A DNA stretch of 64,000 nucleotides from Eledone cirrhosa (taxonomy: Eukaryota). This document shows positions 1-64,000 of the stretch, piece by piece. Both the position numbers and the translations under genes were made by a program. Within the stretch, counting starts at the first letter, position 1. The number at the start of each line of letters is the position of its first letter. The stretch spans positions 264,182,001 to 264,246,000 of the forward strand of contig OZ024742.1 in NCBI GenBank assembly GCA_964016885.1. Reading direction: 5' to 3'. The notes under the pieces are model-generated. The model had not been told where the DNA came from. It saw nothing but the letters and a program-made list of their open reading frames with translations, and did not search any database.

Positions 1-152
1 AGCACTCTGTGAGGAGATGGAGTATTGTTTGTGTTATGTTCTTATTACCAACCTTTAACAATTTCACAGGGATTTCATCTGATCCAGGTGCCTTACCTGT
101 GTTTAACTGGTTTATGGCTATTTTAACCTCATTATAATCTGGTAATCGATCC
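1..152 (-). mobile_element. Non-LTR retrotransposon (LINE, RTE/CR1-like) RT N-terminal fragment, cut by window edge
   Basis: Minus-strand translation DRLPDYNEVKIAINQLNTGKAPGSDEIPVKLLK matches the K(A/S)PGxDxIP motif upstream of LINE RT. Confidence 0.8.
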
Positions 153-374
153 ATTTAAAATTTACATATTGAGGGAAGCCATCTAGCACATCATGATCAA
201 CTAATGATGGATTATCAAATAAATCTTTCATTGGAATTTAGACATCATCAACTAGGTAAATATGTATGCATGTCTATATGTGTGTGTGTGCAGATATGGA
301 TGTTGTTGTATGTTTTAAGTTATATGAGTACACGTGCATATGTTTCTGTAGCTATACATGTATATATGCAGTTG

Positions 375-549
375 CAGGTAAAATTCCGTTATAACGAATA
401 CCATTATAACGAATTTTTAAGTATAATGACTTTTTTTCAATCCCTGGCCACACGCTCGATAGTTAAGTCGATCTCGTTGTAAAGAATTTTTCATTACAAC
501 GAATTTATTTCATACACCGTGAATTTCGTTATAATGGAATTTCATTGTA
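375..549. mobile_element. Tc1/mariner-pogo (Tigger-like) MITE
   Basis: Terminal inverted repeat aaattccgttataacgaa (381-398) / ttcgttataatggaattt (525-542), with internal ttataacgaa subrepeats. Confidence 0.6.
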
Positions 550-1402
550 TTACATGCAGAATTAAAAAAAATACTTTACACAATTTTACAGTTTCAAGGT
601 ACTTGCAACTTCCTAACTAACCGAGTTCTTTCTGGTTCTGTGAAGCCCAGCTTCTCAAGATTTGTACTGAAGCAGTTAGTAACATATCCAAGAGCCCAAT
701 GACACAGGTACAAATCTAAAGGTATAGTCAGGGTGGAGTATCTGCAGATTTCTCATTAGTGTATATGTTAGAAATCAGCTCTCTCTATTGCTAAAAATGT
801 ATAAAATAATGAAAGCAGAAGAATATAGATATTCTATTCCTATATTGTAATGTTTCTCAAAATGGCTTCAACGGAATCCTATGTTGAGATAAAGTGTCTA
901 TTAATATCATCTGATGGATTTAAATTGAATTGGTAGCATTCACCGTATTTTTCACAACAGAAATTATCTAAAATAAATTGACATCAGCATCCCTTTCTCA
1001 TCTGGGAGCCTATGCGCTCTGTTATTAAACAATATTTTCTGTAGCCAAAAATACGGCGGTTTCGCTACTAATTTAATTCAATTTGCATATTCCACCACCC
1101 CCTTCTAAACACGTGATTGTTCAATGGATTTTATTTTTATGAATAAATTCTCTTTTTAAAACAATTTTTTGTTTCATTAATGTAGTAAATGGATTTGGGG
1201 AAATGTCTTTAAATACAGACATGGGTTATATGATCTTTTGTGACAGCATTATGTTTGGGAAGCACTGCCTTAATTAAATATCGTCTCCGGAGTGTGTCGT
1301 CCGCTGAAGGATTTGCGCTCAGAATGTACAGGACCTTAACCAAAAGCATTTACTCCGGCGCGATGATGGTTCTGCCATTCCACTGCCTAAATGAAAGAAA
1401 GG

Positions 1403-1407
<5 letters not shown>

Positions 1408-1444
<37 letters not shown>

Positions 1445-1468
1445 GAGGGAGAGAGAGAGAGAGAGAGA

Positions 1469-1501
<33 letters not shown>

Positions 1502-1512
1502 TGTGTGTGTGT
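1408..1512. repeat. (GA)n/(GT)n microsatellite
   Basis: Direct inspection. It forms a polypyrimidine tract on the minus strand. Confidence 0.95.
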
Positions 1513-2265
1513 CTTGATAGAAAGTGGGTATTTCTAGAGAGAGGGATTATAAATTAAAGGTGAAAGATTGGGAAGAGAATGATATTCAGGCCTCTCCTCT
1601 CTCTCTTTCTCTACCGAGTGAAATTGGGCAGGGCAGATGGAATAAGCAATAAAATGAATACATGCATTACACATTTAAATTCATCTATAATTCTTATTCT
1701 TTATCTCATTCTTTTAAATTCTCAATTCCACACACATGCAGATACTCATATATACACAAGTATGTACAAGTATGTACAAGTATGTATCTGCATGTGTGCA
1801 GATGAAATAATAAAAAAGAGAATTAGAAAGCGAAAGAATAAAAGTGATAGGCAAAGAAAAGATATTCAGAACGGAAGCGTATATATGTAATGTGAGGTGG
1901 AAGAAGAGGTGATGAGAATGAGAAAGAGCATCTTATAGTTGATGTAACGTAGAAAAAAAAAAGGTAGAGAGAGAGAGAGATACAATGACAGAGGAGAATA
2001 TATTATGTATAATGTGGAGGGGATAGATAGAGAAAGAGACGGTGGCTTTTAATATGTATAGTATTGAGAGGAAAGAAAGAAAACGTGAAACGTAGTAAGC
2101 AAGAGTGGAAGGAGAAACATTTCGGATAGTTTCCAAGAGAGGTAATTATTGTAAACGTCACCGTTTGTGGAGTCTCGTGCCTCGTTTTCATTGGCAAGGT
2201 CACACGTGCAAAGGTCAGCTGGTGTAGCAGAATGCTGGAGGTGGGGAAAACGAGACCGCCTCAAT

Positions 2266-2301
<36 letters not shown>

Positions 2302-2597
2302 TATTATTATTATTATTATTGTTATTTTGCTATTATTATTAATACTACTAATTATTATTGATGTTGTATAGTGTGTGGTTGTAATATATGGTTATTGTTA
2401 TTTATATACATATATATATTTTTTATGTTTGTTTGGGATCAATATCGTATCACACGACATGGTCACTTGACAAAACAAAACATATGCAATACTGTCCTTG
2501 TTTATCTAAATGACTGCTGCCGTTCTCCCATCTAATGTTATGATATATATATACGATATTAATAAATGGAAACTATATTTATAAAACCATATTTATT

Positions 2598-2655
2598 TCA
2601 TTATACATATTTCAGGGATACCAAATTAAATTATGGTATGCCTTCATCAGACAAT
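2598..2655 (-). ncRNA. Candidate minimal hammerhead ribozyme (Penelope-like element terminus)
   Basis: Minus strand attgt CTGATGA aggcatacca-taatttaatt-tggtatccct GAAA tatgtata atg. Intact core and 10-bp stem II (1 mismatch), weak stem I, AATAAA just downstream. Confidence 0.6.
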
Positions 2656-2879
2656 ATACAATATATAACAGTTTTACAAATAAGCTTTGACGTACCCTTT
2701 TAAAATGCGACCATTATTTTTGGAAGCCATCTGGATAGTGAATTGTTTATATTATTTTAATAAGTCTTAGTGTTAAGGACAATTAGAAAAAGACGGAGAG
2801 AAAGAAAAAAGACGGAGAGAGAGAAAAAAGAAAAAAAAAAAACTTTGAGAAATATCGGAGAGAGAGAAATGCATGGAGG

Positions 2880-2980
<101 letters not shown>

Positions 2981-3048
2981 GATATTAAATAAAAAACATT
3001 TATATTTATATTTGTCGGATTTCCAACAAATTAAATACCCCTTCTACT

Positions 3049-3121
<73 letters not shown>

Positions 3122-3693
3122 TATATATACACGGCTATAAACACGTTGACGCAAACTGCCAAACACTCAGGGTTACATAACACATACGTAATTACATCCC
3201 AGGAGAAAATGCTTCTCTCCGATCTTGACAGCTTTCCTTTAAAAGACATCTGTCAAACACTGACATGCTGTCAAAGAATAACCCCCCCTCCGCCGTCTTA
3301 CATACACACAGTTGGTTGGCCTCACGCACAGACCGGTGCTTCATAAAGCACTAATAAACCACGCGCGCACATATACATGCATACACACACATACATGTGT
3401 GCGTGTGTATACACAAATATGCACTTCTCACTAAATAGGTATGCATGTTTATATATTTATATAGCGATATCAGTAAATAGCCGAAATACCACTACCACTA
3501 CCTTCATCACCATCACCATCACCACCACCACCGTTATCAAATCATTTCATATTAATGTGGCATGAAATAGAAACCAATTCTAGTTTGTAAACACTTGTAT
3601 TCTCTGGATCTCTCGTGCTGCAAGTGATCCAGGATATATGAAGAAATGGTACTAGTAGCAGTAGTGGTAGTAGTAGTTGCAGGAGCGGCGGTG

Positions 3694-3725
<32 letters not shown>

Positions 3726-4010
3726 GATGTGATGTGATAGTTGTCAAGGTTGGTTGATTACCTGGCTATATTGATGTCAGCCGACGGTTTTTTGTTTGTT
3801 TTTTAAATCGTAGATATCCAAGATTGTAATGGTTCTGATAAGAGCTGCAAACAATGAAGATTTAGCCGATGCCTTAACTTGCTATGGTATTAATAACTGC
3901 TCACATTATTATTATTATACACCACCACCACCACCACCCCGGACAGATGAAAGATGGTTGACTAATGAAGGATTTGAACACATGTATGTGTGTGTATGCA
4001 TGTATATGAG

Positions 4011-4205
4011 GGCTGTGGATTGGCAGTATCGGTAGAGTGTCGGACACCATGCTTTCCAGCATAGTTACGTCCCTTTACGATCTGAGTTCAAATCCCGCCG
4101 AGGTTGACTTTGCCTTTCATCCTTACGGGGTCGATAAAATAAAATACCAGTAATACACTGGGTAATTGCTGGCCTTGTGCCTAAAGTAGAAACAATTATT
4201 ATTAT
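4011..4205 (+). mobile_element. tRNA-derived SINE (main family of this window)
   Basis: A-box-like TGGCAGTATCGG, B-box GAGTTCAAATCC, conserved core gcctttcatccttacggggtcgataaaat, (ATT)n tail. Closely similar copies at 15988-16172(-), 16891-17072(+), 26063-26252(-), 26490-26679(-), 29248-29432(-), 34870-34985(+, truncated), 45876-46062(-), 49478-49669(+), 60474-60662(+). Confidence 0.9.
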
Positions 4206-5194
4206 TATACGATCTGAGTTCAAATTTCGCTGAGGCTGATTTTTTCATTTCATCAGAGGGCGATATAAAATTAAATTATTAGTGGAGTAATTGAGGACCA
4301 CCTCCTCCTCTACCCTCAGCACCACCATCACTCACATATACACAAAAAAAACAAAACAAAAAAACATTCTGACATTATGAATAATGAAATCCTCATCATT
4401 GTTTTTCTGAGTTCAAATCCTTCATTAGTCAACCATCTTTCATCTGTCCGGGGTGGTGGTGGTGGTGGTGTGTGGGTGTGTGTGTGGGGGGATTTGAGCT
4501 GGCGTTTTTTTTTCAACTATATATTTGAAATTATTTAGCAATATACACGGTAATAAGGAAGCAGAAAAAAAAGAAAGAAAGGAAAAAAAAAGAACAAGAG
4601 GAAGAAAAAAGAATTAAGCAATGAAAGAAAGGATGAGAAGGGTTTCAGCTGCATACCGTGGACAAAATGGCAAAGGTATTGCCGCGGAGAATAGTCAGAG
4701 ACACCCACTGCAACAACTACCCCACCTCACAGGGATCCTTCTTCTGGTAGACTGCTGCCTTCAGATTTTACGAATGAAATCAGCTGTGCGGTGACCGAGG
4801 ACACACGAGGTTTCGACGGCGACCGTGTATTGAGATTGATTCAACCCTTCCCTAAAAAATTGTCGACATTGACTTACACCCTTCAAGGATGAATAACATT
4901 TAGAACCAATCAAGTTCTGGGATCGATATAATGGACTGACTATGCGCTCTCCTTATATGCATGCTCCCATGACTATGTTACAAATCAAGAAGCTGATAGG
5001 AGCTGTGGAGACAAACAGTGGAGGGCCGAGTTAACTTATCTTAAAATGTTTAGTTTCGGCGATCATCATTAAGTGCTCAACTCTCATTTAAAATCGACGT
5101 GATTCGCAGCTTATAAAGTAGATACAATGCTATTAATATAAATCGTATGTGTGTATATAAATCTTCTGTAAATATAAATATATACATTAATCGT

Positions 5195-5420
5195 TACCGG
5201 TCGCCGTCGAGAACTCAGGTGTACTCTGATCCCGTACTGCTGAGCTCCTCCGCATGTCAAGTGGCTGTTGCAGCGAGTGTTGCTGGCCATTTACCGCAGA
5301 AATGCTTTTGCGGCTTTGTCTGTCGGGCGCAGCTCCCAAACCGCTGCGTCCTAGGCTCAGAGCCCATCCGCCCTCCCATTCTTCTGTGGCCCTAGAGCTC
5401 TTGCTTTTCCGTTTTTAAAT
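5195..5420 (+). mobile_element. CRE-clade non-LTR 3' fragment (degraded)
   Basis: Alignable to 9836-10115; encodes WLLQRVLLAIYRRNAF, similar to the CRE QRxSxAIxRGNA motif. Confidence 0.7.
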
Positions 5421-6159
5421 ATTTGTAATGTTTTTCTAATTATTCTATCAGCTATCCCCCTTTCCTGTCCATTTATGACCTTATTGTGCCAATGGAAGAG
5501 TTTTTGAGCTAAAAAACTGCCGTTGATAACTTTGCTTTTCATCATTCTGACGCCGATAAAATTGCGTACCAGTGAGGTAACGAAGTCGTTATAATCCACT
5601 GTTACTACACCACTCAAATCTGTGGCTTTGTGCATATGTAAGAAATCGTTGCTGTTGTTGTTGTAGAGTCACGAAACGGAGGATTTGCCATTCAGTATTT
5701 AGATTCGTGCCTGTCTATGCTATTCGTTCAAATAACATCGATGCTCAATAAACCCTTCGTTTGTCTGAATAATTTTGATGATGTTATAATGTAACATGTA
5801 CATAATAACATACACGAATCAAGGATAGCATCTCAATAAAGTCATCCCTGCTTATTCCACCACTAACACCACATAATCATCATCATCATCATCATCAATC
5901 TCCCCTATATTGGCCGATATAGCATTTTTTGAAATGTTAAAAGAGCAATCCTATTATCAAAGACATTCCAACCGTGACCGTCTTTTAAAAGAGTAACTAG
6001 AATTACGTTATTCAATGTGTTTTTTATTTAAGGGTAATTCAAGGGATATTTAAATACTTTTTTTAGCAGTTTTGACAACCATTTAGAAGATTCCTTCATT
6101 GGCAGACGATATTGTGAGGTGGTGGTGAGCATGTTCTTTATTAATTTAGAACCACTACC

Positions 6160-6790
6160 AACAATTAAGGAGCTTCTACACGGTTGATTAGCTTGTTAGA
6201 AATAGCAGTCAAATCTGCTAAACTACACTCTAGAAATGGAATGTTGTCGTTGTACAAAGTGGTCCTGTGTTCCCTACACTAAAGGAAAATAAGACGCAAT
6301 GGCCATGGCTGGATGACTTTGATAATAGGTCTGCTCAATAAAGGCTGACCCAGGGCAAAACTGCCACAACAGCCAGAAGAACATTCTTCCAGCTAGCATC
6401 ACAACAAACCACGGCGTAAACACCACCCTTAGTACTGCCTCTACCACCACCACCGCCTCTATTACTACCACAAACACTACCATTACTACTAACACCTGTA
6501 CTATTAACAAGACTGCTACCAATATCACCAACACTGCAATCGATTCCACTCCTACAACAACGGGAGACTGCCTCTACATGGTCGTTTGAAACCTGCTAGA
6601 AATAGCAACACGTACTCCTGAAACCACACGTACCCCTGTTGCCACAAACCTGAAAGAAAAAGAGAACGATCACATTGGGTAATATTGTCCAAGATACACT
6701 GTCTGAAAAAACAAATCACAAGGCAAGATGACTGTTTGGAATGCATTTGATCATAAATCACCTCGATCACTGTTGATCTTGAACTAAACA
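6160..6790 (+). repeat. Two copies of an unclassified interspersed repeat (ttagaaatagcagccaaat...ttgatcataggtctgctc...)
   Basis: Same motif order recurs at about 48340-48545, 52790-52980 and 54210-54290, and inverted near 5940-6110 and 33370-33540. Confidence 0.55.
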
Positions 6791-7518
6791 ATAACAATAA
6801 CAATTAACTCTGTCACAACCATTGACGCACATCACTGCCACTACTACCACCACAGCTACCACCATAGCTACCACAACCACCACCACCACCATCAACAACT
6901 ATAAATGCATTCTAACAATCAAATATACTCCCCCGCGCCTAGGACACGCACCCGTTTTGTTATTTTTCTATATTACTTCTTATTTCTATTCATCTTGGAG
7001 AGGTGGGATGGGGTTTGAGGGGCTGAGGAGCAATTATACGAACTGTGAGAAACTGTTGAAGGTGATAATAATGTATTTTATTGGTTGTACGTTACTGTAG
7101 ACACAAACACACACACACACTCACACACACATACACTCACACACACGCACAAGCGTACATACATACATACATACATACATCTATAGATAGATACATATAT
7201 GCATACACACGCATGCATGTGTGTATGTGTGTGTGTGAGTTTGTTTGTGTGTGTGCGAAATATCTACTGCGGTTGTTGCAGTAATTTGATGTGTCTCATC
7301 TATTGGTTCTATCTTCACCAGCAACCATGTGTATCACGTTCTATGGATACCTCCATCAGGTAGGTAGGCAAAATTCAATCAGATTTCTAAAGTCTAATGT
7401 CGCAATGAATCTCTCTCTCTATCTCTATCTCTCACCCTCTCTCCCACTTCTCTCTCTTTCTCTCACGCTATAGGGGTACGCACACACATATGATGCACAT
7501 TCGCACACCCCCGCACAA

Positions 7519-7565
<47 letters not shown>

Positions 7566-7615
7566 TACACACACACACACACAATGTAGGTTTACATATA
7601 AATACATACATACAA

Positions 7616-7655
<40 letters not shown>

Positions 7656-7660
7656 AAATA

Positions 7661-7691
<31 letters not shown>

Positions 7692-7732
7692 AAATATATA
7701 TGTGCGTGTATGTGTATGTATATATGTGTGTT

Positions 7733-7796
<64 letters not shown>

Positions 7797-8087
7797 TGTT
7801 ATCTAGAAAGTTCCTACGCACAGTGATCACAATAAGCGGGTTCTACTGTATACATTTATATATAATAAATATATACCCACCATTTGATTTCTACACCCGT
7901 AGCTGACGACGACGACGACGCCAAATTGGCTCGTACGTACGTGTTTATTTTACGGCAGTTTTATGGTGGTGTGTATATGTATATATGTGTATACATACAC
8001 ACGCGTTTTCTTTTTGCACTTGATTTTTCCAGTGATTTTCAATGATGACTGAAATACATTCACACATCCTTGTCCGTGTATGTGCGC

Positions 8088-8121
<34 letters not shown>

Positions 8122-8552
8122 GTATGTATGTATGTATGTATGTATGTATGTATGTATGTATGTATAAATGCGTGTGCGTGTAAACATTCTGCTTTAAATA
8201 TGAAAGAGCATTGAATCTTATTGAAGTGATGACGTAGGTTCGAAACACGTCAACAGTTGGATTGTTTTGGTGCAGCCCACCCGACCCCCACCACTTTCAG
8301 TCGTTCAATATAAAGAACCTGAAAATAGAAGGTAACATATGATTGTAAGGTTTGTGTAGAGACATCGAGAGAGAGAGAGGAGAGAGGGAGAGAGAGAGAG
8401 AGGGGGGAGAGGGAGAGAGAGAGATTACTTGATTATAAGAAAGTGTGAAAAGTGACAGATGTGTCTGCATGTATCATTCTGATATACATATATGCATATA
8501 TACATATAAACATATATATATGTGTGTGTTGTGTGTGTGTGTTGTGTATGTA

Positions 8553-8611
<59 letters not shown>

Positions 8612-9142
8612 ATAACAGATCTCTCGTTCTCACTCTCTCTTGCTCTCTCCCCCTCTCTCTCTTTCTCTTGCTCACTCTCCCTCCTTCTCTCTCTTTCTCT
8701 CTGCCTCACTCTCGCACCTTTCCTGAAATGCTGATGTGTCTTGTTTTCCTTCGTTCATCAAAAGCCCGTGTCACATCATCAGCAAAAACACAGCCTCTGA
8801 CGACCATACTCATACACGAACAAACATACACCAACACCCATCACATCCACGCTGTGCATGTGACAATAACAACTTGACTGGGCTACCAATTACTATCATC
8901 ACTTGTTCGTATTACGAAAACCATCATCATCATCATCGTCATCAATAGGAGCAGTGGAAGCAGCATCAGCAGCAGATCTATTCTTCAAGTTTCATTCACT
9001 CTGCAGTTGCGATCTTGAAATTTATGCAACTAGATTTATTGCTTTGTCTCTGACCATCCCTCTTATTCTTCTCCTGTGTCACTTTATTTGTCTGTCATTT
9101 CACCTATCTTCTTATACGTCTGTATCTATCTATTTATCTATC

Positions 9143-9520
9143 TACTCTCGGGTCTCAAATAATAGAGGAAGGGCGATTGGAATTATCAGGGGGTTGGACA
9201 TTTGCTTAAATTCTTATAAGTGGTGGTGGTGGGGGAAACAAACTAAGGGCGGGGAATAAACGTGTGCATGTGTGTGTGTGGGGGTGGTGGGGTTATTTGT
9301 TTAGAGTACGTTCGTAAATATGAGATTTCTTGTAATGTTCTTTTTTTTTTGTCATTTTTGATGTAAAATAAAATAATTATTAGATTCTCCAACTGCTGTA
9401 TCAATATGAATCACAATAACATTTCGCCGGAAATTTAATAAGCCTGAGGGTTGGGGTTAGAAAAAATCTGAAAAATTAATAAGCCAGGGAGCGAGGACAA
9501 GCATTCAAGACCTGAGAGTA
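9143..9520. mobile_element. TA-flanked MITE (Tc1/mariner-type)
   Basis: Termini tactctcgggtctcaaata and cattcaagacctgagagta are imperfect inverted repeats bounded by TA. Confidence 0.65.
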
Positions 9521-9744
9521 CCTACTTACCTATTTGTCTGTTTTTTGTCTGCTTGTCTGCCTGTCTTTCTACTTAGATATCTGTCGACCTGCCTGTTTCC
9601 TCACCTTGAAATTCAGCTGATCTCAACTTTCCTCCTCCCTTCTTCTTCTTCTTCTTCTTCTTCTTCTTCTTCTTCTTCTTCTTCTTCTTCTTCTTTTTCT
9701 TCTTTTTCTTCTTCTTCTTCTATAATTCCATTTATATATAAATA

Positions 9745-10120
9745 CCAGGGGCCACAAACCCCGTTATTGCGGCCCGAAATGCAGAGGAAAGGAAGACAAA
9801 CAAATACCGGGGATTGTCCGACCGTTTCCTCTTCGCACCGGTCGCCGAGGAGACCTCAGGCGTACTTGGACCCCGTACTGCCGCAAGATCGGAACGTCAG
9901 CAGCCCGTCTGGGGAAGGAACCCCGCCAGGTGGGATGGCTGTTGCAGCGGGTGTCGCTGGCCATTGTCCGCGGAAATGCTTTTGTGGTCTTGTCCGCGGG
10001 GCGCAGTCCCAACACCGCCACGCCCTAGGCCTAGAGCCCATCAACCTCCCTCTTCCCTTTCCCATTCTTCTGTGATCCTAGAGCCCTTACCCTTCCTATC
10101 ATTTCCCGTTTATTAAATAT
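9745..10120 (+). mobile_element. CRE-clade non-LTR retrotransposon 3' end (restriction-like endonuclease)
   Basis: GC-rich island translating (with frameshift) AEERKTNKYRGLSDRFLFAPVAEETSGVLG...EPRQVGWLLQRVSLAIVRGNAF. Confidence 0.85.
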
Positions 10121-10523
10121 CTGTAGTATTGTTGTTATTGGAAATAGTTTTGTTAACGATTTTTTTTATTTTTTTTATTAATAAAACATATTTCAGAACG
10201 TGAGTGGAACTGAATTGCCCCCAACCACGACCACCACTTCACCAAATTTGAAGTCTGCTCCATAGTATATTAGAATTAAAGTAGTGACTATATATCTGTA
10301 TGTCTGTCAGTGTTTTATTCTATCTGCCCGTTTCTTCACAAGTCTATATATCTTAGAGACGGAAAAAAGTGTACAAATACGTCTCCAAAGGCGCTTCTGT
10401 CCACCTTTATTGTTTCATAATGTATTTTACCCGATTCGCTTAGCTATTTTATTTTTATAGCGTTCGATTATTATTTACAGTTATTTTCTGCTTTCGGGTT
10501 CCACATATTTTCATATTGCACAA

Positions 10524-10572
10524 ATAAAATGAATTATTGAAGCGCTGGGAGCGCTTCAATAATTCATTTTAT
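10524..10572. repeat. Perfect 23-bp hairpin with 3-nt loop
   Basis: ataaaatgaattattgaagcgct-ggg-agcgcttcaataattcattttat. Confidence 0.95.
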
Positions 10573-10638
10573 ATAAATACCCTAGAAACGCCGCATATCA
10601 ATGCGACCCCCTGCGACTCTTGCAGGCGATCGGGAAAG

Positions 10639-10686
<48 letters not shown>

Positions 10687-10758
10687 ACGGCGATGAATTA
10701 GTTTTGCGAGGTTTTTGATATGAAATCGTGTGTCGAAACAAATATTGTTATACTTGGG

Positions 10759-11075
10759 GAGGGTCATATTTGTGTAATAATATTGCCAGAATTAATAACA
10801 GAACACACTCACTGTTTGGTTGGTTTTCACTTTTGTGTCTTTTATATCGGTTAATTTAATTTATTCGGTCCTCAATGTTACCATTGATTGACCAACGGTT
10901 AGACTATAATATATGTGTTTGTGTCTATATTGTGTCCGTTGGTCAGTCAATGGTAACATTGAGGACCGAATAAATTAAATTAACCGATATAAAAGACACA
11001 GAAGCGAAAACCAACCAAACAGTGAGTGTGTTCTTTTATTAATTCTGGCAATATTATTACACAAATATGACCCTC
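10759..11075. repeat. Long inverted repeat (about 140-bp arms, 37-nt spacer), probably a fold-back retroelement end
   Basis: 10759-10898 is the reverse complement of 10936-11075 with few mismatches; lies between (CA)n/(TA)n tracts. Confidence 0.9.
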
Positions 11076-11107
11076 ATGTAGATCTATATTGGAAAACTCC
11101 AATATTA

Positions 11108-11158
<51 letters not shown>

Positions 11159-11185
11159 TATATACACACACACACACACATATAT

Positions 11186-11258
<73 letters not shown>

Positions 11259-11259
<1 letters not shown>

Positions 11260-13092
11260 TAGTGGCCTCCTGGCCTTTGCCCCGGTCTGTACTGTGCTCA
11301 AATCTATTTATAAGGCACCTATTAGCATCTATCGTAATGCCAAGTTTCCTTGAAATAAAATGTTAAAAGGTATTTAAATATTGCATAACATAATTTTAAA
11401 ATTTATTTAGCATATCTAAATACAGAAAGTAATAAAGAAAATAATAGAAAAATTTATTCTACGAATATTATAAAACATTTATAGAGCTTCAGTATATACA
11501 ACGTTTGTAACTTTTTTCTTTGGAGCATATGTGAAGAGTTTGTGGGGGCTTCCTACTCTGGAACAACCTACATACAATTAACCATCTGAGAAACAGCCCT
11601 CTTCTAGACGGAAACCAAAACCTGTAGGGTTTGACCTAGGACTTGTTAATGGTCATTGCGTAATTGACACTCACTGGGAATTACAATTGTTTGAAACGAA
11701 TTCATCTTTTGGTATTAGCAGTATTCTAGGTATACATACGATATCTCCCTCCTATCACATCCAATGAAGAGTTTGGATTCGATAATGTGAGGCTGTAGTT
11801 CAGTCACAGCCATATGTGTCCCATTGCACAATTGTGGCTGATCCAGGTTTCTGTGCCCTTATTCAATTCAAGGTTGTGTGGCAGCATACCTGACAGTTCC
11901 AGACTGTTGAAAAATTGTGATTTCTTTTTTTTTTTGTGGCGGCGGTGGGGGGGGGGGGGGGTGCTCATTCGCACGGCCACTCCTCTTGGAATGGTGGATT
12001 TCGAAATTGGGGAACACTTGAATAATTAAGTTTACAACGCCTTCCACAACAGTAAAAAATGATGAAGGATCAAAACATCTTTCAGTTTCAATGAATTGCT
12101 TTTCTATAAATGTAAACGGCTGAGAGGTGTTTATCTGTAACTCAGGTGGTGCCCCTCATTCCCTGTCCCTGTTTTCGGAAAAAGGAGTCGGTTGTCAGAT
12201 CAGTCGAAAACAAACGAAAAACATAGAAAAGAAAAAATCCCACCGAAGAAATCTTCGAGGCTGGGAAAATCGGAGAGTCAAGCCCTCGTCCCCATTTACT
12301 GGTAGTATATCAGACGTGTTAGAAGTTGGACACCTCGTCTGGCATATTTCAATTTTGTAGTGCAAACATGGCAGCATCGGAAGCATTGTTGACATATTTA
12401 CACACATACTCTATATGCCACTCCCCCGTTCCATTTTTTGTTTTTTTTGGGGGGGAAAAGGCAATTGCGAGCATGTTGGAGGTCAGATTAGTTGAAAACC
12501 TAGGAAAAACATTTCTCTTCGCGATCCCCAGTGGATCTTTAAAAGACTGAGAGGTGTATATCTGTAACTCCAAGAATCCACCGCCTCCTCGCCCCCGTTT
12601 TCGGAAAAAAGAGTCGTTGATGAGTGGGCCAGCAGAACAACAACAATAATCACCTGTCATTATAGTGATATACTTTTTTTAAAAGTCTGTTGCATTGTTG
12701 AACATACAGAAACACACACATACACAGAAATACAGAAACACACACTCGAAAAGAAATACACACACGCACAGAAATACACACATTACATTTTAGTAAGTTA
12801 GAGAAAGGGGGGAGGTGGAGTGAGTGAGAGTTAGAGTAGTATTTCCCTCTCTATATATATTATTAACTAGCATGACGGACGAACAGACAGTACCTGTGTG
12901 CTAGAAAGAGCAGTATATTCTCCCTCAACTCACCCACCATTCCATTTTCGGAAAAAAAAGTCGACAGCGAGCTTGATAGAAGTCAGATTAGTTGAAAACA
13001 CAAGAAAACCCATAATTATTATCACTTTTGTTTAGTGTGATTTACGGTCAACGCACAAACAAATAAATTTCCTTTTTATAAGTTATTATAGA
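11259..13092 (-). mobile_element. Helitron relic (3' hairpin + CTAG end, Pif1 helicase remnant, TC 5' end)
   Basis: Minus-strand 3' end ccggggcaaaggccagg...CTAG|T at 11259; A|TCTATAATAACTTATAAAAAGG 5'-type end at 13092; internal subrepeats ttttcggaaaaa-gagtcg and gtcagattagttgaaaac. Possibly two elements, since there is a second CTAG at 12867. Confidence 0.75.
11520..12050 (-). pseudogene. Helitron Pif1-family helicase C-terminal pseudogene
   Basis: Frameshifted translation FFNSLELSGMLPHNL..RNLDQPQLCNGT..IPRILLIP..FPVSVNYAMTINKS*GQTL..CFSDG*LYVGCSRVG. Confidence 0.9.
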
Positions 13093-13323
13093 TTATGATA
13101 TATTGTTCGACATATATACATTTTGTTTGATTGATATATCTGTCTTTCTATCGAACTATCTTTATAAGACTATTTCACACTTCACCTTTAGCACCAACAT
13201 TTCTGAGTGTACGTATAGCAATATACATCACGTGACATATGAAGCGTGTTAGAAATGGTTAGAGTGCCAGCTGTGATTTTTGTGTCAGATTGATATAGCG
13301 GATTTACAAATTTTTCAACGGTT

Positions 13324-13388
<65 letters not shown>

Positions 13389-13411
13389 CCTCTCTCTCTC
13401 TCTCTCTCTCT

Positions 13412-13463
<52 letters not shown>

Positions 13464-13602
13464 CTGTCCAGAATTAGCCGTCGAAACGGCTTGAGCTCAG
13501 CCGTCGGGGTCTTACTGGTTCCTATTACCCACTCTACTACCCTAAGTATTGAGTACTTTGGTGCGTTATGGTCCACCTTGTTCCTTACCATATTTCCTTC
13601 GT

Positions 13603-13604
<2 letters not shown>
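13464..13604 (+). mobile_element. (TA)n-inserted short element carrying the 3' half of a hammerhead (copy 1 of 3)
   Basis: GAAAC-GGC-ttgagctca-GCC-GTC forms stem III with a GUC site. Family copies at 14822-14999 and 35631-35836. Confidence 0.7.
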
Positions 13605-13634
<30 letters not shown>

Positions 13635-13640
13635 TATATA

Positions 13641-13954
<314 letters not shown>

Positions 13955-14004
13955 ATATATCACATAGGAACGGAGAATCAGTGTTGCGACGAATAAAATT
14001 TATT

Positions 14005-14101
14005 AGACATGTTACAATCGTTTCTCTGGCGACCAGCTGGAGGCACGATCGATGCAATGATCGAAGCTGTCTCTGAAATCGCAAGGTCCTCAGATACGTC
14101 T
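14005..14101 (-). ncRNA. Candidate type-I hammerhead ribozyme with extended stem II
   Basis: Minus strand agacgtat CTGAGGA ccttgcgat...gtcgccaga GAAAC GATT GTA acatgtct AATAAA. Stem I has 7 of 8 pairs; flanked by (TA)n. Confidence 0.65.
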
Positions 14102-14129
14102 CGATTCTACGAAGCAGAGTTATATATAT

Positions 14130-14661
14130 ATCTATATATAAAAAGTATCTGAGCAAGCGGTTATTAAACAATTCTCTAAATAAATTAAAAAACGATTTAA
14201 ATAATCACCTGTTCCATTGCTGTTACCGACGGTTTCATCATTCCAAAAGATTGGAAATCCAGAGAATTTCCAATGGAAAGAAATGAATCTTCAGACAGCC
14301 TATTACCACACCATAAGGTTGCAAGCCCTATAGTGAGTAAATATTTCGCTTCCTGCCTAACGCATGCGGTCAAGCCGTTAAAATGACACACACGCAAAAT
14401 CAGGTCGCTGATAATAGCTGTTTATTATAAACATGTTGATATTGCCACTAAAATTAGCAGCATTATTCAACGTTTTGTTCTCTACATAAGAAGAAAAATT
14501 ATAAAAGTGGATGAATACCTCAACAGGTACTATGTACTTGTAGAAATATGCAGGTTGTTTATAATATTTGAGGTTCAATGGTACTAATTCGAGATGCCAG
14601 AACAATATAAAAAGTAGCGAAGCAAGCGGTTATTAAACAATTCTCTAAATAAATTAAAAAA

Positions 14662-14665
<4 letters not shown>
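14130..14665 (+). mobile_element. Probable non-autonomous Helitron-like fragment with 60-bp direct repeat
   Basis: Starts A|TCTATATATAAAA; agcaagcggttattaaacaattctctaaataaattaaaaaacgat occurs at about 14152 and 14621. Confidence 0.4.
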
Positions 14666-14698
<33 letters not shown>

Positions 14699-14821
14699 TC
14701 TCGATAAATAGATACATAGCTGTTGGAAGAGAGACTATTTACTTCCTCTGTGATGGACAAAGGGGGGGGGGGGGGGGGGGCAAAGAGCAAACAATTCCTC
14801 TTCATATATATATATATATAT

Positions 14822-15119
<298 letters not shown>

Positions 15120-15268
15120 ATATTTTGAGTATATGTTGGTTGTATACCAACACCTCAGTATGCAGGCTGGAGCACTCGACGAAGTGCGCAGGTTGGTTTG
15201 GTTACTCCGGAGTAATGTAAAATAAAGTAAAATAAAAGTCAAATGTTTAAAATTTAGCTTCGTTTATT

Positions 15269-15323
15269 ACTGCTATATATATTTCAGTGACAGCCATCTT
15301 TGGCTGTGACCTCTTCAGTCAGT
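15269..15323 (-). ncRNA. Hammerhead ribozyme candidate, left palindrome arm
   Basis: Mirror copy of 15561-15615. Confidence 0.7.
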
Positions 15324-15560
15324 CCGAATTAGTGTGGTATAGACAAGTACATATGTTGTTGAGGTGTATAATTTTGTCAATACTCTGATATGCCCAGTTC
15401 CTGGTTGGGTTGTTATTTCACTGAGGAACTGGAATCATGATTCATATGATTCCAGTTCCTCAGTGAAATAACAACCCAACCAGGAACTGGGCATATCAGA
15501 GTATTGACAAAATTATACACCTCAACAACATATGTACTTGTCTATACCACACTAATTCGG

Positions 15561-15615
15561 ACTGACTGAAGAGGTCACAGCCAAAGATGGCTGTCACCGA
15601 AATATATATAGCAGT
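15561..15615 (+). ncRNA. Hammerhead ribozyme candidate, right palindrome arm
   Basis: actga CTGAAGA ggtcacagcca aaga tggctgtcacc GAAA T ATAT ATA gcagt AATAAA: intact core, 11-bp stem II (1 mismatch), palindromic loop III, A.G mismatch at the base of stem I. Confidence 0.75.
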
Positions 15616-15659
15616 AATAAACGAAGCTAAATTTTAAACATTTGACTTTTATTTTACTT

Positions 15660-15708
<49 letters not shown>

Positions 15709-16195
15709 TATTGAAGTTTCCGTTGAAAATTGAAAAAGTCATAGGAGTGCTCTATGTAAGTGCCAGACCTAAATTTAATGTATAATAAGCAATACAATGG
15801 TAATGAGGTAATTATATTGTATTGTTTATTATATATATATATATATATATAGCTTGCTTCCCCTCAAGAGTTAACATTGCTATATTGTCTTAATGAAAAT
15901 TATTTTGCATTTGATCAAATAGATATACTTTTATCATCGGAAGTGCAGAGAGAGTCGTATGATAATTTCACTGTTCATAAACTCAGTAATTGTTTCTACT
16001 TTAGGCACAGGGCCAGCAATTACCCAGTACATTACTGGTACTTTATTTTATCGACCCCGTATGGATGAAAGGCAAAGTTAACCTCGGCGGGATTTGAACT
16101 CAGACTGTAAAGGGACGTAACTATGCTAGAAAGCATGGCGTCCAACCCTCTACCGATACTGCCAATCCACCGTCGAGCGACAAAACTCAGTAATA

Positions 16196-16565
16196 TGGAT
16201 GCAACATGCTCGAATGGTTAATAATTTCATTTTGCAATCATGAGGTCTCGGGTCCAATTTCAATCCGTCTCATTTTGAATAAGTGTCTTTAACCATAGCC
16301 TTAGGTCGTTTCAAACTTTCGGGAATTAAATGGGTAGACCGAGACGGCGCATAAGTAAGTTTACCCGTAAGTTTGCCCGTAAGTTTGCCCGTACATATAA
16401 TTCAATGTCTAACCATGTCACATTTTGTCACACTGATTTTGCCTGAATATTACGCTATGGGTACACGTGTCTCAGGGTTACTGAGATACATAAACACTAA
16501 TTCAATGAGCAGATAGTTCAGTTGATCAAACAACGGAAAGATCACCGTCGAAATCGATGGAGTTT
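16196..16565 (+). mobile_element. Old degraded tRNA-derived SINE (second family)
   Basis: Decayed A/B-box-like head (gctcgaatggtta...gggtccaatttc) followed by a non-coding body. Confidence 0.45.
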
Positions 16566-16809
16566 TATACATCGTTGTATACAAGCCAGTGTTATACGCA
16601 AACACTAACCGTCAATATCACAAATACGTTCAATTTGCTTCGTGAACCACTTGGCAAGAGTGCTCAAAATTCATTTCAAAAATAGAATTTAAAATTAACT
16701 TACAGGGGTGAGTTATTTTTTATGTGCAAAGTGATTTGCAGAGAGTTCAGTAATAGTAAAAGAAATGATCGGGTAAGTAGCAGAAATATCTATTATATAA
16801 TAATATATA

Positions 16810-17212
16810 TAGTTTCTGATTTAAGTACAAGGCCAGCAATTTGAAGGGAAGGGGAAAGTCGATTAAATCGACCTCAGTGCGTGACTGGTAACGGTGGATT
16901 GGCAGTATCGGTAGAGAGTCGACGCCATGCTTTCCAACATAGTTACGTCCCTTTACGGTCTGAGTTCAAATCCCACCGAGGTTCACTTTGCCTTTCATCC
17001 TTACGGGGTCGATAAAATAAAGTACCAGTAATGTACTGGTGAATTGCTGGCCTTGTGCCAAAAGTAGAAACAGGTAATTTATTTTATCGTCCCCGTAAAG
17101 ATGAAAGGCAAATCTAACCTCGGTGGTATTTTAATTCAGAATGTAAAGAGCTGGAGCTCTATGCCACGAAGAGTGGTCTCCGACGCTCTACCGATACTTC
17201 CAATATACCAGC
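16810..17212 (-). mobile_element. Older long-subfamily SINE interrupted by a younger antisense SINE (16891-17072)
   Basis: The host continues collinearly on both sides; the insert is flanked by ggtaa (16887-16891 / 17073-17077). Confidence 0.75.
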
Positions 17213-17314
17213 TTCATCTATATAATAATGGCACTGCGGTTTTTTTGTTTTTTTTGCCCGTCTATTATACGAACGCTACACATTGACAGAACCATTCTAA
17301 AATTGGTGCAAGTT

Positions 17315-19095
17315 TTATTTAGAATTGGAGACTTCAATGCACATGTTGGCACTGACCAATTGGCATGGAAAAGAGTGATTGGAAGGAATGGTGATTTCGA
17401 TCTAAATACGAATGGAGAAGCCTTATTAGACTTCTATTCTAGTAATGAGCTCTCTAATATGAACATGTTCTTCTAAAAATACACATGGTATAAGCGAAAT
17501 CGGGTACAGAGATCAGCAATTGATTTTGTTATTCTCTCTGATCTCTTTGATTCTGTGTTGCATATTCGTGGGCTGTCAACTGATCACCATCTAGTTATCT
17601 GTAGACTGAGGTTAATTAAAGCCAAGAAAACCCACAAAACTTACAGGCCCTGGGAAGCGCTAGTGGATAAGGAAGTCAGGACCAGGTATGCAGATACTAT
17701 AGCATCCAAATTCAGAGAACTCCCTGAGCATGGCCGTTGAAACTGAGTGGTGACTGTTCGACTCAGCAGTTTCTGTTTCATCTGTTAAAAGCTGCGGGGA
17801 GAAAGCGGCTTGATGTGACAAGAAGATTCCTTGATTCAGTTACGAAGTTAAAGATGCCATCCCCGTTAAAATCTAATCCAAATATCAGGCAAAAAGATGT
17901 AGTTATATTGCCGAGTCCAATCTAGCTGGACGAACAATGGCGCTTTTGTCCTGGATACAGCACAACCGACCAAATATTCACACAGGCAGGTCTTCGAGAA
18001 AGCGTGAGAATATTGCCAGGAGTGGTATTCTTGTTTCGTAGACCTCGAAAAGGCATACAATCGCGTTCCATAGGACCTGTTGTGGAAGGAAGCTTCTACA
18101 AGAGTTTGGGATCGATAGACAACTTCATATTGCTCTGAAGTCTCTATAAGAATGCCCTAATATTTGTGTTTGGATAAATTGTATTAAATCGAAACCATTG
18201 AATGTGGGTGTCGGACTCCTCCAAGGGTGCGTACAGATAACTCTCCTGTTCATAATCTTCATGATACGCGTAGTTTGGTTGAACGTGTGGACATGGTAAA
18301 ATAATAAAATGACTGGAATTGGCAGACGGCATAGAATTACTTAACTCGTCGGAAAGTTATCTCCTACATGCACGTGATAGATTTACTGGCGGGTGTTGCA
18401 CGGCTAGAATGAAAATTAGTGCTGTGAAGACATACACTCGTGCTCCAAATGAAGCCTGCACACTGCACATTACTTGTGAGTGGAGTTCCACTCTAGCAGG
18501 TGGAAATTTCAAGTATCTCGGGGACGTTTTCACGAGTAATGTAAGACAGGAGGCTGAATTAAGTGCAAGAATTGCAGGAGGTGGTGCAGTAATGTGCCAA
18601 CTTCAACATTCGATAATGAGAAAGATGTAGGTAGGTGTAAAAGCCAAACTCGCTATCTTCAATCCAGTATTCGCGTTAACCATTACCTTTGGACATAAAT
18701 CTTGGTAAATCATCCACACATACGATCGCCAATACAGGCGCCAGAAATAGGGTTCCCCGAAGGATCTTTGGAGTAACGTTACTCGATAGACTGCGTAGCT
18801 CGGAGAACAGAGAGTCAGTCCAGGTAGAACCGCTACTTCTCTGAATTGAGATATCACAGCTTCGATACTATGGGCATGTGGTTAAAATGTCTCAGGAAAA
18901 AATTGCCGGCCAAATCATCCGGCAGGAGATCCAGGAGTAGACCCCGAACAAGATGGTTGGATAACATCCATGAGCTTGGCTGGTCTCGCTTGGGGATCAG
19001 TTGGAGACACTTGCTTCTGATAGGACCCGCTAGAAGGCGTGCTTGAGGATTATGCCCCCACGACCCTTCCAGGAATAAGTGAGCAAAGAAGATAT
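17315..19095 (+). mobile_element. Degraded RTE-clade LINE (APE + RT + 3' end)
   Basis: IGDFNAHVG, STDHHLV, FVDLEKAYNRVP, FKYLG, GRRSRSRPRTRWLDNI; many stops and frameshifts. Confidence 0.9.
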
Positions 19096-19561
19096 ATAGA
19101 TGAGAGAGAGGGGCAGGGTCTAATATGTGTTTGTGTTTATGTGTGTAAGTGTGACAGACTAAAAGAGAAGGTCTGTTATATTAAGGCCTAGCAGTTTAGT
19201 GATAAGCGGATAAAACATCGGATAGAATGATATACATTCTTCGTTTCGACTCTCTTCACTCTGAGTTCAAATGCTGACGTGACTATCGACTATTAATGGA
19301 CTCGCTTTTCATGAACACCTTCTTCCAGCACAGGGACATCCATAAATATACATGGTGAAAATAGGCAATGACGCAAAAAAGATTGGGAACCCCTGAAATA
19401 CAGCAATGTTGGAAGCTAAATTCTAATTCTATTCTATTTTAATTTGAGCCAACTTATACAGCTTCATATGCAAATGAGATTAATCACCACATTTACACAG
19501 ACGAAAAAAACTATATATTTTCGCCTGTTTTCAAAGTCCAGCAGTTGCAAGAACGGGGGAG

Positions 19562-19605
19562 ACCATCCTGACGAGAACCTGTCGAGTTCGAAATGCATCG
19601 ATGGT
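19562..19605 (+). ncRNA. Canonical minimal type-I hammerhead ribozyme
   Basis: accatc CTGACGA gaac ctgtcga gttc GAAA T GC A TC gatggt: perfect 6-bp stem I, 4-bp stem II, palindromic UGCA stem/loop III, AUC site (cleavage predicted after 19599). The host repeat (about 19510-19773) is homologous to 41595-41840. Confidence 0.85.
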
Positions 19606-19770
19606 TGTCCCCTCTTGCTTCTGCCGAACATCGCTCAGTGGCGTTGGCTGCCAGCGTTATTCATAGCTATGGCTTTCTAAATCTTTATTTATAAACATAC
19701 CGTATTTCTTTCAAAATACGAAATTCAAATACATATTTGTATACAGCTATGTTCGAAGCTAAATTCTAAT

Positions 19771-19867
<97 letters not shown>

Positions 19868-20029
19868 GTTAACAGCCGAAGTGTATGATAAAATTATATC
19901 TGTATAAATACAGAGTGGGTAACTGAGACTGCACCAATGTGTATATATACACATATTTAATATGCATACCAGAAATTACGTATTTGCCGGTAAACTGAAA
20001 AATTGATAAACACTTTTAATCGATTTTCA

Positions 20030-21720
20030 TCATATGATTAGGCTGGATGTTCAAAATGTTGCATTCTAATTTATGTTGTGCATACATTGTGCACTTCCAG
20101 TGTAACTGGATAGCAGGATGTATGTTCAATGTCTTCCTCGACTGCATCATTGTTTGTGCTTTATAACAGTTAAATGTACGAATCTACTATTCCATTATAA
20201 TGAGTTCTAATGTAATTTAGTCTTCTAAATTTCTCCTTTCCAAAGATATCAGAAGCATATTGTTGACATAGATCTTGGCTAAGGTGCAATGCATTAAACC
20301 ATGACACAGTATACATAAAAGTCCTTGCATGAAACTGTTTTTCTCATCTCACCTGAAAAACATTAAAGTAATATCCATTGTAGCATATATGAGGATATTG
20401 TGGGGCATCATATGCCCAGTGTTCCTAATCATTTTAATTCTGTATTTGAATGGTTTATTATGTTCTTGTGATGTACTAATCATGGTTAAATCGTTGCATT
20501 CTGGAGCATTAAATCTTTGTTGATGTTCTCTCGAGTCTATTTGTGAACATCACTCACCATTTTGAAGTTTAATGTGAGTTTTTTTTCAAAGGTAAATTTA
20601 AAACTTTACATAGCTGCTCATAGAATATACAATTTCTTGAAGTTTTAAACATAAATCAAACCTACATCATTATTCAGCTTATTTGTTCAAATAACCAGCA
20701 ATGTATAATTACTGAAGTTAAGAGGAGGCAAAGGACCAATCATGCGGTCTATTCTCTTTCATATACACATAGATACACCAGGTCCAAACACAAAGGAACC
20801 AAAATCCCACTGTCACCACCTCCGTCTCTCCCGCTCTCCCTATCTCTCACTAATAGGAGGAAATAGAGGCCCTGCAGTCCTGGTGGGCAGAATAGAGATG
20901 GTGTTTCCCCAGAAGATGGTGAGGAAGATCTGCTGGAAGAGCCATTCCCACTCACGAGGCTCACACCTGCAGGAATCCAGCTCTGTGCCGATGGTAGTGA
21001 CCAGGGATGTGGCCCTAGCAACAAGGCCACTAGAAGTCTCCACTGCCATGGGCTCAACTGAAAACCTGTTGAAGAGTAACCGATATTTGGAGAGTGTACA
21101 CTCTTTGGCCTGAAGTACAGCAGAGCTGGGTTTGTTGCACACTGCACCATGTTGCTGCAGGAGAATGTGTTACTGCATGTGGCATCCCAGATGAGGGTTT
21201 TACCATCGTGGAACAGGAAAATGGTCATGCTGTCTGACCTTTTGCCATCACCTCAGTCTAGCTCCACCAGCTGAAGCTGGGTGGAGAAGCCTGCAACATA
21301 CAAGCCGTGGAGACTTCCTGTGTTCTTGGTCCCCAGACCACATCCGTACTGATAGGTTTGTGGTAGACTACGTTGAGAGCAGCATGGCATGGAAGGCAGC
21401 CGGCACTTTAGCGGCAGGACAGTGGGGGAGGCCGAAAGAGTCTATGGTGGATTCACAGCAGCATTTATGTGACTCACAGATCCAAAGGCCAAGCATGAGG
21501 GAAACCCGAATTCACAGGCTATCATTGTCTAGCTGCATCCCAGTTGAAAAGGAGGGTGAGGCATTGAGCCAGGCACCGCTGTGGGGTTGTGAATTTCCTC
21601 CTATTTGAAGATTGGTATGAAACCTGTTTCATGAATGATATTAGCTCCAAATGATGCTATTTGGAATGCACAGCTACAAGCCCGAATACTTTTGAGGATT
21701 CAGTAATTGTGTCTATTACA
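20030..21720 (-). pseudogene. Helitron Rep N-terminal pseudogene, split by a CRE insertion
   Basis: 21720-21603: KSIRACSCAFQIASFGANIIHETGFIPIFK; 20750-20030: MIGPLPPL..VSCKDFYVYCVMV..LHLSQDLCQQY..RRLNYIR..LSSYTGSAQCM, similar to Helitron FQMTSFGA / LFQQY / LPSSFTGSPRYM. Confidence 0.75.
20765..21602 (-). mobile_element. CRE-clade non-LTR 3' fragment (Zn finger + RLE)
   Basis: GAWLNASP..., DGKRSDSMTIFLFHDGKTLIWDATCSNT, FSVEPMAVETSSG, EPREWEWLFQQIFLTIFWGN. Confidence 0.85.
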
Positions 21721-21864
21721 GCATGGTTTGAGATGAAATCATTGGAGACAATCTTATCAGATTCATAACCAAAAGTTGTATCATTGTTAAAAACTTTGTT
21801 CCATAGTTTTGAAATAAATGGGCTTATTCTTTGGTGAGTATACCTTATGTGATCTAAGTGATGT

Positions 21865-22270
21865 TACATAGTAGTGATACATGGGTATTAAATACTGAGG
21901 ATATGCAAAGGCTAGAGAGAAATGAAGTGAGCACGCTTAGGTGGATGTGCAATGCTCATGTACTTGAGCACCTAAGCATAGACGAACTGCAAGAAAATCT
22001 GAATATCAGAGGAATCAGATGTATTGTGTAGGAGAGAAGACTGTACTAGTACAGTCATGTGATGCATATGTATGATAACTGTTGAGGGAAGAACTGCCAA
22101 GAAATCCCAGTGGTGGGAGGACAAAGAAGACCTTGGCAGAGGTGAGAGCTGATCTTAAATCACTGAATATCTGAGTTAGGTTTATGAAAGACTGTAATGA
22201 GTGGAGGGATGCTGTGTTGGAAATAACCCTTACAACTATGGAAAAATTGATGTAAAATAGAGATGATAAT
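21865..22270 (+). mobile_element. Degraded RTE-like LINE 3' fragment
   Basis: EDMQRLERNEVSTLRWMCN...; homologous to 51212-51620. Confidence 0.8.
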
Positions 22271-22699
22271 AAAAGCACTGTTGCTATTGGTGCTTAGATT
22301 TTTGCCAATGACAGTTGACTACACACATTCTATCCTTCATATCATTGCACCTTTGTTCCAGTGGTTCTTGCTATCAACAATTCACTTCATTCATTCTATA
22401 TTTTTCAAGCCTTTAGTGTATTTGTTCTGGTGATTTTGTGTTAGTAGTTTGTTTCACACATATTTTCTTCCAGCCTTTGTTGTCTTTCTTTTCGGTCATC
22501 TACCTTGCAGAGTTTAAGCAGCTTCTTAATTAAAAGGTTTTATCAAATTGTTATTTGACTGTCAGCCACGTTGATGACAAACTTAAAAAGCACAGAGAAT
22601 AACTGTCCCAGTGAAATAAGTTGATTTTGGAATAGATTAAGCTGTATTTAGCTCAGAAATTTGCATTTCATAATTACTTGACACATGTTATAATGAAAT

Positions 22700-25600
22700 A
22701 CCACCTATTAGTAATTACATCTCTATGCATGCTTAGAGACTCAATAAAAACACATACCAAGTAAACAAGGATTGAATTTAATGTGTGCATTCCAGTTATA
22801 AAGTGTTTGGGTCTATATTATCCAATGTACTTCCCTTTTTTAAATGATAAAGAAAGATTTCACTGTTTTCAGTAGGTTGAGCGACGATGTAGAGGCTTCT
22901 ACAAGGTATTTTTTGGATGTTTATTTACTTCCTACTTGCACAAGTTTTCAATTGGGTTTCTCCATCTCCTTTCTTTATTTGAACACTAACTTCTTCATTT
23001 TCTCCCAACACCCTGATGCTTCATCCATTTCTCAGCAATACTCTTGCAGCCTTCTTAATAAAATTATAATGGAATGTTTTAATAAAAGTATGAACATTTT
23101 AAAATGGGCAGTTTAGTATCATAGAACTAGTCATGGTTTAAGGTGAGCTGATATCAGAAAGGTTAAAGCTCATGAAGGCAATAACTTAATATTCATTAAA
23201 GCAAGTGGGAGTTATTTACTGCATTATTTCATTGCCTTGTCTGTTTGTATTAGATGTAACCAAGTAGTTTTTTATATCACTCTATTATATTGTTCATTTG
23301 TCCCCTTTGGAAATTAGTCATTCTAGTTTTATGAATATTCATCTACCTAAAAATTCCCAAAATTCAATACTTTCAAACTGATCACCATTGTCACTATGGA
23401 CAAAATATGAAGCTCTAACTAAACAATCTAAATAATGAGAGATATTAATTAATAGCTTGAGACACTGCTTTTCTTGAAGTAAATACAACAGGGTAATGCT
23501 TAACCTCAGCCAGATTTCAACCTTTTGCATGTATGGCGCAATCTAATTTTATCCATAACATGTTTTCCTAATAGATTATTACAATTGAATCTTTTCATAT
23601 AAGCAATTTGTATATCTAAGTTCAGATGAATTGTTTGTTATATCTATTTGTTCATAATTTGAGATTAATCCATTATATTTAGCATTCCCGTTAAGTCATC
23701 TACAACTAAATTATTTCTACTCAGTGTTATATTTCATATAAGAACTCTGAGCTCAACTAAAACTACTTTTGATCTGTAACAAGTTTTAATTTTTTTGCTA
23801 ATAGGTACAGTGTCATTTTTTCCATTCAACAGTAAGCCATTTCTTTTCAATATCATTTAATATATTTTAATAGAAGAAAATTGGCTGCCCATTTTATATA
23901 AGGAGAGAACCTATTGATGACAGGTTCAATATTAAAGCAGGTTGGGAACAGCTACTCAAGCTGCAGCACTTTCTTAATTGCATCAACATATTCAACCAAT
24001 GAAGGAAAACATTGATAATATTCAGCTTCAAATAAGGATGTTGGAGTTTCAGCAACATTTTTTCTCCTTTGAATAATATACACTTAACTTAATGAAAAGT
24101 TTAAATTCCCCAGCACAGGAAACCTAAGTAGTGGCTGCAGTCTCCCAGAGTCTGACAACATTTTACTTTCTCTAAACAGAGCAATGATAACTCAATCACT
24201 TTGAATTGACATTTTTAGGGTTAAGTGAGTACCCTACTACATGGATTTGTTTGAGAGTAGTTTGAACATTTTCATCATGCATTATTTTATTATCTCTGCA
24301 TATCACCATTTTATCAAAGCAATGAACTACCCTTTAACTCTTTAATAATTTACATCATATCTCTAATAAAATTTGCCACTACATTTATAACTCAAGAAAA
24401 TATCATGTGAATTGGAATATTTATTTGCCTGAAAAGCTGTAATATTTTGCTATCAAAAGGCAAAAGTACTTTATAATATACCAAAATAGGGTCAACAATA
24501 TTGAAATGATACTTTTTGTGAATTTGGCTTAAAACATCACAATTATATGGAATGGGAAATACATCTAATAGTAAAGAATGCCATTTTCTATCACTTTTGT
24601 TGACAACAACAATTTGAAAATGAAGATGATAATCTTGAAGTTACATATATTTCCCTATTCATCAGATTTATAATTTCAACTTTAATGAATTTATTGTGAT
24701 CAAATGAATGATTCCGACATATGTTTCTTGCTTTTATACACATTCCTAATCTTGAACCAATGTTAGAAGTTGTGAAGGTTTGTCAAAAATGCCATTAAAT
24801 TTAGCATCAATACATGAGGAGGACTCACTTAAGGATAGCGGTTTACATTTAAATTTAATAATTTTAAGGGTCTAAAATTTTCATAAGGCAATGATTTCCA
24901 AAATGGCAGCGTTAGATATTCCATAAACTATATCTTCCGTTACTCGGTTGTAGCTATTGCTTGTTTCAATGTTTACAATAGTCTTTCCAATTATGGTAAG
25001 TTTGTTTCTTTCAATAGATTACACCTTTTGAGATGATTTTCAGCCAAGCCATTTACAATATCTTTATGAATCAAAAACAATTTACTACTGTTATTAATAG
25101 GTTACCACTGATTGTACCTATTGTTTTTATTGTTTGGTCAGGGTAGGAAGGGCGGTGGCAAAACTCTTTTCAATGGCTCTGAGACTAGTATCCTTGTTTG
25201 ATTGCTTGCAACAGAGTGAACTCTGCTAAAGGCGACCAAGCATTATGTGGTGGCATTAAACAAGATGAGGGATTAAGCCTAATATCCAAGTACACTACTG
25301 CAATATTTAAACTCAGAACAATAAGAACCAAAGCCAAACTACTGCAAAGCATCTTGTCTAGTGCTCATAAAACTCTTCTCTGGACTCATATTTTATTTTA
25401 TCATTTACAATGTGAAAAAAGAAATTTCCACTTAAGTATTAGAAGAGATTATACTGCTGATATTATTGTTTTTTGACAAGGTTTTGAAAAATATAGTATT
25501 AAGGCATTATTTATCAAGAACAGGACATTCAACTATGTCATTCTGCAATGTGAATATTTTTCTAGCTTTAAGAGGCATGACCAAGCTATGGCAAACTGTT

Positions 25601-25965
25601 TTTCAACAGGGATTTTTTTAGTTTTTGGCAGAAAATGAAATAATCTCTCCCACAGATGATGTATGAAATTTACAATGTTTTGATATTTGTTAAAGAGAAC
25701 TGACAAAGTCATTATTAGGTTGTTCAGGCTGTGGTTTCAATGAATAGAGTCATATTAGACCCCTGAGTATATTTTTGCTGCTACTAAATTTAAAGGCAAT
25801 GCAATTTTTGTTCTTGAATAATATATAATGTCACCTTGTTTTGTAATTTCAGCTACCTTAATTGATCATAATACACCAGGGCCGTTCCTTTCAAATGTAA
25901 TAGAAATATATTTATTTTATTGTTCTCACCTGACTTCATAAGTCTACAACACCTTTCAAAAGAAT
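22700..25965 (-). mobile_element. Ancient Gypsy LTR-retrotransposon gag-pol relic (no LTRs recognised)
   Basis: Minus-strand order: gag (SFERCC..KINIFLLHLKGTALVYYDQL, about 25860-25960), protease-like (about 24880-25120), RT (LDVFPIP..HDENV..LNPK..DSGRLQPL, about 24050-24580), integrase (VHSDNGDQFESIEFWEFL..NIHKTR..EQYN, about 23260-23420). Boundaries approximate. Confidence 0.7.
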
Positions 25966-27104
25966 GATATGATATTGATAATGATGATGGTGATGATAAT
26001 GATGAAAAGTTTGTACATGCCCAGTTAATGATCTCTAAGTTTCTGATGCTGACACTTATAATAATTGTTTCTACTTTTGGCACAAGGCCAGCAATTACCC
26101 AATGCATTACTGGTACTTTATTTTATCGACCCCGTAAGGATGAAAGGCAAAGTTAACCTCGGCGGGATTTGAACTCAGATTGGAAAGGGCCATAACTCCA
26201 TGCATCAAAGCATGGCGTCTGACCCTCTACCGATACGGCCAATCCACTGCCCACTGACACTCATAATAATGATTTCTGATTTTGACTCAAGGCCAACAAT
26301 TTTCAGGGAGGGGAAAGTTGATTAAATTGAAGCCAGTGCATTACTGGCACATTATTTTATTGACCATGTAAGGATTAAAACCAAAGCTAATCTCAAATTT
26401 GAACTCAGAATGTAAAGGGATGTAACAATATGCCACAAATCATGTTTTCTGACTATCTGCTGCAACTGACTATCTACCACCCTTAATAATAATTGTTTCT
26501 ACATTAGGCACAAGGCCAGCAATTACCCAGTGTATTACTGGTACTTTATTTTATCGACCCCATAAGGATGAAAGGCAAAGTTAACCTCGGCGGGATTTGA
26601 ACTCAGAATGGCAAGGGCCGTAACTCTATGCGCCAAAGCATGGCATCCGACACTCTACCTATACTGCCAATCCACCGCCTATATAATAATGATAATGGTA
26701 TTATTTGACAACACTGGTGGACATCATGTTGTTATTGACAATATGTTATAGTGCTGGTGGTGGTGGTGGTGGTGATTGTGATGATGATAGTAGTGGTGGT
26801 GTAGATGTGACAGTGATGATGGTGGTGGGAATGGTGGTGGTGGTGAATATGGCATTGAGAGTGGTGGGTTTCTTGATGATGGTGGTGGTGTTGGTAATTA
26901 CAATTAAGACATCATTCTGATGATAAAGTAAAACAGGATAGTAAGAGATGAAATGCCTTTGATACAAGACTTCTTGATTAGGGGCTGACAATGGTGCTAA
27001 ACATCTACCATTTAATATGTATTTTACATGCTTTCATTGGTTAGATGAGTTGTCATATTATGTGACTAGACAAGTCAGGTGACCACACTTTGCTCATACA
27101 TTGA

Positions 27105-27385
27105 TTTGGGCTTAGTTTTCTTTAGCTGAATGCCCTTTCTAACACCAACCACCTTAAAGGGTGATTTAGCTGCCTTTTTTTGTGATACTGGTATGACTAC
27201 CTTACAGGGTGGGCTAGGTGCTCTTTTATCATGTCATAAGCACAGCCACCTTACAGGATGGACTGGATGCTTTTTATCATAGCATTAGAACTACCACCTT
27301 ACAGGGGGAACTTGGTGCTTTTTGTCATGGCTCCAGCAGTATCAGTTTAAATGGTAGAATGGGTGTGTTTTATCATGTCACATTT
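27105..27385 (-). repeat. Degenerate about 50-bp tandem repeat derived from a SINE segment
   Basis: About 5 units of accaccttacagggtggactgggtgctttttatcatg following gctgaatgcccttctaacaccaaccac, which matches the SINE at 44405-44440. Confidence 0.65.
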
Positions 27386-29433
27386 GCTACCTCATTATAA
27401 TATTAGGGTGTTTGCTGTGATCTTGGTCCAGCTGACAGGGGGGGGGGGGTGAGAAAAGGAATGTAAGATGAGTATGCAAAGGTCAGGTTACATGATATGA
27501 TGCTTGCTGAAAGCAAGTGACATGTCCTAGGGGTGGCCCTGAAAAGAGTGACTTACATTACACATTTCTGACAGTGTAGTTAGTTAGTTGGCTAGAGAAC
27601 TGGACAACTAGCCAAGGTATTACTAGTTCATAAACTGTTACCAGCTCTGCATTGAGTGTATGGCTCAAATATTTAACTGTTAACTGTTCCAGTACACCTA
27701 ACTATCAATAGATGTTTAGTGGTCATTGTCACCTTTAGCAAGATTGACACTCTAGGAAGATGGATTGGTATGAGAAGTATTCCAATGTATCTTAAAGTAC
27801 AGATCAGAAGGCATGGTTTTTTATACAAAAATAATTTATTCCTTTGATTGTTTTGAACACATTACAAAATGTATGCAGCAAGATTTTGTGTGTGTACATG
27901 CCAGCGAAATGAATGTTTCCTTTTTAGTAGGTCAAAAATGCAGTGAGACGGGCTCTAATTTATCCTTACCTATTGTCAGGGATTGGAACATTTTGTAAAA
28001 CAAAGATGATGGATAAATTGTAAATTCCTGAAAAGCCATCTAAAGAACTGCTCTCAATGTTAGAGAGGAAAATCAAAAACTGGGAAAGCTAGTTAAGAGC
28101 TGTTACACTACCAGTGCCCAAAGTGCAACTGGTTAGTTTTGCAAAAGGCGCGTTCTACTGGTGGTCGGAAATGGTCATTCGTAGTCATACATCACCAATC
28201 TTACAGGGCTGGCAACTGACCAAGCATGACCAAATTATACCACAGCGATAAAATAGTTCTATCCTATCTGTAACAGAATAGGAAAACAATTTGCTGCTTG
28301 TAGCAACATCAGCAATACTGTATGTTTCCACACGTGTGTATATGGGTATGTGTGCGTGTATAGTGTGTATGTGAGTGTGTTGTGTGTGTGTGTCTGTAGG
28401 TGTATGAGTGTATCCAAATATGTTACCGACAACAAAACAATAACAACAAAAAGCAATAACTAAAGAGAGATGAACATAGGGAAAGGCTATGGTCATATAG
28501 AAACATACTGGCTTGTAATTGTCCGCCCCCCCCCCATTTACATTTATATTAACATACATGCAACAGTTACTGGAATATTCCACTAAGTTGGTGTCCATTA
28601 TATACCACACTGGAACAGCTAAATAATACACACACATGCACACGTACACATGTATAAGGATACACACACAGGACATACACATACAAATACACACGTGTAC
28701 ACACTCATATACACACACATACTTTTATTTCTCTTATTCGTTTCTGTTATTTCTCTTAAATGATATTTCCAAACCGATCATATTGTACTATTGCTTATAT
28801 CTGACTGGTAATCATTTTATCGATCTATATTATATTGAATCAATAAGTTACGATTTTTACACCACTCTGATTTTACAGTGTAAATCTAATCCCCCATCCA
28901 TACACAATTTTTCTGGGTTGTTTCTTTCCCATTTTTATTACCGTGGGAATGAAAGCAACTAACTCTTGTCTTTTATTTCACGCCATGTATTCTCTTCACG
29001 CTCTGCTGATAATTAAGCAAACATATCATTCCCCAAACTACTACTACTACTGATGATGAGAATTTCTAAACAAGGGGAAAGGCAGTTACATTGACCCCAG
29101 TATGTGACTGGTACTTTATTTTATTGAATGGGAAAGGCAAAGTTAATCTCGGTGTGTTTTGAACTCAGAACCTAAAGAGTCCGAACAAGTACCAATGCTC
29201 TAAAGACTCTGCAACCCAGCGCCTTGTATAATACTACATCTAATAATAATGTTTCTACTTTTGGCACAAGGCCAGCAATTACCCCAGTACGTTACTGGTA
29301 CTTTATTTTATCAACCCCGTAAGGATGAAAGGCAAAGTTAACCTGGCGGCATTTGAATTCAGAACGTAAAGTGCCGTAACTCATATGCTGCAAAGCATGG
29401 TGTCTGATGCTCTAACGATACTGCCAAACCACA

Positions 29434-32050
29434 ATGATTTCTTTATTATTGGCCACAAGAGCCGAACATAGAGGACAATACAATGATGGGGACAGTGGGG
29501 GTTTAACGCAATCGAGTAAAAAAAATTCACAAAAACAATTAATCACAGAATTCCCCAATAGAAGGGTACAACTCAGGGGTGATGTTAGGAACCCCATAAA
29601 TCCCGACCCACTCTCATCTCCAAGAGCACCCTAGGAGAATGCTCAGAGGGGGCTTATTCACACGGGCTATCCTCGCAACAATCACTCACCTTTTAAGAAA
29701 TGTTCTGGGGAGCAGCATTTCTTTCTCCATCCTCATCTTCCTTTCATTTGTGTCCACCACACAACCTCTTTTGCTACAGCTATCAGACAGAGGAAAACTG
29801 CCGACCCTTCCCGGCCAAAAGCAGGCAGCGGGGAGATCCTAGCTATGGACTCAATCAATAGCCGGATCTATCCTAAACACAACAGCTGATTGACATAACT
29901 CCACAAGTCAGTAATTCATGGACACTGGACGAGTGCGTGTAGAACGGTTTCGTTGCTCTGTGCACATCTGAGGCAGGTCCGCTGACAGCACTTCTATCCC
30001 TGTAGAGTTCATCTTGAACCGGCATTGCCCACTGGTAGCATTGCAAAGCAAGGAATTTCTAGAAGGTATCCATATTACCCAGCTTGACTACCCACCGGAA
30101 CAGACTGGTCAGTTTGACTTTGTCAATGCCCAGAACCACTCTGGATGCATTGTCGCACTTGCCCACCACTAATCCTCTATAGAACTTGAAAGTGGATGAT
30201 CCATTGATTGCGTTGCCCACCTGGTAGAGGGCAGTAAACACCTGGCAACATTCCAGATGCCAGGTGCCCAGCCTCGGTCCCTTCTTGACCCAAGACTGCC
30301 GCTCAGTCAAGGAAACAAGCTGTGGAAAGGCTTGTCTCAGAAATAGTGACAAAACCTATTCACTGTTTAGGCAGAATATCTGGTGATACCACAGCCTCAG
30401 CACATGTTTTAACATCATTAGCCACGTAATGCCAAGCGCCCCCCCCCTACGTAGGTGCTAGCAGTATATGGACTGCCTCATCAATGGAACCTGTTCTCCT
30501 CCACAAGAAGTTGAAGAGGAGCTTTTCCAATTTGGCGAGGTGTGAATAGGGACAAGGCACGCCAGTCAAGCGGTAGTAAATGAGGGATGCAATGTACGCA
30601 TTTGCTACCGCCACCTGGCCTTTCAGGGACGGCTTCCTCTTGGCCAATTTCTGGGTCAGAGTGGCTACCCTGACCATGACGTCACCCCAATTCTTATCCA
30701 CCAGGAGATCTGGTCTGAACCAGACACCAAGCAACTTTACCGGCTCTCCATCCAACGCCCAACGATGCTGTTGGACAGCATGGACTTGCTTCTCCTGGTG
30801 ATAAGGGTGTGGTGTCTGGGAGTTTAGTTGTGTGTTCTTTTGTTCTTGTGTCTGTTGTGATTGTTTGCGTTTGGGGGATTTTGGAGGTGGTTTGGGTGGA
30901 GCTGGTGTTGTTGGGGAAGTGTTTGAGTTTGTTGTATGGGTGTTGTCTGCATTTTCTGTTGTGGATGTCTTTGTGATTGGTTGGGATTTTTTTGGTTTTC
31001 CTTTTTATTTTTTGATGTGAGGGTTAAGCTTTACCTCGTCTTCGTTACTGGAAGATGGGTGCTCTGTGTCTGTAATTGTGTTTGTGTCTAGGTGTGTGTT
31101 TGTATTTGTATCCATGCGTGCATTTTTGCGGGGAGGGAGAATGGGAGAGGTTTCCTCGTTTTTCTTCTGGGCTTTGCTGCTGGTGGTGTTGCCGGTGTTG
31201 GTATTGGTGGTGGTCCTTGCTCTGACGTCAGCAGTAGTGGGGACTTACAGCCCCTTGCATTTTTCAGTTGAGAGCAGAATGCCTTGTTTCACCACCGATG
31301 AAACAATGCGGTATCCGTCCCCTCCACAATCACCCGTTCCAGGTGCCACCGCATGTATAGTCCTGGGGGAATCCCGGGAATGCAGACTCTTACTGTTCAA
31401 TTTCCCATGTGGGAGGGGTACATAAAGACCTTGCTGGTTTTGTAAGGGGTCATTGCGTGTTTAATAGCCAGGGCTTCTGACTTAAACAGCACCAAAATGC
31501 TGCCGTATTGTCTGCCGCTCGCTATTTACTCAGTGTTATCACCAATGAACCTCAGCGCAGTTTCAATTTCAGCTTTGGGAATTATTGTTTCTTTTTTGAT
31601 CCTCACTGAAATGCATCTAAAATGCACCGTTCTTCTCTCCACCGCTTCTATAGCTTCCACCGGGACAGTGAAGTTCGCCCAGGTTTGCTCTTGTTTGGAT
31701 GAGCTTCCAGGCCTGCACCAACTTCTTATTTTATCATGGTGAAACATGGCTTCTTTGTGGCTGCTGCCGCAGTGAAAGTATTCTTGTTGGTGATATTGTT
31801 GTTAGTTTTGTCGTTGGTGTTGGTGGTGGTGTCGTTGTTATTCTCATATTTTTTTAATGCTATTCTTGGTGTTGGTGTTGTTAAGCATTCTGTTGTTCTT
31901 AGTGTAGTTGTTGTTTTCTGGGCTTGTTTCGTTGTTGCTGTTGGGTCTGTCGTTGGTAATATCGTTGTTGGTTTTGTTTTGTTATGGTTATCTCTTAGTC
32001 GTTGCATTATCCGTAATGGGAGGGGGGGGGGGTGTTTTTGCTCTCAATGT
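29434..32050 (-). mobile_element. L1/Tx1-like LINE, internally deleted (ORF1 relic joined to ORF2 3' end and 3' UTR)
   Basis: VKLLGVWF..KLEKLLFNFLW, plus CPRC..HALVQC-like Zn motif; 3' UTR homologous to 56060-56310 and 60125-60450; ORF1-like segment at 31500-31750 with a T/N-rich linker. Confidence 0.8.
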
Positions 32051-32284
32051 TTAAGCCGCTGGCACACAACAGCAGACATAGAGTTAGGGGGCGTGGCTCC
32101 GCCATGTTTTTTTTACGATAGATTTTTTAAAATAAAGTTGAATTATATGGTCTCAAAGGCCCAACTATTATGGGATCGCCTTAACACAGGGCCATGTGTA
32201 GCACTTTATGAATAGTTTGTGACAAAAATATAACAATGAATGTAAAGTAAAGACTTCAAAATTAATAACACTTGACATACCAAA

Positions 32285-32400
32285 GAACAACAAAACCCTC
32301 CGATACGTCCTGAATATCTGAGGCTGCAGGTAACGGTTTGATGTTCATTTGAACAAACTTTCCAGTTAAATAATATCAATGACTGAGACTACAAGAATAA
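32285..32400 (+). mobile_element. R4/Dong-like 3' terminal fragment
   Basis: accctccgatacgtcctgaatatctgaggctgcaggta is the reverse complement of 56412-56449; (TAA)n tail. Confidence 0.7.
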
Positions 32401-32739
32401 TAATGATAATAAAAATGTTTGTCTTTGTAATATATGCCAACACAATATTCTCTGTTAAATTGTTAAATCAAATTTAATTAATATTTAATACCATTCAAAT
32501 ATCCTTAACGCAAAATAAATTCATGTCTGTTATACACCTTAATGCTTCTTTTCATCTACTCCTACCATTTTATATTCTAATTTTTTTTTTTAATAACTTT
32601 TGTGATGTGACTTGTTAAGTGAATGTGAGGACGGAACCAAAGAAAAAAGCTAACGAAACTGTCAAAACCAACGATGTCTGCTGTAACTTAAGTATCTAGT
32701 AGTCATTGCACATAAAACAAAATCAAAGGAAATATGATA

Positions 32740-33345
32740 ATAATAATTGTTTCTACTTTTGGCACAGCGCATTACTGGTACTTTATTTTATCGACCCAGC
32801 AAATAATGGTTTCTTATATAGGTACAAGGCCAACAATTTGGGAGGAGGGGAAAGTCGATTAAACGACCCCAGTGCGTGGCTGGTAGTTTATTTTACCGAC
32901 CACGTAAGGATGAAAGGCAATGTTAATCTCGGCGGAATTTGAGCTCAAACCGTAAATGGCCGCAACTCCATGTTGAAAAGCATGGCACCGACCCTATACC
33001 GATACTGCCAGGTTTCTGATTTAGGCACAAGACCAACAATTTTTTTGGGGGGGAGTGGAAAGTCGATTATATCGACAACAGTACGTTATTGGTGCTTTAT
33101 TTCATCGACGGGATTTGAACACAGAAAGTAAAGGGCCGTAACTATATGCCACAAACATAATGTCCGATGCTCTAATGATACTGCCAATCCTCAGCCCTAA
33201 TAATAATAGTAATAATAATAATATTAGTTTCTGATGTAGACACAAGGCCAACAATTTTGGGAAAAGGGAAAATCGATTAAATCGACCCCAGTGCTTGGTG
33301 GTATTTTATTTTACCGACCCCGTAAGGGTGATAGGCAAATTGACT
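32740..33345 (-). mobile_element. Cluster of stacked SINE copies (long and short subfamilies)
   Basis: Repeated ggcacaaggcc..gtcgattaaatcgaccccagt..ggatttgaac motifs; similar relics at 26270-26485, 29060-29225, 45210-45715, 50275-50470. Confidence 0.75.
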
Positions 33346-33613
33346 CAAATATGATAGAGGAAGATATATACTCTTTTACCTGTTCCAGCCTGAACATGGC
33401 TGAGGCCATGCTGCGGAATCATTTTTTTTTTTTTGCTTGCAAAAAAATATTTATTGATCAAAGTTGGCTTGATAAGATTATACTAATGACCTCTGATAAT
33501 ATTAAAAGAATGGTCATAGCCCTCAACTTGGCTGCTAATGAAGATCAAATTTTTGCCAATGTATGGAATTTGAATATTTATATATATATATCTGTCTTCA
33601 GTCGTCACAACGA

Positions 33614-33676
<63 letters not shown>

Positions 33677-33974
33677 AAGAGAGAAAGTGGAATTGGAGAT
33701 AGCACGGAAAATATATTTAAGGATCGTTTTTCTTTGCAACAAGAAAGATGAACAGACCTTTTCAACACTTAATTTTAAATTTTAAATTCTTTTTAATTGT
33801 AATATTCAACATTTGACAAGATGGTTTACACTGATACATCGAAACCTGTTATGTTTTATATACATTATAAAACTCCTTTTTTTTAAAAAAGAATTGTTCC
33901 TCTCATTTTTTCAATAATGTCACAAATGACTCCTGTTTTGTGTAGAACCTTACTCCCTTTTCATATATATATAT

Positions 33975-34122
33975 ATTGGTGTTAGGAAGGGCATCCAGCT
34001 GTAGAAAACCCGCCAGATAGTCCTATGCGAGCAAGACAACCACTCTTGCCTCAAGTGGGAAAACCCCCGTCCAAACCCATGCAAGCGTGGAACAGGGACG
34101 TTAAACGATGATGATGATGATA
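33975..34122 (+). mobile_element. 3' part of a SINE with RTE-type (GAT)n tail
   Basis: ggtgttaggaagggcatccagc..gcaagcgtggaacagggacgttaaacgatgatgat; reverse copy at 44287-44435, short piece at 35032-35077. Confidence 0.8.
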
Positions 34123-34704
34123 GAGGGAGAGACTCTAACAGAGTCTATGATCCCATATAGCCATCTTAAATGTCTAGCCTCAATTTCCTCCCTCAACCCC
34201 AAAGTATTGGTATTTTCTATAGACTAGTCAGGTTATCTAAAAATATTCTTTTTTTTTAAAGTATGTTTCTCCTCCTTTCCCTCCTCCCCACCCTAATAAG
34301 ACGCTAGACCACTGCAGCTTATAATTGATGACTCAATTGAAGATTGTACACCTTGGCTCCTAACATCTACTCTATCACTGTCACTTAACTTTGGCAAGTT
34401 ATAATTCAATTTTTTTTAAAAGTACACCACAATTACTTCCCTTAGATAATTATGCTCCCTTATAGCCGCCATTTTAGATAAATAAGTTTGTTCTCCTTTA
34501 GAGCGTAATACGGATTAAGGTAGGAACTCCGATGTATATTTGCCTCTAAGCATTCCTCTGAAAGAATAATTATACCATTAATGGAGAAATTCGTTATGGT
34601 GTTGTACAGATTGGACTTTCCTCCAGCAACATCATTAAAGAGGGTTATGTTTCTTCTCTGAAGATTCTGAAGTGCATAATCTTTATAATATATATGCATA
34701 CGTA

Positions 34705-34748
<44 letters not shown>

Positions 34749-34980
34749 GACCTGTTGTATTGTAATTGTACTTTAGATGAAACACTGTGTAAGGAGTGAA
34801 TCTTGTTTTTAAATGTATTGCCTCCTACTCGATATATTTTCGCTTTAATATATATATATATATATTCAAATCTGAGTTCAAATCCCGCCGAGGTTAACTT
34901 TGCCTTTCATCCTTATGGGGTCGATAAAATAAAGTACCAGTAATACACTGGGTAATTGCTGGCCTTGTGCCAAAAGTAGA

Positions 34981-35031
<51 letters not shown>

Positions 35032-35086
35032 ATCATCATCATCGTTTAACGTCCATCTTCCACGCTTGCATGGGTTTGTATGTATG

Positions 35087-35117
<31 letters not shown>

Positions 35118-35150
35118 GTATGTATATGTATGTATGTATGTATGTATGTA

Positions 35151-35184
<34 letters not shown>

Positions 35185-35268
35185 TGTATGTAATTGTATG
35201 TATGTATGTGTATGTATGTATATATATGTATATATATATATATATGTATGTATGTATGTATATGTATG

Positions 35269-35319
<51 letters not shown>

Positions 35320-35330
35320 ATGTATGTATG

Positions 35331-35367
<37 letters not shown>

Positions 35368-35582
35368 GTATATATATGTATATATATATATGTGTATGTA
35401 TATATATATGTATGTATGTATATATATATGTATGTATGCATGTATATATATATGTATGTATGTATATATATGTATGTATGTATATGTATGTATGTATATA
35501 TATGTATGTATGTATATATATATATGTATGTATATATATATATGTATGTATATATATAGGTATGCATATATATATATGTATG

Positions 35583-35615
<33 letters not shown>

Positions 35616-35630
35616 ATATATATATATATA

Positions 35631-35834
35631 GGAACGAGTAAGACCCCGACAGCTGAGCTCAAGCCGTTTCGACGGCTAATTCTGGACTCAGAATTCTCGT
35701 CCAGAATTAGCCGTCGAAACGGCTTGAGCTCAGCTGTCGGGGTCTTACTCGTTCCTATTACCCACTCTACTACCTCAAGTATTGAGTACTTTGGTGCGTT
35801 ATGGTCCACCTGGTTCCTTACCACATTTCCTTCG

Positions 35835-35836
<2 letters not shown>
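35631..35836 (+). mobile_element. Half-hammerhead element, copy 3, with perfect 57-bp fold-back
   Basis: 35631-35687 is the exact reverse complement of 35699-35755, with an 11-nt spacer. Confidence 0.8.
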
Positions 35837-35876
<40 letters not shown>

Positions 35877-35943
35877 ATATATATGTATGTATGTATATAT
35901 ATATGTATGTATGTATATATATATGTATGTATGTATATATATG

Positions 35944-35975
<32 letters not shown>

Positions 35976-36200
35976 TATATATGTATGTATATATATATAT
36001 GTATGTATATATATGTTTTCTCTTTCTCTTAATTTTGAGTATATTTTTTTGACCGGCCACCTTCCTGATGGCAAGGTTGTAAAAGAAAAGAAATTGTCAT
36101 CCCTTGAATCGCAAGAATGTTTTGCAAATTTTGAAGGTGCCAGCTATCATATATATGTATGTATATATATATATATATGTATATATATATGTATGTATAT

Positions 36201-36238
<38 letters not shown>

Positions 36239-36327
36239 GTATATATACGTATGTATATATATATATATATGTATATATATATTTGTATGTATATATATAT
36301 ATGTATATATATATATATGTGTATGTG

Positions 36328-36372
<45 letters not shown>

Positions 36373-36411
36373 ATATATATATATGTATATATATATATGT
36401 ATGTATGTATA

Positions 36412-36447
<36 letters not shown>

Positions 36448-36473
36448 TGTATGTATGTATGTATGTATGTATG

Positions 36474-36509
<36 letters not shown>

Positions 36510-37052
36510 TGTATATATATGTATATATATATATATGTACGTATGTATATATATATATATATATACATATATGCATGTATGTATGTATATATGTATGTAT
36601 GTATATATATATGTATGTATGTATGTATATATATATATATGTATGTATATATATATATATATGTATGTATTTATATATATATATATGTATGTATGTATGT
36701 ATATATATATGTATATATATATATGTATGTATATATATATATGTATATATATATGTATGTATGTATGTATATATATATGTGTATATATATGTATGTATAT
36801 ATATATATGTATATATATATGTATGTATGTATGTATATATATATGTGTATACATATATGTATATATATATATGTATATATATATATATGTATATGTATAT
36901 ATATATGTATATATATATGTATGTATCTATATATATATGTATATATATATATATATGTATGTATGTATATATATATGTATGTATATATATATATATGTAT
37001 GTATGTATATATATATATGTATAATATATATGTATATATATATATATGTATA

Positions 37053-37086
<34 letters not shown>

Positions 37087-37107
37087 GTATATATATATAT
37101 ATGTATA

Positions 37108-37139
<32 letters not shown>

Positions 37140-37181
37140 GTATATATATATATATGTATAATATATATATATATATATATG

Positions 37182-37231
<50 letters not shown>

Positions 37232-37540
37232 AATATATATAGATATATATATATGTATATATATATGTATGTATAATAAATATAATAAATAAATAACAAA
37301 GAACGCTTATAGCATATGCATATCTTTACTTGCTAACATTGTTTCATCCACATATACGGCTCCCACTGGTTGAGCTTAAACTTTGATACACGCGGATTTG
37401 CATCCTTGTATATTATCATGGATAAGTGGAGTGTTATACACCCCTGATCCTTTCCCTAGCATACTATATGTATGCATGTATGTATGTATATATATATGTA
37501 TGTATGTATGTATATATATATGTATATATATATATGTATG

Positions 37541-37609
<69 letters not shown>

Positions 37610-37610
37610 G

Positions 37611-37672
<62 letters not shown>

Positions 37673-37674
37673 TG

Positions 37675-37719
<45 letters not shown>

Positions 37720-37968
37720 ATATATATGTATATATATATGTATGTATGTATGTATGTATATATATATATGTATATATATATATATGTATGTATGTATGTA
37801 TATATATATATGTATGTATGTACGTATATATATATATATGTATATGTATGTATATATGTATATATATATATGTATATATATGTATGTATGTATATATATA
37901 TATGTGTATATATATGTATATATATATATATGTATATATATGTATGTATGTATATATATGTATTTATG

Positions 37969-38001
<33 letters not shown>

Positions 38002-38235
38002 GTATGTATATATGTATATATATATATATATGTATATATATATGTGTTTGTATGTATATATGTATATATATATATATATGTATATATGTGTACGTATGTA
38101 TATATGTATATATATATATATATGTATATATATGTATGTATGTATATATATGTATTTATGTATGTATATATATATATGTATATATATATATGTATGTATG
38201 TATGTATATATATATATGTATATATATATATATCC

Positions 38236-38748
38236 GGGAGAGATGACCCCTTAGCCTTTGTCAAGGCAGAATTCTAGGAGAAGGAAAACTCTGATATAAC
38301 ACCTGCAACCCTGATGGTATCCAATGATGTTGACTTGTTCTTCTTTTTGGTAAATATCATCTTGGTTAAGAGAGTGGGACTGGCTTTGTGCAATGCCTTT
38401 GCTCACTATAAAAGCTTCATGGCACAGGCATTGCTTTATATCTGGAGATCTCTCTGCACTTGTCATCACATGGTACCATGGGCCCAGCACTGTGTGTCAA
38501 TAATTGTCACAGGTGTAGTGTTTGTACCAGAGCTTTCAAGTCGCTGGCTGGACTAAAAAGTCACACTCGTTCAGCGCATCGGTAGGGGTTCTCCTACATG
38601 GATATAAAGTAGTGGCCGTACTCGAAAACGAGTTGGCAGCCACCATATGTATATATATATATGTATGTAATATATATATATATGTACGTATGTATATATA
38701 TATATGTATATATATATATGTATATATATATATGTATATATATATATG

Positions 38749-38839
<91 letters not shown>

Positions 38840-38874
38840 GTGTACGTATGTATATATGTATATATATATATATG

Positions 38875-38923
<49 letters not shown>

Positions 38924-39305
38924 GTATGTATGTATATATATGTATATATATATATATGTATCTATGTATGTATATATATATGTATATATATATATGTATG
39001 TATATATGTATATATATGTATGTATGTATGTATGTATATATATATATGTATATATATATATTTATGTATGTATATATATATATGTATATATATTTATGTA
39101 TGTATATATATATATGTATATATATATATGTATGTAATATATATATATGTATGTATGTATATATATATATGTATATATATATATGTATATATATATATAT
39201 GTATATATATATGTATATATATATATGTATATATATATGTATTTATATATATATATGTGTATATATATATATATGTATATATATGTATATATATATATAT
39301 GTATG

Positions 39306-39391
<86 letters not shown>

Positions 39392-39445
39392 TGTATATGT
39401 ATGTATATATATATATATATGTATATATATATGTATGTATATATG

Positions 39446-39502
<57 letters not shown>

Positions 39503-39507
39503 GTATG

Positions 39508-39540
<33 letters not shown>

Positions 39541-39545
39541 GTATG

Positions 39546-39578
<33 letters not shown>

Positions 39579-39595
39579 GTATATATATATGTATG

Positions 39596-39626
<31 letters not shown>

Positions 39627-39643
39627 GTATTTATATATGTATG

Positions 39644-39674
<31 letters not shown>

Positions 39675-39709
39675 GTATATATATATGTATGTATATATAT
39701 ATATGTATG

Positions 39710-39742
<33 letters not shown>

Positions 39743-39746
39743 GTAT

Positions 39747-39780
<34 letters not shown>

Positions 39781-40710
39781 GTACATACATGTATATATAT
39801 ATGTATGTATGTATATATATGTATGTATGTATGAGAGATGACCCCTTAGCCTTTGTCAAGGCAGAATTTTAGGAGAAGGAAACCTCTGATATAACACCTG
39901 CAACTCTGATGGTATCCAATGATGTTGACTTGTTCTTCTTTTTGGTAAATATCATCTTGGTTAAGAGAGTGGGACTGGCTTTGTGCAGTGCCTTTGCTCA
40001 CTATAAAAGCTTCACGGCACAGGCATTGCTTTATATCTGGAGATCTCTCAGCACTTGTCGTCACATGGTACCATGGGCCCAGCACTATGTGTCAATAATT
40101 GACACAAGTGTAGTGTTTGATCCAGAGTTTTCAAGTCGCTGGCTGGACTAAAAAGTCACACTCGTTCTGCGCATCGGTAGGGGTTCTCCTACATGGATAT
40201 AAAGTAGTGGCCGTACTCGAAAACGAGTTGGCAGCCACCATGTATGTATGTATGTATGTATGTATGTATCTTGGCGACTAAACTGGCAACCCCACCAAGG
40301 TTTCTTGGTGAGGAGGGTGACTTTGGACATCCTGCAGGACTAAAAACAAAACCTGTCAAAGGGCAAAGGAGCTCTTAAGAGTAAATGGCCATCCAAAATC
40401 ACATGGAGAGATGACCCCTTAGCCTTTGTCAAGGCAGAATTCTAGGAGAAAGAAAACTCTGATATAACACCTGCAACCCTGATGGTATCCAATGATGTTG
40501 ACTTGTTCTTCTTTTTGGTAAATATCATCTTGGTTAAGAGAGTGGGACTGGCTTTGTGCAGTACTTTTGCTCACTATAAAAGCTTCATGGCACAGGCATT
40601 GCTTTATATCTGGAGATCTCTCTGCACTTGTCGTCACATGGTTCCATGGGCCGAGCACTATGTGTCAATAATAAGTAGTGGCCATACTCGAAAACGAGTT
40701 GGCAGCCACT
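38236..40710 (+). mobile_element. Three tandem copies of a non-autonomous RTE-derived unit (38236-38646, 39834-40241, 40270-40710)
   Basis: RTE-type leader ctaggagaaggaaaactctgat, C-terminal C2H2 finger [22 protein letters not shown], 3' hairpin gtggcc-ctcg aaaa cgag-gccac, (TATG)n tails; no RT. Confidence 0.7.
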
Positions 40711-40713
40711 ATG

Positions 40714-40762
<49 letters not shown>

Positions 40763-40767
40763 ATATT

Positions 40768-40800
<33 letters not shown>

Positions 40801-40851
40801 ATATATGTATGTATGTATATATATATATGTATGTATATATATATATGTATT

Positions 40852-40894
<43 letters not shown>

Positions 40895-41332
40895 ATATAT
40901 ATATGTATTTATGTATATATATATATATATGTATGTATGTATGTGTATATATATATATGTATGTATGTGTATATATATATGTATGTATGTATATATATAT
41001 ATGTATGTTTGTGTATATATATATGTATGTATGTGTATATATATATGTATGTATGTGTATATATATATGTATGTATGTATGTATATATATATATATGTAT
41101 GTATGTATATATATATACGTATGTATATATATATCTATGTATGTATATATATATATATGTATGTATGTATATATATATATATGTATGTATATATGTATGT
41201 ATGTATATATATATATATGTATGTATGTATATATGTATGTATGTATATATATATATATATGTATGTATGTATATATATATGTATGTATGTATATATATAT
41301 ATATGTATGTATGTGTATATATATATGTATGT

Positions 41333-41366
<34 letters not shown>

Positions 41367-41406
41367 GTATATATATATGTATGTATATATATATATATGT
41401 ATGTAT

Positions 41407-41440
<34 letters not shown>

Positions 41441-41465
41441 GTATATATATATATATATGTATGCT

Positions 41466-41840
41466 TCAGGCATAACTATACAGATATGTATAGAAATTTT
41501 GTATCTCTAAAGAAACACTATGTTTACATACCGTTTAAAAAACATCGGGGCTAACGTCCTCTGGTGGTGTCCAGCCTCATTTACACTGACGAGAAAGCTA
41601 TATATTCTCGGCTGTTTTCAGCAGTCGCAAGTGTGGGGTGGGGGGTATCGTCCTGATAAGAACCAGTTAAGTTTGAAATGCATTGACTGCTGGACACCAC
41701 CAGAGGGCGATAGCCCAGTGAGTTTTGCATAACTTAGGCTTTCTAAATGTTTACCTGTAAACATACCGTGTTTCTTTAGAAATGCGAAATTTCTATACAT
41801 ATCAGTATACAGCTATGCCTGAGACTAAATCCTAATTCTA
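41466..41840 (+). mobile_element. Hammerhead-bearing element with inverted copy of its 3' part
   Basis: 41466-41575 is an inverted copy of 41689-41822; degenerate HHR gtc CTGATAA gaac cagttaa gttt GAAA TGCA TT gac at 41650-41687; same family as 19510-19773. Confidence 0.75.
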
Positions 41841-42579
41841 TATATATATATATATATTTGTAGGCAACAGATTTTCTTTCAAACATGCTATATTGAAAAC
41901 ATGACTATACTTCCAGTTTGATTATTCTTATTGCAAATATTTATATTAACATTTTAACATTTCAAAGCCTTCACAACCCCAACTTCAAATTCAGAATGTT
42001 TGTGCTGTGGTGTATTAGACACATGCTTATCAGTTGTTATGAAATATCATGGGAAAAGTAGGAGATCATGGGCACCTGATTTAAAATGTATCAATGGTTG
42101 TAACAGGGTAGTTATTATAAATGATTTAATTTATACTATATGTGTGTTAAAGTTTGATTTATATTCTAATATTAGTAGAGCTTCCATAGTTGTTCACTTT
42201 GATTTATGTGAAATTCTATATAGAATTGTAGTTTTATTAACTAATGTAGTCCTAACTGGTTCTTTTGCATTTCTCTTCTCAAGTCAACTTTACCAAATGT
42301 TCTAAACTTAATAATTAAGATACAAAATCTGATGCAGCAAACTATTGATTAAAAACATTAAAAGGGCAAGAATGTGTTAGTGGAATACTTTTCCTCTGTG
42401 TTGTGATGGACATCATATTTTTTCCCAGTTGGTTTCTCCCTTCAGTGATCAGCAAAATGTCAACAACTGATTCTCATTAAAAAATAATTAATAACCAGCT
42501 TGCATAAACCAAGACAAAGCTCACAATTGTGTGCATATATATATTCATATCTGAATGCATGTGTATATATAATTATATA

Positions 42580-43690
42580 TGAGTACACACAGGAAGACAT
42601 TTATTTAACTCGGATCAGCACAAAATTCTAGTCACCCTCAAAGTTGGATCCTCCAACTTCAATCCACTTGTAGCATTTGAGCCACTCCTGAAATCCCCCT
42701 TGGTCCTCCAAAGTTAAGGTGTCCAGGGTGCTTGTCACAGCCTACTTCATCTCCTCCACTTCTTCAAAGCAAATACCCCTGAACTTCTCCTTCAGCTTTC
42801 GGAACATTCATAAGTTGTATGGGGCTAAATCTGGATTGTAGGGAGGGTGAAAGACAGTCTTGATACCCATATTGATCAAGTAGTTGGTCACCATGATGGA
42901 TTTGTGGCAGGGGGCATTTTCCTGGTGCAGGTGCCACTGATTAAATTTGAAGAGTTCTGGTCTCTTGTGATGAAATCTCTGTCTTAACTACCTCAAAACC
43001 TTTACTTTGTTGACTGTCTGGCCATGGGGTACCCTGTACATGTAGATGATGCCTTTGCTGTTGAAAAATGGGATCAACATGAGCTTCCCAGTGGACCTGC
43101 TTTGGCTGGCCTTCTTGGGTCTTGGGGAGTCAGAATATTTTCACTGGGCACTCTGTCTCTTGGTCTCTGGATCACAAAAGTAGACCCAGTTCTCATCACA
43201 GGTTACCAGAGAGTCAAGGACACAGGGATTCAAAGTGATCCACTTGACTATCTCCCTGCTGTCATCAACAGCACTCTGAGAACAAACTTTGCACAGACTT
43301 TGCTTATGTTCAGATCATCATGACTGACTGTACACAGTGCCCTCAGCCTCTTCAAATTGTTTAGTAATCATCAGAAGAGATGCACGGCAGTCAAGAGAAT
43401 TGCGAATTTTGTCATTCAACTTTGGTGTCCTGATGTCCCTCTCCCTGCCACACCTCTCGCCATCCCTCACCTTCTCCCAGCCCTCCTGGAATCACTTGTG
43501 TTAGCAGAAAACAGTCGCCTGGCTCATGAAAGTTAGTCCCCAAGCAGCTTTGCCAAGCTTGACTAAACTTTATTGCATATCGAGCTTCCAAATTATCCTC
43601 ATGTCCTGACTGCATTATGGAACCAGTCAGCTGTGGCAAGATATTTATGATGGATAGTGTTAAAAGTGCTGTAGCAGCCCAAACCTTCAG
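42580..43690 (-). mobile_element. Mariner transposase pseudogene
   Basis: EARYAIKF, LVTCDENWVYFCDPETKRQS, WHLHQENAPCHKS, HPPYNPDLAP (mariner YSPDLAP); stops and frameshifts. Confidence 0.9.
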
Positions 43691-44286
43691 CATGGAAAAA
43701 ACAGATTTGGTATTTTAGCTTATTATAGACATATCGAGGTTATATTAGAGTGACAATTACATAGGTCAATGAAAAGTGCCTGAAAAGAAAGTCTCAAAAC
43801 CTCTTGAGTTTAAAGTGGCAGTGCAAAATACACCTGATTTAATCTTTGAAGTAGTTGGTGTTAGGAAGGGCATTCAGCCATAAAAATCATGCCAAATATG
43901 AAATATATATAAAAGATAAGGTCTCTCTAACCTGCCTAGTCTCAAACCATGACAACCAGTCAAAACCATACCAGTGTGGTAACTGGATGTAAGATGATTA
44001 TGATATATACATACATATGTATGTGTGAGTGCATGTGTGTTCATTCACAAGCATCATGTATACTGATAAATACATGTTTATATATAAACATAAAATATAT
44101 ATTATTAACATAATATATAGTACTGATTATACAAACTGAAATAATTTATAAAGCTTTACAATAAGGATTTGTGCTAAACAATTTATTTCACCCATTTTCC
44201 ATAATGTATTGTCTAAATGGGTGCTATTTAAGTGTAAAAAGCCCATATGTTATTGAAAATGACTGAATATATATATATATATATAT

Positions 44287-44885
44287 CATCATCATCATCG
44301 TTTAACGTCCATGTTCCACGCTTGCATGGGTTTGGACGGGAGTTTTCCCACTTGAGGCAAGTGTGGTTGTCTTGCTCGCATAGGACTGTCTGGCGGGTTT
44401 TCTACGGCTGGATGCCCTTCCTAACACCAACCACATTTACAGTGTGGGGCTGGGAGGTTTTTACCGTGTTGCCTACACGGCCACATTACAGCGTGGACTG
44501 TGTGTTTTTTTGTCGTGACACCTACACAATCTCATTTGTTTCGGCCTGGATGTTGTGGCACCAACATAACTTTACATTGAAAGGGGCGGTGTGGATGGGG
44601 TTGGGGGTGGTGGGACGGGGGTGTATTTTGTTAGAGATGCCTACTGACTGTAGTAAGTTTTACTTTGTATTTAGGTAAGGCCGGTCTTCTCTATTACTGA
44701 GTACCGCCAAAGATCTCGGTCCAGTGACATTGTCTTGGAGAGGTGTAAGCGTGTGAGGTCGGAATTTATCAGGTCGTCCCAGGTTTTTCTGGATCTGCCT
44801 ACTCCGTGGCTACCGTCTATCTTTATTGCCCTGCACTTTTAAATACAGCTGTCGTCTTTCATGCGCATCACATGACCATACCAAC
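44287..44885 (-). mobile_element. SINE plus adjacent RTE LINE 3' ORF fragment
   Basis: SINE tail at 44287-44435; 44670-44885 minus WYGHVMRMKDD..GRSRKTWDD. Confidence 0.75.
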
Positions 44886-45584
44886 ATATATATATATATA
44901 TATCATCATCACTGTTTTACGTCGATTTTAACCACACTAGCAAGCGTTAGACAGATTGTCCTGTTGTGGGCAATGCCAGGTCAGGTGACCATCACCATCA
45001 TCATTATCCCCACCATCATCATCATCATCATCAGTTTCACATCTGTTTTTCCATACTGGCAAGGGCTGGATGAATTTTTTTGAGACAGAAATCTATGGCT
45101 GGATGCACTTTCTGATGCCAACCCTCACATTTTTAAAGTAAAGTACAGATCTTCACACACCTAAATTCTGAGCCATGCCAGTAACTATGTTGATGATGAT
45201 GATGATAATAATTGTTTCTACTTTTGAAACAAGGCCAAAAATTTGAAGGGAAGGACAAAGTTGATTAAATTGACCCTACAGTATTACTGGTACTTTATTT
45301 CATTAATCCCATAAGGCAAAGTTAGCTTCTGTGTGCCATAACTATATGCTACAAAATATATTGTCTGATGCTCTACTATTACTGCTAATCCACCAACATA
45401 ATGATGAGGATAATGACAAGTTTTTCTAGCATTGGCATTAATTATATTGACCCAGTATTTCACTGGAACCTTATTTTATCAACCCCAAAAGAATGATAGG
45501 TTGAACTCAGAATGTAAAGAGCATGAACAAATGCTCTAAAGTATCTTATCCAGTGCTCTAATGGTTCTGCCAATCCACTGTAGC

Positions 45585-45617
<33 letters not shown>

Positions 45618-46314
45618 TTTGGGGAGGGGAAATTCGATTAAATTGACCTCAATTGGTTACTGCAGCTTTATTTTATTAACCCAAAGCATATTGTTTGATG
45701 CTCTACCAATACTGCCACTTTTTGTTTTTTATTGTTTACATAAGCTTACTTTTGGCAACACTTCTCTTGGCAAACCCTGGATCCATCCCACCCACATTAT
45801 CGCACCACTAGGCATCTCTGGTAGACCAATAAAGTACCATGAATGATAATAGCCTCTCACTTTAACCAACAAAATAATTGTTTCTACTTTTCGCATAAGG
45901 CCACCAATTACCCAGTGTATTACTGGTACTTTATTTTATTGACCCCATAAGGATGAAAGGCAAAGTTAACCTCGGCGGGATTTGAACTCAGAATGGCAAG
46001 GGCCGTAACTCAATGTGTCAAAGCATGGTGTCCGACCCTCTACCGATACTGCCAATCCACCCACAAAATAATGATAGTCCAGCACAAGAGAGAGGTCAGA
46101 AATATCTCACTATGACTGGGATGCTGCTGAAATGAAAACAAGTTAGACATCTCAGGGTGGTGTGAGCACTGGGAAGGACAGCAGACAAAGGAGCAGCTTT
46201 GATGATGTTAACTTTGTATATGGAAATAATAGTGATGGTGGCGGTGGTGTTGATAGTGGGGATGGTGATGGTGGTGATGGTGATGGTGATGGTAATGGTA
46301 ATAATAGTAATAAT

Positions 46315-48240
46315 TGGTCGGGTTGTCAGCGACTAAACCAGCAACCTCACCAAGCTCACTTAGTGAAGAGGGTGATGTTTGGATATCTTGCAGGATGAAA
46401 AACAAAACTCGTCAAAGGGTGGAGGAACTCAAGTGATTCAACGGCTATCCAAAAATTTGTAAAATCTCCAGCTGCAGAGTACGAAATACTGGATTGGTGA
46501 TCAGCGCAGGATAGCTTCCTTCAATTTTAAGGTTTGGGGGCCCATTAAAGTCGTTTACATCACCCTCTAGAGATGGTATCTAAAAAACTCAACACTTGTC
46601 ATAGTGGAACCTTAAAACCACTAAACTGAATGAGTGAAATAAATCAAAACATTTGTTTACACAAAGGTGTGAATGGTGCTGGAGCTTCTAATGAAGGTGC
46701 CTCATCTAGCAGGTGCTCTGTGGTTAGGCAGCACAGGCCTGGTCATTATCATGATACTGCTAGAATAAAGTGGAGGCACGTGGCCTAGTGGTAAGAGTGT
46801 TGGACTTACGATCATAATGTTGTGGGTTCGATTCCTGGGTTGCGTGTTGTGTTCTTGAGCAAAACACTTCATTTCACGTTGCTCCAGTATACTCAGCTGA
46901 AAATGAGTACCAGCAATAGCTGGAGGTTTAACCCTGTGATGGACTGGTGTCCTGTCCAGGGGGGAGTCTTGTACTCTCAGTCGCTTCACGCCATGAAACC
47001 GGGATAAGAACCGGCCAAATGAGCCTTCTGGCTTAAGACAGACTTTAGACTTTAGCTAGAATAAAGTGGAGTAAGGAGGTAAAGAAGGCTGTTATCGAGT
47101 GTTATTTTAGAAGCAGGTCTGAGAATGAAAATGGTGTGCCAAATAGAGGATATAGACAAAGGATGTTATGAGTATAGCAGGAGATGGGGCTTTTTGAATC
47201 AACTGAACAGAGGATTTTTGATCAGGCAAGGGCAATATGCAAAAATGGATGGCTATCTGAGATCAAGATGAAAATGATAAAGAAAAAGATAAGCCAGAAG
47301 TGTGTGGAGGATATAGAAGCTCAGGATGCTGGAGATTCAAATATAGATGAAAGTATGGAAAACGATGGAACCCAACAGGAAGAAGAGGAACTGAATATTC
47401 AAGATGATGAAGGAGGTAACATTAACATTGATGAACTGAAGGACATTTCAGAAAAAGTCAGACAGATGATCTCTAAATCAGGAGGCAATAATTATAACAT
47501 TTTTAAAAAGCAAACCAATGTCAGCTAAAAGGAATAACTAACAAAGTAAACATCCTTGACAAGGTGTCAACTTGAACCATCACAGAAACCAACAATCTCA
47601 TCAGCACTGTAACTATCTACAATGCTAAAGAGTTAGGTCTGAAACAGACTACACAAAAGCAGATCAAGGAACCATGGTGGAAAAGGAAAATTGAAGAGGA
47701 CTTCAAAATGCTTAGGAAAGATATCAATATTCTAGAAAGGTAAAAACAAGGTGTATTAAAAAAGGGGGAAGATTGAAGAACTAACAGGGAAGTACAATAT
47801 CAGGAAAAAGAAGATTACTGCAGTAACTGAGGAGCTGAAACAAAAGGTACTTGCCAGAGCTGCAAAGATTAAGAGCTATGAACAATGGATCACACACTAT
47901 AAACAGAATATACGTATCTAACAAAATCAGAAGAGATTCTATCAGGAGGTAAATGGCATGGTTAGGAATGATAATGTATTCCCTGAAATGGATGAAAATA
48001 AGAAGTTTGGGAGTGATATCTGGAGTGTTGTAAAAGAGCACAATAGAAGTATGGAGTGGCTAACTAACATCAAATATGACATTGGGGATAATCAACAGGG
48101 AGAATTGGAGATAACTGATATAGTAACTCTCCAGTGTAGAAAGATACCAAATTAGAAAGCTCCCAGCAGAGACGGTGTGCAAGGGTTCTGGTTGAAAAAT
48201 CTGAGGGCCCTTCATGGGAGAATTGCTGACCATCCAGTGT
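46315..48240 (+). mobile_element. R4/Dong-clade non-LTR element, 5' half (degraded)
   Basis: [66 protein letters not shown]. Confidence 0.85.
46772..47054 (+). mobile_element. Full-length tRNA-derived SINE (third family) with TSD, inserted in the Dong ORF
   Basis: A box TGGCCTAGTGG, B box GGTTCGATTCC, (agacttt) tail; gctagaataaagtggag duplicated at 46759-46775 and 47055-47071. Confidence 0.9.
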
Positions 48241-49475
48241 GACCATTTTGTCATGGCTAGAAAGCCATATCTCAGACCTGACTGATAGCATTACCATACC
48301 TTTTGAGTTTACTTTTTATAGTTATCTAGTCCTATAGATTACAAAACATCTAAATGGTTGCTCAACTAACTAGAAATAGCAGCCATATCCCCATTCAAAT
48401 CACATCCGACCATCCTAAAAGCCAAAGAACAGATTTGACAATGTAATCCTGGAAATATAAAAGAGAGGGCATATGATCATGGCTGAAAATACTTTTGATC
48501 ATAGTTCTGTTCAATGATGGCTTACATAGGGACGGGCAACAACAATATCATCAAACTAGGGTCAGAACTTACCCTTAGTTTGCAGTATGTGATAAGATGT
48601 GACTTACTTCACTCACTAAGATAAGTTAGAAATCTCCCTCAAGCAATTCTCTCAGGAGAGCCTGCTACCACTCTCTATCTCTCCAAACATCAATATGAAA
48701 TGAAAAGATAGGTTAAATTAACTGCACTACCCCAAAGTCAATGAAGCAACTCTAGACGATTTTAACTTATCATCCCTTTTGATATCAAACTATTTGAAAC
48801 TGCCCCTGGTTCTATGACACAAAGCTATTTGTTTTAAAGTGTTTATATTTATCAAAAACCTTTCCATTATAATTTTATATAAAAACATTTCATTTTGGCT
48901 ATTTTAATAATTATTTGAAAATCATATGCAGTGTTTGTTTTTTTGTTGTTTTTTTGTTTTTTCTATTAGAAATCCAGTAATGAAAGAGTTAATGATGAGA
49001 ATTAGTAAAATAGCATGTTAATCAGTTGGTCACTCTGCTTCTACAATTCGTTTTATTAAACAGAAAGAATTCAATTCAACCATCCAAATAGATTTTTTTT
49101 TCCATTTAACAATATTCTGTGTAATTGGAGACAGGCAGTTGCAATTCCATACATTATCAGTTATGCACCCAAATATTTGAAAAGTGCACACTAAAAATGC
49201 AATCAAATTATTGATCCACACACACACCACAACACACACACCAACCAAAACTCAATCAATTAGCAGCAGTGACAGAGTGCAGTCTTCTAGTCCCATCTAC
49301 TGTAGTTTATGGTGTGATAAGTGCACAAGCTACAACTAGAATAAAACTAATATGTTTCCAATTAATAAAGAACAGTCCACATGGATGTTGTTTGTATCTG
49401 GTTTTTATAGTAATGATAGATATATGAGAAAGTAATATCTCTCTGTATAACCCAAAATTATATTAGGAATAGCTT

Positions 49476-49669
49476 GGAGGGCGGTGGATTGGCAGTATCG
49501 GTAGAGGGTCAGACGCCATGCTTTGAAGGATAGAGTTACCTCCCTTTATGATCTGAGTTCAAATCCCGCTGAGGTTAACTTTGCCTTTTATCCTTATGGG
49601 GTGGATAAAATAAAGTACCAGTAATACACTGGAATAATTGCTGGCCTTGTGCCAAAAGTAGAAACAATT
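49476..49669 (+). mobile_element. Young SINE copy with 20-bp TSD
   Basis: aattatattaggaatagctt at 49456-49475 and 49666-49685. Confidence 0.9.
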
Positions 49670-49754
49670 ATATTAGGAATAGCTTTATCAGTACAGCAAA
49701 ACAACAAATCACTCTGCAATTCCATATTTGTGCCACAGGTTGTCACAGTGAGTT

Positions 49755-50158
49755 ATACTGCCCCTGTAGTATCCTAGTTGTAGTTAGGTGGACTGTATGG
49801 ACTTCTAAGGATTCTATTTAGAGATAGGTGAACTGTTCTTCATTATGCAGCCTACTAACATCTAGGTGGTCTATCCTCACAGCATTACCTAGAAACAAAC
49901 AGATGAACTGTACCTCACTGTAGCATCTATTAACCTGTACATGGATTAAACTTCACTGTTGTACCTAATAATTGCTAGGTCGGCTATACATTGCTGTGGT
50001 CCTACTTACAGCTGTAGATTGTACATCACTATCGTTCTGACTTATAGCTATGTACACTGTACTTCAGTGTGGTACCTACTTACAGCTAGCTTGACTGTAC
50101 TTCACTGTGGTACCTATTGAGAGTTAAGTGGATTCAGCTATTGAAAGCTAAGTGCATT
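49755..50158. repeat. Degenerate 38-bp minisatellite (about 10 units)
   Basis: Consensus close to ctgtacttcactgtggtacctacttacagctaggtgga; best units start at 50057 and 50095. Confidence 0.8.
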
Positions 50159-51191
50159 AGTTACATATATAAAGTGATTTGAGGGAAAAGATATGAACAA
50201 CTGATTAATTGGCTAGTTTTCTCATATCTTATAGATCAGGTCTGTTTGGTCGACATTTCACCAATCCTAATTGATTTTACTTTTTGGCACAAGGCCAATA
50301 ATTTGAAGGGAAGGGGAATGTCAATTAAATTGACACCAGTGTGTTAATGGCGCTTTATTTTATTGACCCTGGAAGGATGACAGGCAATTTTGACCTCGAT
50401 GGGATTTGAACTCAGAATGTAGAAAGCCACAACTAAATGCCACAAAGCATTTTATCTAACACTCAAACAATTTTAATATAATTTCAAATAATTTAAATAT
50501 AATCTTTGTTTATCCATCATTCTTGGAATGTTTGTAATTTTCTTATTACATACACACACATGTGCCTACTCACACACACATGTGCCTACTCTCTCACACA
50601 CATACACATAAACTCCTGAATGAAGATCAAATGCTTATAGTCTTTCTGCACAGTAATGCTTTCCTGAATATATACATATAGGAAGCTACATATATGATTT
50701 CTTAATTTCCCAAATCTCCATTTTATTCAATACTATATTTGTAGTATTTGAATGAGGATGATATTATGAATTGTTTGAACCAAATACATCTATAATAATC
50801 TGTAACATTATTTATTTATTTATTTATTTTATATTTTAAGTTAACTACTTTTCTTTTCAAAATTAGTATTCATATCATTATTTTGTGTAAACACGATGAA
50901 ATTTAAAATAATTAAAATTATGATTATTTTGGCCACAAATTGGCAGAATTGTTAGAACATCAGATAAATTGCTAGATCAACTTTGCCTTTTATCTTTTTG
51001 AGGTCGATAAATAAAGTATCAATTTAGTACTGGAGTCAATTCATTTTCTATATTTGTTCCTCACATCCTCTCTTTCTCTCTCTCACTCTCACTTTTCTTG
51101 AAAAAATTGGCTCTGTTCAGACCTGGAGAATGATGGGCTCTGACATGTTTAAAATGTTCAAGACACAAAAGACCAAGATTTATGAGTCCAT

Positions 51192-52055
51192 TCATCATCA
51201 TCATCATCATTTTATGTCTGCTTTTCCCTGCTTGCAAGGGTGGGACGGGTCTTATTCAGCACAGCATCTCTCCACTCGTCACGGTCCCCGGTCATCTCCA
51301 CCATGAGCTTCAATGATCTGAGGTCTGTTCTCACCACCTCCGCCCATGTTTTTTGTGGTCTACCTCTACCACGTCTTCCTTCAACTGGCAATTCCTGGCA
51401 CTTCTTCACCCAACGGTCATCCTCCATGCGCATCACATGTCCAAACCACCTCAGTCTCCTCTCCCGTACACTACATTCTGTCCCTCTCAGACACAGTTTC
51501 TCTCTCAACACATTTATGCTGGGTCGTTCACGCACATTTACACTGTACATCCAACGGAGCATGCTTGCCTCATTTCTCTCCAGCCGTCGCATATCCTCTG
51601 CAGTTGCTGCCCATGTCTCACTACCATGCAGCATCGCGCTCCTCACACAGGCATCATGCAACCGGCCTTTCATACGCAGGGAGAAACCCTTCTTCGTCAA
51701 CAGAGGAAGCAGCTCCCTAAACTTCTTCCAACCTGTCCTTATTCTAGATACTATGGCCTCGGAACACCCTCCTCCCATGCTAATCTGATCTCCTAGGTAC
51801 CGGAAGCTATCCACCACTTCTATAGCGCCCTCCTGCATTTGAAAAATGTGTCTATCAATGCGACTTCTACTGTCTAATTTCCCTGTACATCTACTGCATA
51901 TATATTTCTCCCTACCTGTTAGTTTGCCTGCTATCCCGCTACATCTCTTGTGTACCCAGGATCTGCATTGTGTGCATTTTATAGAATTTATGCCAGTTCC
52001 TTTTCTGCATATCGAACATGGCCATTTCCCTGACGGAATCAGGGTTTTGTCCTCT
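51192..52055 (-). mobile_element. 5'-truncated RTE-like LINE with PHD-like finger inside the RT region
   Basis: ORF 51212-51838 (FRYLGD, LRWFGHVMRM, GRGRPQKTW) preceded by WPCSICRKG..CTQCRSWVHKRCSG..CSRC; (GAT)n tail. Confidence 0.9.
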
Positions 52056-53289
52056 TAATAATTATTACATTTGGAAAAGAATACTCCCAAGATATAAAGG
52101 ATATGGTGATATGTGTACCATAGATGTATAGAGATGAAGGAATAAAGAGATACACACATATACACACATACATGCACACACACACACACACACACTCATA
52201 CACACACGCATATATATATGTTACAAATTAATAAAGTTTAACATAGCTAGGACATAAGTTGGCAACAGAAGCTTTGTGGGTCAAATAACCTGAATGCCGT
52301 CATCTTGCATGATAGCTGTTGAAATGGATGTTAAATGATGATGTTGATGATGATGTATGTATGTGTGTGTATGTGTGCATGTGTGTGTGTATGTGCGTGT
52401 GTGTGCACATGCCTCTGTGCATCTGTCAGTGTAGAGAGAGAAGAGCTGGTGCATAACTTAACTTGAATCAATTTTCCCAGCTAACAAGAATGACAGATAG
52501 ATTCTAGTCTGTATTAGTTCTGCAAAATGAATAGCAAGTTAGAAATGACTTAACATTGGTATAAGGAAACACATTTGAAGCAGATGATGGAGGTGGAGGT
52601 GGAGGGTAAGGTGAATTATATCAACTCCAGTAATTAAATGATACTTACTTTACCAGCTTCTGAAAGGATTATAGGCAAAGTCAATCCAAACAATATTTAA
52701 GATCAGAACAAAAAGGGATGTTAGATAAATGAAGCATTTTGTGAAAACTCATCACTGAACTGATTCTGCCAAAGGACTTTTTAAAGTGTTTTGTCATTCT
52801 ACTGTAAATAGCTGCGAAATATCACTCAAATCACACTCCACCATCTTAATAAAAGGATACATTAGATAATGTCATCCTGTGTTCCTTACATATAGGAAAA
52901 AGATGGGATAGTTACTGCTGGACAGTCTTTGATCACAGCTCAGCTTAATCAGAGTTAATCTGGACATTAACAGCAACTACTACTCAAAATATTTTTGCTT
53001 GTGTGAAAAAGTTCCCTTGTCATATTTTAAGCTTTAACAGCAAATGTTAAGGGCTTGGCATATGTAGGTTAGTGAAAATTTGTTTAAAATTGCTTTTTAT
53101 TTGTTCCATGTTGAATATCAATGAAGCCAATAAGGAAATCAATTTGAAATATAATAACAGTGTTGTGGCGTGGCAGCATGTATCTAGGTTATTGAAATAT
53201 TGACTTATAACAAGGAATGTAGCTAGCAACATTGATTGATAATGTTCTTTTGTATTGGATCTCATTGCTGCCACTGACACTGGTGTCAA

Positions 53290-53575
53290 AGATGGTGGGG
53301 ATAATAGCAGTAGTGGTGATAGTGATGATGAGGGTGGCAATGATTATGATGGTAATGATGTTAGGGGCAATGGTGAGTGTGATGATGAGGGTGGTGGTAA
53401 TCATGGTTTTAGTAATGGTGATGTTGATGGTAATGATGGTGACTATGATGATGATGATAATCATAATGATAATGGTGATGATTATGATTATGATTATAGC
53501 AAAGATAATGACGGGCAGGGCGGTAATAGTAATGGTGTTGGCAATAGTGATGGTGGGCATGACAATGATGATGTG
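53290..53575. repeat. Degenerate (GAT/GGT)n trinucleotide low-complexity tract
   Basis: Direct inspection; yields D/G/N-rich and M/V/I-rich spurious ORFs. Confidence 0.85.
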
Positions 53576-54631
53576 GGAAGAAGGCATAGTTGTAATGTAC
53601 ATAGGAAGTCAGAGTGGGCTGAGGTGGTGAGAAGGTTGAAGGTTTGGTCATATGAGTGTGTATGTCAATAGTTATGTGTTTGTGTGCATGTGAGAAAGAG
53701 GAAGTTAGAGTCAATGTATATGCATGAAATGGGGAGAGCTAGTGTGTGGGGAGCTGAGAGTAAAACCAGATATAATGTGGGTATAGCATATGTGTAGGGT
53801 GTGATGGGGGTCACAAAATATAAATGGAATGTGGGGGAGAAAGTACAAGGTCAGTCTGTGTGTATGAGTGTGTGAGTATCTGGAGCAGGAGAACATGGGA
53901 AATCAGAATATGTGTGTGAGTGTCAGTGGCATAAAGCAAGGTATGCCAAGATTGATTGGTTGGGAGTGGGAGAGAGGGTGAGTGTGTGTGAGAGAGAATG
54001 AGTGACTGAGTGAGAGAGATAGATAGAGAGAGTGAGTGAGTGAGTGATGAGAGAGAGAAAGAGAGAGAAAGAGGGAAAGTTTTAATCAGAATAGGAAATA
54101 ACTACCCATAAGTCCATGTTTCTATATCCTCCAACTTCACATGACCAGTTCCTTTTCTCACACACACCAAAACCGAGTTTTCCAGCCTTGATAATCCACA
54201 ACATATTTGGTCTCTAAGCCTGCTAAAATCAGCTCCTAAATATCCTTTAAATCACAACTCATCATCTTACAAAAGGACAGTAAACACTCCACTCAATTTC
54301 AGGGGGGGGGGGGGGTTTCCTCATTTTTTTCATGTGCTATCAACTAATCTAACCTTCAAGATTCTAGCAATCGATTCCGCCGCCGCCCTCCCGCAGAGAA
54401 CAGAGTGTGTGTGTGAGGGTGAGGAGACCCTCAATAGAGTGCATAGCTTGGAGATCAGAGAATCACTTCAGGTAGAGATGCTAGTTATTTGATTTGAGAG
54501 ATCATAGATCTGATACTATGTGCATGTGGTTATAATGTCTTAAGAAAGAATCACTGGACAGATTTTACGGACAAAACTAACTGGCAGGAGACCCAGAGGT
54601 AGACCTCGAGCAAGATGGTTGGATAACATCC

Positions 54632-55500
54632 AGCTGCCCATCATTGTTTCTAAATAGCTTAATATCATCCATATAAAGAAGGTGACTGTAGTACCTGTTG
54701 TCTATTTTATACCCATAGCCTGTCCTCCACAGTAACCGAATTAATGGAGCAAGTGACATACAGAACAGCAAAGGGGACAATGAGTCGCCTTGGAATATTC
54801 CATGTTTAATCTTGATCGGTTTAGATTCCAGTGGTCCGTTGTGGTGTTAAAGGACCATCGTAGTTTTCCAGTCTGTCATCATCACCTTCAGGAAAGTTGT
54901 GATCTCAGGTGCTATGTGATACATTTCTAGTGTCTTTATGATCCATGAATAAGGTATGCTGTCAAATGCCTTCTTGTAGTCTATCCAGGCCATTGACAGG
55001 ATTTACTTTTTCTGTTAGCAGTTTTCGGTTATGTGTCTATTTATCAGTAACTGATCTTTGCACCCATAACTCCCTCATTTACAGCGTTTTTGTTCAGGTG
55101 GCAATAGATCTCCACAGATGAGGTAATTATAGAACCTGTTGGTAATCACTGATGTGAGGATTTGTACATCGTTGGAAGACATGGAATTGGTCTGTAGTTT
55201 TGGGGATTTTCTATGTACTCATTCTTTGGTAGAATATACGTTATGCCAATTGTCATCCACTTTGGGACCTCTCTTGGGTTTGCTACAATACTGGAAAATT
55301 CAGCACCCAAAGCTTCATGGAGCACATCCAGATGTTTCAGCCAGAAATTCTGCACGCCATCTCTGCTTGGTGATTTCCAGTTTCCAACATTGCTGACAGC
55401 TATTTTTATTTCTTGTGAGGTGATCTTATTCCATTAATGGGTGCAAGCAGGGATTTCCAATTGTTCCAGCCATGTGGCATTGAAGTTGTGGTCTTAAGCT
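54632..55500 (-). mobile_element. R4/Dong-like RT fragment
   Basis: [53 protein letters not shown]. Confidence 0.9.
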
Positions 55501-55569
55501 TTTTTGCAGTTATTTGCCTCACAGTATTATCAATGTTATTATTATCAATGTTACTATTATCAATGTTAC

Positions 55570-56345
55570 CTGGCCTGGCAGTGCTACCGAGGAGCCTTGC
55601 CAGTTCGGGATAAACTCTACAGGCATGGAGGTGCCGTCAGCCGGGCATGTCCGAGATGCGCGCAGGGCGACAAAACCGTCCTGCACGCACTCGTCCAGTG
55701 TCCGAGAATTGATGACTTGTGGGTTTATGTCGAACACCTGCTGTCACGTGTAGGACGGATCCGGCTATCAGCTGAGTCCATCGTGAGGATTGCCCCACCC
55801 TCTTCCTTTAGCCGGGAAGGGCAGGCAGTTTTTATCTGTCTGGTGGCCATGGCGAAAGAGATAGTATGGTGGACACGTTTGAAAGGGCTGAAGACGAGCA
55901 CTTACCTCTTCGGTGATGCCCTGATTAACTTTTTCAAATTTCATTTGAAAAGGAAAATCAGGGTAGAGAGGGAAGTGCTCTCTTCCCAGCATTTTGTTGA
56001 AAGATGGGTGAGAGAAGCAAGAATGGCCCGAGTGAATGGGCCTACTCTGAGTATGTGTTTGTAAATTAAAGGTGGAAAACTGGGAGAGGGCATTTGCCCT
56101 GGTGGTCAGGGTCACTCCTGACACTCAGTACTCCACAAATGTCCCTGCGAAGTCTCCCCCCCTATTGGGGAATTTTTCATTGTTATTTTTTATTGCATCC
56201 TCTGTTTTTGTTTTTTACACGCATAAATGCCCATTTGTACCGTCCTGTATTGTCCTGTACTGTCACTAATGTATACTTTATGTAAACCCTTGTGGTTAAT
56301 AAAGAAAGTATTATTATCATTATTATTATTATTATTATTGTTATT
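55570..56345 (+). mobile_element. L1/Tx1-like 3' fragment (zinc-binding domain) with 3' UTR, AATAAA and (ATT)n tail
   Basis: LAWQCYRGALPVRDKL..CPRC..HALVQCP..W; homologous to 29434-30060. Confidence 0.85.
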
Positions 56346-58488
56346 ACTCTTTGAGTCACAGTCATTGATGTTAGTTAACTGGAAAGTTTGTTGAAATGAA
56401 TATCAAGCCACTACCTGCAGCCTCAGATATTCAGGACGTATCGGAGGGTTCTTGCTGTTCCCAGCAAGCATGCCTTTTGAAGCGTTCCAAAAAGCGTGAA
56501 GAAGCCAATTTTCTTTAACCATCCCTGGAATCTTTTTGAGATAGTCCCTAGTGCGCCTATGACAATCGGGACCACTTTGACTTCATGGCAGTTTCAAATC
56601 CTTTTTACCTCCCACTTTAAGTCCTGGTATCGGTTAATTTTCTCCCTCTCCTTCTCTTGCACTTTCGTGTCGAATGGGCAGGCCACATCCACAATCAGGC
56701 ACGATCTTTTTTCTTTGTCCACAACCACCAGGTCAGGTCTATTGTGTTCAAGTTTCTTGTCCGTCTGTATCCTAAAATCCCATAGCACCTTCACCTGATC
56801 GTTTTCTATCACCGCCTCTGGCTTATGCTCATACCACTTCTCAGAATGTGGTAAATTGTTTACTTTGCATAGGTGCCAGTGGATCACCCTGCCCATGACA
56901 TCATGTCTCCAGCCCTTATAGTGAGTCTGGGCTAGGTGTTTACACTCGGATACAATGTGAGCCACAGTCTCCTCTCTCTCTCCACAGATCCTGCAAAGTG
57001 GGCTAGCCTCCTCCTTGTAAATATGGTGTTTCAACCATTTCGTTTTGAGGGCCTGCTCCTGCGCAGCCATTAACATTCCTTCTGTAGCCTTTTTAAGGTC
57101 TCCTCTTTTCAACCAGTTCCATGTCTTTGGATCTCTAAATTCAGTTTTCTCAAAGAAGGTACTATGAATGGATTTTTTCTGAAGGCTGCTCTTTCTCCTT
57201 GATGTTATTTCCTCCTTGGACATCCCCTGGCCTATTGTCCCCTCCTTTAGTACAGTTCTGAGCATTGGCTCCTTACTATCAGTCACGTATTTGTGTAGGT
57301 TGTTTTTCTCCATCTGAACACAGTCCTCTATGCTGATAAGACCTCTTCCACCTTCAGATCTCCTTAAGTAGAGTCTATCGATATCACTCCTCTTGTGGAA
57401 CATGTAGATAGTCAATAGCTTCCTAGTCTTCCTATCCATTTCTTTTTGTTCAGCAACATTCCATCTCAGAATTCCAGCTCTGTACCTAATAATAGACACA
57501 GCTCGGGAATTTACTACTTATGGCATTCCATTCCTACTGTTCAGATGTGACTTTAATACGCTCCTTACTCTCCGAATGTATTCAGTTCTTATCAATTCCT
57601 TCATTTTTTTGTTCTTGATGTCATCAGCCTCCAGAACGCCCAAATACTTGTATCCTTCCCCAGAGTCAATTTCCTTTATCATCTCAGCTGTTGGTACCTG
57701 GATTCCGTTACTTCTGCTCAACTTACCCCTCTTCATCACAATGACTCCACACTTACTAATACCAAATTGCATACAGATATTATTGCTGAAAATACGGACA
57801 GTGTCAACAAGCACATCCAACTCCTTCTCACTCTTCCCGAAGAGCTTAAGATCGTCCATGAAGATGAGGTGATTGATGGTAAGCCCTCCCTTTCCCAACC
57901 TGTATCCTGCTCTCACTTTTCGCAGTACACTGGTCAGGGGCATCAGGGCAAGGACAAACAACAGAGGGGACAGACTATCACCCTGGAAGATACCTCTCTT
58001 GATCTTCACGCTTCCCAAGGATTCTCCAGTTGATGTTAACTCTGTTTCCCAGGACTTCATACTTTTGCCCAACAACTGTCTGATGTTATCTGCCACCTTG
58101 AAGATCTCCAGGCTTTTGGTGATCCAAGAATGAGGCACCATGTCAAATGCCTTTTTGTAGTCTATCCATCCCATGGCAAGACCAGTGTGTCTCCTCTTGC
58201 AATTCCTCATTACCATCTTATCAATAAGTAACTGGTCCTTTGTACCACGTGACTTCTTTCGGCATCCTTTCTGTTCGTCAGGTAACAAGTTGTTTGTGTG
58301 GAGGTGATAGTAGATTTCCTCAGACATCGGAAATCTACCATCACCTCCACACAAACAACTTGTTACCTGACGAACAGAAAGGATGCCGAAAGAAGTCACA
58401 TGGTACAAAGGACCAGTTACTTATTGATAAGATGGTATTGAGGAATTGCAATAGGAGACACACTGGTCTTGCCATGGGATGGATAGAC

Positions 58489-58490
<2 letters not shown>
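56345..58490 (-). mobile_element. Young R4/Dong-like element 3' half (RT, CCHC finger, RLE) with 5' fold-back
   Basis: ORFs 57518-58408 ([22 protein letters not shown]) and 56594-57499 (CRIC..HIVSEC, RPD..D..K); few disablements. Confidence 0.95.
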
Positions 58491-58542
<52 letters not shown>

Positions 58543-58599
58543 CATAGTTGCATTTATCTTGCTTTATGTTCATATGAGTTATCACCAAGTGACAACCAG

Positions 58600-60120
58600 T
58601 GACCTCAACAGAAAACAAGGTTTGCCATGTTCAAGAAAGAACATACATACACACATGCATCTTTAGGTGTTTAGACTTGTGATGTACTTATATTGACAGA
58701 ATCTTAGTATATGGGCAGTTCCCATTAGTACTATCTTTTGTATTTCTTCTATACGCGGATTTCCTGGGATTTGCGATAAGTAATCATTAGACCCCTTAGG
58801 TATCATTCCTAGAGCGCCTACAACCACTGGTATTGTTTTAGTTCTCAATTTCCACATTTTTCCAATTTCTGTCTCCAGGTCCTTATACTTGCTCAATTTT
58901 TCAAATGTTTTTATACATACATTCTTGTCTATTGGAACGGACATATCAATTAGCAGGCATACCCTTTTTTTAAAGTCCTTCAGTATTATATCAGGTCTAT
59001 TTGCATCTATTTTTCGGTCTGTTTGGATGGTAAAGTTCCACAAGATTGAGATGTGATCTTTTTCAAGTACGTGAGGTGGTTGATGCTCCCACCAATTCTT
59101 TTGATGGGGCAGGTTAACATGCTTACACATTATCCAATGTATGTATTGTGCTGCTCTGTCGTACCTGTTTAGGTATTCGGTTGGAGCTATAGGACTGCAC
59201 ATTGAAATTATATTATCAATGGTCTCTGGTTGTTTTGTACATACACGGCATAATGGGTTGCATCCATTTTTTATTATGTTGGCTTGGTAATTTTTTGCTG
59301 GCAGACTCTGATCTTGTGCTGATATAATCAGTCCTTCAGTCTCCGATTTCAGTCCAGAGGATGCCAACCACTGATGGGTTAAAGTTTTGTCAACATCAGG
59401 ATTGTTAGCTCGCTCCGGGTATTTTCCATACAGAGGATTTTCTTGCCATTTCTTAGCCAGTTTCTATAGCAGTTCTTTCTTTGCAGTTACTTTTACCTGC
59501 TTTGCTTTTTCTGTGTTTTTCATTTCAGCAGTAAATGGAACTTCTGAAATTTGTAGTTCATTACTGCATCTTTTGATGATTTCGAGTTTCAAAACGAGTT
59601 TGATCATCCAATCATGTGATTCCCTTAGATATGTAGATAATCCAATTGTTGCAGTTTTCAACGCAATGTCTAACTGGATTAACCCACATCCTCCTTCTTT
59701 CCTAGGGAAATATATTCTAGCTGTATCTGCCTTAGGGGGATGCATTCTGTGCATGGTGAATAATTTTCTAATTTTTGTATCGAGCTTACGGATCTCTGTG
59801 CTTGACGAGTTGATGGCATTGTAACTGTAGGTTACTACTGGTATGGCAAGCGTGTTTATGGCATCGATCCTGTTCGTTGCATTCAATTCCGTTCTTAAGG
59901 TTGTTCTTACTCTGCGATAACATTCCTTCCTTAGCCTTTCCCTCATTCTCGAGTGCTTGATTCCGTCTCCTTCACAAACACCTAGATATTTGTAAGTTTC
60001 CTCTTGATCAAGTTCTCTTATCACATTCCCCCGATCAAGATTAATGTCTGAACTTTTCAGCAGCTTTCCTCTAGTGAGCGTGGCTCTGGCGCATTTATCT
60101 AGTCCAAACTCCATTTTTCC
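58600..60120 (-). mobile_element. Second R4/Dong-like family, 3' fragment
   Basis: MEFGLDKCA, YKYLGV, CRVC, ANRPDII..IDMSVP..KYKDL. Confidence 0.9.
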
Positions 60121-60124
60121 ATTA

Positions 60125-60452
60125 TTTACATTTGCTGAAAGGTGGGTGAATGTGGCGAGAATGGCCCGTGTGAGTGGGCCTACTCTGCTCATGCGCCTGT
60201 AGGTGGGTAAATTTGAGGAGGAGAGGGGTGCCCTTCCAGGGTGCTCTCGAAGTGTCGGGTCGTTCAGGATTGGTGGGGTACCTGAGCGAACCCTGGGTGG
60301 TCATCCTCCCTATTGGGAATTTTTTCTTGTATTTTTCTTGTTACTTTGTTATTGTTATTCATATTGTTTACTCGATTTTTCTGTAAAATCCCACTGTCCC
60401 AGTCTTTTGTATTGTCCCCTATATGTCGGCCCTTGTGGCCAATAAATGAAAT
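60125..60452 (+). mobile_element. L1/Tx1-like 3' UTR fragment
   Basis: gaaaggtgggtgaatgtggcgagaatggcccgtgtg matches 56000-56045; ends ggccaataaa. Confidence 0.75.
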
Positions 60453-60679
60453 CATTATTATTATAATTATTATTCGGTGGATTCGCAGTATTGGTAGAGG
60501 GTCGGACGCCATGCTTTGCAGCAAAGAGTTACGGCCCTTTATGGTTTGAGTTCATATCCCGCCGAGGTTAACTTTGCCTTTCATCCTTACGGGGTTGATA
60601 AAATAAAGTACCAGTAATACACTGGGATAATTGCTGGCCTTGTACCAAAAGTAGAAACAATTAATATTATTATTACTTG

Positions 60680-61700
60680 TAACACTTTTGCTCTGGCAGA
60701 TGTTATACCAACACTATACCAAAAGAGTAAGTCATAGCCAATGGCCAAAGCCCTTTGGCTCATTCCTTCTCCTTCAACTTTCCATTCCCTTCTTAGAATT
60801 CTTGCTGTTCCTAGCAAGGCTGTTTTCTCCAACAATCCTGTCCCGGTAGTAATTCCTAGTTTCTCAAGCCATACATCTAACCTTTTACTAACTGCTCCCA
60901 CTGCGCCAATTACAATTGGTACCACTTCTATGTGTCTGATTCTCCGCAGTTTCCTGATTTTTCTCTTCGGTTCCTAGTATCTCACAACTTTTTCACTTTC
61001 TTTCTCGAATATCCACAATACATGCCTTGTTATTCTTGTCTCTACAACAACAATGTCTGGCTTTTTAGCCACGATAAAATGGTTGCACTAGGTGGTCATG
61101 TCCCACAAGATCTTATACTGTTCCTTTTCAGCCACCATTTCTGGTTGGTTTTCCTACTATTTCTCACTTCTGCTCATATCATACTTATAACAGAGCTTCC
61201 AATGAACCAATCTGGCAATGTTGTCGTGCCTTCTCTTGTACCCTTTCCGAGCAATCATCTTACATTAACTAATAATGTGGTTTATTATCTCACCTTTCAC
61301 ACGACACAGCCTACAAAATGGGGAATTCACTGACTTGTTAATATTGAACTTGATATAGTTCGTTCTCAGTGTCTGTTCCTGGGCTTCAAAACTAAGGGCC
61401 TCAGTTTCAACTTTTAAGCCACTTTTCCTAGTCCATTCCCAGTTCCTATCTTTGTCAAATGTCTCAAGCATTTCATGTACAAATTAATGATACATTTTTT
61501 CTCTCTTCCATCTATTCAATATGTCATTCTGTTTGACTTTAAATTCTCCTTTTTTCTTTGCTTCATCACTGTTTAGGATCTTTATCTTTCTTACTCCTGT
61601 CATCAATCTCTCATTTGAATTCTTTACATACCATGCCAGATTACTTGGTGGCATTTGTTTTCTTCTTGTGCAAGACTCTCATACCCACTTACCAAATGGG
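60680..61700 (-). mobile_element. Third R4/Dong-like 3' fragment (degraded)
   Basis: LKVETEA..AQEQTLRTN..CRLC; VPIVIGAVG..KTALLGTARILR. Confidence 0.85.
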
Positions 61701-62499
61701 TTACATTTTTAACATTCTTTCCACAGAGTCTACATTTCTGGGTTTCAGACGTTTTGTAGATGTTATACTTCACTAAATTGGTTACAAGGGCTTGATCTAG
61801 TGCTGCAATTATAAGACTTTCATTGGGTATGCCTCAAATCACTGCTTAAGCCATGTCCATGATGTTTTGTCCTTGATACCTGTGTATTTCTTTCAAACTA
61901 CCTGTGCAATCTCATTGTTTAAACACTTCCTTACCAACCATTTCATCTGCATTTATACCTATATCTTCTGCTACATATTGCAACACTCTTTATCACTGTT
62001 TACCAAATATTCTACTAGCATTATCCTTTCAATGCTTATACAATAACCTACACTGATGAGATCTGTACCACCATCTTTCTCTTCATGCGCAATTTGTTTA
62101 TATTTGCTTTGTCATTAACATTCTATCAAACTTTGTTATTCTTCAGTCCCCACCATAGACACACTACGTCTAATCACTGCAACTGGCTAGATATTCATTG
62201 CAGTGACTAAATTTCTCACATCCAAGTTGGATTTTAAAATCGTTTTTACTCTTTTAAAATATGTTTCTCACTTTTTCTTTCATTTCTGTATGTAAAATGT
62301 CATCCAGTTCTAAAAATCGCCGAATACATGTATCCACTTTCTTCTGGTTCCCCCGCCGTTTCTCCCAATGACAGCCCTAATCCACTTCATGCTGTTTTGT
62401 TCCCTCTTTTCATATTGTGCACAGTTTGGAGATCCCAAATTTCATACTGATGTCACCGCTTAGTATCTGGTCTGTTTTAACATAAGAACCTATCTAGTT

Positions 62500-63800
62500 T
62501 CTGGACTTCCCAGTTTCATGTCATCCAGGTTTATGAATGTTCATTTCTTTCAACATTGGCAACCCCCTTTAACTTTCCTAAGTACCAGTACTATAGGTAT
62601 AAGGGCAATGAAAAATAGCAATGGAGAAAATTAGTCACCTTGGAAGACATTCCTTTTAATTTCTATTTCTCCAAGGAATACATTGCTCAAGTACAACTTA
62701 GTCTTTCAAGCTACCATACTATTCAGAAAAACATTTATGATGCTGTCAGCAATACCAAACATCTGCAAACCTTAAATAAGCTAAGAATGAGGCACCATAT
62801 CATAAGCTTCCTTAAAGTCAATCCAGGCCATAGATATATTGGTATGGCATGTTTTGAAATGTTTCAAAATTATTTTATCGATCACAAGCTAATCTTTGGT
62901 ACTCTGAGATCTTCTCCTACATTCTTTTTGTTCCTTTGGTAACGTTCCTTCCTGTAAAAGAAAGATATATGCCTTCTCTGCAAATATTCCAGTAAGTACT
63001 TTCCATATTATGTTCAGGCATGCTATAGAACAGTAGTTTCCCACAGCATTCCTCTTTACTGCTATTCTTTATTTTAAGAGTTGTTCTTCCCATTACCATT
63101 CAATAGGGAACTACACCTTTCTGGACATATTCATTCAACTGCATTGCATCTCTTCAACCAAAAGCCATGGATCCTATCTGGACTGAAAGCTTTCTAGTGT
63201 GGTACCTTGGCCACTTGATCCTTCACATCAACTGTGATTATGGTAATGTCTGTTTCTTCCTCAGAACACAGTTTTGATGGGTTTTATCCACTCAGCAGCC
63301 CATCTTTGTATCAAAGTGTTTCCCTATATCCCATTCCAGAACTCCTTGACCTAATTAGTATTAGGAAAAACATCCTTCCCATTGTTTCCTTCCAAAGTTC
63401 AGAAGAATTGTTTTAGATTAATTTGGACCAATCTATTTCCCTCAAACTACTTATTTCTGTTCACGTATCTTCTTATCTTCTTCTTTTTCACCAAACTCCT
63501 GTTTTAATTGTTCCATTACTGCATAAAACCCATTCTTCCCTATTTTATTCTTGAAGTCTAATGTTTCTCGATCGTTCATTTTTCCATTTTTCCATTTTCT
63601 CTAAACCATTGCTCGATTTCACTTAGATATCGCCTTAACCGGATTATGTCATTTGTAATGCAGCGTTTCCATCATCTTTCTTTCGCCTTACTGTGTTTGT
63701 TTTCCTTACTTGTAATTTTCCCTCAACAAGTCGTGCAATAGCTCAGGTAAAGTACTTTGTTTGCGTTATGTCCTTTGTGACTATTTATCAAGATTAACTT
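62500..63800 (-). mobile_element. Highly degraded R4/Dong-like N-terminal/RT fragment
   Basis: Relics of GRTTL..K, QRNKKNVGE/RGTKD-L-IDK and WKRCITNDIIRLRRYLSEIEQW. Confidence 0.65.
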
Positions 63801-64000
63801 TAATGTTGCTTTGAGACGATTATTTTAGGGAATACCGGGCTACAACTAGGGTAACTCCAGCGCTTTTTCATATCATTCCTTGTCATTTCACTATTGCTGG
63901 TAGTTCAGAACCTTTCTCAATATTCAGGCAGTTACTAGTAGACATGACTTCTAGAGCGGTTCAATTCCTTGTGCAAAGTTTATTTTCGACACACACATAG

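What the first reader, a model, noticed from the sequence alone, without database searches (positions are those of the whole stretch)
19562..19605. Textbook 44-nt minimal hammerhead, the best candidate for an active ribozyme
Seen: every conserved core base is present, stem I (accatc/gatggt) and stem II (gaac/gttc) are perfect, and stem-loop III is the self-complementary UGCA. The paralog at 41650-41687 keeps the pairing with different sequence (gtc/gac; gaac/gttt) but has a core G8-to-A change. A second copy of the element's 3' tail lies just upstream (19398-19432 vs 19741-19773), hinting at a tandem arrangement. Inference: it cleaves after C19599, probably as a dimer.
Basis: partly seen in the sequence, partly recalled or inferred. 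Interest (0 to 1): 0.75.

Follow-up and report, generated by a model that had tools for sequence, protein, structure and literature searches.

The report
Hammerhead retrozyme copy with Penelope footprint
The motif is an intact hammerhead fold inside one of thousands of scattered copies of a 343-base, protein-free repeat of a known kind (an animal retrozyme); it is predicted to cut only when paired with a second hammerhead, which this single copy lacks, and the ends of the copies suggest that a Penelope-type retrotransposon enzyme likely pasted them in.

Summary
Observation confirmed: full core, stems I and II and C17 = 19599 are as stated; 0 such hits in 200 window shuffles. It is not a 'minimal' hammerhead but the canonical type I form (1-bp helix III with palindromic UGCA loop; U1.7 and last loop-2 A kept), like the axolotl/newt motif that needs a dimer. 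It lies in a 343-bp non-coding unit; 2,254 intact-core matches genome-wide (control 1), three subfamilies with compensatory changes in stems I and II. Copies show Penelope-like insertion marks: microsatellite targets, 5' truncation, head-to-head arms, two fixed 3' ends about 40 nt apart (40 of 50 two-armed inserts pair one of each). Copies run through the cut site, so the template was uncut there (circle or multimer). This copy is 1.1 units, one ribozyme, about 6% decayed: probably inert. The paralog's 3-bp stem comes from a deletion. New lead: the best-conserved stretch is not the ribozyme but a 73-nt block with an octamer (promoter or enzyme docking site). No helper element found; cleavage and expression untested. 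The scan noted other retrozyme families with the same signature on other DNA of this genome.

The parts
19398..19430 (+). 5'-truncated end (tail) of the preceding unit; marks where copying stopped after passing once round the unit
   Evidence: 31/33 identity to 19741-19773; 5' start mapped to 19398; same head-to-tail junction in many other copies
19431..19773 (+). One complete 343-bp retrozyme unit, non-coding, 37.6% GC
   Evidence: 3041 first-look candidates, 40 scored, others 84-91% identical; longest stop-free frame of the tandem majority 73-83 aa; circular fold z = -3.5 on 60 shuffles
19432..19505 (+). Most conserved block of the unit (72 of 73 positions identical between three subfamily majorities); candidate internal promoter or helper-enzyme docking site (inferred)
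   Evidence: overall identity 73%; highest summed contig depth of the unit in DNA-like runs; window coordinates approximate by 1-2 nt
19468..19475 (+). Octamer ATGCAAAT, 131 nt before the cut (its identity as an snRNA-promoter octamer is recalled)
   Evidence: also kept in a distant family with the same layout (L137, E 6e-5, L175)
19497..19528 (+). Hairpin upstream of the ribozyme
   Evidence: folds; an A-U to G-C change between window copy and paralog, read by eye
19540..19626 (+). Extended helix I enclosing the hammerhead
   Evidence: MFE and centroid; helices 1-2
19561..19606 (+). Canonical type I hammerhead: full core, 4-bp stem II, 1-bp helix III with palindromic UGCA loop; predicted cut after C19599; U1.7 = 19606, last loop-2 A = 19585
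19733..19773 (+). Optional ~40-nt tail between the two fixed 3' end classes (about +133 and +175 from the cut); inferred reverse-transcription start sites
19771..19869 (.). (TC)n(TA)n(TG)n microsatellite at the 3' junction, the likely target
   Evidence: microsatellites follow many 3' ends
41575..41839 (+). Paralog of subfamily B, 5'-truncated; core G8 to A at 41658 and a deletion after 41687: decayed
41463..41575 (-). Inverted arm of the paralog (head-to-head insertion)
   Evidence: (fold z = -14.6)

Best explanation
This is one 1.1-unit, single-ribozyme copy of a 343-bp non-coding repeat family with an intact type I hammerhead, predicted to cut only as a dimer and likely inserted by a Penelope-like retrotransposon enzyme acting in trans. 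Shown: the fold, its conservation by compensatory changes across three subfamilies, thousands of dispersed copies, head-to-tail partial tandems, microsatellite junctions, two fixed 3' ends, head-to-head arms, and copies that run through the cut site. Inferred: a source locus with two or more units is transcribed; two hammerheads pair their AUGCAU palindromes into a shared helix III and cut after position 17; the unit-length RNA is ligated to a circle; a PLE protein nicks AT/AC/TC repeats and starts reverse transcription inside the RNA at about +133 or +175, one site per strand, and copies round the template until it falls off. The window copy has no second ribozyme in cis and is probably inert.
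For: Core and stems. 2,254 intact-core matches vs 1 for the reversed pattern; 486 vs 0 for the G10.1 subset. Covariation: 23 cells changed on both sides vs 9.6 +/- 2.5 (77 rows); 56 vs 22.4 +/- 6.9 (36 distinct rows), three of four stem II pairs and one stem I pair switch between subfamilies. Helix III has probability 0.00 as a monomer; the hexamer self-duplex is -4.7 kcal/mol. 3' ends: 21 of 40 at +125 to +145, 11 of 40 at +168 to +186, 0 of 40 within 15 nt of the cut; 12 of 40 longer than one unit; 18 of 40 with an inverted 5' arm. 5' ends at the cut: 1 of 30 and 0 of 30 in sets picked by post-cut sequence. Of about 184 distinct insertions 76 are head-to-head, 9 carry two same-strand ribozymes; 40 of 50 classifiable two-armed inserts pair a long with a short end (expected 50%, p about 1e-5). 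These match PLE marks: partial tandems, inverted 5'-truncated copy, 30-40 bp tail on one end only (10.1101/2021.04.23.441226, passages) and two internal RT start sites (PMC11167929). RT plus GIY-YIG elements are abundant in this genome.
Against: No cleavage or expression data. No helper identified: none of 89 PLE-ORF loci from three families carries this unit as its own terminal repeat (3 had hits: two adjacent insertions and one distant relative). Circle not shown: tandem pieces within one insertion share non-majority variants only about twice as often as control (13 of 1367 sites, 0.95% vs 0.44%) and differ at 8.0% vs 10.1%; no array of three or more units seen (longest 999 bp, loci limited to +/-1.5 kb). 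Covariation counts reflect about four subfamily-level events, and 12 of 51 anchored rows with register shifts were dropped, which raises the paired fraction. In an anole PLE the hammerhead was dispensable for insertion in vitro (PMC11167929), and only 1 of 9 predicted Xenopus dimers cleaved (10.64898/2026.07.22.740005).
Confidence: 0.68

Rival explanations
1. Same element and same PLE helper, but the template is the uncleaved linear tandem transcript; the hammerhead cuts rarely or only with protein help and no circle is made.
For: [quoted passage not shown]
Against: No long tandem source array was seen among about 184 insertions; unit-length circles were shown for coral, mussel and axolotl elements of this architecture (PMC7229834 parts 2-4); the core stayed intact in all three subfamily majorities.
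Confidence: 0.22
2. The copies are solo pseudo-LTR fragments of an autonomous Penelope-like element, not a self-standing retrozyme.
For: All insertion marks are those of PLEs; PLE ORFs lie near some copies; retrozymes are proposed to derive from pLTRs (10.64898/2026.07.22.740005).
Against: Units join directly head to tail at 328-343 bp spacing with no ORF between; the ORF next to L012 is a separate 5'-truncated insertion whose relatives continue upstream in coding sequence; neighbouring PLEs have their own, different hammerhead-like motifs.
Confidence: 0.06
3. This particular copy is an active monomeric ribozyme kept for a host function.
For: Perfect core; two double changes in stem I relative to the majority keep pairing; U1.7 and last loop-2 A present; octamer intact.
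Against: One double change is two CpG transitions and the other is the pair of subfamily C; a loop-2 A kept in 75 of 77 rows is T here; helix III does not form; divergence 5.9% equals the median of its peers; the window holds repeats and LINE-like fragments and no evident host gene (read by eye).
Confidence: 0.04

Closest known systems
Metazoan non-LTR retrozymes (Cervera and de la Pena 2020, PMC7229834; parts 2-4 of 6 and passages read), above all axolotl HHR_Amex1 / newt satellite 2 and the 350-390 bp mussel repeats
   Same: Type I hammerhead with one-pair helix III and palindromic tetraloop; unit 150-450 bp, low GC, no ORF, thousands of copies, co-occurs with PLEs
   Different: Mostly dispersed 0.5-1.5-unit copies rather than arrays; circRNA, expression and cleavage untested; sequence not matched to any published family (supplement unreadable)
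Penelope-like elements: pLTR hammerheads and insertion structure (PMC4209133 parts 1-2 of 4; 10.1101/2021.04.23.441226 passages; PMC11167929 parts 1-2 of 4)
   Same: 5' truncation, partial tandems, inverted 5' arm, 30-40 nt optional tail, AT-rich or microsatellite targets
   Different: No RT or GIY-YIG ORF; ribozyme is canonical (4-bp stem II, loop 3 present), not the min-HHR
Vertebrate non-LTR retrozymes as non-autonomous PLE derivatives (Li, Clavereau, Pollet, bioRxiv 10.64898/2026.07.22.740005; parts 1-3 of 5 read)
   Same: Monomer-rich families; proposed PLE mobilisation
   Different: That work argues from co-occurrence and pLTR homology; here the support is the insertion anatomy, and no homologous pLTR was found. 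By its definition (two consecutive complete ribozymes) this copy is not an active retrozyme

Membership tests
Type I hammerhead ribozyme | Core C3 U4 G5 A6 N7 G8 A9, G12 A13 A14, A15.1-U16.1, H17 | tested here: met
Type I hammerhead ribozyme | Stems I and II supported by compensatory changes | tested here: met
   (about four independent events; rows dropped as stated)
Type I hammerhead ribozyme | Tertiary-contact nucleotides U1.7 and last A of loop 2 (PMC11875169 passages) | tested here: met
   77/77 and 73/77; 38/40 and 38/40; sequence only
Type I hammerhead ribozyme | Self-cleavage after H17 | not testable with these tools
   needs in vitro assay or RNA ends
Type I hammerhead ribozyme | Match to an Rfam hammerhead model | tested here: not met
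   no Rfam hammerhead model scored this short-helix-III form
min-HHR of PLEs (PMC4209133) | No helix III/loop 3, long helix II, short helix I | tested here: not met
   4-bp stem II, 6-7 bp stem I, UGCA loop
Non-LTR retrozyme | 150-450 bp non-coding unit, GC under 50%, one type I ribozyme per unit | tested here: met
Non-LTR retrozyme | Head-to-tail copies with two ribozymes | tested here: met
   family level: 9 of about 184 insertions; not met by the window copy
Non-LTR retrozyme | Expressed as unit-length linear and circular RNA | not testable with these tools
   no RNA holder listed
PLE-mobilised element | Partial tandems, inverted 5' arm, 30-40 bp tail on one end, microsatellite targets | tested here: met
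PLE-mobilised element | Sequence shared with an autonomous PLE terminal repeat | tested here: inconclusive
   0 of 89 loci of three PLE families; the genome holds many more families
Autonomous PLE | RT and GIY-YIG ORF | tested here: not met
   longest stop-free frame 73-83 aa

The most novel reading that the evidence does not exclude
This retrozyme carries its own sequence-specific control module, more conserved than its ribozyme: a 73-nt block with an octamer that is an internal snRNA-type promoter (as reported for newt satellite 2) and/or the docking site of the Penelope protein just 3' of the two priming sites. With it the element would be a complete minimal replicon (promoter, dimeric cutter, circle, two-site priming, one site per DNA strand), testable with a 343-nt RNA.
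Probability: 0.33. Interest if true: 0.6.

Novelty: new member of a known kind. Interest (0 to 1): 0.33.

Why it matters
The ribozyme itself is ordinary. The family is useful because how animal retrozymes are copied into DNA and what transcribes them is still only proposed; here the copy ends name the likely machinery (PLE), give the two priming sites to the nucleotide, and point to one short conserved block as promoter or docking site, so each step can be tested with a small RNA.

Tried and rejected
Rfam at two thresholds: no hammerhead hit. RNA evidence: no RNA holder listed; three runs of unrecorded kind, one sample, laid as contigs, cannot show ends or expression. Helper search: the RT-EN frame downstream of L012 is a separate insertion; the EN frame upstream of L020 belongs to a very young PLE with another motif; PLEs beside L031 and L165 have their own ends; three copies 2-3 kb apart on C26 are a local duplication without a PLE ORF between them. 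Pfam gave no family at cut-off for six PLE-like frames, so RT and GIY-YIG labels rest on motifs read by eye and recalled. A two-strand fold did not model the double hammerhead and was not used. The 5'-start values printed were offset by one unit and were recomputed. A pol III box A was not found in the unit. The primary paper on the newt promoter was not held; only a citing passage was seen (PMC2220036). Literature searches for this family or this reading: searches found none naming it; 'octopus' and 'cephalopod' were my guess at the animal group, not a result. Supplements that may bear on novelty: PMC7229834 (unreadable), PMC4209133 file 1 (not searched), the 2026 preprint (closed).

Full report
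Observation. The hammerhead is at the stated place: stem I 19562-19567/19600-19605, core 19568-19574, stem II 19575-19578/19586-19589, GAAA 19590-19593, UGCA, U19598, C17 = 19599. A strict descriptor finds it once in the window and never in 200 dinucleotide shuffles. Helix I extends to 19540-19626. Rfam does not detect it. By the definitions in PMC4209133 (parts 1-2 read) it is the canonical metazoan type I form and not the min-HHR. U1.7 is kept in 77 of 77 and the last loop-2 A in 73 of 77 aligned copies, the two bases of the known tertiary contact (PMC11875169 passages). Helix III is one pair with a palindromic tetraloop, has probability 0.00 as a monomer, and matches the description of axolotl HHR_Amex1, which cleaves poorly alone and well as a dimer (PMC7229834).

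The element. The motif sits in a 343-bp unit (19431-19773) preceded by 33 nt of the previous unit and followed by (TC)n(TA)n(TG)n. The 3.0-Gb genome gave 3041 first-look candidates, 40 scored; an intact-core pattern has 2,254 matches against 1 for the reversed control (a few belong to other families). About half of sampled copies keep the core (14 of 30; 17 of 27; 26 of 51), so the family has several thousand ribozyme-bearing copies (estimate). Three subfamilies were seen: A (this copy), B (the paralog) and C; median divergence from their own majority 7.1, 6.9 and 4.6%. Three of four stem II pairs and one stem I pair switch between subfamilies with pairing kept (56 double-changed cells vs 22.4 +/- 6.9; 39 of 51 anchored rows plus the window were given, 12 rows with register shifts dropped, 7 further loci had no anchored ribozyme; 23 vs 9.6 +/- 2.5 on 77 rows). 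These counts stand for about four events. Within copies the core decays like the rest (0.940 vs 0.937): selection acted on the source lineage, not on inserted copies. The unit has no ORF.

How copies were made. In 40 copies picked by the core alone, 3' ends fall at +125 to +145 (21) or +168 to +186 (11) from the cut, none within 15 nt of it; 12 exceed one unit and 18 have an inverted 5' arm. In two sets of 30 picked by post-cut sequence, 1 and 0 begin at the cut. Among about 184 distinct insertions (de-duplicated by sequence, a few local duplicates may remain) 106 are single-strand, 76 head-to-head, 9 hold two same-strand ribozymes and none three; 40 of 50 two-armed inserts with both ends classifiable pair a long with a short end, against 50% expected (p about 1e-5; 26 had an unclassifiable end). 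Partial tandems, an inverted truncated copy and a 30-40 bp tail on one end are the published PLE marks, and the tail equals the distance between two internal RT start sites in a purified PLE. Since copies cross the cut site, the template was uncut there: a ligated circle or an uncleaved multimer. My test between them was weak (shared variants 0.95% vs 0.44% control).

Helper. The genome has abundant RT plus C-terminal GIY-YIG elements (labels from recalled motifs; Pfam silent), one with 147 of 147 scored places identical over 258 aa. None of 89 loci of three PLE families uses this unit as its terminal repeat. The helper is unidentified.

This copy and the paralog. The window copy is single-strand, ends at the long site, starts 202 nt before the cut, has one ribozyme and differs from the majority at 20 of 341 sites. 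Its two double changes in stem I are a pair of CpG transitions and the pair typical of subfamily C; a conserved loop-2 A is T. It could cut only in trans. The paralog is a decayed subfamily B copy with G8 to A, a deletion after GAC and an inverted arm.

A lead beyond the finding. Between the three subfamily majorities overall identity is 73% and about 80% over the ribozyme, but 72 of 73 positions from -166 to -94 are identical (most C copies were picked on this block, but 3 of 3 C, 11 of 14 B and 24 of 36 A copies picked otherwise have the exact octamer). A distant family with the same layout keeps the octamer as its longest exact match. Two readings: an internal snRNA-type promoter, as cited for newt satellite 2 (PMC2220036 passage; the octamer's role is recalled), or the protein docking site, since on a circle or tandem the block begins right after the long priming site and the anole PLE needs RNA about 55-60 nt 3' of its start sites. 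A search for retrozyme, promoter and octamer together found 0 papers.

Verdict. Real hammerhead, new family of a known kind (animal non-LTR retrozyme, likely PLE-mobilised); this copy is probably inert. Interest 0.33.

Noticed in passing
G000:C3:66545000-66554999 (L114) and 146 other places: Very young autonomous PLE: 1278-aa frame with RT and C-terminal GIY-YIG, tandem spacing 4286 bp, 147 of 147 scored places identical over 258 aa; each repeat has a CUGAAGA...GAAA motif of another type.
   Followed up: partly
window 2560-2700 (-), core at 2650: Hammerhead-like motif of another family (extra A after A9, long stem II); the same type flanks an RT-EN frame in L176 at 2382 and 5506.
   Followed up: partly
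window 15200-15680: Head-to-head pair of a third repeat with CUGAAGA...GAAA motifs at 15318 (-) and 15566 (+), between (TA)n tracts; its stem I is unconvincing.
   Followed up: no
L137:60-353 (-) and L175:6100-6450 (-): Distant relative of this unit: octamer, hairpin, type I hammerhead with palindromic CUAG loop 3.
   Followed up: partly
subfamily C, e.g. L298-L327: Most abundant and youngest subfamily has A-U in place of the usually conserved G10.1-C11.1 pair and A at position 17.
   Followed up: partly
3' junctions of loci: End choice seems to follow microhomology: ends near +133 often run into (CA)n, ends near +143 and +175 into (TA)n, near +173 into (CT)n; read by eye, not counted.
   Followed up: no
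window 18500-19040, 51200-52050, 56600-60300: Fragments of RTE-like and other LINE-like frames; about 5 kb of TA/TG satellite at 35077-39832 (labels recalled).
   Followed up: no
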